Source: Flavobacteriales bacterium
GTDB taxonomy: Bacteria; Bacteroidota; Bacteroidia; Flavobacteriales; UBA7312
DNA: 64,000 nt
NCBI GenBank assembly: GCA_016779995.1
Contig: JADHMO010000003.1
Location: 102,733-166,732 of the forward strand
Direction: 5' to 3'
Shown: positions 1 through 64,000 of the stretch, in pieces
Layout: every line of letters begins with the position of its first letter
Numbering within the stretch: the first letter of the stretch is position 1
Notes under the pieces: generated by a model
Told to the model about the DNA's origin: nothing
Seen by the model: only the letters and a program-made list of their open reading frames with translations
Database searches by the model: none
Program-made: the position numbers and the translations under genes

Positions 1-2
1 TA

Positions 3-341
3 CTTGCGTTAGTATTAGCAGTATGCTCTGTGATATGGTCAGATAAATTATATACACTAGTTTGCTTTAGCCTAACTTCAGTTTCTCTTTTTATATTATC
101 TATTTATCAGCCAAAATGGATAGGTTCTTTTTTTAGAACATATTTAGTTTCCTTAGTTCCTTTTTTAATCATCAACGGGTTTTTAACAGGCAGTTTCAAT
201 GAAACACCCATAGTCAGTTATAGCTCAAATCACATAATTGGCACAAGAATTCTGAATATTCCTATTGAAGATAGTCTGTATTGTTTGTTGATGCTTTTGA
301 TAGTAATTGCTGTTTATGAAAGAAAATCGACATTAAAATAA
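3..341 (+). CDS. lycopene cyclase domain-containing membrane protein (CrtYc/CrtYd type), 5' end cut by window edge
   Basis: Frame is open from the first bases of the window to TAA 339-341. Hydrophobic multi-TM sequence with NIPIEDSLYCLL, resembling the PxE(E/D) motif of heterodimeric-type lycopene cyclase domains. Family recalled from memory only. Confidence 0.5.
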   Translation, partial: LALVLAVCSVIWSDKLYTLVCFSLTSVSLFILSIYQPKWIGSFFRTYLVSLVPFLIINGFLTGSFNETPIVSYSSNHIIGTRILNIPIEDSLYCLLMLLIVIAVYERKSTLK

Positions 342-394
342 ATATATAAATGTCATTTTCACTTATAGACTTAATATTTTACATTATGTTAGTG

Positions 395-423
395 TTGTTT
401 TTACACTTTTTAGCATATATTTG
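395..423 (+). promoter_or_regulatory. candidate Bacteroidota sigma-A promoter for the pfkA cluster
   Basis: gTTG (395-397), 18 nt, then TATATTTG (416-423). This matches the TTTG / TAnnTTTG (-33/-7) consensus. It lies about 20 nt upstream of the proposed ATT start of pfkA. Confidence 0.4.
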
Positions 424-443
424 CTAAAAATATACATTTAGAC

Positions 444-1415
444 ATTAAAAAAATTGCAATCATAACATCAGGAGGAGATTCTCCAGGCATGAATGCTGCG
501 CTTAGAAGTGTTGTTCGTTCAGCCAATTATCACGGCATAGAGTGTGTTGGTTTTTTTCGTGGTTATCAAGGTATAATAGAAAATGATTTCAAGCCGCTTA
601 AAATGCGTTCAGTGAGTAATATTCTTGAACTTGGCGGAACTGTTTTAAGAACAGCACGTTCTTTAGATTTTCATAAAGCTGAAGTTCGAGAAAAGGCTTA
701 TCATAATTTAAAGTTACAGAATATTGATGCATTAGTTGTTATTGGCGGTAACGGATCAATTACTGGTGCTAATATTTTTGGTAAACAATTTGACTTTCCA
801 TGCGTAGGTATTCCCGCTTCAATAGATAACGATATATATGGCACTGATTGTTCTATAGGTTTTCAGACAGCTTTACAAACCATAGTTGAGTCTGTGGATA
901 AAATTAGAGATACTGCCCGTTCTCACAATCGATTATTCTTTGTCGAAGTGATGGGTAGAGACAATGGTAATTTAGCACTTTATTCAGCCATTGCTTCTGG
1001 AGCATGTTTTGTAATAATTCCAGAAAAAGGATTTGAGATAAAAAATCTAGCCGAGCGATTGAAAACCGGAAAATCTTTGAGAAAATCATCTAGTATTGTA
1101 ATTGTAGCAGAAGGGAATAATTATGGTCCTTCCTATAAAATTGCTGAAGACTTAACAGAAGTATTTGATGAGTACGAATCTAAGGTTACTATTCTTGGAC
1201 ACTTACAAAGAGGAGGTTCGCCGGTGGTAATGGATAGGCTAATAGCAAGTCGATTAGGTTTGTCAGCAGTTCAAGCATTAATGTCTGAAAACTACGGCAA
1301 TATGGTTGGTATAATTGAAAATGAAACCGTATTGATTCCTATGCAAGATGTAGTAGATAAACAGAAAAATATAAACGAAGATTTATATAAGTTAAACAAA
1401 ATTATTTCAAGATAA
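444..1415 (+). CDS. pfkA: ATP-dependent 6-phosphofructokinase; start upstream of the first ATG, probably ATT 444
   Basis: Collinear with E. coli PfkA along the whole length (PGMNAA, SIDNDIYGTD, VEVMGR, LGHLQRGG). The essential N-terminal KKIAIITSGGDSPG is encoded at 447-488, upstream of the first ATG (489). The frame is open back to TAG 411-413 with no ATG/GTG/TTG. Confidence 0.9.
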   Translation: MKKIAIITSGGDSPGMNAALRSVVRSANYHGIECVGFFRGYQGIIENDFKPLKMRSVSNILELGGTVLRTARSLDFHKAEVREKAYHNLKLQNIDALVVIGGNGSITGANIFGKQFDFPCVGIPASIDNDIYGTDCSIGFQTALQTIVESVDKIRDTARSHNRLFFVEVMGRDNGNLALYSAIASGACFVIIPEKGFEIKNLAERLKTGKSLRKSSSIVIVAEGNNYGPSYKIAEDLTEVFDEYESKVTILGHLQRGGSPVVMDRLIASRLGLSAVQALMSENYGNMVGIIENETVLIPMQDVVDKQKNINEDLYKLNKIISR

Positions 1416-1416
1416 A

Positions 1417-2427
1417 ATGACAAAAATTAAAGTAGCAATTAATGGATTTGGAAGAATAGGAAGGAATTTTTTCCGTCAAGCTCTCGAATCTGATAATATA
1501 GAGGTCGTAGCAATTAACGACTTAACAGATGTAAAAACTTTAGCACATTTATTAAAGTATGACTCTACGCATGGCGTATTGACTAACAACGTTAGTCCTT
1601 CGGACAACAAGATTTTAGTTGATTCTACTGAAATACCAGTTTATTCATGCCCTAACCCTCAAGAATTACCTTGGAAAGCATTAGATGTTGATGTAGTATT
1701 AGAGTCTACAGGCCGTTTCTTAAATAACGAACAAGCTTTACAGCACGTAATAGCAGGAGCTAAAAAAGTTGTTATTTCAGCACCTTCACCTGACGCCAAA
1801 ACAGTCGTGTTGGGTGTAAATAATGAGGTGATTACTGATGAAGATTTTGTGTTTTCAAATGCTTCTTGTACAACCAATTGCTTAGCACCTATGGCAAAAG
1901 TTATCAACGATAACTTCGGTATTAAATCCGGTTATATAACGACTACACATGCTTTTACGGCAGACCAAAGTCTTCAAGATATGCCTCACAAAGATTTGAG
2001 AAGGGCACGTTCAGCAATGAATTCTATTATTCCTACAAAAACAGGTGCAGCATCTGCAGTTGGTAAAGTATTACCAAGTTTAAATGGTAAATTGGATGGC
2101 ATAGCTTTACGAGTGCCTGTGGCATGTGGTTCAATTACCGATTTCGTATGCATTACTGAAAAAGAAACAACTGCTGAAGAAGTCAATAACTTGTTACAAG
2201 CGGCATCCAACACATCAATGCAAGGAATCCTAGCCGTTAGCTCAGAACCTTTAGTTTCTATTGACATTGTTGGTAGAAAAGAATCATCAATTATTGATGC
2301 AGAATTAACTAAAGTTGATGGGAATTTGATTAAATTAGTTTCTTGGTACGATAACGAAACTGGATACTCAGCACGTCTAATAGATTTGTGTTCAATCGTT
2401 ACCGAAAAAGAACTAACAAAAATTTAA
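1417..2427 (+). CDS. gap: type I glyceraldehyde-3-phosphate dehydrogenase
   Basis: INGFGRIGR Rossmann N-terminus, active-site SNASCTTNCLAP, WYDNE C-terminal motif. Begins 1 nt after the pfkA stop. Confidence 0.95.
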   Translation: MTKIKVAINGFGRIGRNFFRQALESDNIEVVAINDLTDVKTLAHLLKYDSTHGVLTNNVSPSDNKILVDSTEIPVYSCPNPQELPWKALDVDVVLESTGRFLNNEQALQHVIAGAKKVVISAPSPDAKTVVLGVNNEVITDEDFVFSNASCTTNCLAPMAKVINDNFGIKSGYITTTHAFTADQSLQDMPHKDLRRARSAMNSIIPTKTGAASAVGKVLPSLNGKLDGIALRVPVACGSITDFVCITEKETTAEEVNNLLQAASNTSMQGILAVSSEPLVSIDIVGRKESSIIDAELTKVDGNLIKLVSWYDNETGYSARLIDLCSIVTEKELTKI

Positions 2428-2431
2428 TTCC

Positions 2432-2848
2432 ATGAGTAAAATAGCAGTAATAGCCCACGATAATTTCAAGCCAAATCTTTTAGAATTCCTTAAGGGGAAA
2501 AAATCATGGTTTTTTGGTAGAGAGATTGTTGCTACGGGAAGAACTGCTGAATTTTTAGAAGCTGGCGATTTACATTTGCCTCTTTTGCACGTCAATAAAG
2601 GGTCCGATGGCGGTTACCTTCAGATTACTGAAATGATAAAAAATGGTCAAGTAGGTATTGTGTTCTTTTTTAGAGATGCAACTATTGTTCAGCCTTATCA
2701 TGAAGACATTAGTAAACTGTTGAATACTTGCGATTTGGAAAATATCCCATTGAGCACTAATCAGGCTGGAGCAGAATTGTTAATTATCGGTAAAATAAGA
2801 ATGGAAGCTTCTGAAAAAGCACAATCTAAACTCAATTCAAATCAATGA
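2432..2848 (+). CDS. methylglyoxal synthase-like paralog (divergent, catalytic Asp position replaced)
   Basis: MGS fold motifs IAVIAHDNFK, ATGRTA and FFFRD. GSDGGY replaces SGPxGGD and PYHEDI replaces PHxPD (by-eye alignment to E. coli MgsA). Confidence 0.7.
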   Translation: MSKIAVIAHDNFKPNLLEFLKGKKSWFFGREIVATGRTAEFLEAGDLHLPLLHVNKGSDGGYLQITEMIKNGQVGIVFFFRDATIVQPYHEDISKLLNTCDLENIPLSTNQAGAELLIIGKIRMEASEKAQSKLNSNQ

Positions 2849-3210
2849 GGATAGCAATTATTGCACACGACGGCACCAAAGATCGCCTCAGGGGTTTTAT
2901 ACAATCCAAAATGGACGTGATTTCTAATCATACCATCGTTTGTACTAAAAGTACTTCTAAAATTGTCAAAGAATTTAATTTAAATGTTAGTGCAGTAGAA
3001 TCTGGGCCACTAGGAGGAGATGCACAAATAGCTGCACAAATAGTAACTAATGAAATAGAGGCTGTTCTCTTTTTGAGAGATCCATTAGGAAAGCACCCTC
3101 ACGAACCAGACATAAACATGTTGTTGAGATTGTGCGATGTGTACCAAGTCCCACTAGCAACCAATTTTAAAACAGCAGGGATTTTATTAAACCATTTTAA
3201 AAACCTTTAA
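2845..3210 (+). CDS. mgsA: methylglyoxal synthase
   Basis: IAIIAHDGTK, SGPLGGDAQI, LRDPL, HPHEPDINMLLRLC and VPLATN match MgsA catalytic and structural motifs. Start overlaps the upstream paralog stop (ATGA). Confidence 0.85.
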   Translation: MRIAIIAHDGTKDRLRGFIQSKMDVISNHTIVCTKSTSKIVKEFNLNVSAVESGPLGGDAQIAAQIVTNEIEAVLFLRDPLGKHPHEPDINMLLRLCDVYQVPLATNFKTAGILLNHFKNL

Positions 3211-3214
3211 TAAG

Positions 3215-4153
3215 ATGAAAGTAGTAGGAGTAGATATTGGTGGAACAAATACAGAATTAGCTGTCGTAGATTCTAAAGATGGAATTCTAAAAGTGAGTGC
3301 TTTCAAAACTAAAGCAAGTGATTCCTTTGCTCAGTATATTGATGATTTAAGTTGCCAAATTGAAGCATTAACATTGGAGTATTCTATAGATTCAATTGGG
3401 ATAGGTGCGCCTAACTTTGATTCTAAGGCACAAACGTTTTGTCCAGTTAATTTCCCTTGGGACGACTTAAAGCCGTTTAATTTAAAAGCACACTTAGAGA
3501 GTTTATTGAGTATTCCTACCTTTTTAATTAATGATGCCAATGCATCAGCTATGGCTGAAAATCGTTATGGTTCTGGTAAAAAATACAAAGATTTTTCTCT
3601 TATTACAGTAGGCACTGGATTAGGTGGTGGTATTATTATCAATAATCAACTTTTTGAAGGTGCTTTCGGATATGCTGGTGAATTCGGTCATACCAAAATA
3701 GAGGGTTTAGATAGACAATGTAATTGTGGTGGTGTAGGATGTTTAGAGACGGTTGTTTCTGCTAATGGCATCAAAAAGTCATATGCTGTTAATATGAAAG
3801 AAATAAAAAGCAGTGTTCCTACTCAAATTCCTTCGGTTAAAACCATTTTTGATAAAGCTAAAAATGGAGATAAAAGATGTCAGGCGATTTTAAATTTCAC
3901 ATTTGAAAAGCTAGGACAAAAAATGGCTGATTTTATACATGTCCTGAATCCAGAAGCTATTATTTTCTGTGGAAATATTGCCAAGTCTATGGAGAGTTAT
4001 TTGCCATTAATTTCTGGTTTTTGCGAGGAGCAATTACTTGATGACTTTAAAGGTAAAATACACTACGGAATCTCCGAATTACTTGATGACAAAATGAATG
4101 TTTTAGGACCAGCCTCATTAGCATTTACAAAAGCTGAAGAGTTAGTTAGCTAA
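3215..4153 (+). CDS. ROK family glucokinase / sugar kinase
   Basis: DIGGTN ATP-binding N-terminus, GTGLGGG, and the ROK zinc motif GHTKIEGLDRQCNCGGVGCLE. Confidence 0.8.
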   Translation: MKVVGVDIGGTNTELAVVDSKDGILKVSAFKTKASDSFAQYIDDLSCQIEALTLEYSIDSIGIGAPNFDSKAQTFCPVNFPWDDLKPFNLKAHLESLLSIPTFLINDANASAMAENRYGSGKKYKDFSLITVGTGLGGGIIINNQLFEGAFGYAGEFGHTKIEGLDRQCNCGGVGCLETVVSANGIKKSYAVNMKEIKSSVPTQIPSVKTIFDKAKNGDKRCQAILNFTFEKLGQKMADFIHVLNPEAIIFCGNIAKSMESYLPLISGFCEEQLLDDFKGKIHYGISELLDDKMNVLGPASLAFTKAEELVS

Positions 4154-4162
4154 AACCTTTAT

Positions 4163-4858
4163 TTATTGTTGGTTGAATTTGTAAAGCTCAGCAGGTTTGT
4201 GAGAAACACCTTTTTGCTTTTCGTTGGTTTTCTTTAATATTCCTTTACTTATAATCTGTTTTCTGAAGTTTCTTTTATCAAGCTTTTCATCCAAGATGAT
4301 TTCGTATAGTTCTTGCAGTTGCGATAAAGTGAACTTTCTGGGTAGTAATTCTGAAGTTACCTCATGATTTATTTCTGTTCTCAAGAACTGAATAGCATCA
4401 TCAACAATTAAGTTATGGTCAAATGCCATTTCTGGAATATTTTCTATATCTGTCCAACATACATCGTGGGCAAAATAAGAGGCTTGAGGATTATAGTCTT
4501 CCATTCTAACAATAGAAACGTATCCAACTGTAATTACTCTTTCGTTAGGGTCGGATCTAAAATTTACTAACCACTCTTTATCTTTTTCTTCTTGTACACG
4601 TGTTGGGTTACCAAAGGTTTTGAATTGCTTAAGATATAAGTTGTCTAATTTTGTTAAGCTAAAAAGAATTCTATTGGCAGCATCGTCAATGTCTTCGTCA
4701 AGTTCAATGAGATCACCAGGAATAGCAAATTGAGTTTTCTTATGGTCTTGCTTTGAAAATGGATTTACCTTTTTTTCAATAGTTAAAACTTTTAGTTTTT
4801 TTTCAGTATCATTAAAACCGAAAATTACACAATCGACAGAAACATTAATCTTAGACAT
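4163..4858 (-). CDS. Nudix-related transcriptional regulator (NrtR-like: degenerate Nudix domain plus C-terminal winged-helix-like domain)
   Basis: The N-terminal half has a Nudix-fold pattern, but the Nudix box is degenerate (PGDLIELDEDIDDAANRILFSLTKL lacks RExxEE). The C-terminal about 70 aa (FTLSQLQELYEIILDEKLDKRNFRKQI) resembles the NrtR DNA-binding domain. Confidence 0.55.
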   Translation of the reverse strand: MSKINVSVDCVIFGFNDTEKKLKVLTIEKKVNPFSKQDHKKTQFAIPGDLIELDEDIDDAANRILFSLTKLDNLYLKQFKTFGNPTRVQEEKDKEWLVNFRSDPNERVITVGYVSIVRMEDYNPQASYFAHDVCWTDIENIPEMAFDHNLIVDDAIQFLRTEINHEVTSELLPRKFTLSQLQELYEIILDEKLDKRNFRKQIISKGILKKTNEKQKGVSHKPAELYKFNQQ

Positions 4859-4957
4859 ATTATTTTTAGTATTTAGCCAAATATATTAAATAATTAACAT
4901 AAAAAAAGGCTTTAAATGTCAAAATTACACTTTGAATATATAAAAACTAATAAAAAG

Positions 4958-5332
4958 TTAATTATTGACTTTATAATGAATAAATAGATTAGCCCAAATA
5001 ATTTTTGATAGATGGAATAAAAAAGGAGTACCAACAATCAAAACTGTGCCTACAAATAAAAGTATTTGAAATAAAGATGCTTGTAAATCAAGAATCCAGT
5101 TAGCTATATAAGTTGCAATGAAAATTGCTATGCCTATAGCGTATGAAACGTACATTGCCCCAAAATAAAAACCAGGCTCTTTGCTGAATTTTAATTTACA
5201 ATTGGGACAGTGTTTATGCAGTTCACCAATTTTTTTAAAGTTATATGCTGAAGAGATAAAGAAGTCACCTTCATGGCATTGAGGGCATTTAAATTTAAGA
5301 ATGCTAAATAATTTTGTTCCTTTTTTTATCAT
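4958..5332 (-). CDS. DUF983 family small membrane protein (zinc-ribbon plus 2 TM)
   Basis: CPQCHEGDFF...HCPNCKLKF followed by two hydrophobic helices. This is the typical DUF983 layout. Confidence 0.6.
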   Translation of the reverse strand: MIKKGTKLFSILKFKCPQCHEGDFFISSAYNFKKIGELHKHCPNCKLKFSKEPGFYFGAMYVSYAIGIAIFIATYIANWILDLQASLFQILLFVGTVLIVGTPFLFHLSKIIWANLFIHYKVNN

Positions 5333-6415
5333 TTAGGAAAGGTAAAAAACTAAGCCTAAAAAGCTAATGTAAAACCCAATTATAATTATTGATCGGTAAA
5401 AATTTATTCCTTTCAACCAATAAATTAGAGTAATAGGGATAGAGAATGCGATTAAAAATATAGACGATAAGAAAACAATGTTGTTGTTATTGCTTGTTGT
5501 AGTTGTTGATATGACATCTATACCGTTGACCAATAGATATACAAGAACGGGTAGTCCTATACCTATACAGATATCAAATATATTACTGCCATATGCATTC
5601 GAAAAAGAATCTTTATACTTTTCGTTTTGAGCATCTTTGATAGATAATATTGTATCTGGGATACTTGAGGCTACGGCAGCAATAAAAAAGGTAATGAAAA
5701 ATAAATTCAAATTCAGTTGCTCCGATAGGTGTTCACTACTAGTTACAAGTTCTTTACAAGCTAAGGAGATAATTACCAAAGAAATAAGTAAGATTAAACT
5801 AGCCTTCCAAGTGTTCAATTTAGATTTGTTTAATATTAATCCTGCAATATTAATATTGATTATCTTATAATAAAATCCAGTTTCTTGAATGTAATCTTCT
5901 TTGTTGTTTTGTGATGTACTGCCTTTATTTGTTACGCTTTTATCATTTCTTTTTTGAAAAACTAAAACAATATAAATACAATAAAGAACAATGAGAATTG
6001 TAGCAAGGTAAATAGATATACCGCCAAAGTATAGCCCTGCTAACAAGGCAATTTCTGTGATGATTAAGAAAAAGCCATCTTGTTCTATAATTTTTTTGTC
6101 AGTAGGGAACAAGGGAATGCCCTTCTTGTAATATATCACTAAGAATGATACGGCTGGTATTATTGTGATATTAAATATAGAGCTTCCAATAATGGTGGCA
6201 TAACCTGCTGAAAAACCCTCAAGGTCACCAATGTAAAAAAGAAAGAAAAAAGAAATGAGTAGCTCGGGTAAAGAACTCGCTATTGCATTTATAGTTGGTC
6301 CTTTTATTCCTTCGTTGAGATTACGAGTGAGGTAGGAAGAAGCAATGTCAAAGGATTCACTTGCTTTCCAAATTAAGTAAGTGGAGAGGCATATTAAACT
6401 TAATGATAATATCAT
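5333..6415 (-). CDS. sodium/calcium exchanger (CaCA family) membrane protein
   Basis: About 10 TM segments with two alpha-repeat motifs, GSSIFNITIIP and GSNIFDICIGIGLP, separated by a hydrophilic loop. Confidence 0.75.
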   Translation of the reverse strand: MILSLSLICLSTYLIWKASESFDIASSYLTRNLNEGIKGPTINAIASSLPELLISFFFLFYIGDLEGFSAGYATIIGSSIFNITIIPAVSFLVIYYKKGIPLFPTDKKIIEQDGFFLIITEIALLAGLYFGGISIYLATILIVLYCIYIVLVFQKRNDKSVTNKGSTSQNNKEDYIQETGFYYKIININIAGLILNKSKLNTWKASLILLISLVIISLACKELVTSSEHLSEQLNLNLFFITFFIAAVASSIPDTILSIKDAQNEKYKDSFSNAYGSNIFDICIGIGLPVLVYLLVNGIDVISTTTTSNNNNIVFLSSIFLIAFSIPITLIYWLKGINFYRSIIIIGFYISFLGLVFYLS

Positions 6416-6510
6416 TTTGCAAAACTATATAAATAAACGCACTTCTTTAATCTATTTTTATTTATCATATGTACTTGATAAGGCTAAATTATGTTGACCA
6501 AATGTTGACC

Positions 6511-6550
6511 AAAAAAAAAAGACCTAAAATCTACTAGATAAGAGGTCTTT
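6511..6550 (-). terminator. rho-independent terminator after tRNA-Phe
   Basis: Minus strand reads AAAGACCT-loop-AGGTCTTT followed by T10 (plus-strand A10 at 6511-6520). Confidence 0.6.
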
Positions 6551-6554
6551 ATTT

Positions 6555-6630
6555 TGGTGGTGCTACCAGGATTCGAACCGGGGACACAAGGATTTTCAGT
6601 CCTTTGCTCTACCAACTGAGCTATAGCACC
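6555..6630 (-). tRNA. tRNA-Phe (anticodon GAA), CCA encoded
   Basis: The reverse complement folds by hand into a cloverleaf: acceptor GGTGCTA/TAGCACC, D arm GCTC-AGTTGGTA-GAGC, anticodon arm AAGGA-CTGAAAA-TCCTT, T loop TTCGAAT, then ACCA. There is one C-U mismatch in the T stem. Confidence 0.93.
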
Positions 6631-6698
6631 TAAATAGGTGTGCAAATGTAAAAAAAATTCTATTGTAACAAATTATTTTCTCATGCTTTTGCTTTTAT

Positions 6699-6706
6699 TA
6701 ACTTTG
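6699..6706 (+). promoter_or_regulatory. candidate -7 box (TAACTTTG) for coaX
   Basis: Exact TAnnTTTG match ending 13 nt before the coaX ATG. No convincing -33 TTG at the expected spacing. Confidence 0.3.
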
Positions 6707-6719
6707 GAGCGTTTTTATT

Positions 6720-7433
6720 ATGAAAAAAATAACACTAGACGAAGGTAATACATTAGTTAAACTAGCTTTATTTGAGAATAATCAAATGGTGTTTAGGGAA
6801 AGTGATGTTAATTTGAAGCGTGTTGAGGAGTTGCTTTCACAATGCGATAGACTAATAGTTTCTACGGTCAAGAAAAACACACTTTTTGAGCCGCTATTAT
6901 CAAGTAAGTATGCTATTTCTTTAAATTCTTCCACACCTTTGCCTATTACGAATTGTTACGAGACGCCTCATAGTTTAGGTAACGATAGAATTGCATTAGC
7001 TGTGGGAGCAATGGCGAATTTCCCTAACAATAATGTGTTAGTTATCGATGCGGGTACTTGTATAACCTATGATTTTATTAACTCTAAAAAAGAGTATTTA
7101 GGGGGTAGTATTTCACCAGGGATACAGATGAGATATAATGCATTGCATCAATTTACAAGCCAATTACCTTTGTTGGAAAGTGTAGATGCAGCTAAACTTA
7201 CAGGAGCTAATACTGAGGAGTCTATTCATTCTGGAATAATAAATGGTGTCCTTGTTGAAATAGATGGAATAATTCAACGTTATACAAATCAATATCCTGA
7301 TTTAAAAGTAATAGTTACTGGTGGCAACGCTAAATTCTTTGATAAGGGATTAAAAAACACCATATTTGCAAACCCAAATCTATTGATGGAAGGGTTAAAT
7401 AAAATTTTAGATTATAATGAATCATATTTTTAG
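6720..7433 (+). CDS. coaX: type III pantothenate kinase
   Basis: LDEGNT N-terminus, GNDRIALAVGA, VIDAGTCITYD, GGSISPG. Size about 240 aa. Confidence 0.85.
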   Translation: MKKITLDEGNTLVKLALFENNQMVFRESDVNLKRVEELLSQCDRLIVSTVKKNTLFEPLLSSKYAISLNSSTPLPITNCYETPHSLGNDRIALAVGAMANFPNNNVLVIDAGTCITYDFINSKKEYLGGSISPGIQMRYNALHQFTSQLPLLESVDAAKLTGANTEESIHSGIINGVLVEIDGIIQRYTNQYPDLKVIVTGGNAKFFDKGLKNTIFANPNLLMEGLNKILDYNESYF

Positions 7434-8664
7434 CATTTTAGCTTTTGTGCTTATGGGCTTGTCATTATCAGCACAAAATGAATCAAACTCTCCCTATTCT
7501 CGTTTTGGTCTTGGCGACTTGCAAAGTTTTTCTACGGCCACTCAGTCAGCAATGGGTGGAGTTGGCATAGCTAGTTATGACCCCTTATCCATCAATATTA
7601 GCAATCCAGCTTCTTATTCTTCAGTTTTTGCTCAGCGTTTTACTATGCAAACAGGAGGAATTCATACTACAAAACTTCTACAAACTAACACTCAAAATCA
7701 AGTTGTTAATTCTACAAATTTCAATTACTTGATGTTTTCTTTTCCCTTATCAAAGTTTTGGGGAACAAGTGTAGGGCTATTACCTTTTTCTGAGAAGTCT
7801 TATTCATTTTCTGACGTTAGCACAAACCCTCCTGCAGATCTTTTATTTGAAGGTAATGGTGGGCTTACACGTATTTATTTTGGTAATTCTATTAACGTCA
7901 ATAAGAACTTGTCTATTGGAGCAAATCTTAATTATCTGTTTGGTAATTTAAATTCTAGTAGAAAAGTTTTATTTAATGATGTAAGCGTTTTTAACACAAA
8001 GATTAATGAAGATGTCAATATCAATGGCTTCTATTTTGATTTTGGTTTAATGTACAAAGCCAAATTAGGAAAATGGAATTCAGTATTGGGTTTTACTATG
8101 GATAATGGAAGTGAAATTTCTGCTGAGAAAACATCATTAATTGAAACGTTTAGAAGTGGAGGTGAGTTTGAGTTGATAGAAGACACAATAAGTTTCGACC
8201 AGCAACTTGACGGCTCTTTAGAGTTACCAACTTCTATGGGTTTTGGTTTAGCTTTGAGCAATGAGCAATGGAAAATAATGGCTGATTACAAAAGCGATAA
8301 TTGGGAAGAATATAATTTATTTGGTGTCAATGATGATTTGGAAAATAGCAGTCGATTGGCTTTAGGTTTTGAATTTGTGCCTGATAAAAAATCCATTAAC
8401 AGATACTATAAGATGATTCGTTATCGTTTAGGTATGTATAGTTCTAAAACTTATTTGAATTTGAAAAATCAGCAATTGGATGAAAAAGCCATCACATTAG
8501 GATTTGGTTTACCTCTGAAAAGAAGTGGTTCTTTAGTTAATTTGTCAGCAGAGTTTGGACAAATGGGAACAACTGATGATGGCTTAATTCAAGAGTCATT
8601 TGCTAGGTTCAAAATAGGTTTTATTTTTAGCGACATTTGGTTTATTAAAAGAAAATACGATTAA
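7417..8664 (+). CDS. outer-membrane beta-barrel protein (conserved Bacteroidota, FadL/OmpP1-like), function unknown
   Basis: Signal peptide ending SAQ, conserved SPYSRFGLGDL N-terminal motif, alternating beta-strand pattern and aromatic C-terminal residues. Confidence 0.45.
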   Translation: MNHIFSILAFVLMGLSLSAQNESNSPYSRFGLGDLQSFSTATQSAMGGVGIASYDPLSINISNPASYSSVFAQRFTMQTGGIHTTKLLQTNTQNQVVNSTNFNYLMFSFPLSKFWGTSVGLLPFSEKSYSFSDVSTNPPADLLFEGNGGLTRIYFGNSINVNKNLSIGANLNYLFGNLNSSRKVLFNDVSVFNTKINEDVNINGFYFDFGLMYKAKLGKWNSVLGFTMDNGSEISAEKTSLIETFRSGGEFELIEDTISFDQQLDGSLELPTSMGFGLALSNEQWKIMADYKSDNWEEYNLFGVNDDLENSSRLALGFEFVPDKKSINRYYKMIRYRLGMYSSKTYLNLKNQQLDEKAITLGFGLPLKRSGSLVNLSAEFGQMGTTDDGLIQESFARFKIGFIFSDIWFIKRKYD

Positions 8665-8667
8665 ATT

Positions 8668-9972
8668 ATGAAAAAGTTACTGTTTTTATTCTCAGCGTTT
8701 TTATCAATTACGCTTAGTGCTAACTCTTTGGTCGGTAGCAAGTTTGGAAGTGATAGTGTAAAGTGTGTTACAAACATATCGCTATACCGCGAGTATGTCA
8801 AACAAAATAATTATGATGATGCTATGACTCCTTGGAGAAAAGCCTATACACTTTGTCCAAAAGCGTCTAAAAATATTTACATAGATGGAGCCAAGCTTTA
8901 CAATCATCTTATTAGCAAAAATCAAGGTTCTGAAGAACTTCAAAAAGCATATTTAGATTCCTTAGAAGCTTTGTACGATAATAGGATTGCTAATTTTGGT
9001 AAAGAAGACTATGTTTTAGGATTGAAAGGTTCTGATATGATGAAGTATTCTTTTTCTGATTTAGACCGAGCATTTACCTATTTAAAGCAATCTGTGGAAG
9101 GGCAAGAAGCTAAATCTAAAGCCACTGCTCTTTTTTCATACTTCAAAGCTGCTACCGAAAAATATAAAGCTAAAAGCTTTGATAAAGCACAAGTACTAGA
9201 AGTTTATGCTGTTGTGGCAGATTACCTTGATATCAATATTGCTAAAGATTCAAAAAGTAAAAAGTTTTATGTCAAAGCGGCTGAAAATGTAGAAAAATTA
9301 TTCGTACCGTTCGCTACCTGTGATGACCTCATAGCTATGTTTGATGCCAAATATCAAGAAACACCTGACGACATAAATTTACTGAAGCGTATTGTTAAAG
9401 TTCTTGACAAAAAAGATTGTACCGATGCAGAAGTATATTTCTCAGCGGCAAAACAATTACATGAAGTAGAGCCTTCAGCACTTTCAGCATACAATATGGG
9501 TAACCTTTCTATCAAGAAAAATAAATCTTCCGATGCGATTGCTTTTTTCAAACAAGCTTTAGAGCTTTCTGATTCTAATGATGATAAAGCCAATTGTTTT
9601 TATGGTTTGTCGGCAGCCTATTTCAAGTCGGGTAACAACTCCACAGCTAGAAATTATGCGTTAAAAGCACTAGAGATAAGTCCTAAATGGGGCAAGTCTA
9701 TGCTATTGATTGGTGATATTTATGCTGCTTCTGCCAATGAATGTGGAAGCAACGCCTTTGAGTCTGCTATGCTATATTCAGCCGCTATTGACAAATTCAT
9801 TGCTGCTAAAAATATGGATAGTTCAGTTGCTGAATTAGCCAATAAGAAAATTGCCTCCTATTCAAAGTATCTACCCTCTAATGAAGATGCTTTCTTTAAT
9901 GGTTATAAAGAAGGCGATACATATACGGTTGGTTGTTGGATAAACGAATCGACTAAAGTTAGAATTAAATAA
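8668..9972 (+). CDS. secreted TPR-like repeat protein, function unknown
   Basis: Signal peptide, helical repeat content, and TPR-like stretches (AIAFFKQALELSDSNDDKANCFYGLSAAYFKSGNNSTARNYALKALEISP). Confidence 0.55.
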   Translation: MKKLLFLFSAFLSITLSANSLVGSKFGSDSVKCVTNISLYREYVKQNNYDDAMTPWRKAYTLCPKASKNIYIDGAKLYNHLISKNQGSEELQKAYLDSLEALYDNRIANFGKEDYVLGLKGSDMMKYSFSDLDRAFTYLKQSVEGQEAKSKATALFSYFKAATEKYKAKSFDKAQVLEVYAVVADYLDINIAKDSKSKKFYVKAAENVEKLFVPFATCDDLIAMFDAKYQETPDDINLLKRIVKVLDKKDCTDAEVYFSAAKQLHEVEPSALSAYNMGNLSIKKNKSSDAIAFFKQALELSDSNDDKANCFYGLSAAYFKSGNNSTARNYALKALEISPKWGKSMLLIGDIYAASANECGSNAFESAMLYSAAIDKFIAAKNMDSSVAELANKKIASYSKYLPSNEDAFFNGYKEGDTYTVGCWINESTKVRIK

Positions 9973-9978
9973 TTTCTC

Positions 9979-10548
9979 ATAGTACCGCTATCACATACTC
10001 CATTTAGAAATTCGCTATTTGTCTTTTTATTTTTTACAATAGCTTCTTGTTCTAATGACTTGGAAAAAATTCATGAAATTTCCATTCAGAATCAAGCTTC
10101 TTTTCCAATAGAAACTATCAAAGATTGTGAAATCATTTATAGCGATTCAGCTAAAGTAAGAGTATTGTTAAATGCTACTCTTATGAATCGATATGCTGAT
10201 GAAAAAACATACGTTGAATTTAAAAACGGTTTAAAGGTTCAGTTTTTTGATGTCAATGGTAAAAAAGAGTCTGAGTTAATTGCTGACTATGCCATAGTTG
10301 ATGATGAAAATGATTTGATGTTAGCCGAAAGTAACGTGGTAGTTCGTAATATTAAAGGTGATATTTTGGAGACAGAAAAGCTGAATTGGAATCAACAAAA
10401 AGAAGAAATATTTACAGATGAATTTGTCAAAATTACTACAGAAAATGAAGTTATTTTTGGTGAAGGATTAGTGTCTAACCAAAATTTTTCTAAGTATACT
10501 ATTCGTAAAATAAAAGGTACTATAACTATAAATCAGCCCGATGAATAG
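9979..10548 (+). CDS. lptC: LPS export periplasmic lipoprotein LptC; start uncertain, no canonical start codon upstream of the lipobox
   Basis: The mature part resembles flavobacterial LptC (IYSDSAKVRVLLNATLMNRY..., NFSKYTIRKIKGTI). A lipoprotein signal RNSLFVFLFFTIASC is encoded at 10006-10050. Its frame opens right after TAA 9970-9972 and contains only ATA (9979) as a near-cognate start. Confidence 0.65.
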   Translation: MVPLSHTPFRNSLFVFLFFTIASCSNDLEKIHEISIQNQASFPIETIKDCEIIYSDSAKVRVLLNATLMNRYADEKTYVEFKNGLKVQFFDVNGKKESELIADYAIVDDENDLMLAESNVVVRNIKGDILETEKLNWNQQKEEIFTDEFVKITTENEVIFGEGLVSNQNFSKYTIRKIKGTITINQPDE

Positions 10549-11788
10549 TTGGATAATCATATTAGCTTCAGTACTTCTGTCGGCCTTTTTTTCAGGTATG
10601 GAGATAGCATATTTATCGTCCAATAAATTGAAACTTGAGCTGGACAAACAATCCAATTCCATTGTAGCGCCTTTGTTGCAAAGAATTTTACGTTCCCCAT
10701 CGAAATATATTGCTACTATGCTAGTAGGCAATAACATCTCTTTAGTAGTTTATGGTATAACTATGGCAGTAGTATTAGAGCCCAAAATACAAGTATATAC
10801 TCAGTCTTCGTTTCTAGTATTATTGATTCAAACATTAATTTCAACTTTAATTATTCTTGTTACTGCTGAGTTTCTTCCTAAAGCCTTTTTTAGATTAAAT
10901 CCCAATCGATTTTTGAAAATATTAGTGTTGCCTTTAACCCTCTTTCATTATCTGTTAGCACCAATAGTTAGTATAACACTATTTTTATCAAAAAGAGGTC
11001 TTAAGCTATTTGGCTTGGTGCTAGTCGAAGATTCCCCTGTGTTTGGTAAGATAGATTTAGAAGAATACCTTAAGCTTCATACCAATGAGTCTGAATACAA
11101 AAATTTAGATGTTGAGGTTCAGATTTTACAAAATGCCCTTGATTTCTCAAACGTAAAAGTGCGTGAGTGTATGTTACCACGTACAGAAATTATTGGTATT
11201 GAGGTATCTAAGACTATTGAAGATTTGTTGAAGATTTTTATTGACACTAAACTTTCAAAAGTGCTCATCTACAAAGAAAATATTGATAACATCATTGGTT
11301 ATGCACATTCTAACGAAATGTTCAAATCACCTAAAAACATAAAGTCCATACTAATTCCTATTTCTTATGTTCCTGAAAGTATGATGGCCAATGATATGCT
11401 GGAGTTATTTATCAAAGAGCGTAAAGGAATTGCAGTTGTGGTTGACGAATTTGGAGGTACATCTGGAATGATAACTATTGAAGATGTTGTTGAAGAAATT
11501 TTAGGCGAGATAGAAGACGAACACGATAGTGAAAAAGATTTAGAGATAAAGATTGATGAAAAGACGTATCGTTTTTCTGCTCGACTGGAGATAGATTATT
11601 TGAATGAAAAGTACCATTTCGATTTGCCAAAATCTGATGAATACGAAACATTAGGTGGTTTACTGATTAGTCAATTGGAAGAAATACCAGAGAAAAATAC
11701 AGAAATCAACATTGGAGATTATACTCTAGTTGTAGATGAAGTGTCAGATACCAAAATTGAGGTCGTTAGCCTTAGTAAAACAGATTAA
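10541..11788 (+). CDS. CNNM/DUF21-CBS-CorC_HlyC family transporter (hemolysin-like)
   Basis: N-terminal 4-TM DUF21 (FFSGMEIAYLS), CBS pair, and C-terminal CorC_HlyC domain. Start overlaps the lptC stop (ATGAATAG). Confidence 0.8.
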   Translation: MNSWIIILASVLLSAFFSGMEIAYLSSNKLKLELDKQSNSIVAPLLQRILRSPSKYIATMLVGNNISLVVYGITMAVVLEPKIQVYTQSSFLVLLIQTLISTLIILVTAEFLPKAFFRLNPNRFLKILVLPLTLFHYLLAPIVSITLFLSKRGLKLFGLVLVEDSPVFGKIDLEEYLKLHTNESEYKNLDVEVQILQNALDFSNVKVRECMLPRTEIIGIEVSKTIEDLLKIFIDTKLSKVLIYKENIDNIIGYAHSNEMFKSPKNIKSILIPISYVPESMMANDMLELFIKERKGIAVVVDEFGGTSGMITIEDVVEEILGEIEDEHDSEKDLEIKIDEKTYRFSARLEIDYLNEKYHFDLPKSDEYETLGGLLISQLEEIPEKNTEINIGDYTLVVDEVSDTKIEVVSLSKTD

Positions 11789-11849
11789 GCTTACTATTTT
11801 ATATCTCATATAACATTTGTATATTCGCCATCTTGTAAAAAAATGAAAT

Positions 11850-13907
11850 ATGGTAAGATTAGAAAATATTAGAAATCGTTCTGGTTTATTATTGGTTGTC
11901 ATTGGATTAGCAATGTTAGCCTTTATCCTAACTGATTTAATGTCATCTAGTAATGGTGCTGTATCTACAGATTTAGTGCTTGGTGAAGTTGGTGATGAAG
12001 AAATAGATTATCAAGAGTTTGAACAAAGAGTACAACAAGCCTTAGAAGTACAAAGAGCGTCTAACCCTAGCGTCAATGTAGATCAAGTTAGAAATTCGGT
12101 ATGGAATCAAGTCGTTAGGGAAACGATTTTAAATAATCAATATAATAATCTTGGACTTGAAGTTAGCTCAAGTGAATTATTTGATATGGTTCAAGGAGAT
12201 AATCCATATCCATCTGTTAAGCAATCGTTTACAAACCCTGAAACAGGACAGTTTGATAGAGCGAGATTATTACAATTTCTTAAAGAAGACATCAATAATG
12301 ATGAGACCGGACAAGCTATGCAACAATGGTTAAACTTTGAAGAGGCTATCCGTAAAGAAAGACAAAATAATAAGTATAACGCATTAGTAGCTAAAGGCTT
12401 ATCGGCATCAGATTGGGAAGCACAACTGACTAAAAAATACCAATCAGAGATACGTAATGTATCCTACATTCAAATTCCTTTCCAGAGTATTCCAGATAGT
12501 CTAATATCGGTAACTGATTCTGATTTGAAATCTTACATTAAAGATAATAGCACAAAATATCAGCAAACGGCATCACGAACTATTGAATACGTTGTATTCA
12601 ATGTTAGTCCGTCAGATGAAGATAGAAATGATGCTCAAGATTGGATACAAGATGTTAAATCTGATTTTTCTCAAACAGATAACGATGAGCTATTTATTAG
12701 AAAAAATTCTGATGTATTTAACCGTGTAATGTTCGTTTCTAAAGACGATTTAACAGATGACGTTAAGCCATTATCTACCGCTCAAGCTGGAACAGTTATT
12801 GGTCCTTTCAAGCAAAACGCAAATACGCTTAGACTAGCTAAGTTAGTTGAGAAAGCGTCAAGACCTGATTCTGTTGAGGCAAGACACATTTTAATAACTA
12901 CTGCTGATGCTGATGCTAAAATAGATAGTTTGAAAGATGTTATTTCTAAAGGACAGTCTTTTGCTGCATTGGCAGAAAAATTCTCACAAGACCAGGGTTC
13001 TGCCGTCAATGGCGGTGACTTAGGCTGGTTTTCGGAAGGATTAATGGTAGAAGAATTTAATAACGCTTGTTTTAGTGCTAGAAAAGGAGAGTTAGTTGTT
13101 GTTAAAACTCAATTTGGAACACACTTAATTGAGGTTGTAGATAAATCTAAATCAACAGAAAAGTATAAAGTTGCTTACTTGGATAGACAGGTAACATATA
13201 GTAATACGACTTATCAAAATATATTTGCTAAAGCGGGTAAATTCGCTGCTGAAAATTCTAACTACGAGCAATTTGATGCTTCTGCAACAGCAGAAAATCT
13301 ATCTAAAAGAATAGCAGACGAATTACAAGAAAGCACAATAAGTATTCCTGGTTTGGAGAACCCAAGAGAATTAGTGAGGTGGGCTTATGAATCTGAAGTC
13401 GGAGATGTTTCTGACGTTTTTGAATTTGGAAATAAAATAGTTGTTGCTACGCTTACTTCAATTAAAAAGGAAGGATTGAAAGATGTAGAAGATGTTAGAG
13501 CAGAAGTCGAAACTTTAGTTCGTAACCAAAAGAAATCTGAAAGATTAATGGAAGAGTTATCGAGCTATTCTTCTTTAGATGAAATTTCCTCTAATTATGG
13601 TTCTACAATTAATACTGTTGAGGGACTAAATTTTTCAAGTACACAAGTACCTAATTTAGGAGATCAACCTGCATTTGTTGGTGCTGCTTTTGCAGTAGAA
13701 GAAGGTCAAGAGTCTGGAGTATTTTCAAGCAAAAATGCAGTCTTTGCGCTTAAAGTCGATAAAGTCATTGCATCTGCTGAAAACTCAGATTTTTCAAATG
13801 CTAAAAATTCGATTATTAATACCCTAAAAAGTAGATCATCTTTTCAAGCATATCAAGCTCTAGTTGAGTTATTTGATGTTAAAGATAATAGAGCAAAATT
13901 CTATTAG
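11850..13907 (+). CDS. periplasmic chaperone / peptidylprolyl isomerase (PpiD/SurA-like, parvulin domain)
   Basis: N-terminal membrane anchor, SurA_N-like region, and parvulin motif ARHILI...GGDLGWFSEGLMVEEFNNACF...TQFGTHLI. Confidence 0.8.
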   Translation: MVRLENIRNRSGLLLVVIGLAMLAFILTDLMSSSNGAVSTDLVLGEVGDEEIDYQEFEQRVQQALEVQRASNPSVNVDQVRNSVWNQVVRETILNNQYNNLGLEVSSSELFDMVQGDNPYPSVKQSFTNPETGQFDRARLLQFLKEDINNDETGQAMQQWLNFEEAIRKERQNNKYNALVAKGLSASDWEAQLTKKYQSEIRNVSYIQIPFQSIPDSLISVTDSDLKSYIKDNSTKYQQTASRTIEYVVFNVSPSDEDRNDAQDWIQDVKSDFSQTDNDELFIRKNSDVFNRVMFVSKDDLTDDVKPLSTAQAGTVIGPFKQNANTLRLAKLVEKASRPDSVEARHILITTADADAKIDSLKDVISKGQSFAALAEKFSQDQGSAVNGGDLGWFSEGLMVEEFNNACFSARKGELVVVKTQFGTHLIEVVDKSKSTEKYKVAYLDRQVTYSNTTYQNIFAKAGKFAAENSNYEQFDASATAENLSKRIADELQESTISIPGLENPRELVRWAYESEVGDVSDVFEFGNKIVVATLTSIKKEGLKDVEDVRAEVETLVRNQKKSERLMEELSSYSSLDEISSNYGSTINTVEGLNFSSTQVPNLGDQPAFVGAAFAVEEGQESGVFSSKNAVFALKVDKVIASAENSDFSNAKNSIINTLKSRSSFQAYQALVELFDVKDNRAKFY

Positions 13908-13928
13908 AATTCTGTCTTATGAAGTATA

Positions 13929-13957
13929 AGCCTCAACGTTTCGTTGGGGCTTTTTTT
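13929..13957 (+). terminator. rho-independent terminator after ppiD-like gene
   Basis: AGCCTCAACG-TTT-CGTTGGGGCT (one G-U pair) followed by T7. Overlaps the stop of convergent rodA. Confidence 0.65.
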
Positions 13958-15215
13958 ATCTCAACACTTGAAGTCTGTACGAGTCTAGGTTGAGAAAAAT
14001 AAATAATAAAATCGTAAAGCCCCAAAGTGATGAGCCGCCGTAGCTAATAAATGGTAATGGAATTCCAATAACAGGCGCTAGACCTATTGTCATGGCTACA
14101 TTAATAGCGATATGAAAGAAAAATATACTCACTACACCATAGCCAAAAACTTTACTAAATACTGAGCGTTGCCGTTCAGCTAAGTAAAGTAAACGAAAGA
14201 GAAACGCTAGGTATAGTAATAGCAAAAACGTACTGCCAATAAATCCCCATTCCTCTCCAATTGTGCAGAAAATAAAGTCTGTGCTTTGTTCAGGAACAAA
14301 ATTGAATTTTGTTTGTGTGCCATTTAAGTATCCTTTTCCTGCAAAACCTCCAGAGCCTATTGCTATCATGGATTGATTGACATTATAGCCAGAGCCGTGA
14401 GGGTCGCTTTCTTGTCCTAATAATACTTTTATTCTCGTTACATGATGAGGTTCTAAAACACGTTCAAAGGCATAATCTACGCTGTATATAAATCCTATAC
14501 ACATAGCCAATAAAGAAGAAATAATTATTAGTTCACGAAGTTTTCTACTAGAGATTATAAAAAAGAAAATAGCTATAACCGATAAAATTACAATTAGTAC
14601 AATTTTAGAAACAATGATAGATGTTACAAATAAAATGGTAGTAACTATGCCTATAATGAGTAAAGTAGCTGGTAGCCCAAAGCGATAAAGTACTAATATA
14701 AAAGTCGAGTAAACAAGAGCTGAGCCAGTATCATTTTGTAAAGTGATAAAGATAACGGGGAATAGGATTAAAGCTGTTGCTATGATTTTATTTTTCGTTT
14801 TTTCTAAGCTCATATTTAATCTACTTAAAAACTTCGCTAAGGCTAGGCAACAAGCCACCTTAGCAAATTCAGCAGGTTGTATTCGTATGAAGCCAAAATC
14901 AAACCATGATTTGGCACCATTGACTTCTATACCGAATAATAAAACACCAATAAGACTCAGTAAAGAGAGTACATAGATTAGATAAGCAAAACCTTCAAAA
15001 AATTTCCAATTAAAAAACAAAATGAAAATAGCAATTAGGAAGGCTATCGATATCCATATTAATTGTCGTCCATACTTTTGGCTGAAATCCATCAGCTCAT
15101 AGTTTTCATTAAATAATGCCGCATAGATATTTAACCAGCCTATTATGACTAATACGGCATACATTAGTACAGTCCACCAATCAACTTTATCAAATATGTG
15201 ACTTTTAAAACGCAT
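13956..15215 (-). CDS. rodA: rod shape-determining SEDS protein RodA (FtsW/RodA/SpoVE family)
   Basis: About 10 TM segments, motifs NQSMIAIGSGGFAGKG and PEQSTDFIF, PLPFISYGGSS. Located in the mrdA-mreDCB cluster. Confidence 0.85.
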   Translation of the reverse strand: MRFKSHIFDKVDWWTVLMYAVLVIIGWLNIYAALFNENYELMDFSQKYGRQLIWISIAFLIAIFILFFNWKFFEGFAYLIYVLSLLSLIGVLLFGIEVNGAKSWFDFGFIRIQPAEFAKVACCLALAKFLSRLNMSLEKTKNKIIATALILFPVIFITLQNDTGSALVYSTFILVLYRFGLPATLLIIGIVTTILFVTSIIVSKIVLIVILSVIAIFFFIISSRKLRELIIISSLLAMCIGFIYSVDYAFERVLEPHHVTRIKVLLGQESDPHGSGYNVNQSMIAIGSGGFAGKGYLNGTQTKFNFVPEQSTDFIFCTIGEEWGFIGSTFLLLLYLAFLFRLLYLAERQRSVFSKVFGYGVVSIFFFHIAINVAMTIGLAPVIGIPLPFISYGGSSLWGFTILLFIFLNLDSYRLQVLR

Positions 15216-17032
15216 TAATATTCAATTACTCCTTCCACAATTTTTTTCTCCAACCAATCTCTTTGAATAGTGTCGTTGAGGTACTTCTCTATCATTAGAC
15301 TAGCAATAGGAACGGCCCAAGTTGAGCCCCAACCTCCATTTTCTACATAAACTGCCAAAGCAATTTTAGGATTATCTTTTGGGGCAAATCCAATAAATAT
15401 GGAGTGGTCTTCTCCGTGTGGATTTTGTGCAGTTCCAGTTTTACCACATACCGTAATATTTTCCATTTTAGCGATATTAGATGTTCCTAATTCCTCATCT
15501 TCTACAACCTCTTGCATTCCCTTTATCACTATTTCGAATAGAGAGGAATCTACCATAGTACGAATGGGTTTTCTAAATCTATCATCTATGCTATCATTTT
15601 CAATGCTTTTAACGATATGTGGCGTGTAATAATAACCTCTGTTGGCTATTGCTGCAGTCATATTTGCCATTTGTATGGGAGTGGTTAGCAAAGCATCTTG
15701 CCCGATGGAAAGGGATAAATTAGTTAATGATTTCCAACGATTTTTACCATAAATTCTATCGTAAAAATTTGGAGTAGGCACAAAGCCTTTTTGACCTGTC
15801 GGTAAGTCATTATTAAGCCAATTACCTAATCCAAAGCTCGTGACATAGTTTCGCCATACTTCATAGCCCTCGTATGTATTGGGGTATTTTTCAATAATTG
15901 CTCTGTAGACATTACAGAAATAGGCATTACACGAATTTGAAATAGATTCAATAAGATTCAAAGGAGAACGGTGCGGGTGGCACTTCATTTTACGCTTTTC
16001 CTCACCATACACATAACCTTCATCACAATTAAATTTACTTCCAGAATATATGACCTTTTCTTGAAGCCCTATCAATGCATTTATCAATTTAAATGTTGAA
16101 CCTGGTGGATATTGCGCCAAAGAAGCTCTATTAAAAAGAGGCTTATTTATGGTATCTTCATTTAAAATCAAATAGTTTTCTGATCGCTTTCTTCCAACTA
16201 AGATATTAGGGTCGTAATTGGGTGACGATATTAGACATAGAATTTCGCCTGTTGAGGGTTCTAAGGCAACAATACTCCCTCTTTTATTTTTCATTAAAGA
16301 CTCGCCGTAGTTTTGCAAAAAAATATCTATCGAAGACTGAAGGTCTTTGCCTGGTTTAGATTTGATATCAAACTTACCATCATTAAAGCTTCCTTTAATA
16401 TTGTTATGTACGTCTTTTAAAAGTAGTTTGACACCTTTTTGTCCTCTAAGTTTATCTTCATAAGCTTTCTCTATACCACTAACTCCTATATAGTCCCCTT
16501 CTTTGTAGTAGGGATTACTTTTGACAATTCTTTCGTTGACTTCTCCCACATAGCCTAGCAAATGACTAGCCGTTGAGTAAGGGTATTTTCTTAAGGTTCT
16601 TGTTTGTACAAAAAAGCCAGGCATCAAAAACATATTCTCTTGTAACTTGGTATAGGTTTCGACAGATATTTGCTTCATCAATACACTAGCTTTATACATA
16701 GAATAATTTCTAGCCTTTTCTATTCGCTTCATTAGATTGAGAGTGTCAATTTCTAACAAGGAGCAAATGAGAGCTGTGTCTAAAGATATGGCTTGTTTTG
16801 GGGTAATCATAAGGTCATAAGCCGCTTCATTATATACGATAAGCTCTTTATTCCTATCATAAATAAGTCCTCTCCTTGGGTAGTCTGTTTGTTTTCTGAT
16901 TACGTTGTTTTCTGATGATGTTTTAAAGCTATCATCTATTACTTGAATTGAAAATAAACGAATAATGAAAATGAGTATGACTAGTCCAAAAAAACCACCA
17001 ATGATATACGTTCTATTTTCGTACCTTTTCAC
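15215..17032 (-). CDS. mrdA: penicillin-binding protein 2 (elongasome transpeptidase)
   Basis: N-terminal anchor, PBP dimerisation domain, SxxK (PGSTFKL), and GKTGTA (KTG box). Confidence 0.9.
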   Translation of the reverse strand: MKRYENRTYIIGGFFGLVILIFIIRLFSIQVIDDSFKTSSENNVIRKQTDYPRRGLIYDRNKELIVYNEAAYDLMITPKQAISLDTALICSLLEIDTLNLMKRIEKARNYSMYKASVLMKQISVETYTKLQENMFLMPGFFVQTRTLRKYPYSTASHLLGYVGEVNERIVKSNPYYKEGDYIGVSGIEKAYEDKLRGQKGVKLLLKDVHNNIKGSFNDGKFDIKSKPGKDLQSSIDIFLQNYGESLMKNKRGSIVALEPSTGEILCLISSPNYDPNILVGRKRSENYLILNEDTINKPLFNRASLAQYPPGSTFKLINALIGLQEKVIYSGSKFNCDEGYVYGEEKRKMKCHPHRSPLNLIESISNSCNAYFCNVYRAIIEKYPNTYEGYEVWRNYVTSFGLGNWLNNDLPTGQKGFVPTPNFYDRIYGKNRWKSLTNLSLSIGQDALLTTPIQMANMTAAIANRGYYYTPHIVKSIENDSIDDRFRKPIRTMVDSSLFEIVIKGMQEVVEDEELGTSNIAKMENITVCGKTGTAQNPHGEDHSIFIGFAPKDNPKIALAVYVENGGWGSTWAVPIASLMIEKYLNDTIQRDWLEKKIVEGVIEY

Positions 17033-17550
17033 TTCAATGTATTTCTAGAATTTAAAAATTGGAAGATGATTAGCAAGATAGAAGTGATTAAAGCACTAGC
17101 TATTGTACGTAGTAAAATATTACCAATATCGAATCTAAAAGCTTCAATAGTAAACAATACCAAATGATGTATAAATACTAGTAGGGTAGTATATATCACA
17201 CAAATCTGAACGCCAAATTCTTTCATTGAAAACTCAATCATAGTTTGAGATTTGTTTTTCAGTTGAGGGACTAGTCTATAAAGTATAGGGGTACGCACAT
17301 AAGCAATTAATACACATGTAAAAGCATGCATTCCCATAGAGTTTTGAAAAGCGTCAATAATAAGCCCTGTACCTAGAGCTATGAATAGGGTTAAATTTTT
17401 GTTTGACTTATTGAAGGGTAATAATATGATAAAAAGAAGATAAACATAGGGATTGATATATCCCATAAAAAGGATGTTGTTAAAGATGAATACTTGTAAG
17501 AAAATAAATAGTATAAATCGAACGCTATGTCTTATCGTTACATTATTCAT
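17029..17550 (-). CDS. mreD: rod shape-determining protein MreD
   Basis: Small polytopic membrane protein between mreC and mrdA. Call rests on position and size. Confidence 0.7.
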   Translation of the reverse strand: MNNVTIRHSVRFILFIFLQVFIFNNILFMGYINPYVYLLFIILLPFNKSNKNLTLFIALGTGLIIDAFQNSMGMHAFTCVLIAYVRTPILYRLVPQLKNKSQTMIEFSMKEFGVQICVIYTTLLVFIHHLVLFTIEAFRFDIGNILLRTIASALITSILLIIFQFLNSRNTLK

Positions 17551-18343
17551 CTAGGGATTTTTCTAAATTAATCTTTTCATTTTTATTTAAAGACTCACAC
17601 ACATTGACATACCTCAATTGTTTCAAATCTTCAATGAAAGTCATTTTTATTTTATGGAATTTATCGTCATTCTCTGTGTCAATTTCGCTTATTAGACCAA
17701 GGTCTATTTTTGAAGGAAAAATATGAGAAAAACCACTTGTTATTATAGTGTCACCAATAGTTAACTTTACATGTGATGGGATATCGTATATACGAGCTTT
17801 TTTATAGCTTTTTCCATCCCACTGTAAAGAACCAAAATGGTTGTTTTTTTTGATTGCTACACTTAGTTTGCTTTGGCTATGTAAAATTGATAGTACCGTA
17901 CTGTAACGTTTTGAGGTTTCTTTAACTATACCAATAACACCTCTTTCAGAGATAACGCCCATGCCTTTTTTTATACCATCGATTTCACCTTTGTCTAGGG
18001 TTAAATAATTATTGGCCTTTGCCACAGAGTTATTTATGATAGTTGCTGAAATGTATTGATAAGGGTCTGTGCTTCTTATAGTATCTGTGTTTTGATAGCT
18101 AATAAGACTTTTTAATTTCGCATTCTCTAATAGGAGTAAATCGTTAGTCTTCTTTAGTGAAAAGTATTCTCTAATATTACTAATTACAGCAAAACTATTT
18201 GCCGTTACGCCATTAGTTGAATTTAAAAATGCGGCCTTGTGAAATTGACTGTTTTGAACGATAAGAAATAAGGCAAAACTTTCTAAAAGAATGAATAAGA
18301 GTAAATGATTGTGTTTATTTATTAACTCTAATAGGTTACGCAT
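17543..18343 (-). CDS. mreC: rod shape-determining protein MreC
   Basis: N-terminal TM, coiled-coil region, and beta-rich C-terminal domains (GMGVISERGVIGIV). Sits downstream of mreB. Confidence 0.8.
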   Translation of the reverse strand: MRNLLELINKHNHLLLFILLESFALFLIVQNSQFHKAAFLNSTNGVTANSFAVISNIREYFSLKKTNDLLLLENAKLKSLISYQNTDTIRSTDPYQYISATIINNSVAKANNYLTLDKGEIDGIKKGMGVISERGVIGIVKETSKRYSTVLSILHSQSKLSVAIKKNNHFGSLQWDGKSYKKARIYDIPSHVKLTIGDTIITSGFSHIFPSKIDLGLISEIDTENDDKFHKIKMTFIEDLKQLRYVNVCESLNKNEKINLEKSLDE

Positions 18344-18358
18344 TTTCTATCCAATAAT

Positions 18359-19381
18359 TTATCGAATTAAAAATGGGAAGTTTTCAGTATTCTTCAATGC
18401 AATTCCTGTGCCTCTAGCTACTGCTCTAAGCGGGTCTTCAGCGACATAAACTGGCAGTTTAGTTTTTAAAGATATACGTTTGTCAAGTCCTCTGAGCATA
18501 GATCCTCCACCAGTAAGGTAAATACCAGTATTGTAAATGTCGGCAGAAAGCTCAGGAGGTGTTTGACCTAAGGCAGCAAGTACAGCTTGTTCTATCTGCG
18601 AAATAGTTTGGTCTAAAGCTCTAGCAATTTCTTTGTAAGTAACGATAATTTCTTTTGGAATACCACTCATCAAATCTCTACCATGAACAGCAAAATTTAC
18701 TGGTGGTTCTTCTAATTCTTGAAGAGCAGCACCAACATTTATTTTTATTTTTTCTGCCATACGTTCACCAATATCTATATTGTGATGATTCCTCATATAA
18801 ATACGTATATCCGTAGTGAAGTTATCACCTGCTACACGAATAGACCTATCGGTAACAATACCCCCTAATGAAATGACAGCAATTTCTGAAGTACCACCGC
18901 CTATATCAATAATCATATTACCTTTTGGTTCAAGAACATCTACACCGATACCAATAGCTGCTGCCATAGGTTCATGAATAAGAAATACTTCTTTTGCTCC
19001 AGCATGTTCAGCAGAATCTTTTACCGCTCTTTTTTCTACTTCTGTAATACCAGAAGGAATACAGACTACCATTTTTAATGATGGTGAGAATATACTTTTT
19101 CTTCGAGGTATCATTTTAATCATACCTCTTATCATTTGTTCTGCAGCAGAGAAATCAGCAATAACACCATCTTTCAGTGGCCTAATGGTTTCTATAGTTC
19201 TGTGGGTTTTACCATGCATTTGCTGGGCTTTCTTACCTATAGCAACAACTTTATTTAGGATAATATCTTTAGCTACAATTGAGGGCTCATCAACAACTAC
19301 TTTGTCGTTGTGAATGATAAGAGTGTTTGCTGTACCTAAATCAATAGCAATCTCTTGTGTCATAAAATCGAAAAAACCCAT
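18359..19381 (-). CDS. mreB: rod shape-determining actin homolog MreB
   Basis: IAIDLGTANT, DIGGGTSEIAV, LTGGGSMLRGLD. Full-length collinearity with MreB. Confidence 0.95.
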   Translation of the reverse strand: MGFFDFMTQEIAIDLGTANTLIIHNDKVVVDEPSIVAKDIILNKVVAIGKKAQQMHGKTHRTIETIRPLKDGVIADFSAAEQMIRGMIKMIPRRKSIFSPSLKMVVCIPSGITEVEKRAVKDSAEHAGAKEVFLIHEPMAAAIGIGVDVLEPKGNMIIDIGGGTSEIAVISLGGIVTDRSIRVAGDNFTTDIRIYMRNHHNIDIGERMAEKIKINVGAALQELEEPPVNFAVHGRDLMSGIPKEIIVTYKEIARALDQTISQIEQAVLAALGQTPPELSADIYNTGIYLTGGGSMLRGLDKRISLKTKLPVYVAEDPLRAVARGTGIALKNTENFPFLIR

Positions 19382-19393
19382 ATTCTTTTCTTT

Positions 19394-20911
19394 TTAGTGT
19401 TTAAAATGTCTTGTTCCAGTCATTACCATGACCATTTTGTTTTCGTCGCAGTAGTCAATGGATAAATTGTCTTTTATAGATCCACCAGGTTGAACCACTG
19501 CTTTAATACCTGATTGATGTGCAATTTCTACACAATCTGCAAAAGGAAAGAAAGCGTCTGAAGCCATCACACAGCCCTCTAAATCAAAACCAAAATGCTT
19601 GGCTTTTTCAATTGCTTGATTTAAGGCGTCAACTCTAGAGGTCTGACCTACACCACTTGCCAATAGCTGCTTGTCTTTTACAAGAACGATAGCATTTGAC
19701 TTGGTGTTTTTACAAACTTTACTAGCAAACTCTAGGTCTGTCAAATGTTGTGCTGTTGGCTCTTCTTTTGTCACCGTCTTCATACCTTCAGCTCGGTCGA
19801 TGGCTACATCTTTATCTTGTTCTAAAACACCATTTAAAATAGTTCGAAACTGTCTATTTGGTAGCTTAGATTCCTTCTGCACTAATATAATGCGATTTTT
19901 CTTGGATTTCAAGATTTCTACAGCTTCTTTTTGATAGGACGGAGCAATAATGATTTCGCAGAATAAAGTGTTGATTTCTTGGGCTGTTTGCTCATCAAGT
20001 TCTACATTACAAACTAGTATGCCGCCAAAGGCTGAAATAGGGTCTCCAGCTAGAGCAGCCTTGTAGGCATCTTTTAAGTTATCCCTTGAGGCAATACCAC
20101 AAGCATTATTGTGTTTTAAGATGGCAAATGTGGTATCTTCAAATTCAGAGATGAGATGTATTGCGGCATCTACGTCGAGTAAATTATTATAAGAAAGTGC
20201 TTTGCCATTGAGTTGTTCGAAAAAGCCTTCAAGGTCACCATAAAATGTGCCTTTTTGATGTGGGTTTTCTCCATACCTCAAGCTATTAGCATTAGGCATA
20301 CTGAATTTGAAGGCTGTATTGCCATCATCGAAATATGTAAAAATAGCAGAATCGTAGTGCGATGAAATGTTAAAAGCTTTTGATGCAAAGCGTCTTCTGT
20401 CTTGAATTTCGGTGCCATCTTTATCTTTTAGAATATCATGAAATTCTACATAATCAGCTCTCGAAGAAATGACCATTACATCTTTGAAGTTTTTGGCTGC
20501 TGCTCGAATTAAGGAGATGCCACCGATGTCAATTTTTTCTATGATTGATTGTTCGTCAGCACCAGAAGCAACAGTTTCTTCAAAAGGGTAGAGGTCAACA
20601 ATAACAATATCAAACTCTGGAATGTCATATTCCACTAGTTGATTATTATCAGATTCTAACTCACGGCGACTTAAAATGCCACCAAAAACTTTAGGGTGTA
20701 GTGTTTTTACTCTACCTCCTAATATAGAGGGGTATGAAGTGAGGTCTTCTACTCTTTGGACATTTACTCCAAGTTCTTCAATAAATGTTTGAGTACCTCC
20801 TGTAGAGTAAATATTTACTCCTAATCGGTTGAGTTGTTCAACGATAGGGGCTAATCCATCTTTGTAAAAAACAGATATTAATGCATTTTTGGGCTGAATG
20901 TGTTTGTTCAT
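19394..20911 (-). CDS. purH: bifunctional AICAR formyltransferase / IMP cyclohydrolase
   Basis: ALISVFYKDGL MGS-like N-terminal domain, KTLHPKVFGGIL, and C-terminus ...MTGTRHFKH. Confidence 0.95.
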   Translation of the reverse strand: MNKHIQPKNALISVFYKDGLAPIVEQLNRLGVNIYSTGGTQTFIEELGVNVQRVEDLTSYPSILGGRVKTLHPKVFGGILSRRELESDNNQLVEYDIPEFDIVIVDLYPFEETVASGADEQSIIEKIDIGGISLIRAAAKNFKDVMVISSRADYVEFHDILKDKDGTEIQDRRRFASKAFNISSHYDSAIFTYFDDGNTAFKFSMPNANSLRYGENPHQKGTFYGDLEGFFEQLNGKALSYNNLLDVDAAIHLISEFEDTTFAILKHNNACGIASRDNLKDAYKAALAGDPISAFGGILVCNVELDEQTAQEINTLFCEIIIAPSYQKEAVEILKSKKNRIILVQKESKLPNRQFRTILNGVLEQDKDVAIDRAEGMKTVTKEEPTAQHLTDLEFASKVCKNTKSNAIVLVKDKQLLASGVGQTSRVDALNQAIEKAKHFGFDLEGCVMASDAFFPFADCVEIAHQSGIKAVVQPGGSIKDNLSIDYCDENKMVMVMTGTRHFKH

Positions 20912-21044
20912 TTATCTATGGTCTTATCTTGCAATATTACCTAAATAACATCTTTCAATCAACCACTATTAAAAGCTTTTACCTGTTTGTTAATAACTTT
21001 CAATTCCTTCAAAAAATCTTATCTTTATCCAACCAATTTTCATT

Positions 21045-22286
21045 ATGATTTTACTGCGTATTTTTTTAGAAAGTTTTCGTTTTGCCTGGCATGCCATCGT
21101 TAGTAATAAATTGAGAACTTTTTTGTCTTTGCTAGGTGTAACCATCGGCATATTAGCAGTTATTACCGTATTTACAATTGTTGATTCTTTGGAGAAAAAC
21201 GTCCGTGATAGCATCAACAAATTAGGAAGTGACGTCATTTATATTCAAAAATGGCCTTGGGGTGCTAGCGATGGTGGTGAATACAAGTGGTGGGATTTTA
21301 TGAGTAGGCCAGAGGTAGAAATTAGTGAAATGAAAAAGTTAGCCGCTAAGTCTAAAAAAGCAGAGGCTATTGCCTTTATGATTAGTGCAAATAGAACACT
21401 CAAATACCTTAATAATAGTGTCGAAGGGGTAGATGTTATGGCAGTTTCATACGATTGGAAGTCGATTCGAAGTTTTGACTTGGCTTATGGTAGATATTTT
21501 ACTGAGCAAGAAATTGATGGGGCAAAAAACTATGTCATATTAGGTCATACCATAGCACTTTCCTTGTTGAATAATTTAGACAATGTGGGAGAGGTTATTA
21601 AGATTAAGGGTGAAAAAGCTACTGTTATTGGTGTTTTTTCTAAGGAGGGAGAAGATATTACTGGCAACTCTTTAGATGATGCTGTTGTTGTACCTGTTAC
21701 TTTTGGATATAAACTAATGAACAAGCGATGGAGCAATCCCACTATTATTGCAAAAGCAAAAACTGATGTTTCTAATGAGGAGTTAAGGTATGAGCTCACC
21801 GGTGTTATGCGTTCGCTGAGGAGACTTAAGCCCAAAATGTCGGACAACTTTGCTATGAATGAAATAAGTTTGATAAGTAGTCAGCTAGATAGTTTGTTTT
21901 CAGTAATTGGTTTAGCTGGTTGGATAATAGGAGGGTTTTCTATTTTAGTAGGGGGCTTTGGAATTGCAAATATTATGTTTGTTTCTGTCAAAGAAAGAAC
22001 TAAACAAATAGGCATACAGAAATCACTAGGGGCAAAGAACAGTTTTATCTTATATCAGTTTTTGTTTGAATCTATCTTTTTGTGTTTAATTGGAGGCATT
22101 CTAGGTTTGACTTTAGTCTTTTTACTGACTCAGTTAGTGACTAATTTTCTAGATTTTTCTATTGATTTAACCCTTGAAAATATTGCTTTAGGTTTGAGTG
22201 TATCTGCAATAATTGGTATAATCTCGGGTATTGTTCCAGCATTATCGGCATCAAAACTTGACCCTGTTGAGGCCATAAGAAGGTAG
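21045..22286 (+). CDS. ABC transporter permease (MacB/FtsX family)
   Basis: N-terminal TM, MacB-like periplasmic domain, C-terminal FtsX 3-TM module (ERTKQIGIQKSLGA). No cognate ATPase adjacent. Confidence 0.8.
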   Translation: MILLRIFLESFRFAWHAIVSNKLRTFLSLLGVTIGILAVITVFTIVDSLEKNVRDSINKLGSDVIYIQKWPWGASDGGEYKWWDFMSRPEVEISEMKKLAAKSKKAEAIAFMISANRTLKYLNNSVEGVDVMAVSYDWKSIRSFDLAYGRYFTEQEIDGAKNYVILGHTIALSLLNNLDNVGEVIKIKGEKATVIGVFSKEGEDITGNSLDDAVVVPVTFGYKLMNKRWSNPTIIAKAKTDVSNEELRYELTGVMRSLRRLKPKMSDNFAMNEISLISSQLDSLFSVIGLAGWIIGGFSILVGGFGIANIMFVSVKERTKQIGIQKSLGAKNSFILYQFLFESIFLCLIGGILGLTLVFLLTQLVTNFLDFSIDLTLENIALGLSVSAIIGIISGIVPALSASKLDPVEAIRR

Positions 22287-22347
22287 TCCAATTATTGAAC
22301 GATAAGATTAGTTAGTGTAAAGTAATAATCTACTGACTAAAATTAAA

Positions 22348-25300
22348 TTATTCCAATAATATAGAATTGATTTTCTCTATGCCTTGTTGAATGCTATTGA
22401 CATTTTTTATTCTAAAAATCAATTTACCTTTCAGTTCTTTCATCTCACAATTTTTATGATTCTTTTTAAAATATTCTAAGACCTTACCAAAGGTGGTAGA
22501 TTGAAAATAGGGATTTTCTTGTGGAGGGAAATATCCTGTTAGATTTTCGTTCTTTAGAGATATACGTTGGAAGCCTAGGGTCTTGCCTATCCATCTTAGT
22601 CGAAGTGATAAGATTAGTTCTTGCACTTCTGTGGGTAAAGGTCCAAACCTGTCAATAAGTTTAGCTTTGTATTCTATAAGTTGCTCTTCTTCAGATAAAC
22701 TGCTCAGTTCATTATATAATTTTAGACGCTCACTGATGCTATTGACATAATCGTTGGGGATTAATATTTCCATATCAGTATCTAACTGACATTCGTCAAC
22801 AAATTCTTTTTCTTTATCATCTTCGGCATACAATTCCTTAAACTCTTCTTCTTTCAGTTCGTTGATAGCTTCGTCCAATATCTTTTGATACATCTCAAAG
22901 CCTATATCACTAATAAAGCCGCTTTGTTCTGCACCCAGCAAATCTCCTGCGCCACGAATATCAAGGTCCCGCATAGATATGTTAAACCCACTACCTAGTT
23001 CAGAAAATTGTTCAAGGGCATTAAGTCGTTTTCTAGCGTCTGCTGTAAGAGAATAGGTAGGAGGGGCTAAAAGGTAGCAGAACGATTTTTTATTGGAACG
23101 TCCTACTCGTCCACGCATTTGGTGTAAATCACTGAGTCCAAAGTTATTGGCATTGTTGATGATGATGGTATTGGCATTTGGTATATCCAAACCACTTTCA
23201 ATAATAGTAGTAGAAACTAACACGTCAAATTCATTTTCCATGAAGGAAAGCATCAGTTCTTCCAGTTTTTTGCCTTCCATTTGACCATGACCTGTACCAA
23301 TCTTAGCATCTGGACAAAGTCGCTGTATGAGTCCTGCCACTTCTTTAATGTTTTCAATTCTATTGTGAACAAAAAAAACTTGTCCACCCCTAGAGATTTC
23401 ATAACGGATAGCGTCACGAATAGTTTCTTCATCAAAAGTGCATACTTCTGTTTCTACAGGATATCTATTTGGCGGTGGGGTATTGATAACCGATAAATCC
23501 CTAGCACCCATCAAAGAAAATTGTAAGGTTCTTGGTATAGGTGTGGCGGTCAGTGTTAAGGTATCTACATTAGCTTTAAAGGTTTTGAGTTTATCCTTGA
23601 CAGCAACTCCAAATTTCTGTTCTTCGTCAATAATTAATAATCCTAAATCTTTAAAGCTAACGTCTTTTCCTACAATTCTATGTGTGCCTATAAGAATATC
23701 CACTTCTCCTTCAGCTACTGCTTTTAAAGTTTCTTTTTGCTCTTTCGTAGTCCTAAATCGATTGATATAATCCACTTTACAAGGCAATCCCAGCAACCTA
23801 TTTTTAAAGGTCTTGGCATGTTGCATAGCCAATATGGTAGTTGGCACCAATACAACCACTTGTTTATTATCTGTTACAGCTTTGAATGCCGCCCTAATGG
23901 CAACTTCCGTTTTTCCAAAACCAACATCGCCACAAACCAACCTATCCATAGGCATAATGCTTTCCATATCTCTTTTGACATCTAAAGTAGCTTTGTGCTG
24001 GTCAGGAGTGTCTTCGTACATAAAGGAGGCCTCTAGTTCATATTGTAAAAAACTATCTGGTGAAAATTCAAAGCCTTTCTGTTCTTTTCGCTTGGCGTAT
24101 AATTGAATGAGGTCATAAGCAATGGCTTTAACTCGGCTTTTTGTTTTTGCTTTTTTCTTTTGCCAAGCACCAGAGCCTAGCTTATTAGTCTTTGGTTCTG
24201 CTCCGTCTTTGCCACTATATTTTGCAATTTTGTGCAATGAGTGTATGCTAATAAACAAAGTGTCGTTGTCTTTGTATAATAGCTTAATGGCTTCTTGTTT
24301 TTTGTTATTTATGTCTATGGTGTGCAGTCCAGCAAAACGACCAATACCGTGGTCAATATGTGTGACATAATCGCCTGCTTGCAAACTATTGAGTTGCTGC
24401 AAACTGATAGCTTGATTGTCAGCAAAACTTTTTTTAAGGTGAAATTTATGGTATCTCTCAAAAATTTGATGGTCGGTATAGCAACATAATTTCAATTGAT
24501 GATCCACAAAGCCCTGACTCAAACTTAACAGAATAGGCTTGAAATGAGCGTCTTTATCGTAATCTTCTAAAATACTCTCAAAACGAATGATTTGTTCCTT
24601 ACCATTACAGAGAATAAAATTTTGATAGCCTTTATTGTGGGCATCTTCTAAATCCTCAATGAGTAAATCAAATTGTTTATTAAAGACGGGTTGTGGTGAA
24701 GACCGAAACTCAAAAGAAGCATCGGCGTTAAAGTAGTGGCGTTGCCCAAACTCTACCACAGGAAAATGAGCCAATTGTTTTAAGAACAAGTCTCCGTTTA
24801 AGAAAATGTGTTGAGGCTGGGTGTGTTTAAGAGGACTATCTTGAAGATTGTCAAAGTGTTGCTCTGCTTTTTCAAAGAGCTCATTGAGTTTGTTTTTGGC
24901 ATGGTCACAGTCTATGAGCCATACTTTAGAATTATTAGGTAAAAACTCTAATATACTCTCTTGGGCATTGTCACTAAAAATAGGGAATCGAGGAACAATG
25001 CTAATGTGTTTTTGCTTTTCTTTAGACCTTTGGCTATTGATGTCAAAAGTCCTAATACTTTCTATTTCTTCGTCAAAAAATTCTATTCTGAAAGGGGACT
25101 CATTAGAAAAAGAAAACACATCTACGATACCCCCACGAACGGAATATTGACCGGGCTCAATGACAAAATCAACACGTTTGAAGTTGTATTCTTGCAGACA
25201 TTCGTTTAAAAAATCTATGGATATTTTATCCGATAGCTTAATATCGAAAGAGTTGTTTTTAAGTTGCTCTTGGCTGATGACTTTTTCAAAGATTGCCTCC

Positions 25301-25671
25301 GGATAACTGACTATTATAGGTAGATTTTGATGGTTTAAACTATTCAAAACCTCTGTTCGTAATAGAATATTGGCATTGTCGGTTTCTTCTAACTGATATG
25401 GTCTTCTGTATGAACTAGGATAAAACAATACTTTTCTGTTCAACAGTGTTTCGAGGTCATTCAGAAAGTAAGCCGCTTCTTCTTTGTCGTTAAAGATAAA
25501 TAGTTGAGGTCTTCTTATCTTTTGAACACTATGTGAGGCAATAAGTGCTGTTTGAGCACCAACTAAATTTTTAAGATGAAATTTTGCAGAATTATTTTCT
25601 CTAAAACAATCCGCCATTGCATTTAAGCAAGGGTGGTCTTTGTAGTGATTAGATAAAATTAAAGGTTTCAA
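22348..25671 (-). CDS. mfd: transcription-repair coupling factor
   Basis: 1107 aa. UvrB-homology N-terminus, CarD/RID domain (GDYVTHIDHGIGRF), SF2 helicase motifs DVGFGKTEVA and DEEQKFG, TRG motif region. Confidence 0.95.
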   Translation of the reverse strand: MKPLILSNHYKDHPCLNAMADCFRENNSAKFHLKNLVGAQTALIASHSVQKIRRPQLFIFNDKEEAAYFLNDLETLLNRKVLFYPSSYRRPYQLEETDNANILLRTEVLNSLNHQNLPIIVSYPEAIFEKVISQEQLKNNSFDIKLSDKISIDFLNECLQEYNFKRVDFVIEPGQYSVRGGIVDVFSFSNESPFRIEFFDEEIESIRTFDINSQRSKEKQKHISIVPRFPIFSDNAQESILEFLPNNSKVWLIDCDHAKNKLNELFEKAEQHFDNLQDSPLKHTQPQHIFLNGDLFLKQLAHFPVVEFGQRHYFNADASFEFRSSPQPVFNKQFDLLIEDLEDAHNKGYQNFILCNGKEQIIRFESILEDYDKDAHFKPILLSLSQGFVDHQLKLCCYTDHQIFERYHKFHLKKSFADNQAISLQQLNSLQAGDYVTHIDHGIGRFAGLHTIDINNKKQEAIKLLYKDNDTLFISIHSLHKIAKYSGKDGAEPKTNKLGSGAWQKKKAKTKSRVKAIAYDLIQLYAKRKEQKGFEFSPDSFLQYELEASFMYEDTPDQHKATLDVKRDMESIMPMDRLVCGDVGFGKTEVAIRAAFKAVTDNKQVVVLVPTTILAMQHAKTFKNRLLGLPCKVDYINRFRTTKEQKETLKAVAEGEVDILIGTHRIVGKDVSFKDLGLLIIDEEQKFGVAVKDKLKTFKANVDTLTLTATPIPRTLQFSLMGARDLSVINTPPPNRYPVETEVCTFDEETIRDAIRYEISRGGQVFFVHNRIENIKEVAGLIQRLCPDAKIGTGHGQMEGKKLEELMLSFMENEFDVLVSTTIIESGLDIPNANTIIINNANNFGLSDLHQMRGRVGRSNKKSFCYLLAPPTYSLTADARKRLNALEQFSELGSGFNISMRDLDIRGAGDLLGAEQSGFISDIGFEMYQKILDEAINELKEEEFKELYAEDDKEKEFVDECQLDTDMEILIPNDYVNSISERLKLYNELSSLSEEEQLIEYKAKLIDRFGPLPTEVQELILSLRLRWIGKTLGFQRISLKNENLTGYFPPQENPYFQSTTFGKVLEYFKKNHKNCEMKELKGKLIFRIKNVNSIQQGIEKINSILLE

Positions 25672-26670
25672 TTAATCCTCCTGCATAAATGATTCAGCCT
25701 TTTCAACCATTTCTGTTGAGCCAATAAAAAATGGCACACGCTGGTGTAAGTCATTAGCTTCTATATCCATTATTCGTTGAAAACCATCTGAAGCCTTGCC
25801 GCCCGCTTCTTCAATAATCCAAGCTAAAGGGGCGCATTCATATAAAAGCCTTAATCTACCTTTAGGAGCAGCATCGGTGCTAGGGTAAATGTAGATGCCT
25901 CCTTTCAGCATATTACGGTGAAAATCGGCAACTAATGAACCCATAAATCGTGCTGTATGGGTACGCTTTCCATTATTTAGTTGATGACAGTAATCGGTAT
26001 ATTTTCTAACGCCTTCGGGCATTATTTTTTCGTTGGCTTCGTTGACCGAAAATATTTCGCCATTGAGTGGTGTCTTAATGTTAGGATGCGATAGGCAGAA
26101 TTCGCCAATCGAGGGGTCAAGAGTAAAACCATTAACGCCATTTCCAGTAGTGTAAACTAGCATAGTAGAAGAACCATAAATGACATAACCTGCAGCAACT
26201 TGTTCAGTGCCTTTGACAAAAAATTCATCGGTGGTCACTTTTTTATTGGTTTCTTTTCTCTTTAACACATTGAAGATAGTTCCTACTGATACATTCACGT
26301 CTATATTAGACGATCCATCTAGCGGGTCCATACATACCAAGTATCTAGCTCCTTTGGACTCTAGCCCATCAAGAACAATGATTTCTTCATTTTCTTCAGA
26401 AGCGATAGCGGCGCATTGACCACCTGAATTTAGCGCAGAAATAAAAGCATCATTGGCATAAATATCTAGTTTTTTTACAGATTCACCCTGCACATTATCT
26501 TCGCCAACTTCTCCAAGGATATCGACTAATCCTGCCTTATTTATTTCTCGATTTACAATTTTTGCCGCTATGGATATGTCATAAAGCAAACGAGTTAAAT
26601 TACCAGTAGCTTCTGGTTTCAAAACTTGTTGTTCGGTAATAAATTCTGCTAGAGTAGTTATTTTAGCCAT
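25672..26670 (-). CDS. fbp: class 1 fructose-1,6-bisphosphatase
   Basis: DPLDGSSNIDVNVSVGTIF metal-binding motif, GGIYIYP...GRLRLLYE. Size about 330 aa. Confidence 0.93.
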   Translation of the reverse strand: MAKITTLAEFITEQQVLKPEATGNLTRLLYDISIAAKIVNREINKAGLVDILGEVGEDNVQGESVKKLDIYANDAFISALNSGGQCAAIASEENEEIIVLDGLESKGARYLVCMDPLDGSSNIDVNVSVGTIFNVLKRKETNKKVTTDEFFVKGTEQVAAGYVIYGSSTMLVYTTGNGVNGFTLDPSIGEFCLSHPNIKTPLNGEIFSVNEANEKIMPEGVRKYTDYCHQLNNGKRTHTARFMGSLVADFHRNMLKGGIYIYPSTDAAPKGRLRLLYECAPLAWIIEEAGGKASDGFQRIMDIEANDLHQRVPFFIGSTEMVEKAESFMQED

Positions 26671-26732
26671 TGGGTGCTTAATTATTCAGCAAATATCGAA
26701 TTTTTAGACAAATAATTACGTTCAAAAATAAT

Positions 26733-26740
26733 TAACTTTG
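26733..26740 (+). promoter_or_regulatory. candidate -7 box (TAACTTTG) for the GNAT / aspartate kinase pair
   Basis: Exact TAnnTTTG ending 11 nt before ATG 26752. No clear -33 element. Confidence 0.3.
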
Positions 26741-26751
26741 AACACTCTATT

Positions 26752-27237
26752 ATGGAAGTTAAAATTAGAAAAGGTCAAAAAGCCGATTTGCCTAGTGTAT
26801 TGAAACTTATCAAGGAACTTGCTGAATTCGAAAAGGCGCTTGATGAGGTTAGTGTGACTTTAGAAGAGCTTGAAGATGATGGCTTTGGTCAACATCCCTA
26901 TTATTGGTTTATCGTAGCCGAATATAAGGGTGAGATTATTGGACTTTCTTTTTATTTTATTCGCTATTCGACTTGGAAGGGGCGATTTTTATTTTTGGAA
27001 GACTTTGTAGTCAAGGAGAACTATCGAGGTCAAGGAGTTGGAGCGCAATTATTTGAGGAAACAATTCGAATTGCACAACGATTAAATGTTAAAGGTATGA
27101 TTTGGCAAGTATTGGATTGGAATGAAGATGCCATACGTTTTTACAAAAAATATGAAGCGTCCATACATACAGAATGGCTAAATGGAAAGCTGAGCAAAGA
27201 ACAATTAAATGCATTTGAATTAAATGAAAGTATTTAA
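26752..27237 (+). CDS. GNAT family N-acetyltransferase
   Basis: Acetyl-CoA binding motif VKENYRGQGVGAQLFEE. Size about 160 aa. Confidence 0.8.
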   Translation: MEVKIRKGQKADLPSVLKLIKELAEFEKALDEVSVTLEELEDDGFGQHPYYWFIVAEYKGEIIGLSFYFIRYSTWKGRFLFLEDFVVKENYRGQGVGAQLFEETIRIAQRLNVKGMIWQVLDWNEDAIRFYKKYEASIHTEWLNGKLSKEQLNAFELNESI

Positions 27238-28465
27238 GTTTGGAGGGGCGTCAGTTAAGGATGCCGAGGGTATTCGTAAGATTAGTCAACTTCTTCTCAA
27301 TGAAGGTGCAGAACCACTTGCTATTGTTGTTTCAGCTATGGGCAAAACGACCAATATGCTTGAAAATGTAGTCAATGATTATTACGACAGAAATACCCCA
27401 AACCTTGATGAAGTCAAGCACTACCACTATGCTATTTTAGAAGAATTATTTGATAAGTCTCATTCTATTTTTGATGAAATCAATAATCTATTTGTGGAGA
27501 TAGAATGGGCTATAGAAGATGCGCCGACGTCCACTTATGCTTATGAATACGACCAGATTGTATCTGTTGGCGAATTGTTGTCCACCAAAATAGTAAGTGC
27601 CTTTTTAGAGCAGGAAGGCTTTGCTAACAAATGGATAGATGCTAGAGATATTATCCGCACTGACAACACTTACAGAAACGCTCGTATAGATTGGCAGTTA
27701 ACCCAACAACAAATTGCTAAATACATTTCTAATGATGGGGTGTTTTTGACTCAAGGTTTTATTGGTTGCACCACAGAAAATTTCACGACTACTTTAGGAC
27801 GTGAAGGTTCAGATTTTACAGCTGCTATTTTAGGTTTTGCTTTGGACGCTGAAGAAGTAACTATCTGGAAAGATGTGGACGGCATGCTCAATGCTGACCC
27901 CCGTTATTTTGACGATGCTAAGTTGTTGCATCAGCTATCCTTTGCTGAGGCTATTGAGTTAGCTTATTTTGGAGCAAAAGTAATACATCCCAAAACCATA
28001 CAGCCCTTGAAAGAAAAAAACATATCGCTAAGGGTTAAGTCTTTCCTCAATCCTAAAGAGGAAGGAACTGTCATCTTTGAAGATGCAGAAATGAAACCCT
28101 TTATGCCTTCTTTTATCATTAAGGAAAATCAAATATTGATTTCTATTTCTGCCAATGATTTATCTTTCATCGTGGAAGACCATTTGAGTTATATTTTTTC
28201 GCTTTTTGCTAAATATGGACTAGCCATAAATATGATGCAAAACTCAGCAGTAAGTTTTTCTGTTTGCGTAGATAACGATTCTCAAAAAACATTACCTCTC
28301 ATTTCTGAACTAAAAGAAGGTTTTAAAGTTCAATACAACGACCAATTAACACTGTGTACCATTAGACACTATGACCAAGCTGCCATAGACAAAGTGGTGG
28401 ATGAAAAAAATATACTAGTAGAACAAAAAAGCCGTCAGACTGTTCAGTTTGTATTTTCAAATTAG
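27224..28465 (+). CDS. lysC: aspartate kinase
   Basis: MKVFKFGGASV N-terminus, GREGSDFTAA, and C-terminal ACT-like repeats. Overlaps the GNAT gene by 14 nt. Confidence 0.9.
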   Translation: MKVFKFGGASVKDAEGIRKISQLLLNEGAEPLAIVVSAMGKTTNMLENVVNDYYDRNTPNLDEVKHYHYAILEELFDKSHSIFDEINNLFVEIEWAIEDAPTSTYAYEYDQIVSVGELLSTKIVSAFLEQEGFANKWIDARDIIRTDNTYRNARIDWQLTQQQIAKYISNDGVFLTQGFIGCTTENFTTTLGREGSDFTAAILGFALDAEEVTIWKDVDGMLNADPRYFDDAKLLHQLSFAEAIELAYFGAKVIHPKTIQPLKEKNISLRVKSFLNPKEEGTVIFEDAEMKPFMPSFIIKENQILISISANDLSFIVEDHLSYIFSLFAKYGLAINMMQNSAVSFSVCVDNDSQKTLPLISELKEGFKVQYNDQLTLCTIRHYDQAAIDKVVDEKNILVEQKSRQTVQFVFSN

Positions 28466-28542
28466 TTCCTTTTTAAAAATCTTGTGGTCTATTTCTCTTT
28501 TTTTGGTTAGTTTTGCGTTAAACAATCCTTTAAAAAAACACC

Positions 28543-31248
28543 ATGAAAAGACTATTCTACTTTCTTTGTGTGAATTTTATTTTTTTCACATCAAGTGCCC
28601 AAACTACACAATTTGTTATTTCTACAACAACTACAACCAATGCCAACGAATACCAATGGAATATTCTAGATTCGGATAGTACGACTGTTTTATTTTCGAG
28701 TACAGTCTTTAGTGATAGTACTATGGTGAATGATACGGTTACTTTAAACGATTGTAGTGATTATTATTTTGTCACGTCTTCTAATGATACGGCAAATTCT
28801 ACATGGAGTAGTGGGTCTTCTGTTTATGTAATAGAATTAGCCTCTTCAGATACAATAATACAAACTGTTGGTACGACACCGCCTTTTATACAAACTGTCT
28901 TTGCTGCACAGTGTAATTTAATAATTAATGAAATTCATTATGATAACATAGGTACAGATACCTTGGAAGGTGTCGAAATTGTAGGAAAAGCAGGTTATGA
29001 TTTGTCTTGTTATACTTTATATCTATATAATGGTTCTACAGGCTTGGTATATGATTCACTCAATTTATCAGGAGTTATACCAAATGATAGTTGTGGTTAT
29101 GGTGCAATTTGGTTTGCTATTTCAGGTATCCAAAATGGAGATGTTTCTTCTGGTGATGGAATAGGGTTAGCAAATAGTTGTAAGAAATATAAAATCCAAT
29201 TTTTGAGTTACGAGGGTTCGTTTATTGCCAATAATGGACTGTTTGATTCAGAAGTAGCAATGGATATTGGAGTTAGTGAGTCGGCTATGACTCCTGTTAA
29301 TACATCTATTCAGCTTGTTGGTTTTGGAGAGGAGTATTCATCTTTTGTTTGGGTAGCCTCTTTGCCAAATACTAGAAATATGGTGAATACTGGACAAAGT
29401 TTTTGTTTGCCTGATTTAGAACTAGTAGATGTGGTGTTAGATTCGGTATGTGATGCATTAAATCCTGTAAACAATAGATTTATTTTAACTAATGTCGGTA
29501 CAGTTCCATTTAATAACTTTTTAGTGAGTTATTCTATTAATGGAGGCACAACTGTTAGTGAATTGGTAGCAGATACCTTAATGCCCGCAGACACTTTAAA
29601 TTATAGTTTTGTGACGTCTGAAGATTTTAGCAATGCTGTTGGTGATTATTCCATTACATCGTGGTGCTCCTTAAATAGAGATTCTAATTCTTCCAACGAT
29701 AGTTTAAGTAAAATCATCAATTTTATTGATATAGTAGCTTATGATACAACTGTTTGCTATGGTGATAGTTTATTATTGTCACCCACAGTTTCGAATGCGA
29801 CCAACTATATTTGGAGCACTGGAGATACAACTTTATCCATATCGCTTTTACCGTCTAGTACGTCTTCCTACACTCTTATTGCCTCCAATGCTTGCTTCTC
29901 AGATACAGCTATTATCAATGTAATTGTGTCAAACCCTACTTTAGATTTAGGTTCTGATTTAGTTCTTTGTGGAAATGATACTATTACCTTAGATGCTACT
30001 GCTAATTTTTCTTCATACGCTTGGTCTTCTGGTGATAGTCTTCAACTGACTAGTATAATTCAAGGGGGGGCTTATTCTGTTGTTGTAACGGATAGTTTAG
30101 GTTGTAGTACTTCAGATACCATTTCTATATTTCATTCGATACCACAGGCTGATTTAGGTGCAGACCTAAATATTTGCGGTCTTGATTCTATTGTTCTTGG
30201 CGTTTCAAGTTTCAGTTCTTATAGTTGGTCAAATGGAGATACTTCACAAAACTCAGCAGTCACACAAGTAGGGACATATACTGTGTCTGTAGTTGATAGT
30301 GTAGGTTGTCCCGACTCGGATACTATTGTAATTTTCGAATCAGCAACATCTGTTGATTTAGGACCTAATGTTGTTGCACTTTGTGGTTCTAACGATACGA
30401 TTACTTTAGATGCAACTTCCATTTATTCGTCATATTCTTGGTCAACAGGTGATACTTTACAAAGTTTAGCCGTTTATCAAGTAGGAAACTATAATGTTAC
30501 TGTTACTGATAGTTTAGGTTGTACTGCATCGGACTCAATAGAAGTGATAGTGTCAAACCCTACTCTAAATTTGGGTTCTGACACATCCTTGTGTAATTAT
30601 ACTTCATTATCTATTACTGCTCCAGCCAATTTTAGTTCTTATATATGGTCAAATTCAGATACTACACAAACTATTACAGCTACTCAAGATGGTGCATATT
30701 CATTAATAGTAACTGACAACTATGGCTGTCAAGCTTTTGATACGATTGTTATATCTTACAATGGTCCTAGTTTAGACTTAGGTCCTGATGTCATAGTTTG
30801 TGAAGGAGATTATCATACGTTTTTTGTACATGATAATTATAGCATTTACCAATGGTCTCAAGGCGGTTCTTTAAATTATATTACTGAAAAGACAGCGGGT
30901 GAATATTGGTTAAAAGTAACGGCTTCAGATGGTTGTACTAGTATCGATACGGTTAAGCTAAGTACTAAAGACTGTACATCTTTAGAAGAGGCAAAGGATA
31001 TTCAAAAGCTCAAAATTTTCCCTAATCCTAATAATGGAACATTTAATTTAAGTTTAAATAATTTTTCTGAAGAAAAGGGAAGTTTCGAAATAGTAAATAC
31101 ACTTGGAGAAAGGGTATATGTTCAAGATTTAGAATTTAATGAATCGATTTCTCAAAACTTTGAATTGAACTCACTTCCTAAAGGAATTTATTTCTTGAAT
31201 GTTAAGACTGAAAGCAAATATCTTGTTGAAAGACTAATAATTCAGTAA
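28543..31248 (+). CDS. large secreted surface protein: lamin-tail domain, six Cys-containing ~70-aa repeats, T9SS C-terminal sorting domain
   Basis: Signal peptide ending SAQ. LTD motif CNLIINEIHYDNIGTDTLEGVEIVG...LSCYTLYLYNG. Repeats are described in the separate repeat feature. C-terminus KIFPNPNNGTFNL...GIYFLNVKTESKYLVERLIIQ matches the Por secretion tail pattern. Confidence 0.8.
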   Translation: MKRLFYFLCVNFIFFTSSAQTTQFVISTTTTTNANEYQWNILDSDSTTVLFSSTVFSDSTMVNDTVTLNDCSDYYFVTSSNDTANSTWSSGSSVYVIELASSDTIIQTVGTTPPFIQTVFAAQCNLIINEIHYDNIGTDTLEGVEIVGKAGYDLSCYTLYLYNGSTGLVYDSLNLSGVIPNDSCGYGAIWFAISGIQNGDVSSGDGIGLANSCKKYKIQFLSYEGSFIANNGLFDSEVAMDIGVSESAMTPVNTSIQLVGFGEEYSSFVWVASLPNTRNMVNTGQSFCLPDLELVDVVLDSVCDALNPVNNRFILTNVGTVPFNNFLVSYSINGGTTVSELVADTLMPADTLNYSFVTSEDFSNAVGDYSITSWCSLNRDSNSSNDSLSKIINFIDIVAYDTTVCYGDSLLLSPTVSNATNYIWSTGDTTLSISLLPSSTSSYTLIASNACFSDTAIINVIVSNPTLDLGSDLVLCGNDTITLDATANFSSYAWSSGDSLQLTSIIQGGAYSVVVTDSLGCSTSDTISIFHSIPQADLGADLNICGLDSIVLGVSSFSSYSWSNGDTSQNSAVTQVGTYTVSVVDSVGCPDSDTIVIFESATSVDLGPNVVALCGSNDTITLDATSIYSSYSWSTGDTLQSLAVYQVGNYNVTVTDSLGCTASDSIEVIVSNPTLNLGSDTSLCNYTSLSITAPANFSSYIWSNSDTTQTITATQDGAYSLIVTDNYGCQAFDTIVISYNGPSLDLGPDVIVCEGDYHTFFVHDNYSIYQWSQGGSLNYITEKTAGEYWLKVTASDGCTSIDTVKLSTKDCTSLEEAKDIQKLKIFPNPNNGTFNLSLNNFSEEKGSFEIVNTLGERVYVQDLEFNESISQNFELNSLPKGIYFLNVKTESKYLVERLIIQ
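29725..30975 (+). repeat. six tandem in-frame ~205-210-nt coding repeats inside the adhesin gene
   Basis: Protein modules follow the pattern LDLG.D..(L)C..D.ITLDA...FSSY.WS.GDT.Q...(V/I)...G.Y.V.VTD..GC...D.I.I. The nucleotide string GTGTCAAACCCTACT recurs at 29926 and 30550, 624 nt or three modules apart. Confidence 0.75.
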
Positions 31249-31256
31249 TTATAGAT

Positions 31257-32186
31257 TCATCTGTCTATAATTTTTTGAAATAGTACTTGAGCAATTTTGA
31301 GTTGGCTTTCTTGTGTCCAACCAGCAATATGGGGGGAGAGGATGACCTTATTGGACTCTAGCAGTTGTTTCAATTCTGTTGGTTGTTCGGATAAGTTTTC
31401 GAAAGATGTTTTTTCGTATTCCAAGACGTCTAGACAAGCCCCCAAGACTTTGCCAGAGTTGAGATTTGCCAAAAGGGATTTGGTGTCTAAACAAGACCCT
31501 CTAGATGTGTTGATTAGATATATAGGCTTATGGAATTGCTTCAAAAATGAATCCTTGACCAAGTGCTGAGTTTCTTCTGTAAGTGGAATGTGTAAACTCA
31601 AAATGTCAGCTTGTTCAAAAATGGTTTTCATATCACTTTCAATAGCATATTTTGGGGAGTAGTTTGTTTTGTATTTGTCATAAGCTAGTACTTTAGTTTC
31701 AAATCCACTTAATACTTTAGCCAATGCTGAACCATTATTTCCATAGCCAATAATACCAACCGTTTTACCACTCAATTCAATCCCTCTGTTTTCTTCTCTT
31801 TGCCAAATGCCCTTTCTTACTTCGCTGTCAGCTTTATTAAGATTATTGAATAGACTTAAAATCATGCCTAAGGCGTGTTCAGCTACCGCTTGTTTATTTC
31901 CCTCAGCAGCATTGATGGCATGTATGTTTTTAGAATGGACATAGTCAAGGTCTATGTTTTCCATGCCTGAACCTGCACGAGCGATAAAAGTAAGGTTGTT
32001 AAAGTGCGATAAGAAATGGGCATTAATTTTTATGCGAGAACGAATAACTAGACCGTATGCATCATTGTGTTGTTCAACAATAGCCTTTTCAGAAAGGTCG
32101 TATCCTTCAACACAAGTATAGCCTTCTTTTTGTAATTCTTCCCAAAGGTATGGGTGAACGGTATCTACAAAAAGCACTTTTTTCAT
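31257..32186 (-). CDS. D-isomer-specific 2-hydroxyacid dehydrogenase (phosphoglycerate dehydrogenase-like)
   Basis: NAD-binding GKTVGIIGYGNNGSALAKVL, and the catalytic region ...INTSRG...LDV...SPHIAGWT. Confidence 0.8.
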   Translation of the reverse strand: MKKVLFVDTVHPYLWEELQKEGYTCVEGYDLSEKAIVEQHNDAYGLVIRSRIKINAHFLSHFNNLTFIARAGSGMENIDLDYVHSKNIHAINAAEGNKQAVAEHALGMILSLFNNLNKADSEVRKGIWQREENRGIELSGKTVGIIGYGNNGSALAKVLSGFETKVLAYDKYKTNYSPKYAIESDMKTIFEQADILSLHIPLTEETQHLVKDSFLKQFHKPIYLINTSRGSCLDTKSLLANLNSGKVLGACLDVLEYEKTSFENLSEQPTELKQLLESNKVILSPHIAGWTQESQLKIAQVLFQKIIDR

Positions 32187-33535
32187 AAAGATAGTATCAG
32201 CTGACCTATGAGGAAATAAATAAATAGACCAAGTACATCGTTAACAGTTGTGATGAACGGTCCTGTAGCTAAAGCGGGGTCAATTTTATATTTATCTAGG
32301 GTTAGTGGGATAAATGTTCCAAATAAAGCAGCGAAAATGATAACTGACAATAACGCTATGCTAACTGTTATGCTTAACAAAAGACTATAGCCTAATAAAT
32401 AGGCTGCTAATAAAATAATGCTTGAACAGATTATACCATTAACTAAAGCAACACCGAGCTCTTTAATTAGTCTTTGTGAGATATTCCCTAAGGTATTGGT
32501 TCCACCAGCTAGACTTTGTACTACAATAGCAGCAGACTGAACACCAACATTACCGCCCATAGCTGCAATAAGAGGGATGAAAAATGCCATTTGATAGTTT
32601 TTCTCAATATCAAAAATGCCTATCACTTTTGCCCCAAAAAGTCCGCCTATCATACCAATTAGTAACCAAGGAAGTCTAGCTCTAGTAATTTCCCAAATTG
32701 TATCGCTAGACTCTACGTCTTCAGAAATACCCGAAGCCAATTGATAATCTTTTTCAGCTTCCTCTTTCATAATATCCATGACATCATCGGCAGTAATTCG
32801 ACCAATCAATTGGTTCAAGTCATTAACTACAGGTAGCACAATTAAGTCGTACTTATTCATTGTATTAGCTACATCTTCTTGGTTCATCGATGCGCTAACT
32901 TTGATGATGTCTTCTTTCATTATTTTAGAAATAATGGTCTTAGAGTCTGTAAGCAATAATCGTTTGAGTGATAGGGTACCTAACAGAACATTATTATCAT
33001 CAACAACGTAAATCGTATAGACTAACTCTACATCTTCTGCTTGTCGACGCATTTCTTTGACACAACGCATGACTGACCAGTTGCTATTTACCTTGATAAG
33101 CTCTTTTGCCATTAGACCACCAGCAGTATCTTCATCATAATTTAGTAAGTCAACAATATCACTAGCAAGTTCTTGGTCTTCAATGAGTGAGAGTACTTCT
33201 TGCTTTTTGTTCTCTGGTAATTCAGAAATGATATCGGCAGCATCATCTGAATCCATATTATCAACAAATTCTTCGGCGATTTCTTTTGGAGAATATATTT
33301 TTAAGAGTTTTTCTCTGAGGTATTCTTCCAATTCTACCAATACATCGGCAGCTATATTATCTTCAAGTAGTTCGAATAGAAAACAAGTGTTATCAAATTC
33401 CAATTCATCAAGAATTTCGGCAATATCGGCAGGGTGACAGTTTTTAATCATAGAAATAATAGACTTTTGGTCTTTATTTTCTATGCGCTCATTTAGTTCG
33501 TCAATAAATTTTTTGGTTAATTCAAACTTCATCAC
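32183..33535 (-). CDS. mgtE: magnesium transporter MgtE
   Basis: MgtE N-domain, CBS pair, and C-terminal 5-TM domain with AAMGGNVGVQSAAIVV and PALATGPFITTVNDV. Confidence 0.93.
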   Translation of the reverse strand: MMKFELTKKFIDELNERIENKDQKSIISMIKNCHPADIAEILDELEFDNTCFLFELLEDNIAADVLVELEEYLREKLLKIYSPKEIAEEFVDNMDSDDAADIISELPENKKQEVLSLIEDQELASDIVDLLNYDEDTAGGLMAKELIKVNSNWSVMRCVKEMRRQAEDVELVYTIYVVDDNNVLLGTLSLKRLLLTDSKTIISKIMKEDIIKVSASMNQEDVANTMNKYDLIVLPVVNDLNQLIGRITADDVMDIMKEEAEKDYQLASGISEDVESSDTIWEITRARLPWLLIGMIGGLFGAKVIGIFDIEKNYQMAFFIPLIAAMGGNVGVQSAAIVVQSLAGGTNTLGNISQRLIKELGVALVNGIICSSIILLAAYLLGYSLLLSITVSIALLSVIIFAALFGTFIPLTLDKYKIDPALATGPFITTVNDVLGLFIYFLIGQLILSL

Positions 33536-34296
33536 TCAAAACAGATTGTTAAATTCATAAAATCTTCAACACTTAATTGCTCAGCTCTCAATGAAAGGTA
33601 CTGACTAGCAGTATTTTCGTCCACCAAGTTAAGACTTTTTAGAGCATTTTTCAAAGTCTTTCTCCTTTGACCGAAAGCTGTTTTTACCACTTTGATGAAT
33701 TTTTTCTCATCACAGTCTAACTTATCTCTGTCATTTCTTCTCAATCTTATGACTGCCGATTTTACTTTAGGTGGTGGGTCAAAGACAGTTTCATCTACCG
33801 TAAAAAGGTATTCTACATCATAATAGCATTGTAGTAGAACACTTATTATGCCGTATTTTTTACTGCCTGGTAGCGATACAACACGTTCGGCAACTTCTTT
33901 TTGAAACATACCTACAATTTCAGGTATTATATCCTTGTGGTCTATTGCTTTGAAAAGAATTTGAGAAGATATGTTGTAAGGGAAATTGCCAATAATTGCT
34001 ATGGGTTCCTTGAAAATTTCTTGTAACGGTAGTTTGAGGAAATCGCCTTCTATAAGATGATGATCTAATTCAGGAAAGTGTTTTTTAAGATAAGAAACGG
34101 ATTCTTTATCTATTTCTATCACAAATGTTTCTGTATCTAAAGGAATGAGAAATTGTGTTAGCACTCCCATGCCTGGTCCTACTTCTAATACTTTAGAATA
34201 GTTGTTTAAACTTAGGCTATGAGCAATATCACGAGCAATTCCTAAATCTTTTAGAAAGTGTTGACCGAGGTGTTTTTTTGCTCTTACCTTTGACAT
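33532..34296 (-). CDS. rsmA: 16S rRNA (adenine1518/1519-N6)-dimethyltransferase
   Basis: KKHLGQHFL N-terminal signature, SAM motif VLEVGPGMGVLT, NFPYNISS. Confidence 0.92.
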   Translation of the reverse strand: MSKVRAKKHLGQHFLKDLGIARDIAHSLSLNNYSKVLEVGPGMGVLTQFLIPLDTETFVIEIDKESVSYLKKHFPELDHHLIEGDFLKLPLQEIFKEPIAIIGNFPYNISSQILFKAIDHKDIIPEIVGMFQKEVAERVVSLPGSKKYGIISVLLQCYYDVEYLFTVDETVFDPPPKVKSAVIRLRRNDRDKLDCDEKKFIKVVKTAFGQRRKTLKNALKSLNLVDENTASQYLSLRAEQLSVEDFMNLTICFE

Positions 34297-34299
34297 GAA

Positions 34300-34605
34300 T
34301 TAATGTTGATGAACGATTTCTAAAAGTGTTCTGAATGCACCAAATTTACCTCTGTATCGCTTGTTGTGTTCTTCTTGTAATTGTGGAGCGCATTTTTCTT
34401 GATATTCATTAAGTGTAGCTATATCCTTACAGCTGTACTGAATGGCATAAGTAATTTCATCTTCCACCAACAAACGACATAATTTATTATCTAAAAAGTA
34501 GCCCGTGCCCATCACTTCAGGAATATGAACTTCTTTCATCCATTTTAACCAATCTTGATGAATACTTTGGTCTACTAAACTTACAGTTACATTATAAATA
34601 ATCAT
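34300..34605 (-). CDS. DUF4286 family protein
   Basis: MIIYNVTVSLVDQSIHQDWLKWMKEVHIPEVMGTGYF matches my memory of the DUF4286 N-terminal pattern. About 100 aa. Confidence 0.55.
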   Translation of the reverse strand: MIIYNVTVSLVDQSIHQDWLKWMKEVHIPEVMGTGYFLDNKLCRLLVEDEITYAIQYSCKDIATLNEYQEKCAPQLQEEHNKRYRGKFGAFRTLLEIVHQH

Positions 34606-36416
34606 AATTCTTCGTTTTGGTCACCTCTTAACTTTCTAAATCTTTTTCGAGCCTCTACAGTGTATATGCTATCGGAATAGTCTAAAACTATCTTTTCATA
34701 AAGTTCTTGTGCTTTTTTACTATCGTTGAGTTTTTCTTCGAGTATCTCTGCCCATTGGAACAAGGCATCGTCAGCAAGTATATCAAATGAAAACTCAGTA
34801 GCTACTTTTTCATAGAGTTTTACAGCTTGGGTATAATTTTTCTTGTTGAATTCTATTTCAGCTTGTTTGTAAAGAATTTCATCAGATAGGGTATGCCCTG
34901 GAAAAGTAGTGAGCATACTGTCTAATAGCTGATAGCTTTCATCGTTTTTGTTCTGATAGATAAGCCATTCTGCTTGGGCATACATTTGCATAGCTAGTGC
35001 TGAGGTATCTAAGCCCATATTATCAGTAATTAGAAGGGACAACTGCATAGCGTTATTGGCAATTAGTTTGGTGGTAGAGCCTTTCAGGACATTGAGTTGT
35101 GCTTGTGCCCAATCGAATTGACCTTGGAAATAGGCAACCCTTGCTCGTCTGAATTTAGCTTCGTGGCCGATAGGGTTTTCTTTAAAAGCTTTTTCTACTT
35201 GTGAATATTGAATGATAGCGTCCCATTCTTTAGTATTGATGAGGTAAATGTCTCCTAGTATAAGCTTACATTCTGCTTGAAGTTCACTTTCTGGCAATAA
35301 GTCAATACATTCTTCGAGGATTTGTTCAGCGGTTTCGGTTTCGTAAAGATGATAGGCTTTTAATTTAGCGTAGTCTTTCATCAAATAGACCAAATCTTTA
35401 CTCTTTCCAAGTTCATCTATGGTAGATTGATAGTCATTATCTAGAGATAGCAATTCGTTTTGGCTGTATTCTCTATTGAGGAGTTCTTCACCGCTAACAA
35501 TGACTTGTGAAATTTTAGCATCGATATAAAAGGGGTTGTCAACACCTAAGTCAATGAGGTATTGATAGCATTTTACAGATTGATTGTAGGCTTTGTTTTC
35601 GTAGGCTATATAGGCAAGGTCAAACATACGCTCTCCATTTTCTCTTAAGCGTTTGTCTAGTGCTTTGGTATAAATGTAAGCGGCATTATACTCGTTCGAT
35701 TGTATGTAAAGCCATATTAATAATTCAGTTAGAGCATTATTGTTATTCTTTTGGACACGAGACAATAATTTCTTAGATAATAAGTCGTAGTTGTCTTGGC
35801 TGCTTTTAGTTCTACCTAGAGTGTTTTGAAGTCGAATTTTAACAGACTTAAGATGGCTTTCTTCCTTTTCTATTAAGTCCAAATAGGTGTCAATCATCTG
35901 TTCAGTTTTTCCGGCACTAGACAATGCCGCTGCGAGTTGAAAGCCAAATTCATAATTAGGATTCAATTCTTGTCCTCGCTCATAGGTTTTGAGTACGTAG
36001 TTGTATTCTTTATTTCTTAAAAAGCTATTGGCTAAAGAGGTGACTTGATTTATTCTACCGCTTTCCATAGCATCGATACTTTTTTGAAATTCTATTTCTG
36101 CTCGAATTTTATCTCCTTTAGCTTTATAAATGAACCCTAAGTCGGCTATATATTTAGCTTGATTGGGGTATTTCTTTTTTACTTTTTTAACTAATGCAAT
36201 AGCGGTGATATATTTTTCTTCAGCAGTTAGACATTTTAGATAATTGCTGTAATAGCTTAGTATATTAACTTTCGATTCTAAGGTTTCGTAAATCTCATTG
36301 GCTTTATCACATTGTTTGCTATTAGCATATTTATCGGCAATCTTTAGGTTAGAGTTGGATTGCGCAGATAGATTTAGAGCATAAATGCATAAGGTTATGA
36401 GTAAAGTAAACCTCAT
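34602..36416 (-). CDS. secreted tetratricopeptide-repeat protein
   Basis: Signal peptide, all-helical sequence, many TPR-like units (e.g. YTQAVKLYEKVATEFSFDILADDALFQWAEILEEKLNDSKKAQELYEKIVLDYSDSIY). Confidence 0.6.
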   Translation of the reverse strand: MRFTLLITLCIYALNLSAQSNSNLKIADKYANSKQCDKANEIYETLESKVNILSYYSNYLKCLTAEEKYITAIALVKKVKKKYPNQAKYIADLGFIYKAKGDKIRAEIEFQKSIDAMESGRINQVTSLANSFLRNKEYNYVLKTYERGQELNPNYEFGFQLAAALSSAGKTEQMIDTYLDLIEKEESHLKSVKIRLQNTLGRTKSSQDNYDLLSKKLLSRVQKNNNNALTELLIWLYIQSNEYNAAYIYTKALDKRLRENGERMFDLAYIAYENKAYNQSVKCYQYLIDLGVDNPFYIDAKISQVIVSGEELLNREYSQNELLSLDNDYQSTIDELGKSKDLVYLMKDYAKLKAYHLYETETAEQILEECIDLLPESELQAECKLILGDIYLINTKEWDAIIQYSQVEKAFKENPIGHEAKFRRARVAYFQGQFDWAQAQLNVLKGSTTKLIANNAMQLSLLITDNMGLDTSALAMQMYAQAEWLIYQNKNDESYQLLDSMLTTFPGHTLSDEILYKQAEIEFNKKNYTQAVKLYEKVATEFSFDILADDALFQWAEILEEKLNDSKKAQELYEKIVLDYSDSIYTVEARKRFRKLRGDQNEEL

Positions 36417-36941
36417 TTATTGATAATTGAAGGTTTGACTAAGTTGCTCAAGACTATCGAAACGTATTTCATAATTTTTATAGGCTGATTGAAACTCATT
36501 CAATTGAATTGATATTCCTTCAAGGGCTTGTTCTTCTCTTACTATAATAGCATTTAATTCTTCCTTAGTGAAAATAGCGTTGTCAATATCGCTCAGTAAG
36601 TTTTGTAGTTGTTCTTGATTTCTAATGATGTTAGTTACAAAACCGTTCTTTTGATTGGGCGCATTCTTGAATTGGCGTTTCATCAGTTTCAAATCATTAA
36701 GGTAGGTCATTGTCTCTAGGCTTGGTTTCTTGTCAGTGCTAAGTTTAGTTTTGGAGTAGGCTAAAGCTTCTTTGTAACGTTTCAAATTAGAGCCTGCTGA
36801 GCTAATATCTATATTTTCAACGCTTTGTAAAAGACTATCATATTGTATGATTACAGCATTGACTTGTTCTTGCTCTTGTTCAAAAGTTGATGAAGAACAA
36901 GCAGTTAAAATTCCTATGAGTATAAGTGCGATATATTTCAT
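36417..36941 (-). CDS. hypothetical lipoprotein (helical)
   Basis: Lipobox ILTACSSS. No recognisable domain. Tightly packed between serS and the TPR gene. Confidence 0.5.
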   Translation of the reverse strand: MKYIALILIGILTACSSSTFEQEQEQVNAVIIQYDSLLQSVENIDISSAGSNLKRYKEALAYSKTKLSTDKKPSLETMTYLNDLKLMKRQFKNAPNQKNGFVTNIIRNQEQLQNLLSDIDNAIFTKEELNAIIVREEQALEGISIQLNEFQSAYKNYEIRFDSLEQLSQTFNYQ

Positions 36942-38212
36942 TAGTCGATGTATTCAAATCCAGTGTATGGCACCAATACTTTTGGTATTCTAATGCCTTT
37001 TTCATCCTGATGGTTTTCCAAAATTGAGGCTACTATTCTTGGTAACGCTAAGGCACTACCATTGAGTGTATGGCATAAAACGTTTTTCTTGTTTTCGTCT
37101 TTGTATCTCAATTTTAATCTGTTGGCTTGATAGCTTTCAAAATTTGAAATAGAACTAACTTCTAACCAACGTTTTTGAGCGGCTGAATAGACTTCCATAT
37201 CATAAGTAAGGGCTGAAGTGAAGCTCATATCTCCACCGCAAAGTTTTAATATTCTAAAAGGTAATTCTAAATCCCTTAGCAGTTCAGTGACGTGTTCTAC
37301 CATTTCATCTAAGGTTTGGTAAGAATCCGATGGTTTTTGTACTTGTACAATTTCAACTTTGTCAAATTGATGCAGTCGGTTCAAGCCCCTTACATCTTTA
37401 CCGTAAGAGCCAGCTTCTCTTCTAAAACAAGGGGTATAAGCGGTATATTTAATTGGAAATTCTTCGCTTTTTACAATTACATCTCTAAAAATGTTAGTTA
37501 CTGGCACTTCGGCAGTAGGTATGAGGTAGAGGTTGTCGCCAGTAACGTGATACATTTGACCTTCTTTGTCTGGCAATTGTCCTGTGCCAAAACCACTAGC
37601 TTCGTTTACGAGGTGTGGAGGTTGAACTTCCAAATAACCTACTTCTGTATTTCTATCTAAAAAGAAATTAATCAATGCGCGTTGCAATCTAGCACCTTTT
37701 CCTTTGTATACGGGAAATCCAGCACCTGTGATTTTTGTGCCGAGTTCAAAATCTATAAGGTCGTACTTAGCCGCCAATTCCCAATGTGGTAAGGCTTCTG
37801 AATGTAGTTTTGGGATATCGCCTTCTTCTCTGACTATTTCGTTGTCTTCAGGAGTTTTGCCATTGGGCACACTGTCGTGAGGTACATTAGGAATATGGAT
37901 TAATAATTCTTGTAACTCTTCACTGACTTGATTGAGCTTTTCTGAAAGCGTCTTGCTTTGTTGTTTTAGTGTTACAGTTGTTGCTTTAGCTTCTTCGGCT
38001 TTTTCTTTTTCCCCATTTTTGAAGTAAGCACCAATTTCTTTGGCTAATTGATTGGATTGAGCTAAGATATCGTCTAATTTGTTTTGAGTTTCTTTTCTCA
38101 AATCATCTTTTGCAACAATATCTTCAAAGACAGTTGTTGCATCAAAGCCCTTTTTAGCCAATTTTGTGATGGCTTCTTCTCTATTTTCTCTTATATAATT
38201 AATCTGTAACAT
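36941..38212 (-). CDS. serS: serine--tRNA ligase
   Basis: N-terminal coiled-coil arm. Class II motifs YLIPTAEVP, TPCFRREAGS, LNGSALALPR. Confidence 0.95.
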   Translation of the reverse strand: MLQINYIRENREEAITKLAKKGFDATTVFEDIVAKDDLRKETQNKLDDILAQSNQLAKEIGAYFKNGEKEKAEEAKATTVTLKQQSKTLSEKLNQVSEELQELLIHIPNVPHDSVPNGKTPEDNEIVREEGDIPKLHSEALPHWELAAKYDLIDFELGTKITGAGFPVYKGKGARLQRALINFFLDRNTEVGYLEVQPPHLVNEASGFGTGQLPDKEGQMYHVTGDNLYLIPTAEVPVTNIFRDVIVKSEEFPIKYTAYTPCFRREAGSYGKDVRGLNRLHQFDKVEIVQVQKPSDSYQTLDEMVEHVTELLRDLELPFRILKLCGGDMSFTSALTYDMEVYSAAQKRWLEVSSISNFESYQANRLKLRYKDENKKNVLCHTLNGSALALPRIVASILENHQDEKGIRIPKVLVPYTGFEYID

Positions 38213-38250
38213 AACTTAGTTCTTGTTAGACAAAAATAACATTCTAATTC

Positions 38251-38287
38251 AAAAAAAAACTCCCTAACTTGAAAAGCAGGGAGTTTA
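38251..38287 (-). terminator. rho-independent terminator after rpmA
   Basis: Minus strand reads AAACTCCCT-GCTTTTCAAGTT-AGGGAGTTT followed by T9. Confidence 0.65.
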
Positions 38288-38310
38288 ATATTTTATTAAT
38301 ACGCTAGCTT

Positions 38311-38568
38311 TTAGTTGATAGGGTCAACGGAAACGTATGATCGATTATTGGCTTTTTTTCTAAATTGAACAATACCATCAGTAAGAGCAAATAAAGTATG
38401 GTCTTTTCCCATTCCTACATTTTCACCTGGGTGATGTTTTGTTCCTCTTTGACGTAAGATGATGTTACCTGCTATTGCGCCTTGACCACCATAGATTTTT
38501 ACACCTAATCGTTTACTTTCCGATTCTCTACCGTTCTTACTACTTCCTGCACCTTTCTTATGAGCCAT
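38311..38568 (-). CDS. rpmA: 50S ribosomal protein L27
   Basis: [24 protein letters not shown]... is the canonical L27 N-terminus. Confidence 0.95.
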
Positions 38569-38591
38569 AGTATTTAGTTTTAATTGTTAGA

Positions 38592-39104
38592 CTATTTGTC
38601 AGTTTTCTTAGCTGCGGTTTTTTTAGCAGCTGGTTTTTTAGCTGTAGTTTTTTTAGCAGCGGCTTTTGGCTTAGCAGCACTTGCTGTTTTGGCCTTAGGA
38701 GCTGCTTTTTTGGCTGGAGCTTTTTCTGCTGCTGCTTTTGGTTCAGCTTCTTTCTTTGCTGAAGTAGCAGTAGCTTTTTTAGCTGTAGCACCTTTTTCTA
38801 CAATACTTTGGATTTCAATTTGAGTGAAAGCTTGGCGATGACCATTTTTTACTCTGTATCCTTTTCTTCTTTTCTTTTTGAAGACAACGACTTTGTCTCC
38901 TTTCATGTGGTCAAGCACTTTTGCAGTTACTTTTGCACCACTGATAGCTGGGGCGCCAACATTAACTTTGCCATTGTTGTCAATCAATAATACATTATCG
39001 AATTCAACTTTAGCACCTTCTTTTTCCTCTAGTCGATGAACGAAGATTTGTTGGTCTTTTTCAACTTTGAATTGTTGCCCTGCTATTTCTACAATTGCGT
39101 ACAT
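38592..39104 (-). CDS. rplU: 50S ribosomal protein L21 with ~65-aa Lys/Ala-rich C-terminal extension
   Basis: [14 protein letters not shown]...[23 protein letters not shown] is the canonical L21 core (about 103 aa). It is followed by [62 protein letters not shown]. Confidence 0.9.
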
Positions 39105-39144
39105 TCTTAAAGTTTTAATTTATCCACTATTTTTTAGTGGGCTG

Positions 39145-39174
39145 CAAATGTAGTAATTAATATATAATTGACAA
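39145..39174 (-). promoter_or_regulatory. candidate Bacteroidota sigma-A promoter for rplU-rpmA
   Basis: Minus strand reads TTTG (39175-39172), 19 nt, then TACATTTG (39152-39145). This fits TTTG/TAnnTTTG well. A small hairpin CCACTA-AAAAA-TAGTGG (39140-39124) follows in the leader. Confidence 0.5.
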
Positions 39175-39181
39175 AAAAAAA

Positions 39182-40069
39182 TTAGGCTTTGTTAATCAAG
39201 TGTATTCCCCCTAGAATTATAGCAATGCCAATAAAATGATTTAGGGTAATGATTTCGCCATCTACAAAGCCCCAAAAAATAGCAACAATAGGGATTAAAT
39301 AAGTTACTGAAGAAGCAAAAATAGCAGTGGTGCCCTTCACTAATTGGTTAAATAAAACTAAGGCTATAGATGTGCCTACCGTTGATAGTAACACCACAAA
39401 GAATAAGGCTAAATATGCGCCGTCAATTGTCATCTTCTCTGAAAAATCAGAAAACCCTAATGCTAGTAAACAAAATGGCCCAACCACAAAAAAGGCTAAG
39501 CCTGAAATGTCCATGGCACTCATGTCTTGTAAATAATTCTTAATAGTATTTAAACTGATAGCGTAACATAGGGTAGCAATGATAACATACCACGAATAAC
39601 TAGCATTTTCTAACACTAAGCCGCCACCTGCAATGAGCCAAACAGCACCAGAAAGTCCTAATAAAATACCTATCAGCTGACTGACTTTAACTTTGGTTTT
39701 AAATAACAACATGGCTAGTACAAAGGTAAAGAGAGGGACTAAGGCATTCAATATACCAATGAGTGAGCTATCCAATTGTGTCTGTGCTTTTGTAAACAAA
39801 AAAGCTGGAAAGCCGTTTCCAAACAAACCCACAATAAGTATTGGAATAATATGCTTTTTCTCTATGGAAAAAAGTTTGTTCCAAACAAATGGTAGAAGAC
39901 TCAACCAAGCAATGCCCATTCTGAGTTGTGCTACTTCGAGGTCGTTAAATACTACTAAACCTTTTTTCATCAATATGAAAGAACTTCCCCAAATGAATGC
40001 TAAAAGAATCATTAAGGCCCAGTGATAAAATTTTTTGGAAGATAAATCCACGTACAATAATTTTTGCAA
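39182..40069 (-). CDS. EamA/DMT superfamily transporter
   Basis: 10 predicted TM helices in two EamA-like halves. About 295 aa. Confidence 0.8.
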   Translation of the reverse strand: MQKLLYVDLSSKKFYHWALMILLAFIWGSSFILMKKGLVVFNDLEVAQLRMGIAWLSLLPFVWNKLFSIEKKHIIPILIVGLFGNGFPAFLFTKAQTQLDSSLIGILNALVPLFTFVLAMLLFKTKVKVSQLIGILLGLSGAVWLIAGGGLVLENASYSWYVIIATLCYAISLNTIKNYLQDMSAMDISGLAFFVVGPFCLLALGFSDFSEKMTIDGAYLALFFVVLLSTVGTSIALVLFNQLVKGTTAIFASSVTYLIPIVAIFWGFVDGEIITLNHFIGIAIILGGIHLINKA

Positions 40070-40111
40070 AGATATGTTAGTATTTTTGTAACTCTAAAAA
40101 ACTATCCAATT

Positions 40112-40486
40112 ATGTTAAAATTATTTATTACCCCCTCATTATTAGTATTCTTATTGATAGGCTGTGGTCAGTCTAATTCATCTGAATATAAAGAAGAAGT
40201 TCTTGCTGTAGCTGACGCCAAAGTAGAAATGACGATTGATGGCATGAGCTGTCAGGTCGGTTGTGCAGCTTATATTGATAAAGAACTTGAAAAAGTTAGT
40301 GGTGTGGTTTCTGCTGATGTAAGTTTCGAAAATAAGTTAGCATCGGTTACCTACGACAACAGTTTGATTAGCGAATACGATATTGTTAGTACGATAAATT
40401 CTTTGAAAGATAGTGCTTATTCTGTAACATCTGTAGAAGTAGAAATTTTGAAAACGGTAGAAAAGAAAAAAATCGATACCCACTAA
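40112..40486 (+). CDS. heavy-metal-associated (HMA) domain lipoprotein, CxxxC variant
   Basis: Lipobox LLIGCGQ after MLKLFITPSLLVFL. HMA fold motif VEMTIDGMSCQVGCAAYIDKELEKVSGVVSADVSF. ATG 40112 is preferred over the TTG/ATG-extended ORF start at 40064. Confidence 0.7.
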   Translation: MLKLFITPSLLVFLLIGCGQSNSSEYKEEVLAVADAKVEMTIDGMSCQVGCAAYIDKELEKVSGVVSADVSFENKLASVTYDNSLISEYDIVSTINSLKDSAYSVTSVEVEILKTVEKKKIDTH

Positions 40487-40489
40487 AAA

Positions 40490-41500
40490 ATGAATTCATA
40501 CTCTAGGCGTTTTGTTCGTTTCAATTGGTGGGCTTTGGTGTTCATCTTTCTAGTAGTCATTGCTGGTAGTTTTGTGCGTACGACGGGTAGTGGAATGGGT
40601 TGCCCCGATTGGCCCAAGTGCTTTGAGCAGTGGGTGCCTCCGACTGATAGTAGCCAAATACCACCAAACTATAAAGAGAGGTTCAGTCAACAAAGAGCTG
40701 AAAAGGTAGAAAAGTTTGGTGATATAATTTCTGTATTTGGTATGTCCGATGTGGCAGAGCAACTCAAAAATGACCCAAACTTACACAAAGAAGAAGATTT
40801 TAATGTTCGTAAAACGTGGACGGAGTATATCAATAGGTTGTTTGGCTTTTTAGCTGGTAATTCTTTATTGATTATTTTCTTTTGGATTGCCTTGTATTAC
40901 CGAAAAAACAAACGCTTGTTTTTAGTGTCTTTTGTCAATCTTATTTTAATTGCTTTTCAAGCTTGGTTTGGTTCAATTGTAGTCGCCTCTAACTTAGTGC
41001 CATGGACCATAACCTTGCATCTATTTTTTGCTTTAGTCATTATAGGATTGCAGTTGTACGTCATACGATTGGTAAGCCCTTCTCAAAGTCAAAATATACA
41101 ATTGTCAAAAGAACTTTATATTTTGCTGTGGCTATGTTTTATTATTACGGCTGTTCAAATGTTTTTGGGTACACAAGTCAGAGAGTCTATAGATGCCTTA
41201 ACACGACTTGGTATTGGCCGTGAGCAATGGACAGAATCCCTTGGATTGCCATTCTTTATTCATAGAAGTTTCTCTTGGTTGGTATTGGGATTGTTAGCTT
41301 ATATGGCTTACAAAAACGAACGTACTTACAAGTATAAAATCATACGATGGTTATTCATAATTCTAGTTATTGAACTTCTAAGTGGTGTTTTATTGGCTCA
41401 TATAGATATGATTGGCTTAATACAAAACGCTCATCTATTATTTGCCACCATCTTATTCGGGATACTATTTATGATGGTGTTTAGAATTAAATTACGTTAA
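40490..41500 (+). CDS. ctaA: heme A synthase (COX15/CtaA family)
   Basis: GSGMGCPDWPKC motif after TM1, 8 TM helices, and conserved His in TM helices (TLHLFFA, NAHLLFA). Confidence 0.8.
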   Translation: MNSYSRRFVRFNWWALVFIFLVVIAGSFVRTTGSGMGCPDWPKCFEQWVPPTDSSQIPPNYKERFSQQRAEKVEKFGDIISVFGMSDVAEQLKNDPNLHKEEDFNVRKTWTEYINRLFGFLAGNSLLIIFFWIALYYRKNKRLFLVSFVNLILIAFQAWFGSIVVASNLVPWTITLHLFFALVIIGLQLYVIRLVSPSQSQNIQLSKELYILLWLCFIITAVQMFLGTQVRESIDALTRLGIGREQWTESLGLPFFIHRSFSWLVLGLLAYMAYKNERTYKYKIIRWLFIILVIELLSGVLLAHIDMIGLIQNAHLLFATILFGILFMMVFRIKLR

Positions 41501-41533
41501 ATTTAATTTTACTAAATGTAGAATTACTTATCC

Positions 41534-42724
41534 TTACATTCCTTTCAGTTGATTTTCTAAGAATTTTATTCGTTTATCCATTTCAAAAATGTGAAGGTAA
41601 AGTTCTTCAATTTTTTCTAGATTAATTTCGGTAGCTCGATTGACAATAATTCCTCCTTGATTTTTGATGTCTTGCCTCGATGGAACGCCTGGTAAATGAT
41701 GGTTTTCCTTGACGAATTTTTCAACTTTTTCAAGGGCTTTAAATTGATAGTTTGGATTGAATTCACTATTGCCTTCATAAAAATGTTCAAATACATAATC
41801 TGGTGTTATAGTGCCCGTGGCTAATATATTGCCATTTACGTGAAGTTTTTCTGTTGGATTGTTATTTCCAATACCTATATTACCTCCATTTTTTATTATC
41901 AATCTCGGAGAGAAGTTTTCACTGTAGCCAAATAGTTTTAAATTTCCAATCCTCATCGGATTTCCACCATCGTCGTATTCTGTACAAAATAATCGATAGT
42001 ATCTGTAAGCATTTGTATTAGGGATATTAGTTTCATAATTATATGAGTAAGTCATTTCTGATTTACTATCTAAAGTAGTCCAATTCGAATTATCGTTTGA
42101 GCCTTGAAACTCCCAACTTATTGGTCCTCTAGTAAGATTTGAGGAAAAAATTGCAGGTGTTTCAATTCTGTATTTATTCACGATATTATTAGAAGTGCCA
42201 AAATCATATGTGCACCATTGCGGTAAATTACTTGAACCGTTATTGATAGATGCAGCCCATAGTGTTGTTGCGTTATTATCAATTAAGTTATTAGCACAAC
42301 ACCCTATAGAAACAGTAGGGTTTATAGAACTTGTAAATTCTGCTGAATTTGACGGGTTTCCTACTGCAAATTCTAAGTTATTGTCTTCTTGATAGTTAAT
42401 AAATACGCTGCCAAATTCAGTTAAATTAATCCTTTGAATATTATTAGTCATAACTCTTAAATCTTCATTATTAGTAGTTCCTAATGTGTTAGTGCTATTA
42501 GTATTATTATTGCTATATGTTGTCCAAAAAGTATTCCATTTTGTTCCATCGTAGTAATACATATTATTTTGAACAAAAGCTAAACTGCCAGTAGCAGGTG
42601 ATGTAATATTATTTAAATCGTTTAAATTAGAAATATTATGTATTCTTATAAGTTGGTCGGCAGTTTGGGCATTAACAGATAAACTAATGCTTAGTATCAA
42701 TATTAGTAGATAAATTTTTTTCAT
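41534..42724 (-). CDS. secreted tail-fibre-like surface protein with discoidin (F5/8 type C)-like central domain and C-terminal coiled coil
   Basis: Signal peptide MKKIYLLILILSISLSVNAQ. N-terminal SPATGSLAFVQNNMYYYDGTKW motif. Central region LWAAS...PQWCTYDFG...YRIET...WEFQGSNDNSNWTTLD...YRYYRLF resembles galactose-binding-like domains. NIGIGNNNPTEKLHVNGNILATG and PDYVFE...LPGVPS...KIEELYLHIFEMDKRIKFLENQL resemble Bacteroidota tail-fibre-domain proteins. Confidence 0.7.
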   Translation of the reverse strand: MKKIYLLILILSISLSVNAQTADQLIRIHNISNLNDLNNITSPATGSLAFVQNNMYYYDGTKWNTFWTTYSNNNTNSTNTLGTTNNEDLRVMTNNIQRINLTEFGSVFINYQEDNNLEFAVGNPSNSAEFTSSINPTVSIGCCANNLIDNNATTLWAASINNGSSNLPQWCTYDFGTSNNIVNKYRIETPAIFSSNLTRGPISWEFQGSNDNSNWTTLDSKSEMTYSYNYETNIPNTNAYRYYRLFCTEYDDGGNPMRIGNLKLFGYSENFSPRLIIKNGGNIGIGNNNPTEKLHVNGNILATGTITPDYVFEHFYEGNSEFNPNYQFKALEKVEKFVKENHHLPGVPSRQDIKNQGGIIVNRATEINLEKIEELYLHIFEMDKRIKFLENQLKGM

Positions 42725-42733
42725 AGCACATTC

Positions 42734-42833
42734 GAGATGAGATGAGATGAGATGAGATGAGATGAGATGAGATGAGATGAGATGAGATGAGATGAGATGA
42801 GATGAGATGAGATGAGATGAGATGAGATGAGAT
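42734..42833. repeat. perfect pentanucleotide microsatellite (GATGA)n, 100 nt = 20 unit lengths
   Basis: Counted directly: GA, then 19 x GATGA (42736-42830), then GAT. Flanked on both sides by CATAGC (42722-42727 and 42834-42839). Confidence 0.97.
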
Positions 42834-42868
42834 CATAGCTTTAAATAAAATAAGGTTTGTAAAGTTAC

Positions 42869-42900
42869 AAAAAAAGCCCCCATTTTGGGAGCTTTATTTA
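42869..42900 (-). terminator. rho-independent terminator after groEL
   Basis: Minus strand reads AAAGCTCCC-AAAAT-GGGGGCTTT followed by T7. Confidence 0.65.
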
Positions 42901-42921
42901 TAAATAGTTAGAAATTTCCTT

Positions 42922-44831
<1,910 letters not shown>

Positions 44832-44873
44832 ATTTTTTTAGGTTTAAATTAATATTCAATTATAGCATAAATC

Positions 44874-44896
44874 AAAAAATGTGCCACAAGGGCACA
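44874..44896 (-). terminator. terminator hairpin after secG; a second AT-rich hairpin lies at 44916-44939
   Basis: Minus strand reads TGTGCC-CTTGT-GGCACA followed by T6. Nearer to secG there is a perfect 10-bp stem TTTTTTCAGA-TTGT-TCTGAAAAAA. Confidence 0.55.
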
Positions 44897-44949
44897 CTTA
44901 TTTGATATAATGACTTTTTTTCAGATTGTTCTGAAAAAATGACAAATTG

Positions 44950-45285
44950 TTATTCCGCTGGAGCTTCCTGTATCGGAAGAGAAGGAAGAGCTTGAGTTGG
45001 GATAGCTGTTTCGTCAAGTTGTTCTTTCATAATAGACTGGTTTTGTACTCCTCCAGAGTTGGTAGAAGAGATAGCAAAATTTGATGCTAGTGAAAAAACC
45101 AATAATGCAATTGCTAAATACCAAGTCGCTTTTTCTAAAAAGTCAGCAGTTTTTTTAACTCCCATTACTTGATTTCCACCGCCAAAAGTTGCAGATAAAC
45201 CACCACCTTTAGGGTTTTGAACCAATACTACTAACACTAGCAAAATGCAGGTTATTACTATTAAAACTGAGAAAATCGTGTACAT
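44950..45285 (-). CDS. secG: preprotein translocase subunit SecG
   Basis: Two TM helices flanking NPKGGGLSATFGG. About 110 aa. Confidence 0.85.
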   Translation of the reverse strand: MYTIFSVLIVITCILLVLVVLVQNPKGGGLSATFGGGNQVMGVKKTADFLEKATWYLAIALLVFSLASNFAISSTNSGGVQNQSIMKEQLDETAIPTQALPSLPIQEAPAE

Positions 45286-45289
45286 AAGA

Positions 45290-46000
45290 TTATTTATTTT
45301 TTGTGATCAATTGATCGATTAATTCAATTTGGGATGCAAATAAAGAACTTTTTTGGGGATATTTCAAGGAAAGCTGATGATATGCTGCTTTTGCTTTTTC
45401 ATAATGCCCTTGTTCTAAATAGACTTTTGCTAGTGTTTCTGTAACTATATCGAAGTGAAACTTTACGCTTTCTTTGGCTTTATCACTAGCAGAATAGAAT
45501 TCTTTTTTTGGTTTTCTATCCCTATTGGCAATAAAGTCTTCAATAAGATTTACTTTTTTCTGTAGTTTATTTTCACTCGCTTTGCTTCTTTGGATGGGTT
45601 TAGCATGACTTAATTTTAACCATTCATTAAAGGAATGTGTTTCTTCTTTATCAAATTCTAAAGGCTGACCAATGTTTAACTCCTTTTTAATTTGCGTTGT
45701 TTCACTAGAGAGGTCTTTCTGAACCTCTTTTTTGTTTAACCTTGGCTCAACTTCTTTGACCTTTTCTTCTGTCAAAAAGTAAAAAAGTCGTTTTCTATCT
45801 GTACTATATGCGGCTGTTTTTTTTAGTATCTGATTATAATGAATGTTATTTGTGTTTTGAAGACCTTTTAAATGTAATATCCTAGAAGTTGAGCAAAATG
45901 GATAGGTCTCAATCAATTCCATGAGTATTTTGGTGTCATCAGCGTCAATTTTATTGGGGTTGCTGATCCAATTTGAATATGTTTCTTTAGGGTTTACCAA
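45290..46000 (-). CDS. conserved hypothetical protein with C-terminal TPR-like motif
   Basis: Lys/Glu-rich middle. C-terminus TETLAKVYLEQGHYEKAKAAYHQLSLKYPQKSSLFASQIELI is TPR-like. Overlaps the lptE stop. Confidence 0.5.
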   Translation of the reverse strand: MVNPKETYSNWISNPNKIDADDTKILMELIETYPFCSTSRILHLKGLQNTNNIHYNQILKKTAAYSTDRKRLFYFLTEEKVKEVEPRLNKKEVQKDLSSETTQIKKELNIGQPLEFDKEETHSFNEWLKLSHAKPIQRSKASENKLQKKVNLIEDFIANRDRKPKKEFYSASDKAKESVKFHFDIVTETLAKVYLEQGHYEKAKAAYHQLSLKYPQKSSLFASQIELIDQLITKNK

Positions 46001-46497
46001 TTGGTGAATGCTTCGTTAAATATATCGTCTATTAATTGGGATACAATTTCTTCGTTTAAAGATTCTTCAATAGTAGTAAAATCTTGTGAGCTCTCATAAT
46101 CTGCGTATCTACTAAAAGTTTTGTCGTAATTACTTTCTTCATCTATAATGTTGACGAATTTGACTTTAACAGTTATACTTAGTCGATTTTTAGAGGCGGT
46201 TTCATTAGCTTGTATAGCAATGGGATTAATGCTGTAGTTCGTAATTCGCCCACTGAATATCAAATCACCATCATTATTTAATGGTATAAGGTTTGTTTCT
46301 GATGAAAATTTATCTTTTAATGCTTCTGTTAGGGCGTTGGATAACACCGGCGGTGCTAAAGAGGCTACATTTTCAAATGGATTTATGCTTACGCTTTTTA
46401 CCTCGTTGGAAATTGATGCACCGCTTAATGAGTATATTCCGCAAGAGCTAATTCCAAATAGCAGGGCAATTAAACAGATATATGGTAGTCTTGTCAC
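45994..46497 (-). CDS. lptE: LPS assembly lipoprotein LptE-like
   Basis: Lipobox FGISSCG. YSLSGASISNEVKSVSINPFENVASLAPPVLSNALTEALKDKF resembles the flavobacterial LptE family. Confidence 0.6.
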   Translation of the reverse strand: MTRLPYICLIALLFGISSCGIYSLSGASISNEVKSVSINPFENVASLAPPVLSNALTEALKDKFSSETNLIPLNNDGDLIFSGRITNYSINPIAIQANETASKNRLSITVKVKFVNIIDEESNYDKTFSRYADYESSQDFTTIEESLNEEIVSQLIDDIFNEAFTNW

Positions 46498-47654
46498 AAC
46501 AAATACTCTTTAATTTTTCTATATAATGTGCGCTCAGATATTCCTAATTCTTCTGCTGCATCTTTTCTTCTTCCTTGATGTCTATTTAAAGCTTTTTCAA
46601 TTAGTATTTTTTCTTGTTCTTGTAGTGTTAAAAAAGTTTCCTCTTCTTTTTCTTCAACTTGTTCTTTTATATGAATAGCTGGTTTTTCTATATAATGGTT
46701 GATGACTTTCTCATTATCAATTTCTTGATGTTTGTCGCCCATCAATTCTTTAGTCACTCGCTTTAAATCGTTCAAGTCGTTTTTCATATCAAAGAGGACT
46801 TTATAGAGTATTTCTCTTTCTGAGATGTCATTTTCTGCTTTCTCGTTTTTGAATAATACGGGTGTTGTATTCTGTTTCGGGATATAATTTTTTAGAGTAT
46901 CATAGCTGATACTTCTGTCTTGTTCTACGGCAGATATCTGTTCGGCTACGTTTTTAAGCTGTCTAATATTTCCTGGCCAAGAGTAATTGTGTAACAACTC
47001 AACAGCTTCCTCTTGTAAGCGAATGGGAGGGATATGATACCTGTCAGCAAAGTCCGAAGCGAATTTTCTAAATAATAAATGTATATCTTCTGTTCTTTCT
47101 CTTAAAGATGGCATTTTTATGTTGATTGTATTTAATCGGTAATACAAGTCTTCTCTAAATTTCCCTTTATTGATGGCTTCTTCAATATTCACATTGGTAG
47201 CTGCAATGACTCTAACATCTACTTTTTTTACCTGACTTGAGCCTACTTTCATGAACTCTCCACTTTCCAATACTCTTAGTAGCCTTACTTGAGTGCTTAA
47301 GGGCAATTCACCGACTTCATCTAAGAATATTGTGCCGCCATCTGCAACTTCAAAATAACCTTGTCTATTATCACTTGCTCCCGTAAAGGCGCCTTTTTCG
47401 TGACCAAAAAGTTCGCTATCAATGGTACCTTCTGGAATTGCACCACAGTTGACAGCAATATATTTATTATGTTTTCTTTGACTGTTGTAGTGTATAATCT
47501 TAGGCATAGATTCCTTGCCCACGCCGCTTTCTCCAGTTATCAATACTGAAATATCTGTCGGTGCTATTTGTACAGCCGTATTGATGGCTCGGTCTAATTT
47601 GTTTGAATTACCAATTATACCAAACCGTTGTTTTATGTCTTGGTGCTTAATCAT
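46494..47654 (-). CDS. sigma-54-dependent transcriptional activator (AAA+ plus Fis-type HTH, no N-terminal sensor/receiver domain)
   Basis: The AAA+ domain starts within about 10 aa of the N-terminus. Walker A GESGVGKE, sigma-54 contact loop GAFTGA, Walker [11 protein letters not shown]-terminal [22 protein letters not shown]. Confidence 0.85.
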
Positions 47655-49126
47655 ACCAGTTTAATAGCTTTACCTTTTAGTGTTGCTGAGGTGAAGTCCT
47701 CAACATGTACTATAACATAATCTCCAGCCTTGTAATCTTCTCTAGGAAATACAATGACAGTGTTTTGTGAATTTCTTCCGTATAATTCTTCTTTAGACTT
47801 CTTAGAAACCCCTTCTACAAGTACTTTATGTGTTTTGCCAACTTGTTCTTTATTTCTAATAAAAGCGTGTTTCATCTGAAGATCAATAATTTCTTGCAGT
47901 CTTCTTTTTTTAGTTTCGGCAGGAACATCATCATTTAACTTGCGTTGTGCTTGTGTATTTGGTCTTTCAGAATAGCTGAACATATAGCCAAAGTCATATT
48001 TTACGGCTTCCATCAGACTTAATGTATCCTTGTGTTCTTCTTCTGTTTCAGTACAAAATCCAGAAATGATATCCATTGATATGCCGCAATCTGGAATAAT
48101 TCTTCTTATTGCTTCAATTCTATTTAGATACCACTCCCTAGTATATCCTCTATTCATGAGCTCAAGAATTCTGCTATTTCCAGATTGAACAGGTAAGTGA
48201 ATATAATTGCAAATGTTCTCATACTTAGCAATAGTATGAAGGACATCGTCTTGCATATCTTTAGGGTGAGAAGTAGAAAAACGAACTCTTAGACTAGGAC
48301 TAACTTCAGCTACCATAGCTAAAAGCTCTGCAAAATTGGTGCTTTTGTCTTGTTCTTCTTGGCTTAATTTATCAAAGTCCTTTTTTGGGCCGCCTCCATA
48401 CCATAGGTATGAATCTACATTTTGACCAAGTAAGGTAACTTCCTTGTAACCATCAACTACTAATTGCTTACATTCATCAACAATACTTTTTGGGTCTCTA
48501 CTTCTTTCTCTTCCTCTAGTAAAAGGTACAACACAGAATGAACACATATTGTCACACCCTCTAGTAATGGATACAAAGGCTGTAATGCCATTTCCGCCTA
48601 GCCTTACAGGGCTTATCTCTGCATAGGTTTCTTCCTTAGAAAGAATAACATTGACCGCTTTTCTTCCATCATTAACTTCCTCAATTAGATTAGGTAAATC
48701 ACGATAAGCATCTGGCCCTACAACTATATCAACAAGTTTTTCTTCTTCTAAAAATTTATCCTTTAGACGTTCTGCCATACAGCCTAAAACACCAACAAGC
48801 ATTTTCGGGTTTTGTTTTTTCTTAATGGCATTATACACTTTCAGTCTATTTCTTACGGTTTGCTCAGCTTTTTCTCTAATCGAACACGTATTTACAAATA
48901 CTACATCAGCATCTTCAAGGTTTGGTGTTGTGGAAAAGCCTTCCTTAGTTAGAATAGAGGCTACAATTTCACTGTCAGAAAAGTTCATTTGACAACCATA
49001 ACTCTCTATATACATCTTTTTGGCTCCAACTTCTGTCTGATTAAGTTGTAAGGCTTCGCCTTGTCTCGCAATATCTACTACCTTTTCGATGTCTTCCATA
49101 TGATTTATGCTAAATAAAGATTGCAA
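47651..49126 (-). CDS. miaB: tRNA-i6A37 methylthiotransferase MiaB (exact start uncertain)
   Basis: UPF0004 domain [10 protein letters not shown], radical SAM cluster motif [13 protein letters not shown]-terminal TRAM domain. Confidence 0.93.
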
Positions 49127-49283
49127 AATTAATAAAAACTGCCAAATTGACAGAAAAAATATTTTTTCAAAATTATTATATTATTTATAATATAAAGTCA
49201 ATTTGGCGGTGTCAGTCGTTTGGAATTTTAAAAAAAGGTGTTCTATATTTGCATTCATTTTAAACGAAAACAACTTATTTCTT

Positions 49284-51596
49284 ATGGCAAAAAATTTAGT
49301 GATTGTTGAGTCACCAGCAAAAGCAAAAACAATTGAAGGTTTTTTAGGAAAAGACTTTTTAGTAAAATCAAGTATAGGTCACATCAGGGATTTGCCTAAG
49401 AAAGGTGGAATGGCTATTGATATAGAAAATGGATTCGCGCCTACCTATGAAGTTTCTGCTGACAAGAAAAAAGTTGTTGACGAATTAAGTAAACTTTCTA
49501 AAAAATCGGAAGTTGTATGGCTCGCAACGGATGAGGACCGTGAAGGAGAGGCCATCGCTTGGCATTTGCAAGAAGCGTTAAAGCTAAAGGCAGAAAAAAC
49601 CAAGCGTATTGTTTTTAATGAAATTACAAAATCAGCAATAACAAAAGCCGTAGACAACCCAAGAGAGATTGATATAAACTTGGTGAATGCCCAACAAGCT
49701 AGGCGAGTTCTTGACCGATTAGTAGGTTTTGAGTTATCGCCTGTTTTATGGAAAAAAGTCAAATATGGCCTTTCTGCTGGACGTGTTCAGTCTGTCGCTG
49801 TAAGATTGATTGTTGAGCGTGAAAAAGAAATCACAAATTTTGTAAGTGAATCTAGCTATAAGGTTTCTGCCTATTTTTTGAACACCGATCAACTAGTTTT
49901 TAAAGCGGATTTGCCAGAACGTTTTAAATCAAAAGATGAGGCACTTTCATTCTTAGAGTCTTGTTCTAATTCAACCTTTACAATTTCTTCACTGACCAAA
50001 AAACCAGCTAAAAAATCTCCAACAGCTCCATTTACTACATCTACCCTTCAGCAAGAGGCATCTAGAAAGTTAGGCTTTACTGTTGGCCAAACGATGAGTG
50101 TGGCTCAAAAACTTTACGAATCAGGTAAAATTACTTATATGCGTACAGATAGTATGAATCTTTCTGACGATGCTATTAAGTCTGCGGGTGGTTTTATAGA
50201 GTCAAATTATGGAAGCGAATATTTTAAGAGTAGAAAATTCGCCACTAAATCCAAAGGAGCTCAAGAGGCTCACGAAGCGATTAGACCTACTAATTTAGCT
50301 AATGCTAAAGTTGATGGTGAGCGTAACCATAAAAGGTTGTATGAACTTATTTGGAAGAGAACAATTGCTTCGCAAATGGCAGACGCCCAATTGGAAAGAA
50401 CTACTGCTGAAATAACAGTTTCTAATGCCTCTAATCACTTCCTAGCCAAAGGAGAAATGATCAAGTTTGATGGTTTTCTTAAGGTGTATATGGAAAGTAC
50501 AGACGATGAGGATTCTGAAGAACAAGACGGTATGTTGCCTAAATTAAATGAAGGTGAAGTCGTATTTTCTAGAGAAATAAATGCTGTTGAACGATTTAGT
50601 AAGCCTAAGCCTAGATTTACTGAGGCTAGTTTGGTTAAGCGATTAGAAGAACTTGGGATTGGCCGCCCATCTACCTATGCTTCAACAATTACAACAATAC
50701 AAAACAGAGGCTATGTCGAAAAAGGACAAAGCGAAGGAGTTTTAAAGCCTTATCTAAGTCTTACGCTGAAAGACAATGCTATTACAGAAGAAAAAAAATC
50801 TGAAAAAACAGGTTCAGATAAGTCTAAATTGAAGCCTACAGATATTGGAACTGTGGTAACTGAATTTTTAGAAACTAACTTTTCAGATGTTATGGATTAT
50901 GGTTTTACAGCTGACGTTGAAAAAGAATTTGACTTCATTGCAAAAGGTGAAAAAGTTTGGAACGAAATGATTAGTCAATTTTATGATGGTTTTGTTAAAA
51001 CGGTCAATGATGTTGCTGACACTTCTGAGGCGGCTAAAGGTGAGCGACTTCTTGGAACCGAACCGAAATCAGGTGAAAATGTTTACGTTAAAATAGGTCG
51101 TTTCGGTCCCATGGCTCAGATTGGTGAGGCTAGTGATGAAAAGAAACCTAGATTCGCTTCATTATTAGCATCGCAAAGTATAAACACAATAACATTAGAA
51201 GAAACCTTAGAATTGTTTAAATTACCAAGAACTGTTGGAGAGTTTGAGGGTGAAGAAGTAGTGGCGGCTATAGGTCGTTTCGGTCCTTATCTAAGGTTCA
51301 AAGGTAAGTTTGTGTCCATAAAAAAAGACGATGGTGACGAACCATTAACTATTGAAATTGATAGGGCAATTGAATTAATTTTGGCTCATAGAAAGGCCGA
51401 AGCAGAAAGAATAATAAATCGCTTTGAAGGTGAGCCACTAGTTCAAGTGCTTAATGGAAGGTATGGTCCTTTTATCCAAATTGGTGAGGGTGCTCGTAAA
51501 AACAAAATGAACGTTAAAATACCAAAAGATGTAGAACCCAAATCTTTGACTAGAGAAATGTGTCTTGAGTTAGCAGAAAAAAGTAAGAAAAAGTAA
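49284..51596 (+). CDS. topA: DNA topoisomerase I
   Basis: TOPRIM N-terminus MAKNLVIVESPAKAKTI, DEDREGE, active-site Tyr region ITYMRTDS. The C-terminal repeats (GRFGPM/GRFGPY/GRYGPF) lack Cys zinc ribbons. ATG 49284 is preferred over the extended ORF start 49203. Confidence 0.95.
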   Translation: MAKNLVIVESPAKAKTIEGFLGKDFLVKSSIGHIRDLPKKGGMAIDIENGFAPTYEVSADKKKVVDELSKLSKKSEVVWLATDEDREGEAIAWHLQEALKLKAEKTKRIVFNEITKSAITKAVDNPREIDINLVNAQQARRVLDRLVGFELSPVLWKKVKYGLSAGRVQSVAVRLIVEREKEITNFVSESSYKVSAYFLNTDQLVFKADLPERFKSKDEALSFLESCSNSTFTISSLTKKPAKKSPTAPFTTSTLQQEASRKLGFTVGQTMSVAQKLYESGKITYMRTDSMNLSDDAIKSAGGFIESNYGSEYFKSRKFATKSKGAQEAHEAIRPTNLANAKVDGERNHKRLYELIWKRTIASQMADAQLERTTAEITVSNASNHFLAKGEMIKFDGFLKVYMESTDDEDSEEQDGMLPKLNEGEVVFSREINAVERFSKPKPRFTEASLVKRLEELGIGRPSTYASTITTIQNRGYVEKGQSEGVLKPYLSLTLKDNAITEEKKSEKTGSDKSKLKPTDIGTVVTEFLETNFSDVMDYGFTADVEKEFDFIAKGEKVWNEMISQFYDGFVKTVNDVADTSEAAKGERLLGTEPKSGENVYVKIGRFGPMAQIGEASDEKKPRFASLLASQSINTITLEETLELFKLPRTVGEFEGEEVVAAIGRFGPYLRFKGKFVSIKKDDGDEPLTIEIDRAIELILAHRKAEAERIINRFEGEPLVQVLNGRYGPFIQIGEGARKNKMNVKIPKDVEPKSLTREMCLELAEKSKKK

Positions 51597-52757
51597 ATGG
51601 AATTTGAGTTAAGCTTTAAACCTTTGGTTCATCGTAGTGAAGACTATCAAAATAGTCAGCTTGGACGTAATATTATGGCTTACACTCAAGGTGACTTTCC
51701 AAACCTAGCTGAAGCAGATTTAGTTATTTTTAGTGTTCCAGAATTTCGAGGAACCTCATTCAATAATAAGGCTGATTCTCTAGATAAAATACGAACAGAA
51801 TTATATCAATTGTTTGAGGGGCAAGAAAGGCTAAGGATAGCCGATTTAGGACAATTGATATTGGGCGAAAAAATTAACGATACTTATCAATTACTTACTG
51901 ATGTTTTAGTGGAGTGTGAGCAGCGAAATTTATTTGCTCTTATCATTGGTGGTGGACAAGACTTAACCCTTTCACAATACCGTTCTTGTGTGCACTTAGG
52001 GAAATTATCCAATATGGTTAGTTTTGATTCACGTTTTGACTTTGGCGAAGATGAAAATGCTTTAGCCTCTGAGTCTTACCTTTCTGAAATCATCAAAATT
52101 CAGCCAAATGTTCTTTTTAATTTTACAAATATTGGTTACCAAACCTATTTTAATACTCAAGACTCCGTTAAGCTAATCAATAAACTCTATTTTGATGCTT
52201 ATAGACTTGGAGAAATTCGACAAAATATTGAAGAAGTAGAGCCTTCATTACGAAATGCAGACTTTCTTAGCTTAGATATGGGTTGTGTACGTCTTTCTGA
52301 TAATCCTTCAGTGCTTAAAAGTTCTCCTAATGGTTTTTATGCCGAAGAAGTTTGTCAAATAATGCGTTATGCTGGAATAAGTGGTCGTCTAAAATCGTTG
52401 GGAATATTCAATTATGTCAATTTTGAGGATAAAAACTTGCAGTCAGAAAAATTAATAGCACAAATGATTTGGTGCTTTTTTGAAGGTTTTTTCCATAAAA
52501 TGAAGCTTTTTAAACCTACAGATGATGATATGGTCAAATACCATGTTTCTATGAGAGAAGGAGAGTATAATACTTGTTTCTACAAAAATAAAAAGCTGGA
52601 AAAATGGTGGATGGAAGTCCCAATAATTAATTCAAATTCCTCATTGCCTTTCGAAAATTATTTTATTCCTTGTTCATACAACGACTATCAGATAGCAGTT
52701 AAGGGAGATATGCCTGAAAGGTGGTGGAAAGCATTTCAAAAAATGAATCAACATTAA
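51597..52757 (+). CDS. arginase/formimidoylglutamase-fold protein with degenerate metal-binding motifs
   Basis: By-eye alignment to arginase family motifs: IIGGGQDLT (vs GGDHS), SFDSRFDF (vs DAHxD), LSLDMGCV (vs SxDxDxxDP). Confidence 0.5.
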   Translation: MEFELSFKPLVHRSEDYQNSQLGRNIMAYTQGDFPNLAEADLVIFSVPEFRGTSFNNKADSLDKIRTELYQLFEGQERLRIADLGQLILGEKINDTYQLLTDVLVECEQRNLFALIIGGGQDLTLSQYRSCVHLGKLSNMVSFDSRFDFGEDENALASESYLSEIIKIQPNVLFNFTNIGYQTYFNTQDSVKLINKLYFDAYRLGEIRQNIEEVEPSLRNADFLSLDMGCVRLSDNPSVLKSSPNGFYAEEVCQIMRYAGISGRLKSLGIFNYVNFEDKNLQSEKLIAQMIWCFFEGFFHKMKLFKPTDDDMVKYHVSMREGEYNTCFYKNKKLEKWWMEVPIINSNSSLPFENYFIPCSYNDYQIAVKGDMPERWWKAFQKMNQH

Positions 52758-52848
52758 AATAATACTTACTTAAGCTATTTTTCTAGTAAAAAAAAATAGT
52801 TATTTTAGCCGAATATTAATTGTGATAAACGTTTTGACGTTACCTTTT

Positions 52849-53754
52849 ATGAAAAAATATTTTTTGCTTTTCTTGTTGTTTTCTTTCGCTTTGCATTCCA
52901 AAGCACAGCAAGATCCTCAGTTTAGTCAATATATTTTTAATAATCTATCTTTCAATCCTGGATCTGCAGGTAGTGAGGAGGCGATTTGCGCGACTGCTTT
53001 GCATCGTTCTCAGTGGGTTGGATTTGAAGATGCTCCTGTCTCAACAAATTTTGCAGTTCAAAGCCCATTATCCTTATTACATGGTGGTATAGGACTAAAC
53101 ATCTTGACAGATAAAATTGGACAAAATGAATTTTTATCTCTAAACCTTTCTTATGCATATCAAGTTGAGCTTTCTGGAGGTAAATTGGGTATAGGTCTTT
53201 CTGTAGGAGTGATTCAAGATGAGATTGATGGAGCTAACATTATCACACAAAATCCTGATCCATCTATTCCAACTTCTGTTGATAAAGCATCAGGATTGGA
53301 TTTAGGAATGGGTTTGTTTTATAATTCAGACAAATTATATGTTGGACTATCTTCAAAGCATATGAATGAACCGACTATAGCAACTTCAATAGACATAATT
53401 GATATCAAAAGACATTACTATCTAACAGCCGGATACATACATGAGTTAAATGAGAAGCTTGATTTAAAGCCGTCCTTATTAGTTAAAACTGAAGGTGTAA
53501 CAACTACGGTTGATTTGACTTCATTGCTTGAATACAATAAAAAGCTTTGGGGTGGAGTTACATATAGACCGAGTTCTCGTGCAGTATTATTGTTAGGTAT
53601 GCACATCAATGAAGATTTAAAATTTGGATTTTCATATGATGTCCCAACTACAAACGTATCCACTTCAGGAACTTTCGAGTTTATGCTGGGATACTGTTTC
53701 AAAATAGATTATAACAAAGTAGTAAAAGGATTTAAAAACCCTCGATTCCTATAA
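52849..53754 (+). CDS. type IX secretion system membrane protein, PorP/SprF family
   Basis: Signal peptide plus the family signature AQQDPQFSQYIFNNLSFNPG, beta-barrel pattern, C-terminus ...FKNPRFL. ATG 52849 is preferred over GTG 52822. Confidence 0.85.
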   Translation: MKKYFLLFLLFSFALHSKAQQDPQFSQYIFNNLSFNPGSAGSEEAICATALHRSQWVGFEDAPVSTNFAVQSPLSLLHGGIGLNILTDKIGQNEFLSLNLSYAYQVELSGGKLGIGLSVGVIQDEIDGANIITQNPDPSIPTSVDKASGLDLGMGLFYNSDKLYVGLSSKHMNEPTIATSIDIIDIKRHYYLTAGYIHELNEKLDLKPSLLVKTEGVTTTVDLTSLLEYNKKLWGGVTYRPSSRAVLLLGMHINEDLKFGFSYDVPTTNVSTSGTFEFMLGYCFKIDYNKVVKGFKNPRFL

Positions 53755-53785
53755 AATTGTTATATTTGTGACTTTCTCAAGCTTA

Positions 53786-53813
53786 ATCATCACTTTTTTT
53801 AGTGGTGATTTTG
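53786..53813 (+). terminator. hairpin between porP-like gene and gldK (weak terminator or leader structure)
   Basis: ATCATCAC-TTTTTTTA-GTGGTGAT (one G-U pair) followed by TTTT. A TATATTTG box (53761-53768) lies just upstream. Confidence 0.35.
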
Positions 53814-53856
53814 TGGCTTAGAATAAAAAATAAACCCTCTTTTGAGGTATTAAAAT

Positions 53857-55164
53857 ATGAGTATTATGAAAAATTTATTTATCCTCGGTTTGATTGCAAT
53901 TGTTTTTGCAAGTTGTTCAACAACTGGTAACGGAGAGTTGATTGGTGTTCAGAATAGACCTATTTGGAACCCAACTGATCCTTATGGAATGGTTTTTGTT
54001 CCTCAAGGTAGTTTTAACATGGGTCCTGGTGATCAAGATGTGCCTTATGCGCACGTCACACAGCACAAAACGGTTTCTGTTGCAGCGTTCTACATTGATG
54101 AAACTGAAATAACAAATAATGAATATAGACAATTTGTTACTTGGGTGCGTGATTCTATTGCTAGAATAATTCTAGGTGAAAATGGTGTTGAAGGATATGA
54201 GTTGATAGAAGAAGACGAATACGGTAATTTTATTGATCCACCAAACATTGATTGGAACAGACCTATTCGTTGGGAGGATGCTGAAGTAAGAGAGGTGCTC
54301 GAAGATGAGATGTATCTTCCAGAGCATGAACGTTTCTATTCAAGACGTCAATTTGATACAAGAAAATATAATTATCGCTACGAAGATGTTGATATCGTAA
54401 GAGCCTCTTCAAGATCAAATAAAGCAAAGGGTAAAGAAGATAGGTCTATCTTTGTTGAGAAGCCAGAAATTAACATTTTCCCTGATACGTTAGTTTGGAC
54501 TTCAGATTACACCTATTCCTACAACGATCCTCTTTCTAGGAATTATTTTCATCACCCAGCATTCGATGACTATCCTGTAGTTGGTGTAAGTTGGAAACAA
54601 GCTGTGGCCTTTTCTAAATGGAGAACACATATCTTAGATAATTACCTCAATGATAGAGAAGAGCCTTTACATGACGAATTTCGTCTTCCTTCCGAGTCTG
54701 AATGGGAGTATGCTGCTAGAGGAGGATATGATTTAGCTCCTTATCCATGGGGCGGTCCTTATACGACCAATGATGCTGGATGTTTCTTAGCTAACTTTAA
54801 GCCAAGACGTGGTAATTATACTGCTGATGGTGGATTGAGAACAGTAAAGGTGGCCTCATATAATCCTAATAATTTCGGTTTGTACGATATGGCTGGAAAT
54901 GTTGCTGAGTGGACAAGTAATGCTTATGACGAATCAGCATTTAATTTTGCTCACGATATGAATTTTGATTTCAATTATGATGCCGAAGATTCAGATCCTG
55001 AGATTTTAAAACGTAAAGTAATCAGAGGTGGTTCTTGGAAAGATATTTCTCATTTTATTCAAGTTGGAACAAGAGATTACGAATTTCAAGATACAGCAAA
55101 ATCCTATATAGGTTTCAGAAATGTAATATCATTTATTGGTAGAGACAAAGCAGATTTTAGATAA
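53857..55164 (+). CDS. gldK: gliding motility / T9SS lipoprotein GldK (SUMF1/FGE-fold)
   Basis: Lipobox VFASCS, GELIGVQNR...PYGMVFVPQGSFNMG, FGE-sulfatase-like motifs YPVVGVSWKQAVAFSKW, RLPSESEWEYAARGG, NFGLYDMAGNVAEW. Alternative start at ATG 53866. Confidence 0.9.
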   Translation: MSIMKNLFILGLIAIVFASCSTTGNGELIGVQNRPIWNPTDPYGMVFVPQGSFNMGPGDQDVPYAHVTQHKTVSVAAFYIDETEITNNEYRQFVTWVRDSIARIILGENGVEGYELIEEDEYGNFIDPPNIDWNRPIRWEDAEVREVLEDEMYLPEHERFYSRRQFDTRKYNYRYEDVDIVRASSRSNKAKGKEDRSIFVEKPEINIFPDTLVWTSDYTYSYNDPLSRNYFHHPAFDDYPVVGVSWKQAVAFSKWRTHILDNYLNDREEPLHDEFRLPSESEWEYAARGGYDLAPYPWGGPYTTNDAGCFLANFKPRRGNYTADGGLRTVKVASYNPNNFGLYDMAGNVAEWTSNAYDESAFNFAHDMNFDFNYDAEDSDPEILKRKVIRGGSWKDISHFIQVGTRDYEFQDTAKSYIGFRNVISFIGRDKADFR

Positions 55165-55196
55165 TTATTTAACAAATTTTATAGAAAAACTACATT

Positions 55197-55820
55197 ATGG
55201 CATTAATCAACCCTAATTCAAAGAAATTTAAAAATGGAATGGCAAAGCTCTATGGTTTTGGAGCGGCTATTGTAATCCTTGGTGCATTATTTAAATTACA
55301 GCATTGGACTGGTGCTGGCGCTATGTTAACAATAGGTCTTACTGTTGAGGCGGTTATCTTTTTCTTCTCGGCATTTGAAAAGCCACATGAAGAGCCAGAT
55401 TGGAGTTTAGTATATCCAGAACTTGCCTATATGAAAGATCCAGATGATAAATCATCTTCTTCATCGGCTAAAACACCTGTGCAGGAGTTGGACAATATGT
55501 TGGAAAATGCTAATGTTGACCAAGCTCTTATAACCAGATTAGGTGATAATTTAAGAAGCTTTAATGAAACAGTTGAAGGTGTCAATAAGTCTATGGATGC
55601 AGTTTCTGCAACAGGTGATTATAGTGATCAAATGCGTGAAGCAGCTAGAAAATTAGCTGAAATGAATACCTATTATGACTTGCAACTTAAAACTATGCAA
55701 AATATGGGTAATTCAGTAGGAGACTCAGAAAAGTTTCAGGTTGAAATTTCTAAGTTAGGTACTAATTTAGAGGCTCTCAACAAGATGTATGCAAACATGC
55801 TCAGCGCAATGAATAAATAA
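55197..55820 (+). CDS. gldL: gliding motility / T9SS motor protein GldL
   Basis: Two N-terminal TM helices (KLYGFGAAIVILGALFKLQHW; LTIGLTVEAVIFFFSAFE with the conserved TM Glu), then a cytoplasmic helical domain. Positioned between gldK and gldM. Confidence 0.88.
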   Translation: MALINPNSKKFKNGMAKLYGFGAAIVILGALFKLQHWTGAGAMLTIGLTVEAVIFFFSAFEKPHEEPDWSLVYPELAYMKDPDDKSSSSSAKTPVQELDNMLENANVDQALITRLGDNLRSFNETVEGVNKSMDAVSATGDYSDQMREAARKLAEMNTYYDLQLKTMQNMGNSVGDSEKFQVEISKLGTNLEALNKMYANMLSAMNK

Positions 55821-55853
55821 ATAATTCTATTTAAATTTAATTAGAACACTCTA

Positions 55854-57515
55854 ATGGCAGGAAATAATTTATCGCCCAGACAGAAAATGATTGGTATGAT
55901 GTATTTGGTACTAACAGCAATGTTAGCATTGAATGTATCCAAAGAAGTTCTTGACGCTTTCCAGAAGATAAATGGAGGTATTGTAAAGACTACACAAAAC
56001 TTCAATAGTAAGAATGACGAAGTATATTCTGCTTTTGTATCAGCTGCCGAAACTAATGAAACTAAAGCTGGTCCGTGGAGAGATAAGGCGTTTAGTGTAA
56101 AAGAAAAAGCAGATAAGTTAAACGACGATATTCAACGCTTAAAGTTTGATATGGTGATGCTTGCTGATAAGCAAGTAACTTTTGAAGGAAAAGAGCCAAT
56201 AGAAAATATAACTTATGATGATTTATCAGCCGCTCAGAAAAAAATGCTGATGGTTGATGTAATTAGCAAAAAGGATAGAGAGCGTCCAGGTGAGTTGATG
56301 ATTAACAAGGGGAATGGTGAAATTTTACAAAAGGCTCTAGAGGAATATCGTGATTATCTTAAAGAGTTAGTTGATGAGCCAACTATTCAGTCTTCACTTT
56401 CAACTACATTTACTTTCGAAGATAAGAAAGAAAAATATGGTTCTGGAATGCTTTCTTGGGTTCAGCAGAACTTTCAAGATATGCCTTTAATTGCAGCAGT
56501 AACTATCTTATCTAAGATTCAAACTGATGTCAGAAACGCTGAATCTGATGTAATAAAATATTTACAGCAAGAGATTGATGCAGGTTCTTTAAAGTTTACA
56601 TCTGCTGATGCTATTCAAATTGCAACTTCAAACTATGTTTTCTTAGGAGATTCTTTCAAAGCTGATGTTTTTCTTGCTGCAAAGGATACAACCCAAAACC
56701 CTTTGATTTATGTTGGAGACTACGAAGTCGATGAAGATGGAAAATATAAAATGGTAGGTAATTATGACTCTATACCTGTTGTTTCTGGAAAAGGAAAGTA
56801 TGCTGTTAAGGCAAATTCCGAAGGATACAAAAAATGGGGTGGTCTAATCTCAATGAAGACTGATGCTGGAACAAAACTTTACCCATTTAATGGTGAATAT
56901 CAAGTAGCTAAAGCAAGTTTAGTTGTTTCTCCTACTAAGATGAATGTGTTTTATATTCTTGCTAGCTATCCATTGAAAGAAGATGCATTAGGAAACCCAA
57001 TTGATGTATCTGTACCTGGTGTTCCTAAAGACAAGTTAAGTGTAAGTTGTGATAATGGAACCGTAAAGAAAGTTGGCGCAGGATGGGAAGTTTTCCCTAA
57101 AACTACGGGAAAAGCTAAAATTAGCGTCACCGCTGAAATTGACGGCAAAAAAAGAAATATGGGCTCTTTAGAGTACAGAGTAATGAGAACTCCTAAGCCC
57201 GAACCAAAGTTTTTAGGATCTAAAAACAAAAAAGTCAAGAAGAGTCAGTTGCTTTCTTCTAATGCTAAGTTATATGCTGAATTAAGCAACTTTGTTTTTG
57301 ATATTAAATACAGAATTACAGGCTTCTCTGTTGATGTAACTCAGCGTGGAGAATTAGTTACTAAATTTGCTAAGGGAAATAAAGTAACACCTGAAATGAA
57401 ATCATTGTTTGAATCTCTACAAGTCGGTTCGGTATTATACTTTACTAACATAACTTGTAAAGGTCCCGATGGCGCACCAAAGTCGTTGCCTGCGCTTAAA
57501 TTAACAATAAATTAA
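55854..57515 (+). CDS. gldM: gliding motility / T9SS protein GldM
   Basis: MAGNNLSPRQKMIGMMYLVLTAMLALNVSKEVLDAF matches the GldM/PorM N-terminal signature. Single TM plus a long periplasmic part. Confidence 0.88.
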   Translation: MAGNNLSPRQKMIGMMYLVLTAMLALNVSKEVLDAFQKINGGIVKTTQNFNSKNDEVYSAFVSAAETNETKAGPWRDKAFSVKEKADKLNDDIQRLKFDMVMLADKQVTFEGKEPIENITYDDLSAAQKKMLMVDVISKKDRERPGELMINKGNGEILQKALEEYRDYLKELVDEPTIQSSLSTTFTFEDKKEKYGSGMLSWVQQNFQDMPLIAAVTILSKIQTDVRNAESDVIKYLQQEIDAGSLKFTSADAIQIATSNYVFLGDSFKADVFLAAKDTTQNPLIYVGDYEVDEDGKYKMVGNYDSIPVVSGKGKYAVKANSEGYKKWGGLISMKTDAGTKLYPFNGEYQVAKASLVVSPTKMNVFYILASYPLKEDALGNPIDVSVPGVPKDKLSVSCDNGTVKKVGAGWEVFPKTTGKAKISVTAEIDGKKRNMGSLEYRVMRTPKPEPKFLGSKNKKVKKSQLLSSNAKLYAELSNFVFDIKYRITGFSVDVTQRGELVTKFAKGNKVTPEMKSLFESLQVGSVLYFTNITCKGPDGAPKSLPALKLTIN

Positions 57516-57527
57516 AACCTAAATATT

Positions 57528-58397
57528 ATGAAGAATTTAATTTTAGTTGTATCCTTAATTTGCATTACACATTTTTCGTTTGCACAAGATATTTTAGACG
57601 GTACACCCCGTGATGGAGCTTATGATAAAGACATCAGAGATGGCGGTAAGGAAAGAATGATTCAAGATTATCAATACGTTCGAGAGGCTGATGTGATGTG
57701 GTCAACAAAAATTGAACGAGTAATCGATTTAAGAGAAAAGATGAATCAAGTGTTCTACTATCCTTTGTTGCCAATAAATGATAGACAAAACTTAATTGAC
57801 GTCTTGATGCAAGCTATTGATGAAGGAACGATAACTGCATATGGCAATGCAACTAATGATGATGAGTTTCAGTCTCCTATGTCTCGTTCAGAAGTGGACT
57901 TGATTGGTGTTATGGAAGGGGAGAAAATGACTATTGAAGAGAAGTTTGATCCAGACAATCAAGAATATTATTTAGATACCACTTATAACATATTTCAAAG
58001 GCATGATGTGAAAAAATATAGAATTAAAGAAGAGTGGTTCTTTGATAAGCAACGTTCTGTAATGGAAGTTAGAATTATCGGTATTTGCCCAGTTATTGAT
58101 AGAAAAAATCAAGATGGTGTTTATACTGGTGAAACTTCATTGTTTTGGGTATATTTCCCTGAAGCTCGAAAAATTCTATCAAAATCTGAGGTATTTAACC
58201 ATAGGAAGAATGATGCAGCTCGTTTAACTTATGATGATATATTTCATAAAAGATTTTTCAGTAGTAGAATTGTCAAAGAGTCTAATAAATATGATAGAAA
58301 AATATCTGAGTATAAAGAAGGTATAGATGCGCTGTTAGAAGCTGAAAAGATTAAAGAAGAAATCTTTAACTTAGAACACGATCTTTGGGAATACTAG
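57528..58397 (+). CDS. gldN: gliding motility / T9SS protein GldN
   Basis: Signal peptide. YVREADVMWSTKIERVIDLREKMNQVFYYPL resembles the GldN/PorN conserved core. Last gene of the gldKLMN block. Confidence 0.88.
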   Translation: MKNLILVVSLICITHFSFAQDILDGTPRDGAYDKDIRDGGKERMIQDYQYVREADVMWSTKIERVIDLREKMNQVFYYPLLPINDRQNLIDVLMQAIDEGTITAYGNATNDDEFQSPMSRSEVDLIGVMEGEKMTIEEKFDPDNQEYYLDTTYNIFQRHDVKKYRIKEEWFFDKQRSVMEVRIIGICPVIDRKNQDGVYTGETSLFWVYFPEARKILSKSEVFNHRKNDAARLTYDDIFHKRFFSSRIVKESNKYDRKISEYKEGIDALLEAEKIKEEIFNLEHDLWEY

Positions 58398-58420
58398 TTA
58401 TTTATATTCTCTAGTAATTT

Positions 58421-58448
58421 AAAAGTCTTCATCTGAAGACTTTTTTTA
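58421..58448 (+). terminator. rho-independent terminator after gldN
   Basis: AAAAGTCTTCA-TC-TGAAGACTTTT, running into a T tract. Confidence 0.7.
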
Positions 58449-58469
58449 ATATAAATAGGGCTGTTTAAA

Positions 58470-59735
58470 ATGAATAATAAAATAGCAATTATTGGTTTGG
58501 GTTACGTGGGTATACCACTTGCAGTAGAGTTTGGAAAATCAACACCTACAATTGGTCTAGATATAGATAAATCTAGAATTGATGAATTAAACTCGGGTTT
58601 TGACAGAACATTGGAAATGTCAAAAGATAACCTTGAATCATCAACACACTTAACGTATACTACTGACATCAATGATACTTCAGACTGTAATATTTATATT
58701 ATTACAGTACCTACTCCTATTAATAGTAAAAATCAGCCTGACTTAACACCCTTGGTCAAGTCAAGTCAATCAGTTGGTAGTGTGCTAAAGAAAGATGATA
58801 TAGTTATCTATGAATCTACTGTTTATCCTGGTGTCACTGAAGATGAGTGTGTGCCTATTCTTGAGGAGGTTTCAGGCTTAAAGTTTAATGTCGATTTTTA
58901 TTGTGGATATAGTCCAGAGCGTATTAATCCTGGCGATAAAGAAAAGACATTAACTAAAATTTTAAAAATCACTAGTGGTTCAACCCCTGAAGTAGCTGAT
59001 TTTGTAGACTCTTTATATAAATCCATTATCACTGCGGGTACATATAAGGCTCCCTCTATAAAAGTAGCTGAGGCTGCTAAAGTAATTGAAAATACTCAAC
59101 GTGATGTGAATATTGCTTTAGTTAATGAATTAGCTTTAATATTCGATACAATGAATATACCAACAGATGAAGTTCTTAAAGCTGCTGGTACCAAATGGAA
59201 CTTTTTAAATTTTAAGCCTGGTTTAGTTGGCGGCCACTGTATCGGTGTTGATCCTTATTATCTCACATTCAAGGCTGAGAAAATGGGATATAAGCCAAAC
59301 CTTATTCTTTCATCTAGAATAATTAATAATGGTATGTCAGCTTATATTGCAAAAAAAACAATTCGTTTTTTGGTTGATAATGATAAGAATATCAAAGGTG
59401 CTAATATTTTAATTTTAGGTTTAACATTCAAAGAGAATTGCCCAGATATTAGAAATACTAAAGTGTTCGATATTATTGATGAATTAGAAGATTATGGGTG
59501 TTGTATAGATATTTATGACCCTTGGGTAGATGTTTCTGAGTTAAAAGCAACTCATGATAGAGAAATTATATCAAACCCCTTTGAATCTAAAAAGAAATAC
59601 GAAGCTATTTTAGTTTGTGTTTCTCATCATCAATTTATTGATTTAAAAACGGAAGATTACAATTCTATTTCAACTGGTAATCCAATTGTTTTGGATATTA
59701 AAGGAATCGTTAACGAACCCATTTGGAGACTCTAA
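58470..59735 (+). CDS. nucleotide-sugar 6-dehydrogenase (UDP-GlcNAc 6-dehydrogenase, WbpA/TviB-like)
   Basis: IAIIGLGYVGIPLA Rossmann motif, catalytic GGHCIGVDPYY. About 420 aa. Followed by WbpB/D/E-like genes. Confidence 0.85.
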   Translation: MNNKIAIIGLGYVGIPLAVEFGKSTPTIGLDIDKSRIDELNSGFDRTLEMSKDNLESSTHLTYTTDINDTSDCNIYIITVPTPINSKNQPDLTPLVKSSQSVGSVLKKDDIVIYESTVYPGVTEDECVPILEEVSGLKFNVDFYCGYSPERINPGDKEKTLTKILKITSGSTPEVADFVDSLYKSIITAGTYKAPSIKVAEAAKVIENTQRDVNIALVNELALIFDTMNIPTDEVLKAAGTKWNFLNFKPGLVGGHCIGVDPYYLTFKAEKMGYKPNLILSSRIINNGMSAYIAKKTIRFLVDNDKNIKGANILILGLTFKENCPDIRNTKVFDIIDELEDYGCCIDIYDPWVDVSELKATHDREIISNPFESKKKYEAILVCVSHHQFIDLKTEDYNSISTGNPIVLDIKGIVNEPIWRL

Positions 59736-60676
59736 TGAAAAAGAATTTCGCATTAATAGGTGCAGCAGGATATATCGCTTCTCGACATATGAAAGCTATT
59801 AAAGATACTGGTAATAATTTAGTTGCCGCTTTAGATAGATTTGATAGCGTAGGAATTATTGATAGTTTTTTTCCAGATGCTCATTTTTTTACTGAACCAG
59901 AGCGATTCGATAGGCATATTTACAAACTCAAAAATTCATCTAACGCTATTGATTACGTTAGTATATGCTCTCCAAATTATCTGCATGATGCTCATATAAG
60001 ACTAGCCTTACGTAATGGTGCGCATGCAATTTGTGAGAAACCTTTGGTATTAAACCCTTGGAACATAGACGCATTAGAGCAGGTTGAGAAGGATTATGGT
60101 AAAAAAATAAATAATATCTTACAACTTAGGCTTCATCCATCTATTATAGCACTAAAAGAGAAAGTGGATAATGGACCAAAAGATAAAATATATGACATTG
60201 ATTTAAGTTATCTGACAAGTAGAGGTAATTGGTATTTCACATCTTGGAAAGGTGACAGTGCTAAATCTGGGGGTATTGCTACTAATATTGGAATTCATTT
60301 TTATGATATGCTAACTTGGATTTTTGGCGATGTTAAAAATAATATATGTCACTTGTCACAGGAAGATAGAGCTGCAGGATTTTTAGATTTAGAAAGAGCT
60401 CGAGTAAGATGGTTCTTAAGTGTAAACTATGATTTAATACCTGAACATATTAAAGAAACAGGACAAAGAACATATCGCTCAATTACCGTAGAAGGCGAAG
60501 AGATAGAGTTTAGCGGAGGTTTTACTGATTTGCATACGAAAAGTTATGAAGCGATACTTGAAGGAAATGGTTTTGGTTTGTTAGAAGCTAAAACGTCAAT
60601 TGACATTGTACATACCATTAGAAATTCTGAGCCCTTAGGTCTTAAGGGAGACTACCATCCATTTTGTAAATTATGA
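59735..60676 (+). CDS. Gfo/Idh/MocA family oxidoreductase (WbpB-like UDP-GlcNAcA 3-dehydrogenase)
   Basis: MKKNFALIGAAGYIASRHMKAI N-terminal Rossmann motif, CEKPL motif. About 313 aa. ATG 59735 overlaps the upstream stop (TAATG). Confidence 0.75.
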   Translation: MKKNFALIGAAGYIASRHMKAIKDTGNNLVAALDRFDSVGIIDSFFPDAHFFTEPERFDRHIYKLKNSSNAIDYVSICSPNYLHDAHIRLALRNGAHAICEKPLVLNPWNIDALEQVEKDYGKKINNILQLRLHPSIIALKEKVDNGPKDKIYDIDLSYLTSRGNWYFTSWKGDSAKSGGIATNIGIHFYDMLTWIFGDVKNNICHLSQEDRAAGFLDLERARVRWFLSVNYDLIPEHIKETGQRTYRSITVEGEEIEFSGGFTDLHTKSYEAILEGNGFGLLEAKTSIDIVHTIRNSEPLGLKGDYHPFCKL

Positions 60677-61245
60677 GTGTATTTATTCATCCTACATCCA
60701 TTGTTGACGATAATGTTTCAATAGGTATTGAAACCAAAGTTTGGCACTTTTCTCATATTCTTTCTGAAACTTCCATTGGTGAGCGATGTTCTTTTGGTCA
60801 AAATTGTGTAGTTGGTCCTAGAGTAAAAATTGGTAATGGAGTAAAAGTTCAAAATAATATATCTATCTATGAAGGTGTCGAAATTGAAGACGATGTATTT
60901 TTAGGGCCTTCTATGGTTTTTACGAATGTGATTAATCCTAGGAGTTTTATTGTTCGTAAGGAAGAATTTAAAAGGACTCTACTAAAGAAAGGCTGTTCCG
61001 TTGGTGCTAATGCTACTATTGTCTGTGGATTGACTATCGGAGAGTACTCTCTTATAGGTGCGGGGACTGTAGTCACTCGCGATATAAAACCTTTTGAAAT
61101 GGTGTACGGCGTACCTGCTAAACATCAAGGTTGGGTTAGTGTAGCTGGTAATAGACTTAATTTTAACGATAATAATATAGCTGAAGATTCGTTTGATAAT
61201 AGTAAATACAAGCTTTCGAATAATACAGTTCAACTTATCTCATAA
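60673..61245 (+). CDS. hexapeptide-repeat N-acetyltransferase (WbpD-like)
   Basis: Left-handed beta-helix hexapeptide repeats (IGERCSFGQNCVVGPRVKIGNGVKVQNNISIYEGVEIEDDVFLGP). 190 aa. Confidence 0.75.
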   Translation: MSVFIHPTSIVDDNVSIGIETKVWHFSHILSETSIGERCSFGQNCVVGPRVKIGNGVKVQNNISIYEGVEIEDDVFLGPSMVFTNVINPRSFIVRKEEFKRTLLKKGCSVGANATIVCGLTIGEYSLIGAGTVVTRDIKPFEMVYGVPAKHQGWVSVAGNRLNFNDNNIAEDSFDNSKYKLSNNTVQLIS

Positions 61246-61246
61246 T

Positions 61247-62332
61247 ATGAAAATTCCTTTTATTGACTTACAATCGCAGTATCAATCTTATAAAGAAGAA
61301 ATAGACTCTGCTATACATGCTGTTCTTGATTCCTCACAATACATAATGGGGCCTCCTGTCAAAGAGTTAGAATCTAATTTAGCTAAGTATACGGGTGCTA
61401 AGCATGCTATAGCTTGTGCTAGTGGTACAGATGCGCTTTTAATTGCATTATTAGCTATTGGCATTAAACCAGGTGATGAAATTATTACGACACCATTTAC
61501 TTTTATTGCCTCTAGTGAAGTGATTAGTTTATTGGGTGCTATTCCAGTATTTGTTGATATAGAAGAAGATACATACAACATAAACGCTTCTGAAATTGAA
61601 GGTAAGATAACAGATAGAACCAAAGCCATAATACCTGTTTCACTTTATGGTCAGACTGCTGATATGGATGTGATTAATGAAATAGCGTCTAGACATAATT
61701 TGATAGTTATAGAAGATGCTGCCCAAAGTTTCGGAGCATCTTATAAGGGTAAAAAAAGCTGTAACCTAAGTCACTTTGGTTGTACAAGTTTTTTTCCATC
61801 TAAGCCCTTGGGCTGTTATGGAGATGGTGGTGCATTATTTACGAGCGATGATGAGCTTGCAGCCAAAGCAAGGTTGTTTCTAGCTCATGGATCAAAAATA
61901 AGGTATGTACACGAAGTAATAGGTGTGAATGGTAGAATGGATACTATTCAGGCAGCAGTTGTAGATGTGAAGTTGAAATACTTTGCTGATGAAGTTCAAA
62001 AAAGAGAAGATATAGGAAGTCGCTACATTGATTTATTAAAGGGTAAACAACTTAAATTGCCCGTGATTAGAGAAGGAAGAACAAGTGTATATGCTCAATT
62101 TACAGTACAATCTGAGAAAAGAGAGGAATTAATTCAACTCCTTAATGATAATGATGTGCCAACAGCCATCCATTACCCAACTCCATTGCATTTGCAAGAA
62201 TGTTATCAATCGTTAAATTACAAAGTTGGTGATTTCCCAATTTCAGAGAAGGCAGCTAAAGAAGTTTTTTCTTTGCCAATGAGCCCATTTTTAACAGAAG
62301 ACCAACAAAATTATATTGTTGATTTATTATAG
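61247..62332 (+). CDS. DegT/DnrJ/EryC1/StrS family aminotransferase (WbpE-like)
   Basis: MKIPFIDLQSQY start, ASGTDALLIAL, PLP-lysine region SFFPSKPLGCYGDGG. ATG 61247 is preferred over the extended ORF start 61193. Confidence 0.85.
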   Translation: MKIPFIDLQSQYQSYKEEIDSAIHAVLDSSQYIMGPPVKELESNLAKYTGAKHAIACASGTDALLIALLAIGIKPGDEIITTPFTFIASSEVISLLGAIPVFVDIEEDTYNINASEIEGKITDRTKAIIPVSLYGQTADMDVINEIASRHNLIVIEDAAQSFGASYKGKKSCNLSHFGCTSFFPSKPLGCYGDGGALFTSDDELAAKARLFLAHGSKIRYVHEVIGVNGRMDTIQAAVVDVKLKYFADEVQKREDIGSRYIDLLKGKQLKLPVIREGRTSVYAQFTVQSEKREELIQLLNDNDVPTAIHYPTPLHLQECYQSLNYKVGDFPISEKAAKEVFSLPMSPFLTEDQQNYIVDLL

Positions 62333-62360
62333 ATGGGTTAAATCTTCTAGTATTTAACCT

Positions 62361-63635
62361 ATGGTGAATTTTAAGACAGATTTTAAAGACTCCGTATTCT
62401 ACAAGAATATTTTTATCCTTTTAAAGGGTTCTGTTTTAGCCCAGCTAATTCCCTTATTAATATCACCCTTTATAACTCGATTATATTCTCCTAAAGAGTT
62501 GGGTGTATTAGCCTTATTTTCATCCATTTCAGTTATTCTAGGCTCAGTAGTAAATGGCAGATATGAACAAGCACTAGTATTGGTTAAAACTGAAAACGAA
62601 GCTAAGCATTTAACTATACTGTCTTTACTTATAAGCCTTGTTGTGAGTCTTATCCTTTTTTTATTCTTTATTTTTTTTCAGCCTCATTTACTTGATTTTT
62701 TTAATGAACCAGACTTAGCCTTTTGGATTTATTTAATTCCACTTGTGGTGTTTTCTATAGGGGCGTTTAACACTTTGAATTATTATGAATTAAGAAAAAA
62801 GAACTTTAAAAAGATATCTAATTCTGAAATTTATCGTTCAACTTCTTTAGCAGCTATTCAATTAAGTTTTCCATTAATAAAATCAGGACTATTTGGTTTA
62901 ATGATTGGAAAGATAATTTCTTCATTGATAGCTCCTTTTTATCTATGGAAAATTTCAAAATTTGAAATAGGTAAAGTAAATACCTCTTTACTATTAATTT
63001 TAGCTAAAAGGTTCATTGATTTTCCGAAATACACCAATTTTTCAATATTATTGAATAATCTAAGTGTAAATGCAATTAACTTGCTAATACCTGTTTTATA
63101 TTCGACCTCATTATTAGGACTCTATTCATTAATGTATAAAGTCTTAGCAGTTCCTTTTTCTTTTTTAGGTAATACCATCAATCAAGTGTTTTTGGAAGAT
63201 GCTGTTCGTCAAAAGAACGAATTAGGTCAAGCATATGAGTTAACAAAACGAATGGTAATACAATTGACTCTTGTATCTGTCATATTTTTTGGGACAACTT
63301 ATTTTATAGTCGAAGATTTTTTTGCTGTTGTCTTTGGTGAAGATTGGAGAATGTCAGGGGTTTATGCTAAGTACTTAATACCATTTTTTATGTTCAAATT
63401 TATTGCCTCTCCTTTGACAAGTATTCATACTGCATTTGAGAAACAAAAATTAAGTTTCACATTGCAATTGATTATGTTTGTTTTATCTATGGGGAGTTTA
63501 TTGTATGCATATTTTAATTTGTGGATTTTTGAGCATTATTTACTATTGTTTAGTGTGCTGATGTCAATTTTTTATATTTATAGAGTTTTAATTATTCTCA
63601 AGATTGCTAAAAACCAATTAAGTATTTATGAATAG
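62361..63635 (+). CDS. oligosaccharide flippase (Wzx / MOP superfamily)
   Basis: About 12 TM helices, 424 aa. Position within a polysaccharide locus. Confidence 0.7.
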   Translation: MVNFKTDFKDSVFYKNIFILLKGSVLAQLIPLLISPFITRLYSPKELGVLALFSSISVILGSVVNGRYEQALVLVKTENEAKHLTILSLLISLVVSLILFLFFIFFQPHLLDFFNEPDLAFWIYLIPLVVFSIGAFNTLNYYELRKKNFKKISNSEIYRSTSLAAIQLSFPLIKSGLFGLMIGKIISSLIAPFYLWKISKFEIGKVNTSLLLILAKRFIDFPKYTNFSILLNNLSVNAINLLIPVLYSTSLLGLYSLMYKVLAVPFSFLGNTINQVFLEDAVRQKNELGQAYELTKRMVIQLTLVSVIFFGTTYFIVEDFFAVVFGEDWRMSGVYAKYLIPFFMFKFIASPLTSIHTAFEKQKLSFTLQLIMFVLSMGSLLYAYFNLWIFEHYLLLFSVLMSIFYIYRVLIILKIAKNQLSIYE

Positions 63636-64000
63636 GGGTGTATTTTATAATTCGGCTTTAACTATTATTAGACAAGTGCTGAGTATAGGTTTTGGTATTT
63701 TAGCCACAATGATAATTGCCAGAACGCTAGGCGCAGAAGGTCAAGGGCAATATACTTTAGCGATTTTACTTCCTACCTTATTATATACATTTTTTAATTC
63801 AGGTTTATCAACTTCTACTGTATTTTATGTGGCCAAAAAGAAATATTCAGATATAGATATTTATTCAACAAATTTATTAACCTCTTTCTTGTTAAGTATT
63901 TTTTCTATTCTAGTCGGAATTTTTGTTGTATTCTTTTATAAAGATTATTTTTTTGAAAATATTAGTCAGCAATTGTTGTTGTATAGTTTATTAATTTTAC
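63628..64000 (+). CDS. second polysaccharide flippase-like membrane protein, 3' end beyond window
   Basis: ATG 63628 overlaps the previous stop (ATGAATAG). Translation MNRGVFYNSALTIIRQVLSIGFGILATMIIARTLGAEGQGQYTLAILLP... is a typical Wzx/MOP N-terminus. The frame is open to the window end. Not in the supplied ORF track. Confidence 0.6.
   Translation, partial: MNRGVFYNSALTIIRQVLSIGFGILATMIIARTLGAEGQGQYTLAILLPTLLYTFFNSGLSTSTVFYVAKKKYSDIDIYSTNLLTSFLLSIFSILVGIFVVFFYKDYFFENISQQLLLYSLLIL

Follow-up and report, generated by a model that had tools for sequence, protein, structure and literature searches.

A canonical-type methylglyoxal synthase and a Tyr71-type protein of the same fold lie side by side in a glycolytic operon of a marine Flavobacteriales bacterium

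Genes at the locus

The window analyzed here, the whole 64-kb stretch of DNA from a low-GC marine Flavobacteriales bacterium, carries five tightly packed genes that form a glycolytic operon (Table 1). The order is pfk, gap, two genes related to methylglyoxal synthase (MGS) and a gene for a ROK-family kinase. The proteins of the two middle genes are called UP (upstream) and DN (downstream) here. A preliminary description of this DNA had placed them in two overlapping open reading frames (ORFs), and the coordinates given there were borne out; both frames are on the plus strand. The stop codon of UP overlaps the start codon of DN, which points to translational coupling of the two genes. The first ATG of the 6-phosphofructokinase (PFK) gene is at 489, and the conserved N-terminus is coded further 5′, from a probable ATT start. 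The in-frame translation of 399–530, covering the region 5′ of this ATG, reads IKKIAIITSGGDSPGMNAAL. The gene for glyceraldehyde-3-phosphate dehydrogenase (GAPDH) starts 1 nt past the PFK gene. The ROK kinase also matches TIGR00744, with a score under the cutoff of that model. The gene of a Nudix-related regulator is convergent with the operon; it adjoins the operon in related genomes (loci L001–L013) and adjoins PFK in L019, L022, L023, L030, L048 and L069. No third MGS homolog and no PGI was found within the 64-kb window.

Table 1. Genes and sequence features at the locus (positions within the window; residue numbers are those of E. coli MgsA)
Feature	Position	Strand	Evidence or remark
6-Phosphofructokinase, first gene of the operon	444..1415	+	Pfam PF00365, E 4.7e-97; NCBIfam NF002872, above cutoff
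Type I glyceraldehyde-3-phosphate dehydrogenase	1417..2427	+	TIGR01534, 414 bits vs cutoff 367
UP, 138 aa, Tyr71-subfamily protein with the MGS fold	2432..2848	+	PF02142, NF003559, AF2 model
UP phosphate loop ATGRTA (44–49)	2531..2548	+	Thr47 to Arg, Gly49 to Ala
UP loop GSDGGY (66–71)	2600..2617	+	Tyr at catalytic-base position 71; HMMER vs 8u2v, 6f2c
UP YHED (98–101)	2696..2707	+	His98 to Tyr; His99 typical of the subfamily; Asp101 kept
Overlap of UP stop and DN start, ATGA	2845..2848	+	Sequence read
DN, canonical-type methylglyoxal synthase, 121 aa	2845..3210	+	NF003559, 144.6 bits vs cutoff 84; 6f2c, E 3.1e-31
DN loop CTKSTS (44–49)	2941..2958	+	Thr45, Thr48 kept; Gly46 to Lys, Thr47 to Ser, Gly49 to Ser
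DN SGPLGGD, catalytic-base motif (Ser65–Asp71)	3001..3021	+	Alignment
DN PHEPD (His98 and Asp101)	3097..3111	+	Alignment
Sugar kinase of the ROK family, probable glucokinase; closes the operon	3215..4153	+	PF00480, E 1.1e-52
NrtR/AraR-type Nudix-related transcription regulator	4163..4858	-	PF21906, E 1.3e-26; also PF19368

The downstream protein

Both proteins had been described as homologs of MgsA, and matches to PF02142, to NF003559 and to MGS structures, much stronger than chance would give, agree with this. DN fits the Pfam model with an E value of 3e-11 and exceeds the NCBIfam methylglyoxal synthase model (Table 1). It falls slightly short of the cutoff of TIGR00160 (141.6 vs 146.9). It matches every solved MGS structure, the best match being MgsA of B. 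subtilis. The roles of MGS residues are taken from PMC7843640. In HMMER and MAFFT alignments DN has H19, D20, K23, T45, K46, S47, T48, S49, S65, G66, D71, D91, H98, D101 and R107. It thus holds all the catalytic residues (Asp71, His19, His98, Asp20, Asp91 and Asp101), and the SGPLGGD, RDP and PHEPD motifs read by eye in the preliminary description are seen in the alignments. DN is best read as the genuine MGS of the pair, with a predicted activity of converting DHAP to methylglyoxal and phosphate.

The phosphate site of DN contains Lys23, Thr45, Thr48, Ser65 and Gly66, with TKSTS in place of TGTTG. The change of this loop had been noticed before, and the replacements of Gly46 by Lys and of Gly49 by Ser are real. 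These two are the sole real departures, however, so that the loss of the site had been overstated: Thr45 and Thr48 are kept, and Thr47 to Ser is conservative. The loop CTK[S/N]TS is found in 20 of 23 full-length clusters of the DN clade (75–86% identity). The three exceptions are cluster P0106 and two clusters with one differing residue. The next 87 canonical MGS sequences have TGTTG, and CTK[S/N]TS occurs in none of them. The dN/dS values for DN are 0.04–0.25. DN is nested among the canonical MGS of Bacteroidota in the tree, and its median identity to canonical MGS is 52%. By this pattern of conservation, the DN loop is a selected, clade-specific variant. It may tune the binding of phosphate or the inhibition by it, and would abolish neither.

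The upstream protein

UP matches PF02142 with an E value of 8.6e-7 and every solved MGS structure, with a best E value of 9.5e-19. It is above the cutoff of NF003559 (93 vs 84 bits) and below that of the stricter equivalog model TIGR00160 (83 vs 146.9). The AF2 model of UP has a pLDDT of 92.9, and its best matches in the PDB are MGS structures with TM scores of 0.79–0.88. The identity between UP and DN is 34%.

The same alignments give H19, D20, K23, T45, G46, R47, T48, A49, K65, G66, Y71, D91, Y98, H99, D101 and N107 for UP, including the replacements of Asp71 and His98 by Tyr that the preliminary description had reported. Asp71 is the catalytic base of MGS (PMC7843640). The SGPxGGD motif reads KGSDGGY in UP, and Asp71, Ser65 and Pro67 are all gone. 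His98, which serves in proton transfer and conformational control in MGS, is a tyrosine in the UP of the window. UP had been said to keep the phosphate loop, and this is right in part. Lys23, Thr45, Gly46, Thr48 and Gly66 are kept, but Thr47 is replaced by Arg, Gly49 by Ala and Ser65 by Lys. The canonical invariants missing from UP are Ser65, Pro67, Pro92 and Arg107. Position 107, an arginine in canonical MGS with a frequency of 0.97, is Asn in the UP of the window; the subfamily as a whole has Glu, Asp, Asn or Lys there.

Conservation, selection and phylogeny

A genome scan gave at least 329 loci of the UP type, of which 80 species loci were examined in detail. Tyr71, His62 and Ala49 are present in 80 of 80 loci, an Arg or Lys at position 47 in 79 (nearly all Arg) and His99 in 78. 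Position 98 is His in 58 loci, Tyr in 17 and Asn in 4. The residues retained across the loci are His19, Asp20, Lys23, Thr45, Thr48, Asp91 and Asp101. At least about 95 homologs of UP, with identities down to 46%, range from Flavobacteriales to Bacteroidales, and Tyr71, Arg47 and His99 are present in all of them. Trp36, His62, Glu124, Leu125 and Gly129 are invariant in the UP family alone. Positions 49 and 71 are conserved within the UP family and within the canonical family, but the residues differ between the two; Asp71 is invariant among 142 canonical MGS sequences.

The dN/dS values for UP (0.04–0.18) indicate purifying selection. In the tree, UP forms a separate deep clade apart from canonical MGS, with 30–36% identity to the DN clade. 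Judged from its sequence, UP is a member of an old, Bacteroidota-wide sister family of the MGS fold, not a decayed duplicate. The preliminary description had aligned UP to MgsA and had itself named membership of UP in a different family of MGS-like fold as an outcome that would speak against its reading of the pair; that outcome is by and large what we found. A recent tandem duplication with complementary decay is rejected, given the 34% identity, the separate deep clade of UP and the position of DN within canonical MGS.

It is most improbable that UP is a pseudogene in decay or a relic without function left by a tandem duplication. The UP of the window does lack Asp71, His98 and Ser65, as such a relic might. 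Its ORF is intact, however, its fold is predicted confidently, and a signature that is invariant over 80 species of several orders, together with the dN/dS values, contradicts the pseudogene reading; nor does its place in the tree make it a recent duplicate. Since the substitutions of UP are invariant or nearly so in the 80 loci and the gene is under purifying selection, they represent re-tooling rather than decay.

A second alternative is that UP is a working MGS isozyme, in which Tyr71 would serve as the base activated by Arg47 and His99, giving the operon two differently regulated MGS enzymes. The score above the NF003559 cutoff is consistent with this, as are the retained His19, Asp20, Lys23, Thr45, Thr48, Gly66, Asp91 and Asp101 and the His98 of most family members; on such grounds UP may have some residual MGS activity, or one that relies on an alternative base. 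The setting of UP in triose- and sugar-phosphate operons is also that of canonical MGS in related taxa. However, the residue replaced by Tyr71 is the catalytic base itself, invariant in the canonical sequences, and with the loss of Ser65 and Pro67 from SGPxGGD, the low TIGR00160 score and the oddity of a redundant second MGS within one operon, we regard an isozyme as quite unlikely.

Gene neighborhoods

Co-occurrence of UP and DN was counted at the level of the locus in the 80 UP loci, all of which are within triose- or sugar-phosphate operons. In about 50 of them UP is flanked by the two parts of a split transketolase (TktN-UP-TktC). In about 11 it lies between a sugar kinase and a beta-phosphoglucomutase (kinase-UP-beta-PGM-GH65). 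The intergenic spacing is operon-like in each context. An MGS gene is found beside UP in seven loci and in none of the other 73, so at this level the expectation that the pair always co-occurs does not hold. Six sister loci (L005–8, L010 and L012) have the same glycolytic operon minus DN. Because the UP family is conserved across Bacteroidota, mostly without an adjoining ordinary MGS, the pair does not consist of two half-broken copies. The earlier proposal that the two paralogs had lost different parts of the site fails on both sides: UP belongs to a separate clade under purifying selection, and the change in DN is conservative and fixed in its clade.

Canonical MGS of related marine Flavobacteriales is also found in sugar operons, for example as PGI-MGS, which makes the operon position of DN unremarkable. 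DN would be an accessory gene of the operon, lost or decaying in sister lineages. The DN ortholog in L003 (P0106) has D91N, H98Q and an altered loop, and looks degenerate. P0125 and P0129 were considered as an ancestral state in which a canonical DN stands next to ROK. They are canonical-5′/DN-3′ chimeras with a shared nucleotide breakpoint, and were rejected; the genuine canonical protein has another C-terminus and another context.

These neighborhoods bear on a third alternative, in which UP and DN of this clade form a mixed hexamer with DN as the catalytic subunit, while UP takes no part in catalysis and serves to regulate the enzyme or to sense phosphate. The MGS fold, predicted or known for both proteins, forms hexamers in the structures solved so far. 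The UP-to-DN spacing is -16 to +7 nt in the seven other genomes with the pair; the ATGA overlap or such spacing is kept in eight genomes, whose UP is 61–98% identical to that of the window, and the CTK[S/N]TS loop of DN is restricted to the clade adjoining UP. Among the top 150 family representatives, 13 are fusions of two MGS domains, one canonical and one degenerate, so that pairings of a catalytic and a dead MGS do exist in nature. On the other side, 73 of the 80 UP loci have no adjoining MGS, and UP persists in sister lineages after the loss of DN. Genomes that have DN and genomes that lack it show no fixed difference at any residue of UP. The Arg107 of canonical MGS is gone from UP, and the degenerate domains of the fusions are not of the UP type. 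A hetero-oligomer is possible in this clade, yet it is not the general role of UP, and as the explanation of the pair we consider it unlikely.

Comparison with known systems

MgsA (EC 4.2.3.3; E. coli 1B93/1EGH, B. subtilis 6F2C and Elizabethkingia 6PHE) has its fold and approximately 120 alignable residues in common with UP and DN. DN differs from MgsA in the loop alone (G46K, T47S and G49S). In contrast, UP has Tyr71 for Asp71 along with Arg47, Ala49, His62 and His99, lacks Ser65, Pro67 and Arg107, and stands in a separate clade.

The C-terminal allosteric domain of CPS (CarB/CPS1) has the same fold as UP, is non-catalytic and binds phosphorylated effectors; it is a precedent for a sensor with the MGS fold. 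It is a weaker structural match to UP (TM approximately 0.6). UP is free-standing and far nearer to true MGS (E 1e-26) than to the CPS domain (E 0.03), and a closer relation of UP to the MGS-like domains of CPS or PurH than to MgsA was rejected on these values.

The MGS-MGS fusions (for example P0229, P0236, P0266, P0319 and P0291) combine a canonical domain with one from which Asp71 and further catalytic residues are missing. In many of them the variant domain comes first, which is the same order as UP followed by DN. Unlike UP, these degenerate domains lack Arg47, His62, Tyr71 and His99, and they come from other lineages.

Crh is a small protein partner that inhibits MgsA of B. subtilis. This system is a precedent for the control of MGS by a small partner protein (reference 4 in PMC7843640). 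Crh is HPr-like and not an MGS paralog, and no Crh homolog is involved at the UP-DN locus. A literature search gave nothing relevant on Tyr-variant, heteromeric or pseudoenzyme MGS, on MGS-like proteins or on proteins of the UP subfamily.

Possible roles of the two proteins

The explanation that we favor, with moderate confidence, is that UP and DN have separate histories and probably separate jobs, DN being an orthodox MGS and UP an autonomous, re-tooled protein of the MGS fold. What was observed in its favor are the homology and residue patterns of the two proteins, their selection and phylogeny, and the neighborhoods of their genes. UP keeps residues that would form the scaffold for phosphate binding and hydrogen bonds (His19, Asp20, Lys23, Thr45, Thr48, Gly66, Asp91 and Asp101), with Arg47, Ala49, His62, Tyr71 and His99 as an invariant replacement set around the pocket. 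UP may bind a triose phosphate, a sugar phosphate or a phospho-carboxylate. UP may catalyze another reaction through Tyr71, His99 and Arg47, or it may sense a metabolite. At the level of the protein, UP would work independently of DN.

A broader proposal takes the Tyr71/Arg47/His62/His99 subfamily as a new enzyme or metabolite sensor in the central carbon metabolism of Bacteroidota, which works together with PFK, GAPDH and split transketolase. Within the marine Flavobacteriales clade of the window it would have been joined by a recruited, translationally coupled and loop-modified MGS in a mixed hexamer, in which the ligand of UP gates the methylglyoxal bypass. We hold this combined scheme to be doubtful at best.

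Proteins of the UP type are labeled methylglyoxal synthase in hundreds of Bacteroidota genomes, although they lack the catalytic base. Where metabolic reconstructions infer a methylglyoxal bypass from such an annotation, the bypass may be wrong. Its small size, its strong conservation and its constant setting in sugar-phosphate operons make the subfamily a clear target in the search for a new activity or regulatory ligand on a well-understood fold. The position of UP between the halves of split transketolase is especially striking. The UP-DN pair itself is a natural test case for cooperation between a re-tooled paralog and the ancestral enzyme.

Two features of the pair hint at a specific relationship between UP and DN, which is treated as incidental in the explanation favored above. 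One is the ATGA overlap. The other is the confinement of CTK[S/N]TS to the clade where DN follows UP.

Results and Discussion

The window contains two genes of the methylglyoxal synthase (MGS) fold, an upstream one (UP) and a downstream one (DN). They belong to a tightly packed operon with gaps of 1, 4, −4 and 4 nt across PFK, GAPDH, UP, DN and ROK, and ATGA forms the overlap of the UP and DN ORFs.

Coordinates of the operon genes and the adjoining regulator gene in the window
Feature	Position	Strand	Remarks
6-Phosphofructokinase (PFK)	ends 1415		operon gene 1
Type I GAPDH	1417-2427		operon gene 2
UP	2432-2848	same as DN	138 aa; operon gene 3
DN	2845-3210	same as UP	121 aa; operon gene 4
ROK-family sugar kinase (ROK)	3215-4153		operon gene 5
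NrtR/AraR-type Nudix-related regulator	4163-4858	-	convergent with the operon

The regulator is probably a local, sugar-responsive one. Such a gene also adjoins PFK in loci L019, L022, L023, L030, L048 and L069 from other genomes, and this position is kept in the Flavobacteriales and Cytophagales forms of the UP-containing cluster. In the PFK start region (window 399-530), a conserved N-terminus (IKKIAIITSGGDSPGMN) lies in frame 5′ of the first ATG (489). This region offers no ATG, GTG or TTG upstream of 489, and the start codon is probably ATT at 444-446. The same short ORF call is found in L001, L002 and L005-7.

Canonical MGS genes of related marine Flavobacteriales lie directly 3′ of a bacterial-type PGI (SSF transporter - PGI - MGS) or of Sua5; in other Bacteroidota they are monocistronic. 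Since canonical MGS follows PGI in related taxa, an MGS gene within a sugar operon is not unusual. In marine Crocinitomicaceae-like contigs (L089-L103, for example L091:342-3375), canonical MGS has a conserved position 8-11 nt 3′ of PGI (bact-PGI_C), often with an SSF sugar transporter before PGI, which looks like a PGI-MGS operon.

Both proteins score above the cutoffs of Pfam MGS and NCBIfam NF003559 ("methylglyoxal synthase") and under that of the stricter TIGR00160 (146.9 bits; UP 83, DN 141.6). Each matches every solved MGS structure, and the two are 34% identical. In MGS (E. coli MgsA numbering), D71 serves as the base in abstraction of the C3 proton, with help from H19 and H98, and the phosphate is bound by K23, S65 and T45-G49 (PMC7843640). 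HMMER and MAFFT alignments assign H19, D20, K23, T45, K46, S47, T48, S49, S65, G66, D71, D91, H98, D101 and R107 to DN, and H19, D20, K23, T45, G46, R47, T48, A49, K65, G66, Y71, D91, Y98, H99, D101 and N107 to UP; positions 71 and 98 are thus both Tyr in the window copy of UP. The residue readings of the preliminary description are correct, with two amendments. The phosphate loop it regarded as kept in UP does read ATGRTA, but is itself altered (T47R, G49A), as is S65, now Lys. The loop it regarded as degraded in DN reads CTKSTS, but Thr45 and Thr48 are still there, with Ser at 47.

A protein search with UP returned, among the matches listed, approximately 95 relatives with identities down to 46%, spanning Flavobacteriales to Bacteroidales and Tenuifilaceae. 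The residues R47, A49, Y71, H99 and D101 occur in virtually all of them, in addition to H19, D20, K23, T45, G46 and T48. When each GTDB species was represented by one genome, a scan gave 329 UP-encoding loci. In the best 80 of these, Y71, H62, A49, H19 and D91 are invariant (80/80), R or K occupies position 47 in 79, D101 is present in 79 and H99 in 78. His98 is kept in 58 of the 80, and Tyr98 is a trait of a Flavobacteriales sub-lineage. Positions 49 and 71 are conserved both within the UP family and within 142 canonical MGS sequences, with different residues in each. Compared with the latter, UP has lost the invariants S65, P67, P92, P97, R107 and A117, and has its own in W36, H62 and, in the long C-terminal helix, E124, L125 and G129. 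That UP is an MGS isozyme using an alternative base at position 71 seems decidedly unlikely. The AlphaFold2 model is a confident MGS fold (pLDDT 92.9); its best PDB matches are MGS structures, the MGS-like domains of CPS and PurH being far weaker. In pairwise comparisons with close relatives, dN/dS is 0.04-0.18, and a functionless relic is most improbable. Judged by this conservation, UP belongs to a conserved subfamily and is not a decayed copy. When 1.8 billion cluster representatives were searched with a profile, the signature of this subfamily was confined to very few 50%-identity clusters among 2467 MGS-like representatives. Two UP-type loci (L048 and L069) with gene order typical of Bacteroidota come from MAGs named "Hyphobacterium sp." and "Chryseobacterium gleum", probably through bin mislabelling or contamination.

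Approximately 24 clusters, 75-86% identical, make up the close clade of DN, and every one comes from marine Flavobacteriales. Of the 23 full-length clusters, 20 have the loop CTK[S/N]TS; P0106, which is degenerate, departs from it, as do two others by a single residue each. The next 87 matches listed are at most 59% identical, come mostly from Bacteroidota and read TGTTG, with catalytic residues identical to those of DN. The dN/dS of DN is 0.04-0.25. By its residues, DN is an MGS of the canonical type whose loop is specific to its lineage. The highest value of the set, 0.25, belongs to the DN ortholog of a close relative (L003:6414-6779; P0106), in which D91N, H98Q and the loop YTRGTS suggest decay and a possible loss of MGS activity. 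The pair is not a recent tandem duplication, because a rough NJ tree places the DN clade inside canonical MGS and the UP family on a separate deep branch. The earlier picture of tandem paralogs that each degraded a different part of the site does not hold, as UP stands apart with a conserved signature and DN is canonical.

A survey at the locus level revealed that the pair is not constant. DN adjoins UP in only 7 of the best 80 loci (L001-4, L009, L011, L013), all seven sharing the operon of the window. Six loci (L005-8, L010, L012) have this operon with UP followed directly by ROK, and no DN remnant was seen between them. At approximately 50 loci (L016, L020, L029, L033-L080; for example L016:5120-7396) from Bacteroidales, Tenuifilaceae, Rikenellaceae and Marinilabiliales, UP is flanked on either side by one half of a split transketolase, and an ECF sigma factor generally comes after them. 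The N-terminal half is TPP-binding, the C-terminal half holds the pyrimidine-binding and C-terminal domains, and median gaps are approximately 30 nt. Approximately 11 loci from Cytophagales, Crocinitomicaceae, Schleiferia and Thermaurantimonas have the order (NrtR, PFK) - BadF-type kinase - UP - β-phosphoglucomutase-like HAD - GH65 phosphorylase. Intergenic distances are operon-like in all contexts. Among the UP loci compared, no residue is fixed differently between DN-containing and DN-less genomes. Given this, the DN-less operons and the apparent decay of DN in L003, UP is the constant gene of the pair and DN is dispensable.

A clade-specific UP-DN heteromer would fit the stop-start overlap or near-abutment conserved in eight genomes with the pair, and the occurrence of DN's unusual loop only where DN follows UP. 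Pairings of catalytic and dead MGS domains do exist in nature, since naturally occurring two-domain fusions account for 13 of the best 150 family representatives (P0223-P0225, P0227, P0229, P0236, P0249, P0252, P0266, P0272, P0291, P0319, P0345), with one domain canonical and the other lacking D71 and further catalytic residues. However, their dead domains are not UP-type, and we consider the heteromer unlikely. Some of these fusions look eukaryotic or secreted, and none has a useful database name.

In the best-supported model, DN would be the working MGS, with a variant loop that probably tunes phosphate affinity or inhibition. UP would be an autonomous, re-tooled MGS-fold protein; it keeps its scaffold residues, with an Arg added, and we propose that it still binds a phosphorylated metabolite. 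It could perform different chemistry via Tyr71, His99, His62 and Arg47, or act as a sensor, for which the CPS allosteric domain, an MGS fold used for ligand sensing, may be a precedent. Our literature search found no paper on Tyr71-type MGS, heteromeric MGS or MGS pseudoenzymes. UP-type proteins are annotated publicly as "methylglyoxal synthase" and form an uncharacterised subfamily that is probably mis-annotated; the lineage of the window is one where such a gene sits beside the ancestral enzyme. The pair is a clean target for enzymology and annotation and does not overturn current understanding.

Two short metagenome contigs (L084:479-850, P0125; L085:74-445, P0129) were rejected as cases of a canonical MGS upstream of ROK. 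The first approximately 54 codons are of the canonical marine-Flavobacteriales type, and the rest of the gene and the downstream ROK are 89-97% identical in nucleotides to the DN locus of L001, with the same nucleotide breakpoint in both. These genes are assembly chimeras or recombinants between two paralogs; L084 is also discontinuous within ROK.

Follow-up and report, generated by a model that had tools for sequence, protein, structure and literature searches.

The fibre gene locus and its repeat tract

The window, i.e., the whole 64-kb stretch of DNA that was analyzed, carries on its minus strand a gene for a secreted fibre protein whose upstream neighbour is groEL. The locus has the order SecG-GroES-GroEL-fibre gene-CtaA-HMA-EamA-L21-L27, and the same order is found in the relatives L115, L034, and L118. 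The features of the two genes and of the region between them are the following.

42922..44550, minus strand: groEL, the upstream neighbour (ORF list)
42868..42895, minus strand: intrinsic terminator of groEL, a 10-bp stem (42895-42873) and a T-run (terminator scan)
42851..42867, minus strand: promoter-like element TAACTTTA-caaa-CCTTA, a -7-box-like octamer with a CCTTA block 4 nt on
42834..42836, minus strand: upstream ATG (uATG), start of an upstream ORF (uORF), about 19 nt from the putative transcription start site (TSS)
42734..42833, minus strand: (ATCTC)x20 pentanucleotide repeat, AUCUC in the mRNA and GAGAT/GATGA on the plus strand (Tandem Repeats Finder)
42729..42731, minus strand: third ATG, 7 nt 5′ of the main ATG, in the uORF frame
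42715..42724, minus strand: main ATG followed by an A7 run (ATGAAAAAAA), with a start-context score at the 54th percentile of window genes
42684..42836, minus strand: 50-codon uORF (MISSHL...RMCYEKNLSTNIDTKH) of the 20-unit state, extending 41 nt into the main ORF and likewise given in the ORF list
41534..42724, minus strand: fibre protein gene, 396 aa, secreted (Pfam, profile, and Foldseek searches)

Tandem Repeats Finder reports a perfect 5-nt array at 42734-42833 (20.0 copies, 100% matches, score 200), while the second-best array of the window, a coding 15/30-nt repeat in rplU, scores 93. A first-pass annotation made from the sequence had counted 20 uninterrupted units and had called the tract the only long microsatellite of the window, and both statements stand. 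The order on the minus strand is ...aaagctATG (42836-42834), (ATCTC)x20, GAATGTGCT, ATG (42724-42722), and AAAAAAATT: the uATG abuts the repeat and the main ATG lies 9 nt past its end, both within GCTATG as had been described. A duplication of the start region around the repeat, suggested from this hexamer, is weakly supported and was set aside; the hexamer does occur at both ATGs but is not shared at the sister loci L034, L041, and L050. All three minus-strand frames through the repeat are free of stops, also as annotated, and each encodes a cyclic ISSHL peptide; the plus strand reads ATG AGA TGA. The mRNA strand of the repeat has no G, and in the predicted fold of the leader the repeat is wholly unpaired (MFE -8.1 kcal/mol, z = +0.9).

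The 20-unit count is read from the consensus of a metagenome-assembled genome (MAG), and a second assembly with this allele was not found by exact-protein look-ups, a metagenome DNA scan, and a search of 5.8 billion proteins. The fibre protein, GroEL, and the uORF had no exact match, the junction of repeat and flank, ATCTCGAATGTGCTATGAAAAA, was absent from the metagenome DNA scanned (0 matches), and among the 5.8 billion proteins (ISSHL)n peptides or N-terminally extended alleles were represented only by a 128-aa fragment of L115. The MAG origin and the single occurrence would suit a short tandem repeat mis-resolved by the assembler, but this explanation is hardly credible: independent assemblies of paralogous loci reach 10 perfect plus 3 imperfect units (L050/L131), relatives have the same unit at the same site, and the usual error of graph assemblers at tandem repeats is collapse, not expansion.

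The product is a secreted fibre similar to the MAT fibres of Bdellovibrio and predicted to be trimeric and located at the cell surface. It consists of a signal peptide (MKKIYLLILILSISLSVNA|QT), MAT-like β-helix repeats, a CBM32/discoidin domain (aa 144-255; Pfam), and a conserved helical “PTL_trimer” domain at the C-terminus, in agreement with the tail-fibre-like secreted protein of the first annotation. Indeed, a profile of the protein matches solved MAT β-helix segments, those of Bd2133 (8OND, E 2e-15) and Bd3182 (8OJN, E 1.4e-7). PTL_trimer (PF26696) comes from the precomputed annotation of homologues, this model being absent from the Pfam copy used. Foldseek with the AlphaFold2 monomer found CBM32 matches, and only the CBM32 core of the model is usable (mean pLDDT 61). 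The protein is 100% identical to NCBI MBL6663186.1 from a marine Flavobacteriales MAG, and P0150 is also identical; an NCBIfam search gave no match, and the genome-contig collection yielded distant domain-level matches and no orthologue. Besides the β-helix repeats, a signal peptide and a swappable ligand-binding domain, here CBM32, are shared with the MATs (PMC10769870). In contrast, the window protein has about 400 aa against about 1000 aa for a MAT, its C-terminus is the helical PTL_trimer instead of an S74 chaperone or β-sandwich tip, and no repeat-based regulation is reported for MATs.

Transcription and reading frames across the repeat

The octamer of the promoter-like element resembles the -7 box of Bacteroidetes (consensus TAnnTTTG). 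The extended motif TAnnTTnn-N3-5-CCTT[AG] is found upstream of all eight distinct close-family first genes and of none of 71 other upstream regions; in the window as a whole it has 4 matches against 1.6 expected. As the -7 box is separated from the TSS by 4–5 nt (PMC6847099), the conserved CCTTA block is likely the TSS region. The groEL terminator does end near 42869, as annotated, with its T-run reaching about 42868, and the promoter that had been postulated between terminator and repeat finds a counterpart in the motif at 42851-42867; the position of the TSS, for its part, is deduced from this motif. Because the conserved element lies upstream of the repeat, the repeat is probably transcribed. 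Promoter elements straddling the repeat were rejected, since a 100-nt spacing is incompatible with them and the conserved motif is wholly upstream. A scan for sigma-70 promoters, a type wrong for the phylum, was uninformative (12 found against 9.5 expected), and Rfam gave only sub-threshold Phe_leader matches on the terminator, which were judged to be chance.

The frame arithmetic of the first annotation holds on recomputation. With 19 units, a 36-codon uORF ends at a TGA overlapping the main ATG; with 20 units, the uORF has 50 codons and stops 41 nt inside the gene; and with 21 units, it is fused in frame to the main ORF, adding 39 residues ahead of the signal peptide. When 0–24 units were simulated, the relation between the two ORFs cycled through the three frames. 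The tract has the repeat type and placement expected of a contingency locus: it is long, pure, and of a unit length not divisible by 3, and, at the 5′ end of the gene, it separates the uATG from the main ATG.

The start context of the uATG ranks at the 4th percentile among the gene starts of the window. The position weight matrix behind this score was built from 48 window genes and does not have the power to tell whether ribosomes start at the uATG. The 5′ halves of the two contexts (uATG and main ATG) score alike, and the difference between the full contexts comes from A-rich codons 2–3.

Repeat alleles in relatives and paralogues

Unit number at the orthologous locus, the comparison proposed in the first annotation, does differ: 20 units are present here versus three in L033, L115, and L117, syntenic relatives with 95.7–96% nucleotide identity. 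Two alleles (20 and 3 units) are thus found at the window locus, in lineages about 4% diverged. The 3-unit allele of L033 is in frame with the main ORF (MFSSHLECAMKK...). Among orthologues, loss-of-function alleles recur (Q20*, S128*, E378*), which fits a gene under fluctuating selection.

The layout of uATG, 5-nt repeat, and ATGAAA recurs at three paralogous or orthologous loci: a groEL-linked orthologue of 54% identity with (ACTCA)2 or 3, L041 with (ACTCA)3, and an Mrp/MGMT-linked operon with (ACTCT)n. Four diverged loci (L033/L115, L034, L041, and L050) have kept an ATG immediately before the repeat; in L123 this ATG has been lost by a change from ATG to ATA. At the ACTCT locus, the 267-aa protein is the same in L127, L129, L130, and L131, and their flanks have 0/900 mismatches, yet the leaders measure 43, 43′, 28, and 68 nt, respectively; the leader of L056 has 58 nt. 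Two further sister-locus alleles have leaders of 17 and 22 nt with 3/800 flank mismatches. Length therefore varies at the window and sister loci with conserved flanks, as in contingency loci, and, judged by these comparisons, the tracts of the family mutate much faster than their flanks. Variable tracts beside identical flanks in ocean metagenomes, together with the nonsense alleles, suggest that a structure of the cell surface is exposed to strong selection of a fluctuating kind in the sea.

A survey of the window together with 681 kb of fetched loci gave ten pentamer repeats with at least three copies, and eight of these are located directly 5′ of a family gene start. Repeats are present at 5 of about 8–10 distinct family loci with differing units (ATCTC, ACTCA, ACTCT, and TCTTCCG), and the unit lengths are non-triplet only, 5 or 7 nt. 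This distribution bears on the improbable case that the tract is a functionless microsatellite, in which a proto-repeat of the leader, prone to slippage, would have grown by drift to 20 units in this lineage with no regulatory effect. Close relatives with three units and nonsense mutations indicate that the locus tolerates decay, and the phases look unconstrained: the distinct alleles divide into one of mod0, six of mod1, and three of mod2, with no consistently preferred state. However, in the 681 kb surveyed the repeats are confined to the 5′ ends of first genes of the family, they recur at several loci with different units, the 20-unit tract is followed by an intact ORF, and 100% purity over 100 nt speaks for ongoing turnover rather than an old relic.

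The paralogue L138 has ATGaaaaactATG(TCTTCCG)7 inside the ORF behind two out-of-frame ATGs 10 nt apart, and in simulation the unit number mod 3 makes the gene ON from the first ATG, ON from the second ATG, or OFF. Natural proteins of this type match n = 1, 3, 4, and 7, and natural heptamer alleles one unit apart switch to the alternate ATG. The MAG of the window itself has one of these heptamer paralogues, P0023 (n = 4). Judged from these sequences, the fibre family demonstrably uses repeat-dependent reading-frame choice, as in the heptamer paralogue.

A quite improbable reading extends this design to the window locus: the uATG would be the sole real start, the annotated main ATG an internal methionine, and protein synthesis would require n to be a multiple of 3, so that 20 units would be OFF. 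L138 operates in this way, the 3-unit allele of L033 is in frame, and the distance from the uATG to the promoter-like motif is about that of the true start in the repeat-less L044 and of the first ATG in L138. On the other hand, a complete signal peptide (MKK, hydrophobic core, VNA|Q) starts at the downstream ATG at 4/4 pentamer loci, whereas in L138, which is without a downstream ATG, the repeat itself supplies the signal peptide. Moreover, in-frame alleles are the rarest (1/10), and at 21 units the extension would precede the signal peptide.

The locus can be compared with the phase-variable (CTCTT)n of Neisseria opa genes. Both have a 5-nt unit rich in pyrimidines at the very 5′ end of genes of a known (opa) or predicted (here) surface-protein family with several paralogues per genome, and in both the unit number sets the frame and is polymorphic (PMC13183285). 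The opa repeat lies inside the ORF in the signal-peptide coding region, but here it lies between the uATG and a second ATG with its own complete signal peptide 3′ of the repeat; at 20 units the two ATGs are in different frames, and phase alters the relation of the uORF to the main ORF instead of just breaking the ORF. The host is also a free-living marine Flavobacteriales bacterium, not a host-restricted pathogen.

In Haemophilus influenzae lic1 and lic2A, a tetranucleotide repeat is placed behind several ATGs in different frames. Starts in different frames combined with a non-triplet repeat can give more than two states, and L138/P0023 matches this design, including the multiple upstream ATGs. 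The window locus differs in that a single ATG is upstream and a close pair (42729-42731 and 42722-42724) is downstream of the repeat.

A candidate family-wide contingency system

We consider the tract to be a hypermutable simple sequence repeat (SSR) in a transcribed leader and one instance of a family-wide contingency system in marine Flavobacteriales, with a probability of roughly 0.55. The repeat probably switches expression in a manner best known from pathogens, and a three-state uORF mechanism is plausible at the window locus. Transcription would begin at the CCTTA block about 19 nt before the uAUG, giving an mRNA with a short A/U-rich leader, the uAUG, and (AUCUC)n. Bacteroidia ribosomes ignore the Shine-Dalgarno (SD) sequence and choose accessible AUGs in unstructured RNA according to published work, and for this reason the uAUG and the main AUG are both likely used. 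In Flavobacterium johnsoniae, extra AUGs near start sites are selected against (PMC6847099), which implies that accessible AUGs get used. Replication slippage, which the comparison of alleles reveals, would then shift n by 5-nt steps and re-phase the uORF relative to the main ORF. At n = 3k+1 (e.g., 19, 22), the uORF stop would overlap the main start as AUGA, a geometry of coupling or re-initiation. At n = 3k+2 (the present 20), the uORF would run 41 nt into the gene and occlude the main start, with low or OFF expression, and at n = 3k (18, 21) a fusion would place an N-terminal (ISSHL)n extension before the signal peptide.

The ON/OFF/altered switch put forward in the first annotation is thus borne out in part. 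A polymorphic tract class, an upstream promoter-like motif, a conserved uATG, and a frame-choosing paralogue speak for it, while the strict three states are at odds with a main ATG of normal context 3′ of the repeat and with L123. Because of that position and context, and of the low-scoring uATG, translation of the main ORF may be phase-independent. The loss of the uATG in L123, the presence of two alleles only at the window locus, and the unpreferred phases count against a strict three-state switch.

Or the repeat may act by its length: as an unstructured C/U/A-rich stretch of the 5′-UTR, it would grade expression independently of frame, the uATG being irrelevant, with the repeat, for example, offering a binding site to ribosomal protein bS1 or to a different RNA-binding protein, or influencing mRNA stability. 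This explanation is rather unlikely. The repeat is G-free and fully unpaired, the main ATG context is good and that of the uATG poor, L123 does without the uATG, and the ACTCT-locus leaders of 28, 43, and 58 nt are spaced 15 nt apart, which leaves the phase unchanged. There are also precedents. According to PMC4679880, which cites Attia and Hansen (2006), the copy number of (AGAT)6-23 in the 5′-UTR of Moraxella catarrhalis uspA2 affects expression with an optimum at 18 copies, and binding of S1, Csp, or Csr has been proposed for TAACTGA leader repeats (PMC4679880). Conservation of the ATG before the repeat at four diverged loci despite a changed surrounding leader, the restriction of the family to non-triplet units, and the unambiguously frame-dependent heptamer paralogue argue against a length effect.

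In uspA2, a long non-triplet repeat is situated between the promoter and the start of a gene for a trimeric surface adhesin (PMC4679880), an arrangement that the window locus may share; the -7-box-like motif, from which the TSS is placed, is upstream of the repeat at all loci. The uspA2 effect is graded, no uORF logic has been described for it, and the phylum and unit are different. TAACTGA heptamers precede starts in Beggiatoaceae, Cyanobacteria, and five Bacteroidetes, including the marine Flavobacteriia Gramella forsetii and Aequorivita, in arrays of up to 43 copies (PMC4679880). They resemble the present repeats as short tandem units a few nt 5′ of start codons with a proposed translational role, but TAACTGA is none of the units found here, is spread over many unrelated genes, and is described with neither upstream ATG or frame logic nor population polymorphism (PMC4679880).

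Phase variation driven by repeats is well established in Neisseria, Haemophilus, Campylobacter, and Moraxella, and Bacteroidota are known for invertible promoters. The first annotation had called an SSR switch unusual for the phylum, which is fair but not absolute in view of the heptamer leader repeats reported in five Bacteroidetes (PMC4679880). A literature search found no report of repeat-based switching in Flavobacteriia and no description of the uAUG-repeat-main AUG geometry.

As a tentative generalization, to which we give a little less than an even chance, uncultured free-living marine Flavobacteriales may run a multi-locus “phasome” of MAT-like fibre-lectin operons, each with a hypermutable 5- or 7-nt repeat, in which the uAUG-repeat-AUG layout would be a three-state uORF-re-phasing switch in a phylum without SD-guided start selection. 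If true, repeat-based bet-hedging, thought typical of host-adapted pathogens, would also operate in ocean bacterioplankton, probably against phage or grazers recognising the fibres. MAG consensus sequences conceal heterogeneity of repeat length, and gene callers annotate such genes as constitutively ON. The layout may also offer a natural experiment on AUG choice by SD-blind Bacteroidia ribosomes.

A second slippery site, the A7 run together with the ATG 7 nt 5′ of the main ATG, might provide a further layer. The A-run at the main ATG is A7 here and A6 in the closest relatives (L115/L117), and with A6 the third ATG becomes an in-frame start.

The leader of the fibre gene and its reading frames

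The gene for the secreted fibre protein lies directly downstream of groEL, and its leader, read on the minus strand of 42400-43100, is arranged as follows.

groEL stop codon (-): first element
42895-42873 (-): groEL terminator hairpin and T-run (terminator scan)
Between terminator and gctATG (-): A/T-rich stretch of 36 nt
42867-42851 (-): TAACTTTAcaaaCCTTA, window copy of a composite promoter-like motif
42836-42834 (-): upstream ATG, in gctATG
42833-42734 (-): (ATCTC)x20 (Tandem Repeats Finder)
Between (ATCTC)x20 and main ATG (-): GAATGTGCT
42724-42722 (-): main ATG, followed by AAAAAAATT...
42684-42836 (-): upstream ORF (uORF) of 50 codons (ORF list)
41534-42724 (-): main ORF, 396 aa (ORF list)

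In the 64-kb window, Tandem Repeats Finder gives this tract a period of 5, 20.0 copies, 100% matches and a score of 200, while the runner-up, a coding 15/30-nt repeat in rplU, scores only 93. Both the program and the minus-strand sequence agree with the first-pass annotation, which had described a perfect 20-unit pentamer between two ATGs and called it the sole long microsatellite in the window. The rplU (L21) gene itself (38592-39104, minus strand) encodes an Ala/Lys-rich C-terminal tail of about 70 residues, with imperfect 15/30-nt repeats at 38602-38739. Because the window sequence comes from a marine metagenome-assembled genome (MAG), the exact count of 20 carries assembly uncertainty; an assembly artefact as the explanation of the tract is very improbable.

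When the leader was reconstructed in silico with 0 to 24 units (n), the same three-way cycle was obtained as had been calculated previously for 19, 20 and 21 units. At n = 3k+1 the uORF ends in a TGA that overlaps the main ATG, at n = 3k+2, including the present 20, it stops 41 nt inside the main gene, and at n = 3k it is fused in frame to the main ORF, adding 39 residues at 21 units. Furthermore, an A7 run directly follows the main ATG in the window (site 42715-42731, minus strand), and this run is a second slippery element downstream of the pentamer repeat. It is A6 in the closest relatives L115 and L117 (L115 2440-2470), where the ORF comes into phase with a third ATG lying 7 nt further 5' (MCYEKIYLL... 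versus MKKIYLL...). Two starts in two frames combined with a homopolymer would leave two-thirds of the A-run phases productive.

Variation of the repeat in relatives and paralogues

Scanning metagenomes with the family alignment gave 79 loci, and extra contigs were added by exact-protein look-ups. Comparison of upstream regions revealed the order of an ATG, a short non-triplet repeat and a start at five distinct loci: ATCTC at the window-type locus, ACTCA at a groEL-linked orthologue and at L041, ACTCT at an Mrp/MGMT-linked three-gene operon, and TCTTCCG at L138. The upstream regions of three or four further family first genes carry no repeat. Family genes often stand in three-gene operons (L127-L133 1501-3804; L135 3502-6865 and 7578-11239; L138 3653-6991) that encode PTL_trimer proteins (about 260-540 aa) whose middle domains differ. 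Where such operons have a repeat, the first gene alone carries it, so that switching at this position could govern the entire operon.

At the ACTCT locus, four contigs share an identical 267-aa protein with no mismatches over 900 flanking nt, and yet the distance between the two ATGs is 43 nt in L127, 43 nt with a different internal arrangement in L129, 28 nt in L130 and 68 nt in L131; it is 58 nt in L056. Since leader lengths differ beside identical flanks, tracts of this family change far faster than point substitutions build up, and the class is hypermutable. Fetched sequence totalling 681 kb, together with the window, contains ten pentamer repeats of at least three perfect copies; eight of them directly precede the start of a family gene. 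A functionless expansion of the window repeat is unlikely. An ORF in a Chitinophagaceae MAG begins with a lipoprotein-like signal peptide (MKYKILFSVLVAC...), and its start is overlapped by (GAAAT)3 (L018 3396-3410), with every unit supplying an ATG; the arrangement may be fortuitous. The F5/8-type-C gene matched some 600 nt further downstream probably starts with this ORF.

The heptamer paralogue is plainly frame-dependent. In L138 (3643-3711) the ORF itself contains ATGaaaaactATG(TCTTCCG)7: two ATGs, 10 nt apart, precede the heptamers, which code for a portion of the signal peptide (MSSVFRLPSSVFRLPSSVFLVLISF...). In simulation, the full ORF is read from ATG#1 at n = 0 mod 3 and from ATG#2 at n = 1 mod 3, and no ORF results at n = 2 mod 3. 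The natural alleles all use the start predicted from n mod 3; judged from sequence, repeat phase sets the reading frame in this type of paralogue.

Natural alleles of the heptamer paralogue (protein; units; start used)
P0138; n = 1; ATG#2
P0140 (MKNYVFRLP...); n = 3; ATG#1
P0023 (MSSVFRLP...); n = 4; ATG#2
P0024/P0139; n = 7; ATG#2

P0023 (MBL6662919.1, ISP71_02340) very probably comes from the window's own MAG, since its accession and the one of the window protein differ by only 267; that genome would then have at least two repeat-headed fibre loci.

The window locus itself is found in full synteny (SecG-GroES-GroEL-gene-CtaA-HMA-EamA-L21-L27) in L115 (a 311-kb JGI contig), L116, L117 and L033, with 95.7-96% nucleotide identity in the fibre gene. 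Both ATGs are retained there, but with just three units (ttctc atctc atctc) versus 20 in the window. The leader of a 54%-identical groEL-linked orthologue, known from 13 contigs, reads gttATGt(ACTCA)2ACT-ATG in ten and has (ACTCA)3 in two; in L123, a three-unit contig, the upstream ATG is mutated to ATA. Natural populations contain three independent nonsense alleles of the groEL-linked fibre gene: Q20* (codon 20, CAA to TAA; L033 567-569), S128* (L115, L116 and L117) and E378*, a GAA to TAA change within the invariant EKIEEL motif that is present in 12 contigs of the 54% orthologue lineage, among them L118-L126. This suggests repeated selection for loss of function. In L034 (4205-4230), a tandem duplication of about 19 nt (atgatgtaa tatgatgtgt atgatgtaa), which is not in L036 or L037, lies directly 3' of the groEL stop.

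Predicted transcription and translation of the leader

Each of the eight distinct first genes of the close family is preceded by a composite motif, TAnnTTnn-N3-5-CCTT[AG], and 71 other upstream regions lack it; the window contains 4 matches to the pattern, with 1.6 expected. As TAnnTTnn-N3-5-CCTT[AG]AAA it is conserved at 42851-42867 of the window and in L034, L041, L050, L061, L135 (two sites) and L138. The octamer looks like the Bacteroidetes -7 box TAnnTTTG, which in Flavobacterium johnsoniae lies 4-5 nt upstream of the transcription start (PMC6847099). From this likeness and spacing, the predicted start falls in the CCTTA block, some 19 nt 5' of the upstream ATG, and would always lie upstream of the repeat. 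The invariant block may mark where transcription begins or serve as the operator of a shared regulator.

RNA folding leaves the leader unstructured and the repeat fully unpaired (MFE -8.1 kcal/mol, z = +0.9). Non-start AUGs are depleted in the surroundings of F. johnsoniae start sites, and the authors of that study consider that an accessible AUG may nearly suffice for start selection (PMC6847099), which makes use of the upstream AUG plausible. By a crude matrix from 48 window genes, the main ATG ranks at the 54th percentile of start contexts and the upstream ATG at the 4th, nearly all of this gap being due to the A-rich codons following the main ATG.

A repeat-plus-uORF switch is slightly favoured as the explanation of the window locus (probability about 0.55). 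Transcription would start upstream of the repeat and the upstream AUG would be translated; the AUGA overlap at n = 3k+1 would give coupling or an ON state, the 41-nt overlap at n = 3k+2 occlusion and a low or OFF state, and the in-frame phase an extended precursor. The present 20-unit allele would thus be in the low/OFF phase. Among distinct alleles, phases 0, 1 and 2 (n mod 3) occur one, six and three times; in-frame alleles are the rarest (with equal thirds, one or none in ten has a probability of about 0.10), and no shared preferred phase is evident. A frame-independent 5'-UTR rheostat is possible though doubtful; it would act as in uspA2 or like the proposed protein-binding TAACTGA repeats. 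An Opa-like switch, in which the upstream ATG alone counts, is quite unlikely.

Slipped-strand contingency loci are a well-known general kind, and the window tract has their purity, position and polymorphism. It is no strict member of the Opa or lic types, because its repeat is outside the annotated ORF and the paired ATGs follow downstream, whereas the paralogue L138/P0023 does match the lic-like design. The locus resembles uspA2, a trimeric-adhesin gene whose leader has a long repeat. Leader repeats adjoining start codons have been described in five Bacteroidetes (PMC4679880), but these have another unit and come without frame logic or polymorphism data. Literature searches on phase variation driven by repeats in Flavobacteriia or Bacteroidetes found nothing relevant; the window locus places a contingency-type repeat in an unexpected ecological setting.

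The encoded fibre protein

The main protein has a canonical signal peptide (MKKIYLLILILSISLSVNA|QT), an F5/8-type-C/NedA-like galactose-binding domain at aa 144-255 (Pfam), which the similarity to a PHROG 'tail protein' spans, and, at the C-terminus, about 120 aa of highly conserved helical sequence, assigned to PF26696 PTL_trimer by precomputed Pfam on homologues. A profile of 20 family members matches two solved segments of Bdellovibrio MAT fibres, 8OND (Bd2133, E 2e-15) and 8OJN (Bd3182, E 1.4e-7), and it also hits CBM32 modules. MATs are trimeric adhesins exposed at the surface; they resemble phage tail fibres and carry exchangeable tips (PMC10769870). The AF2 monomer is poor (pLDDT 61), with a confident core resembling CBM32 galactose-binding modules. 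The protein is 100% identical to MBL6663186.1 at NCBI, 'MAG: discoidin domain-containing protein [Flavobacteriales bacterium]'.
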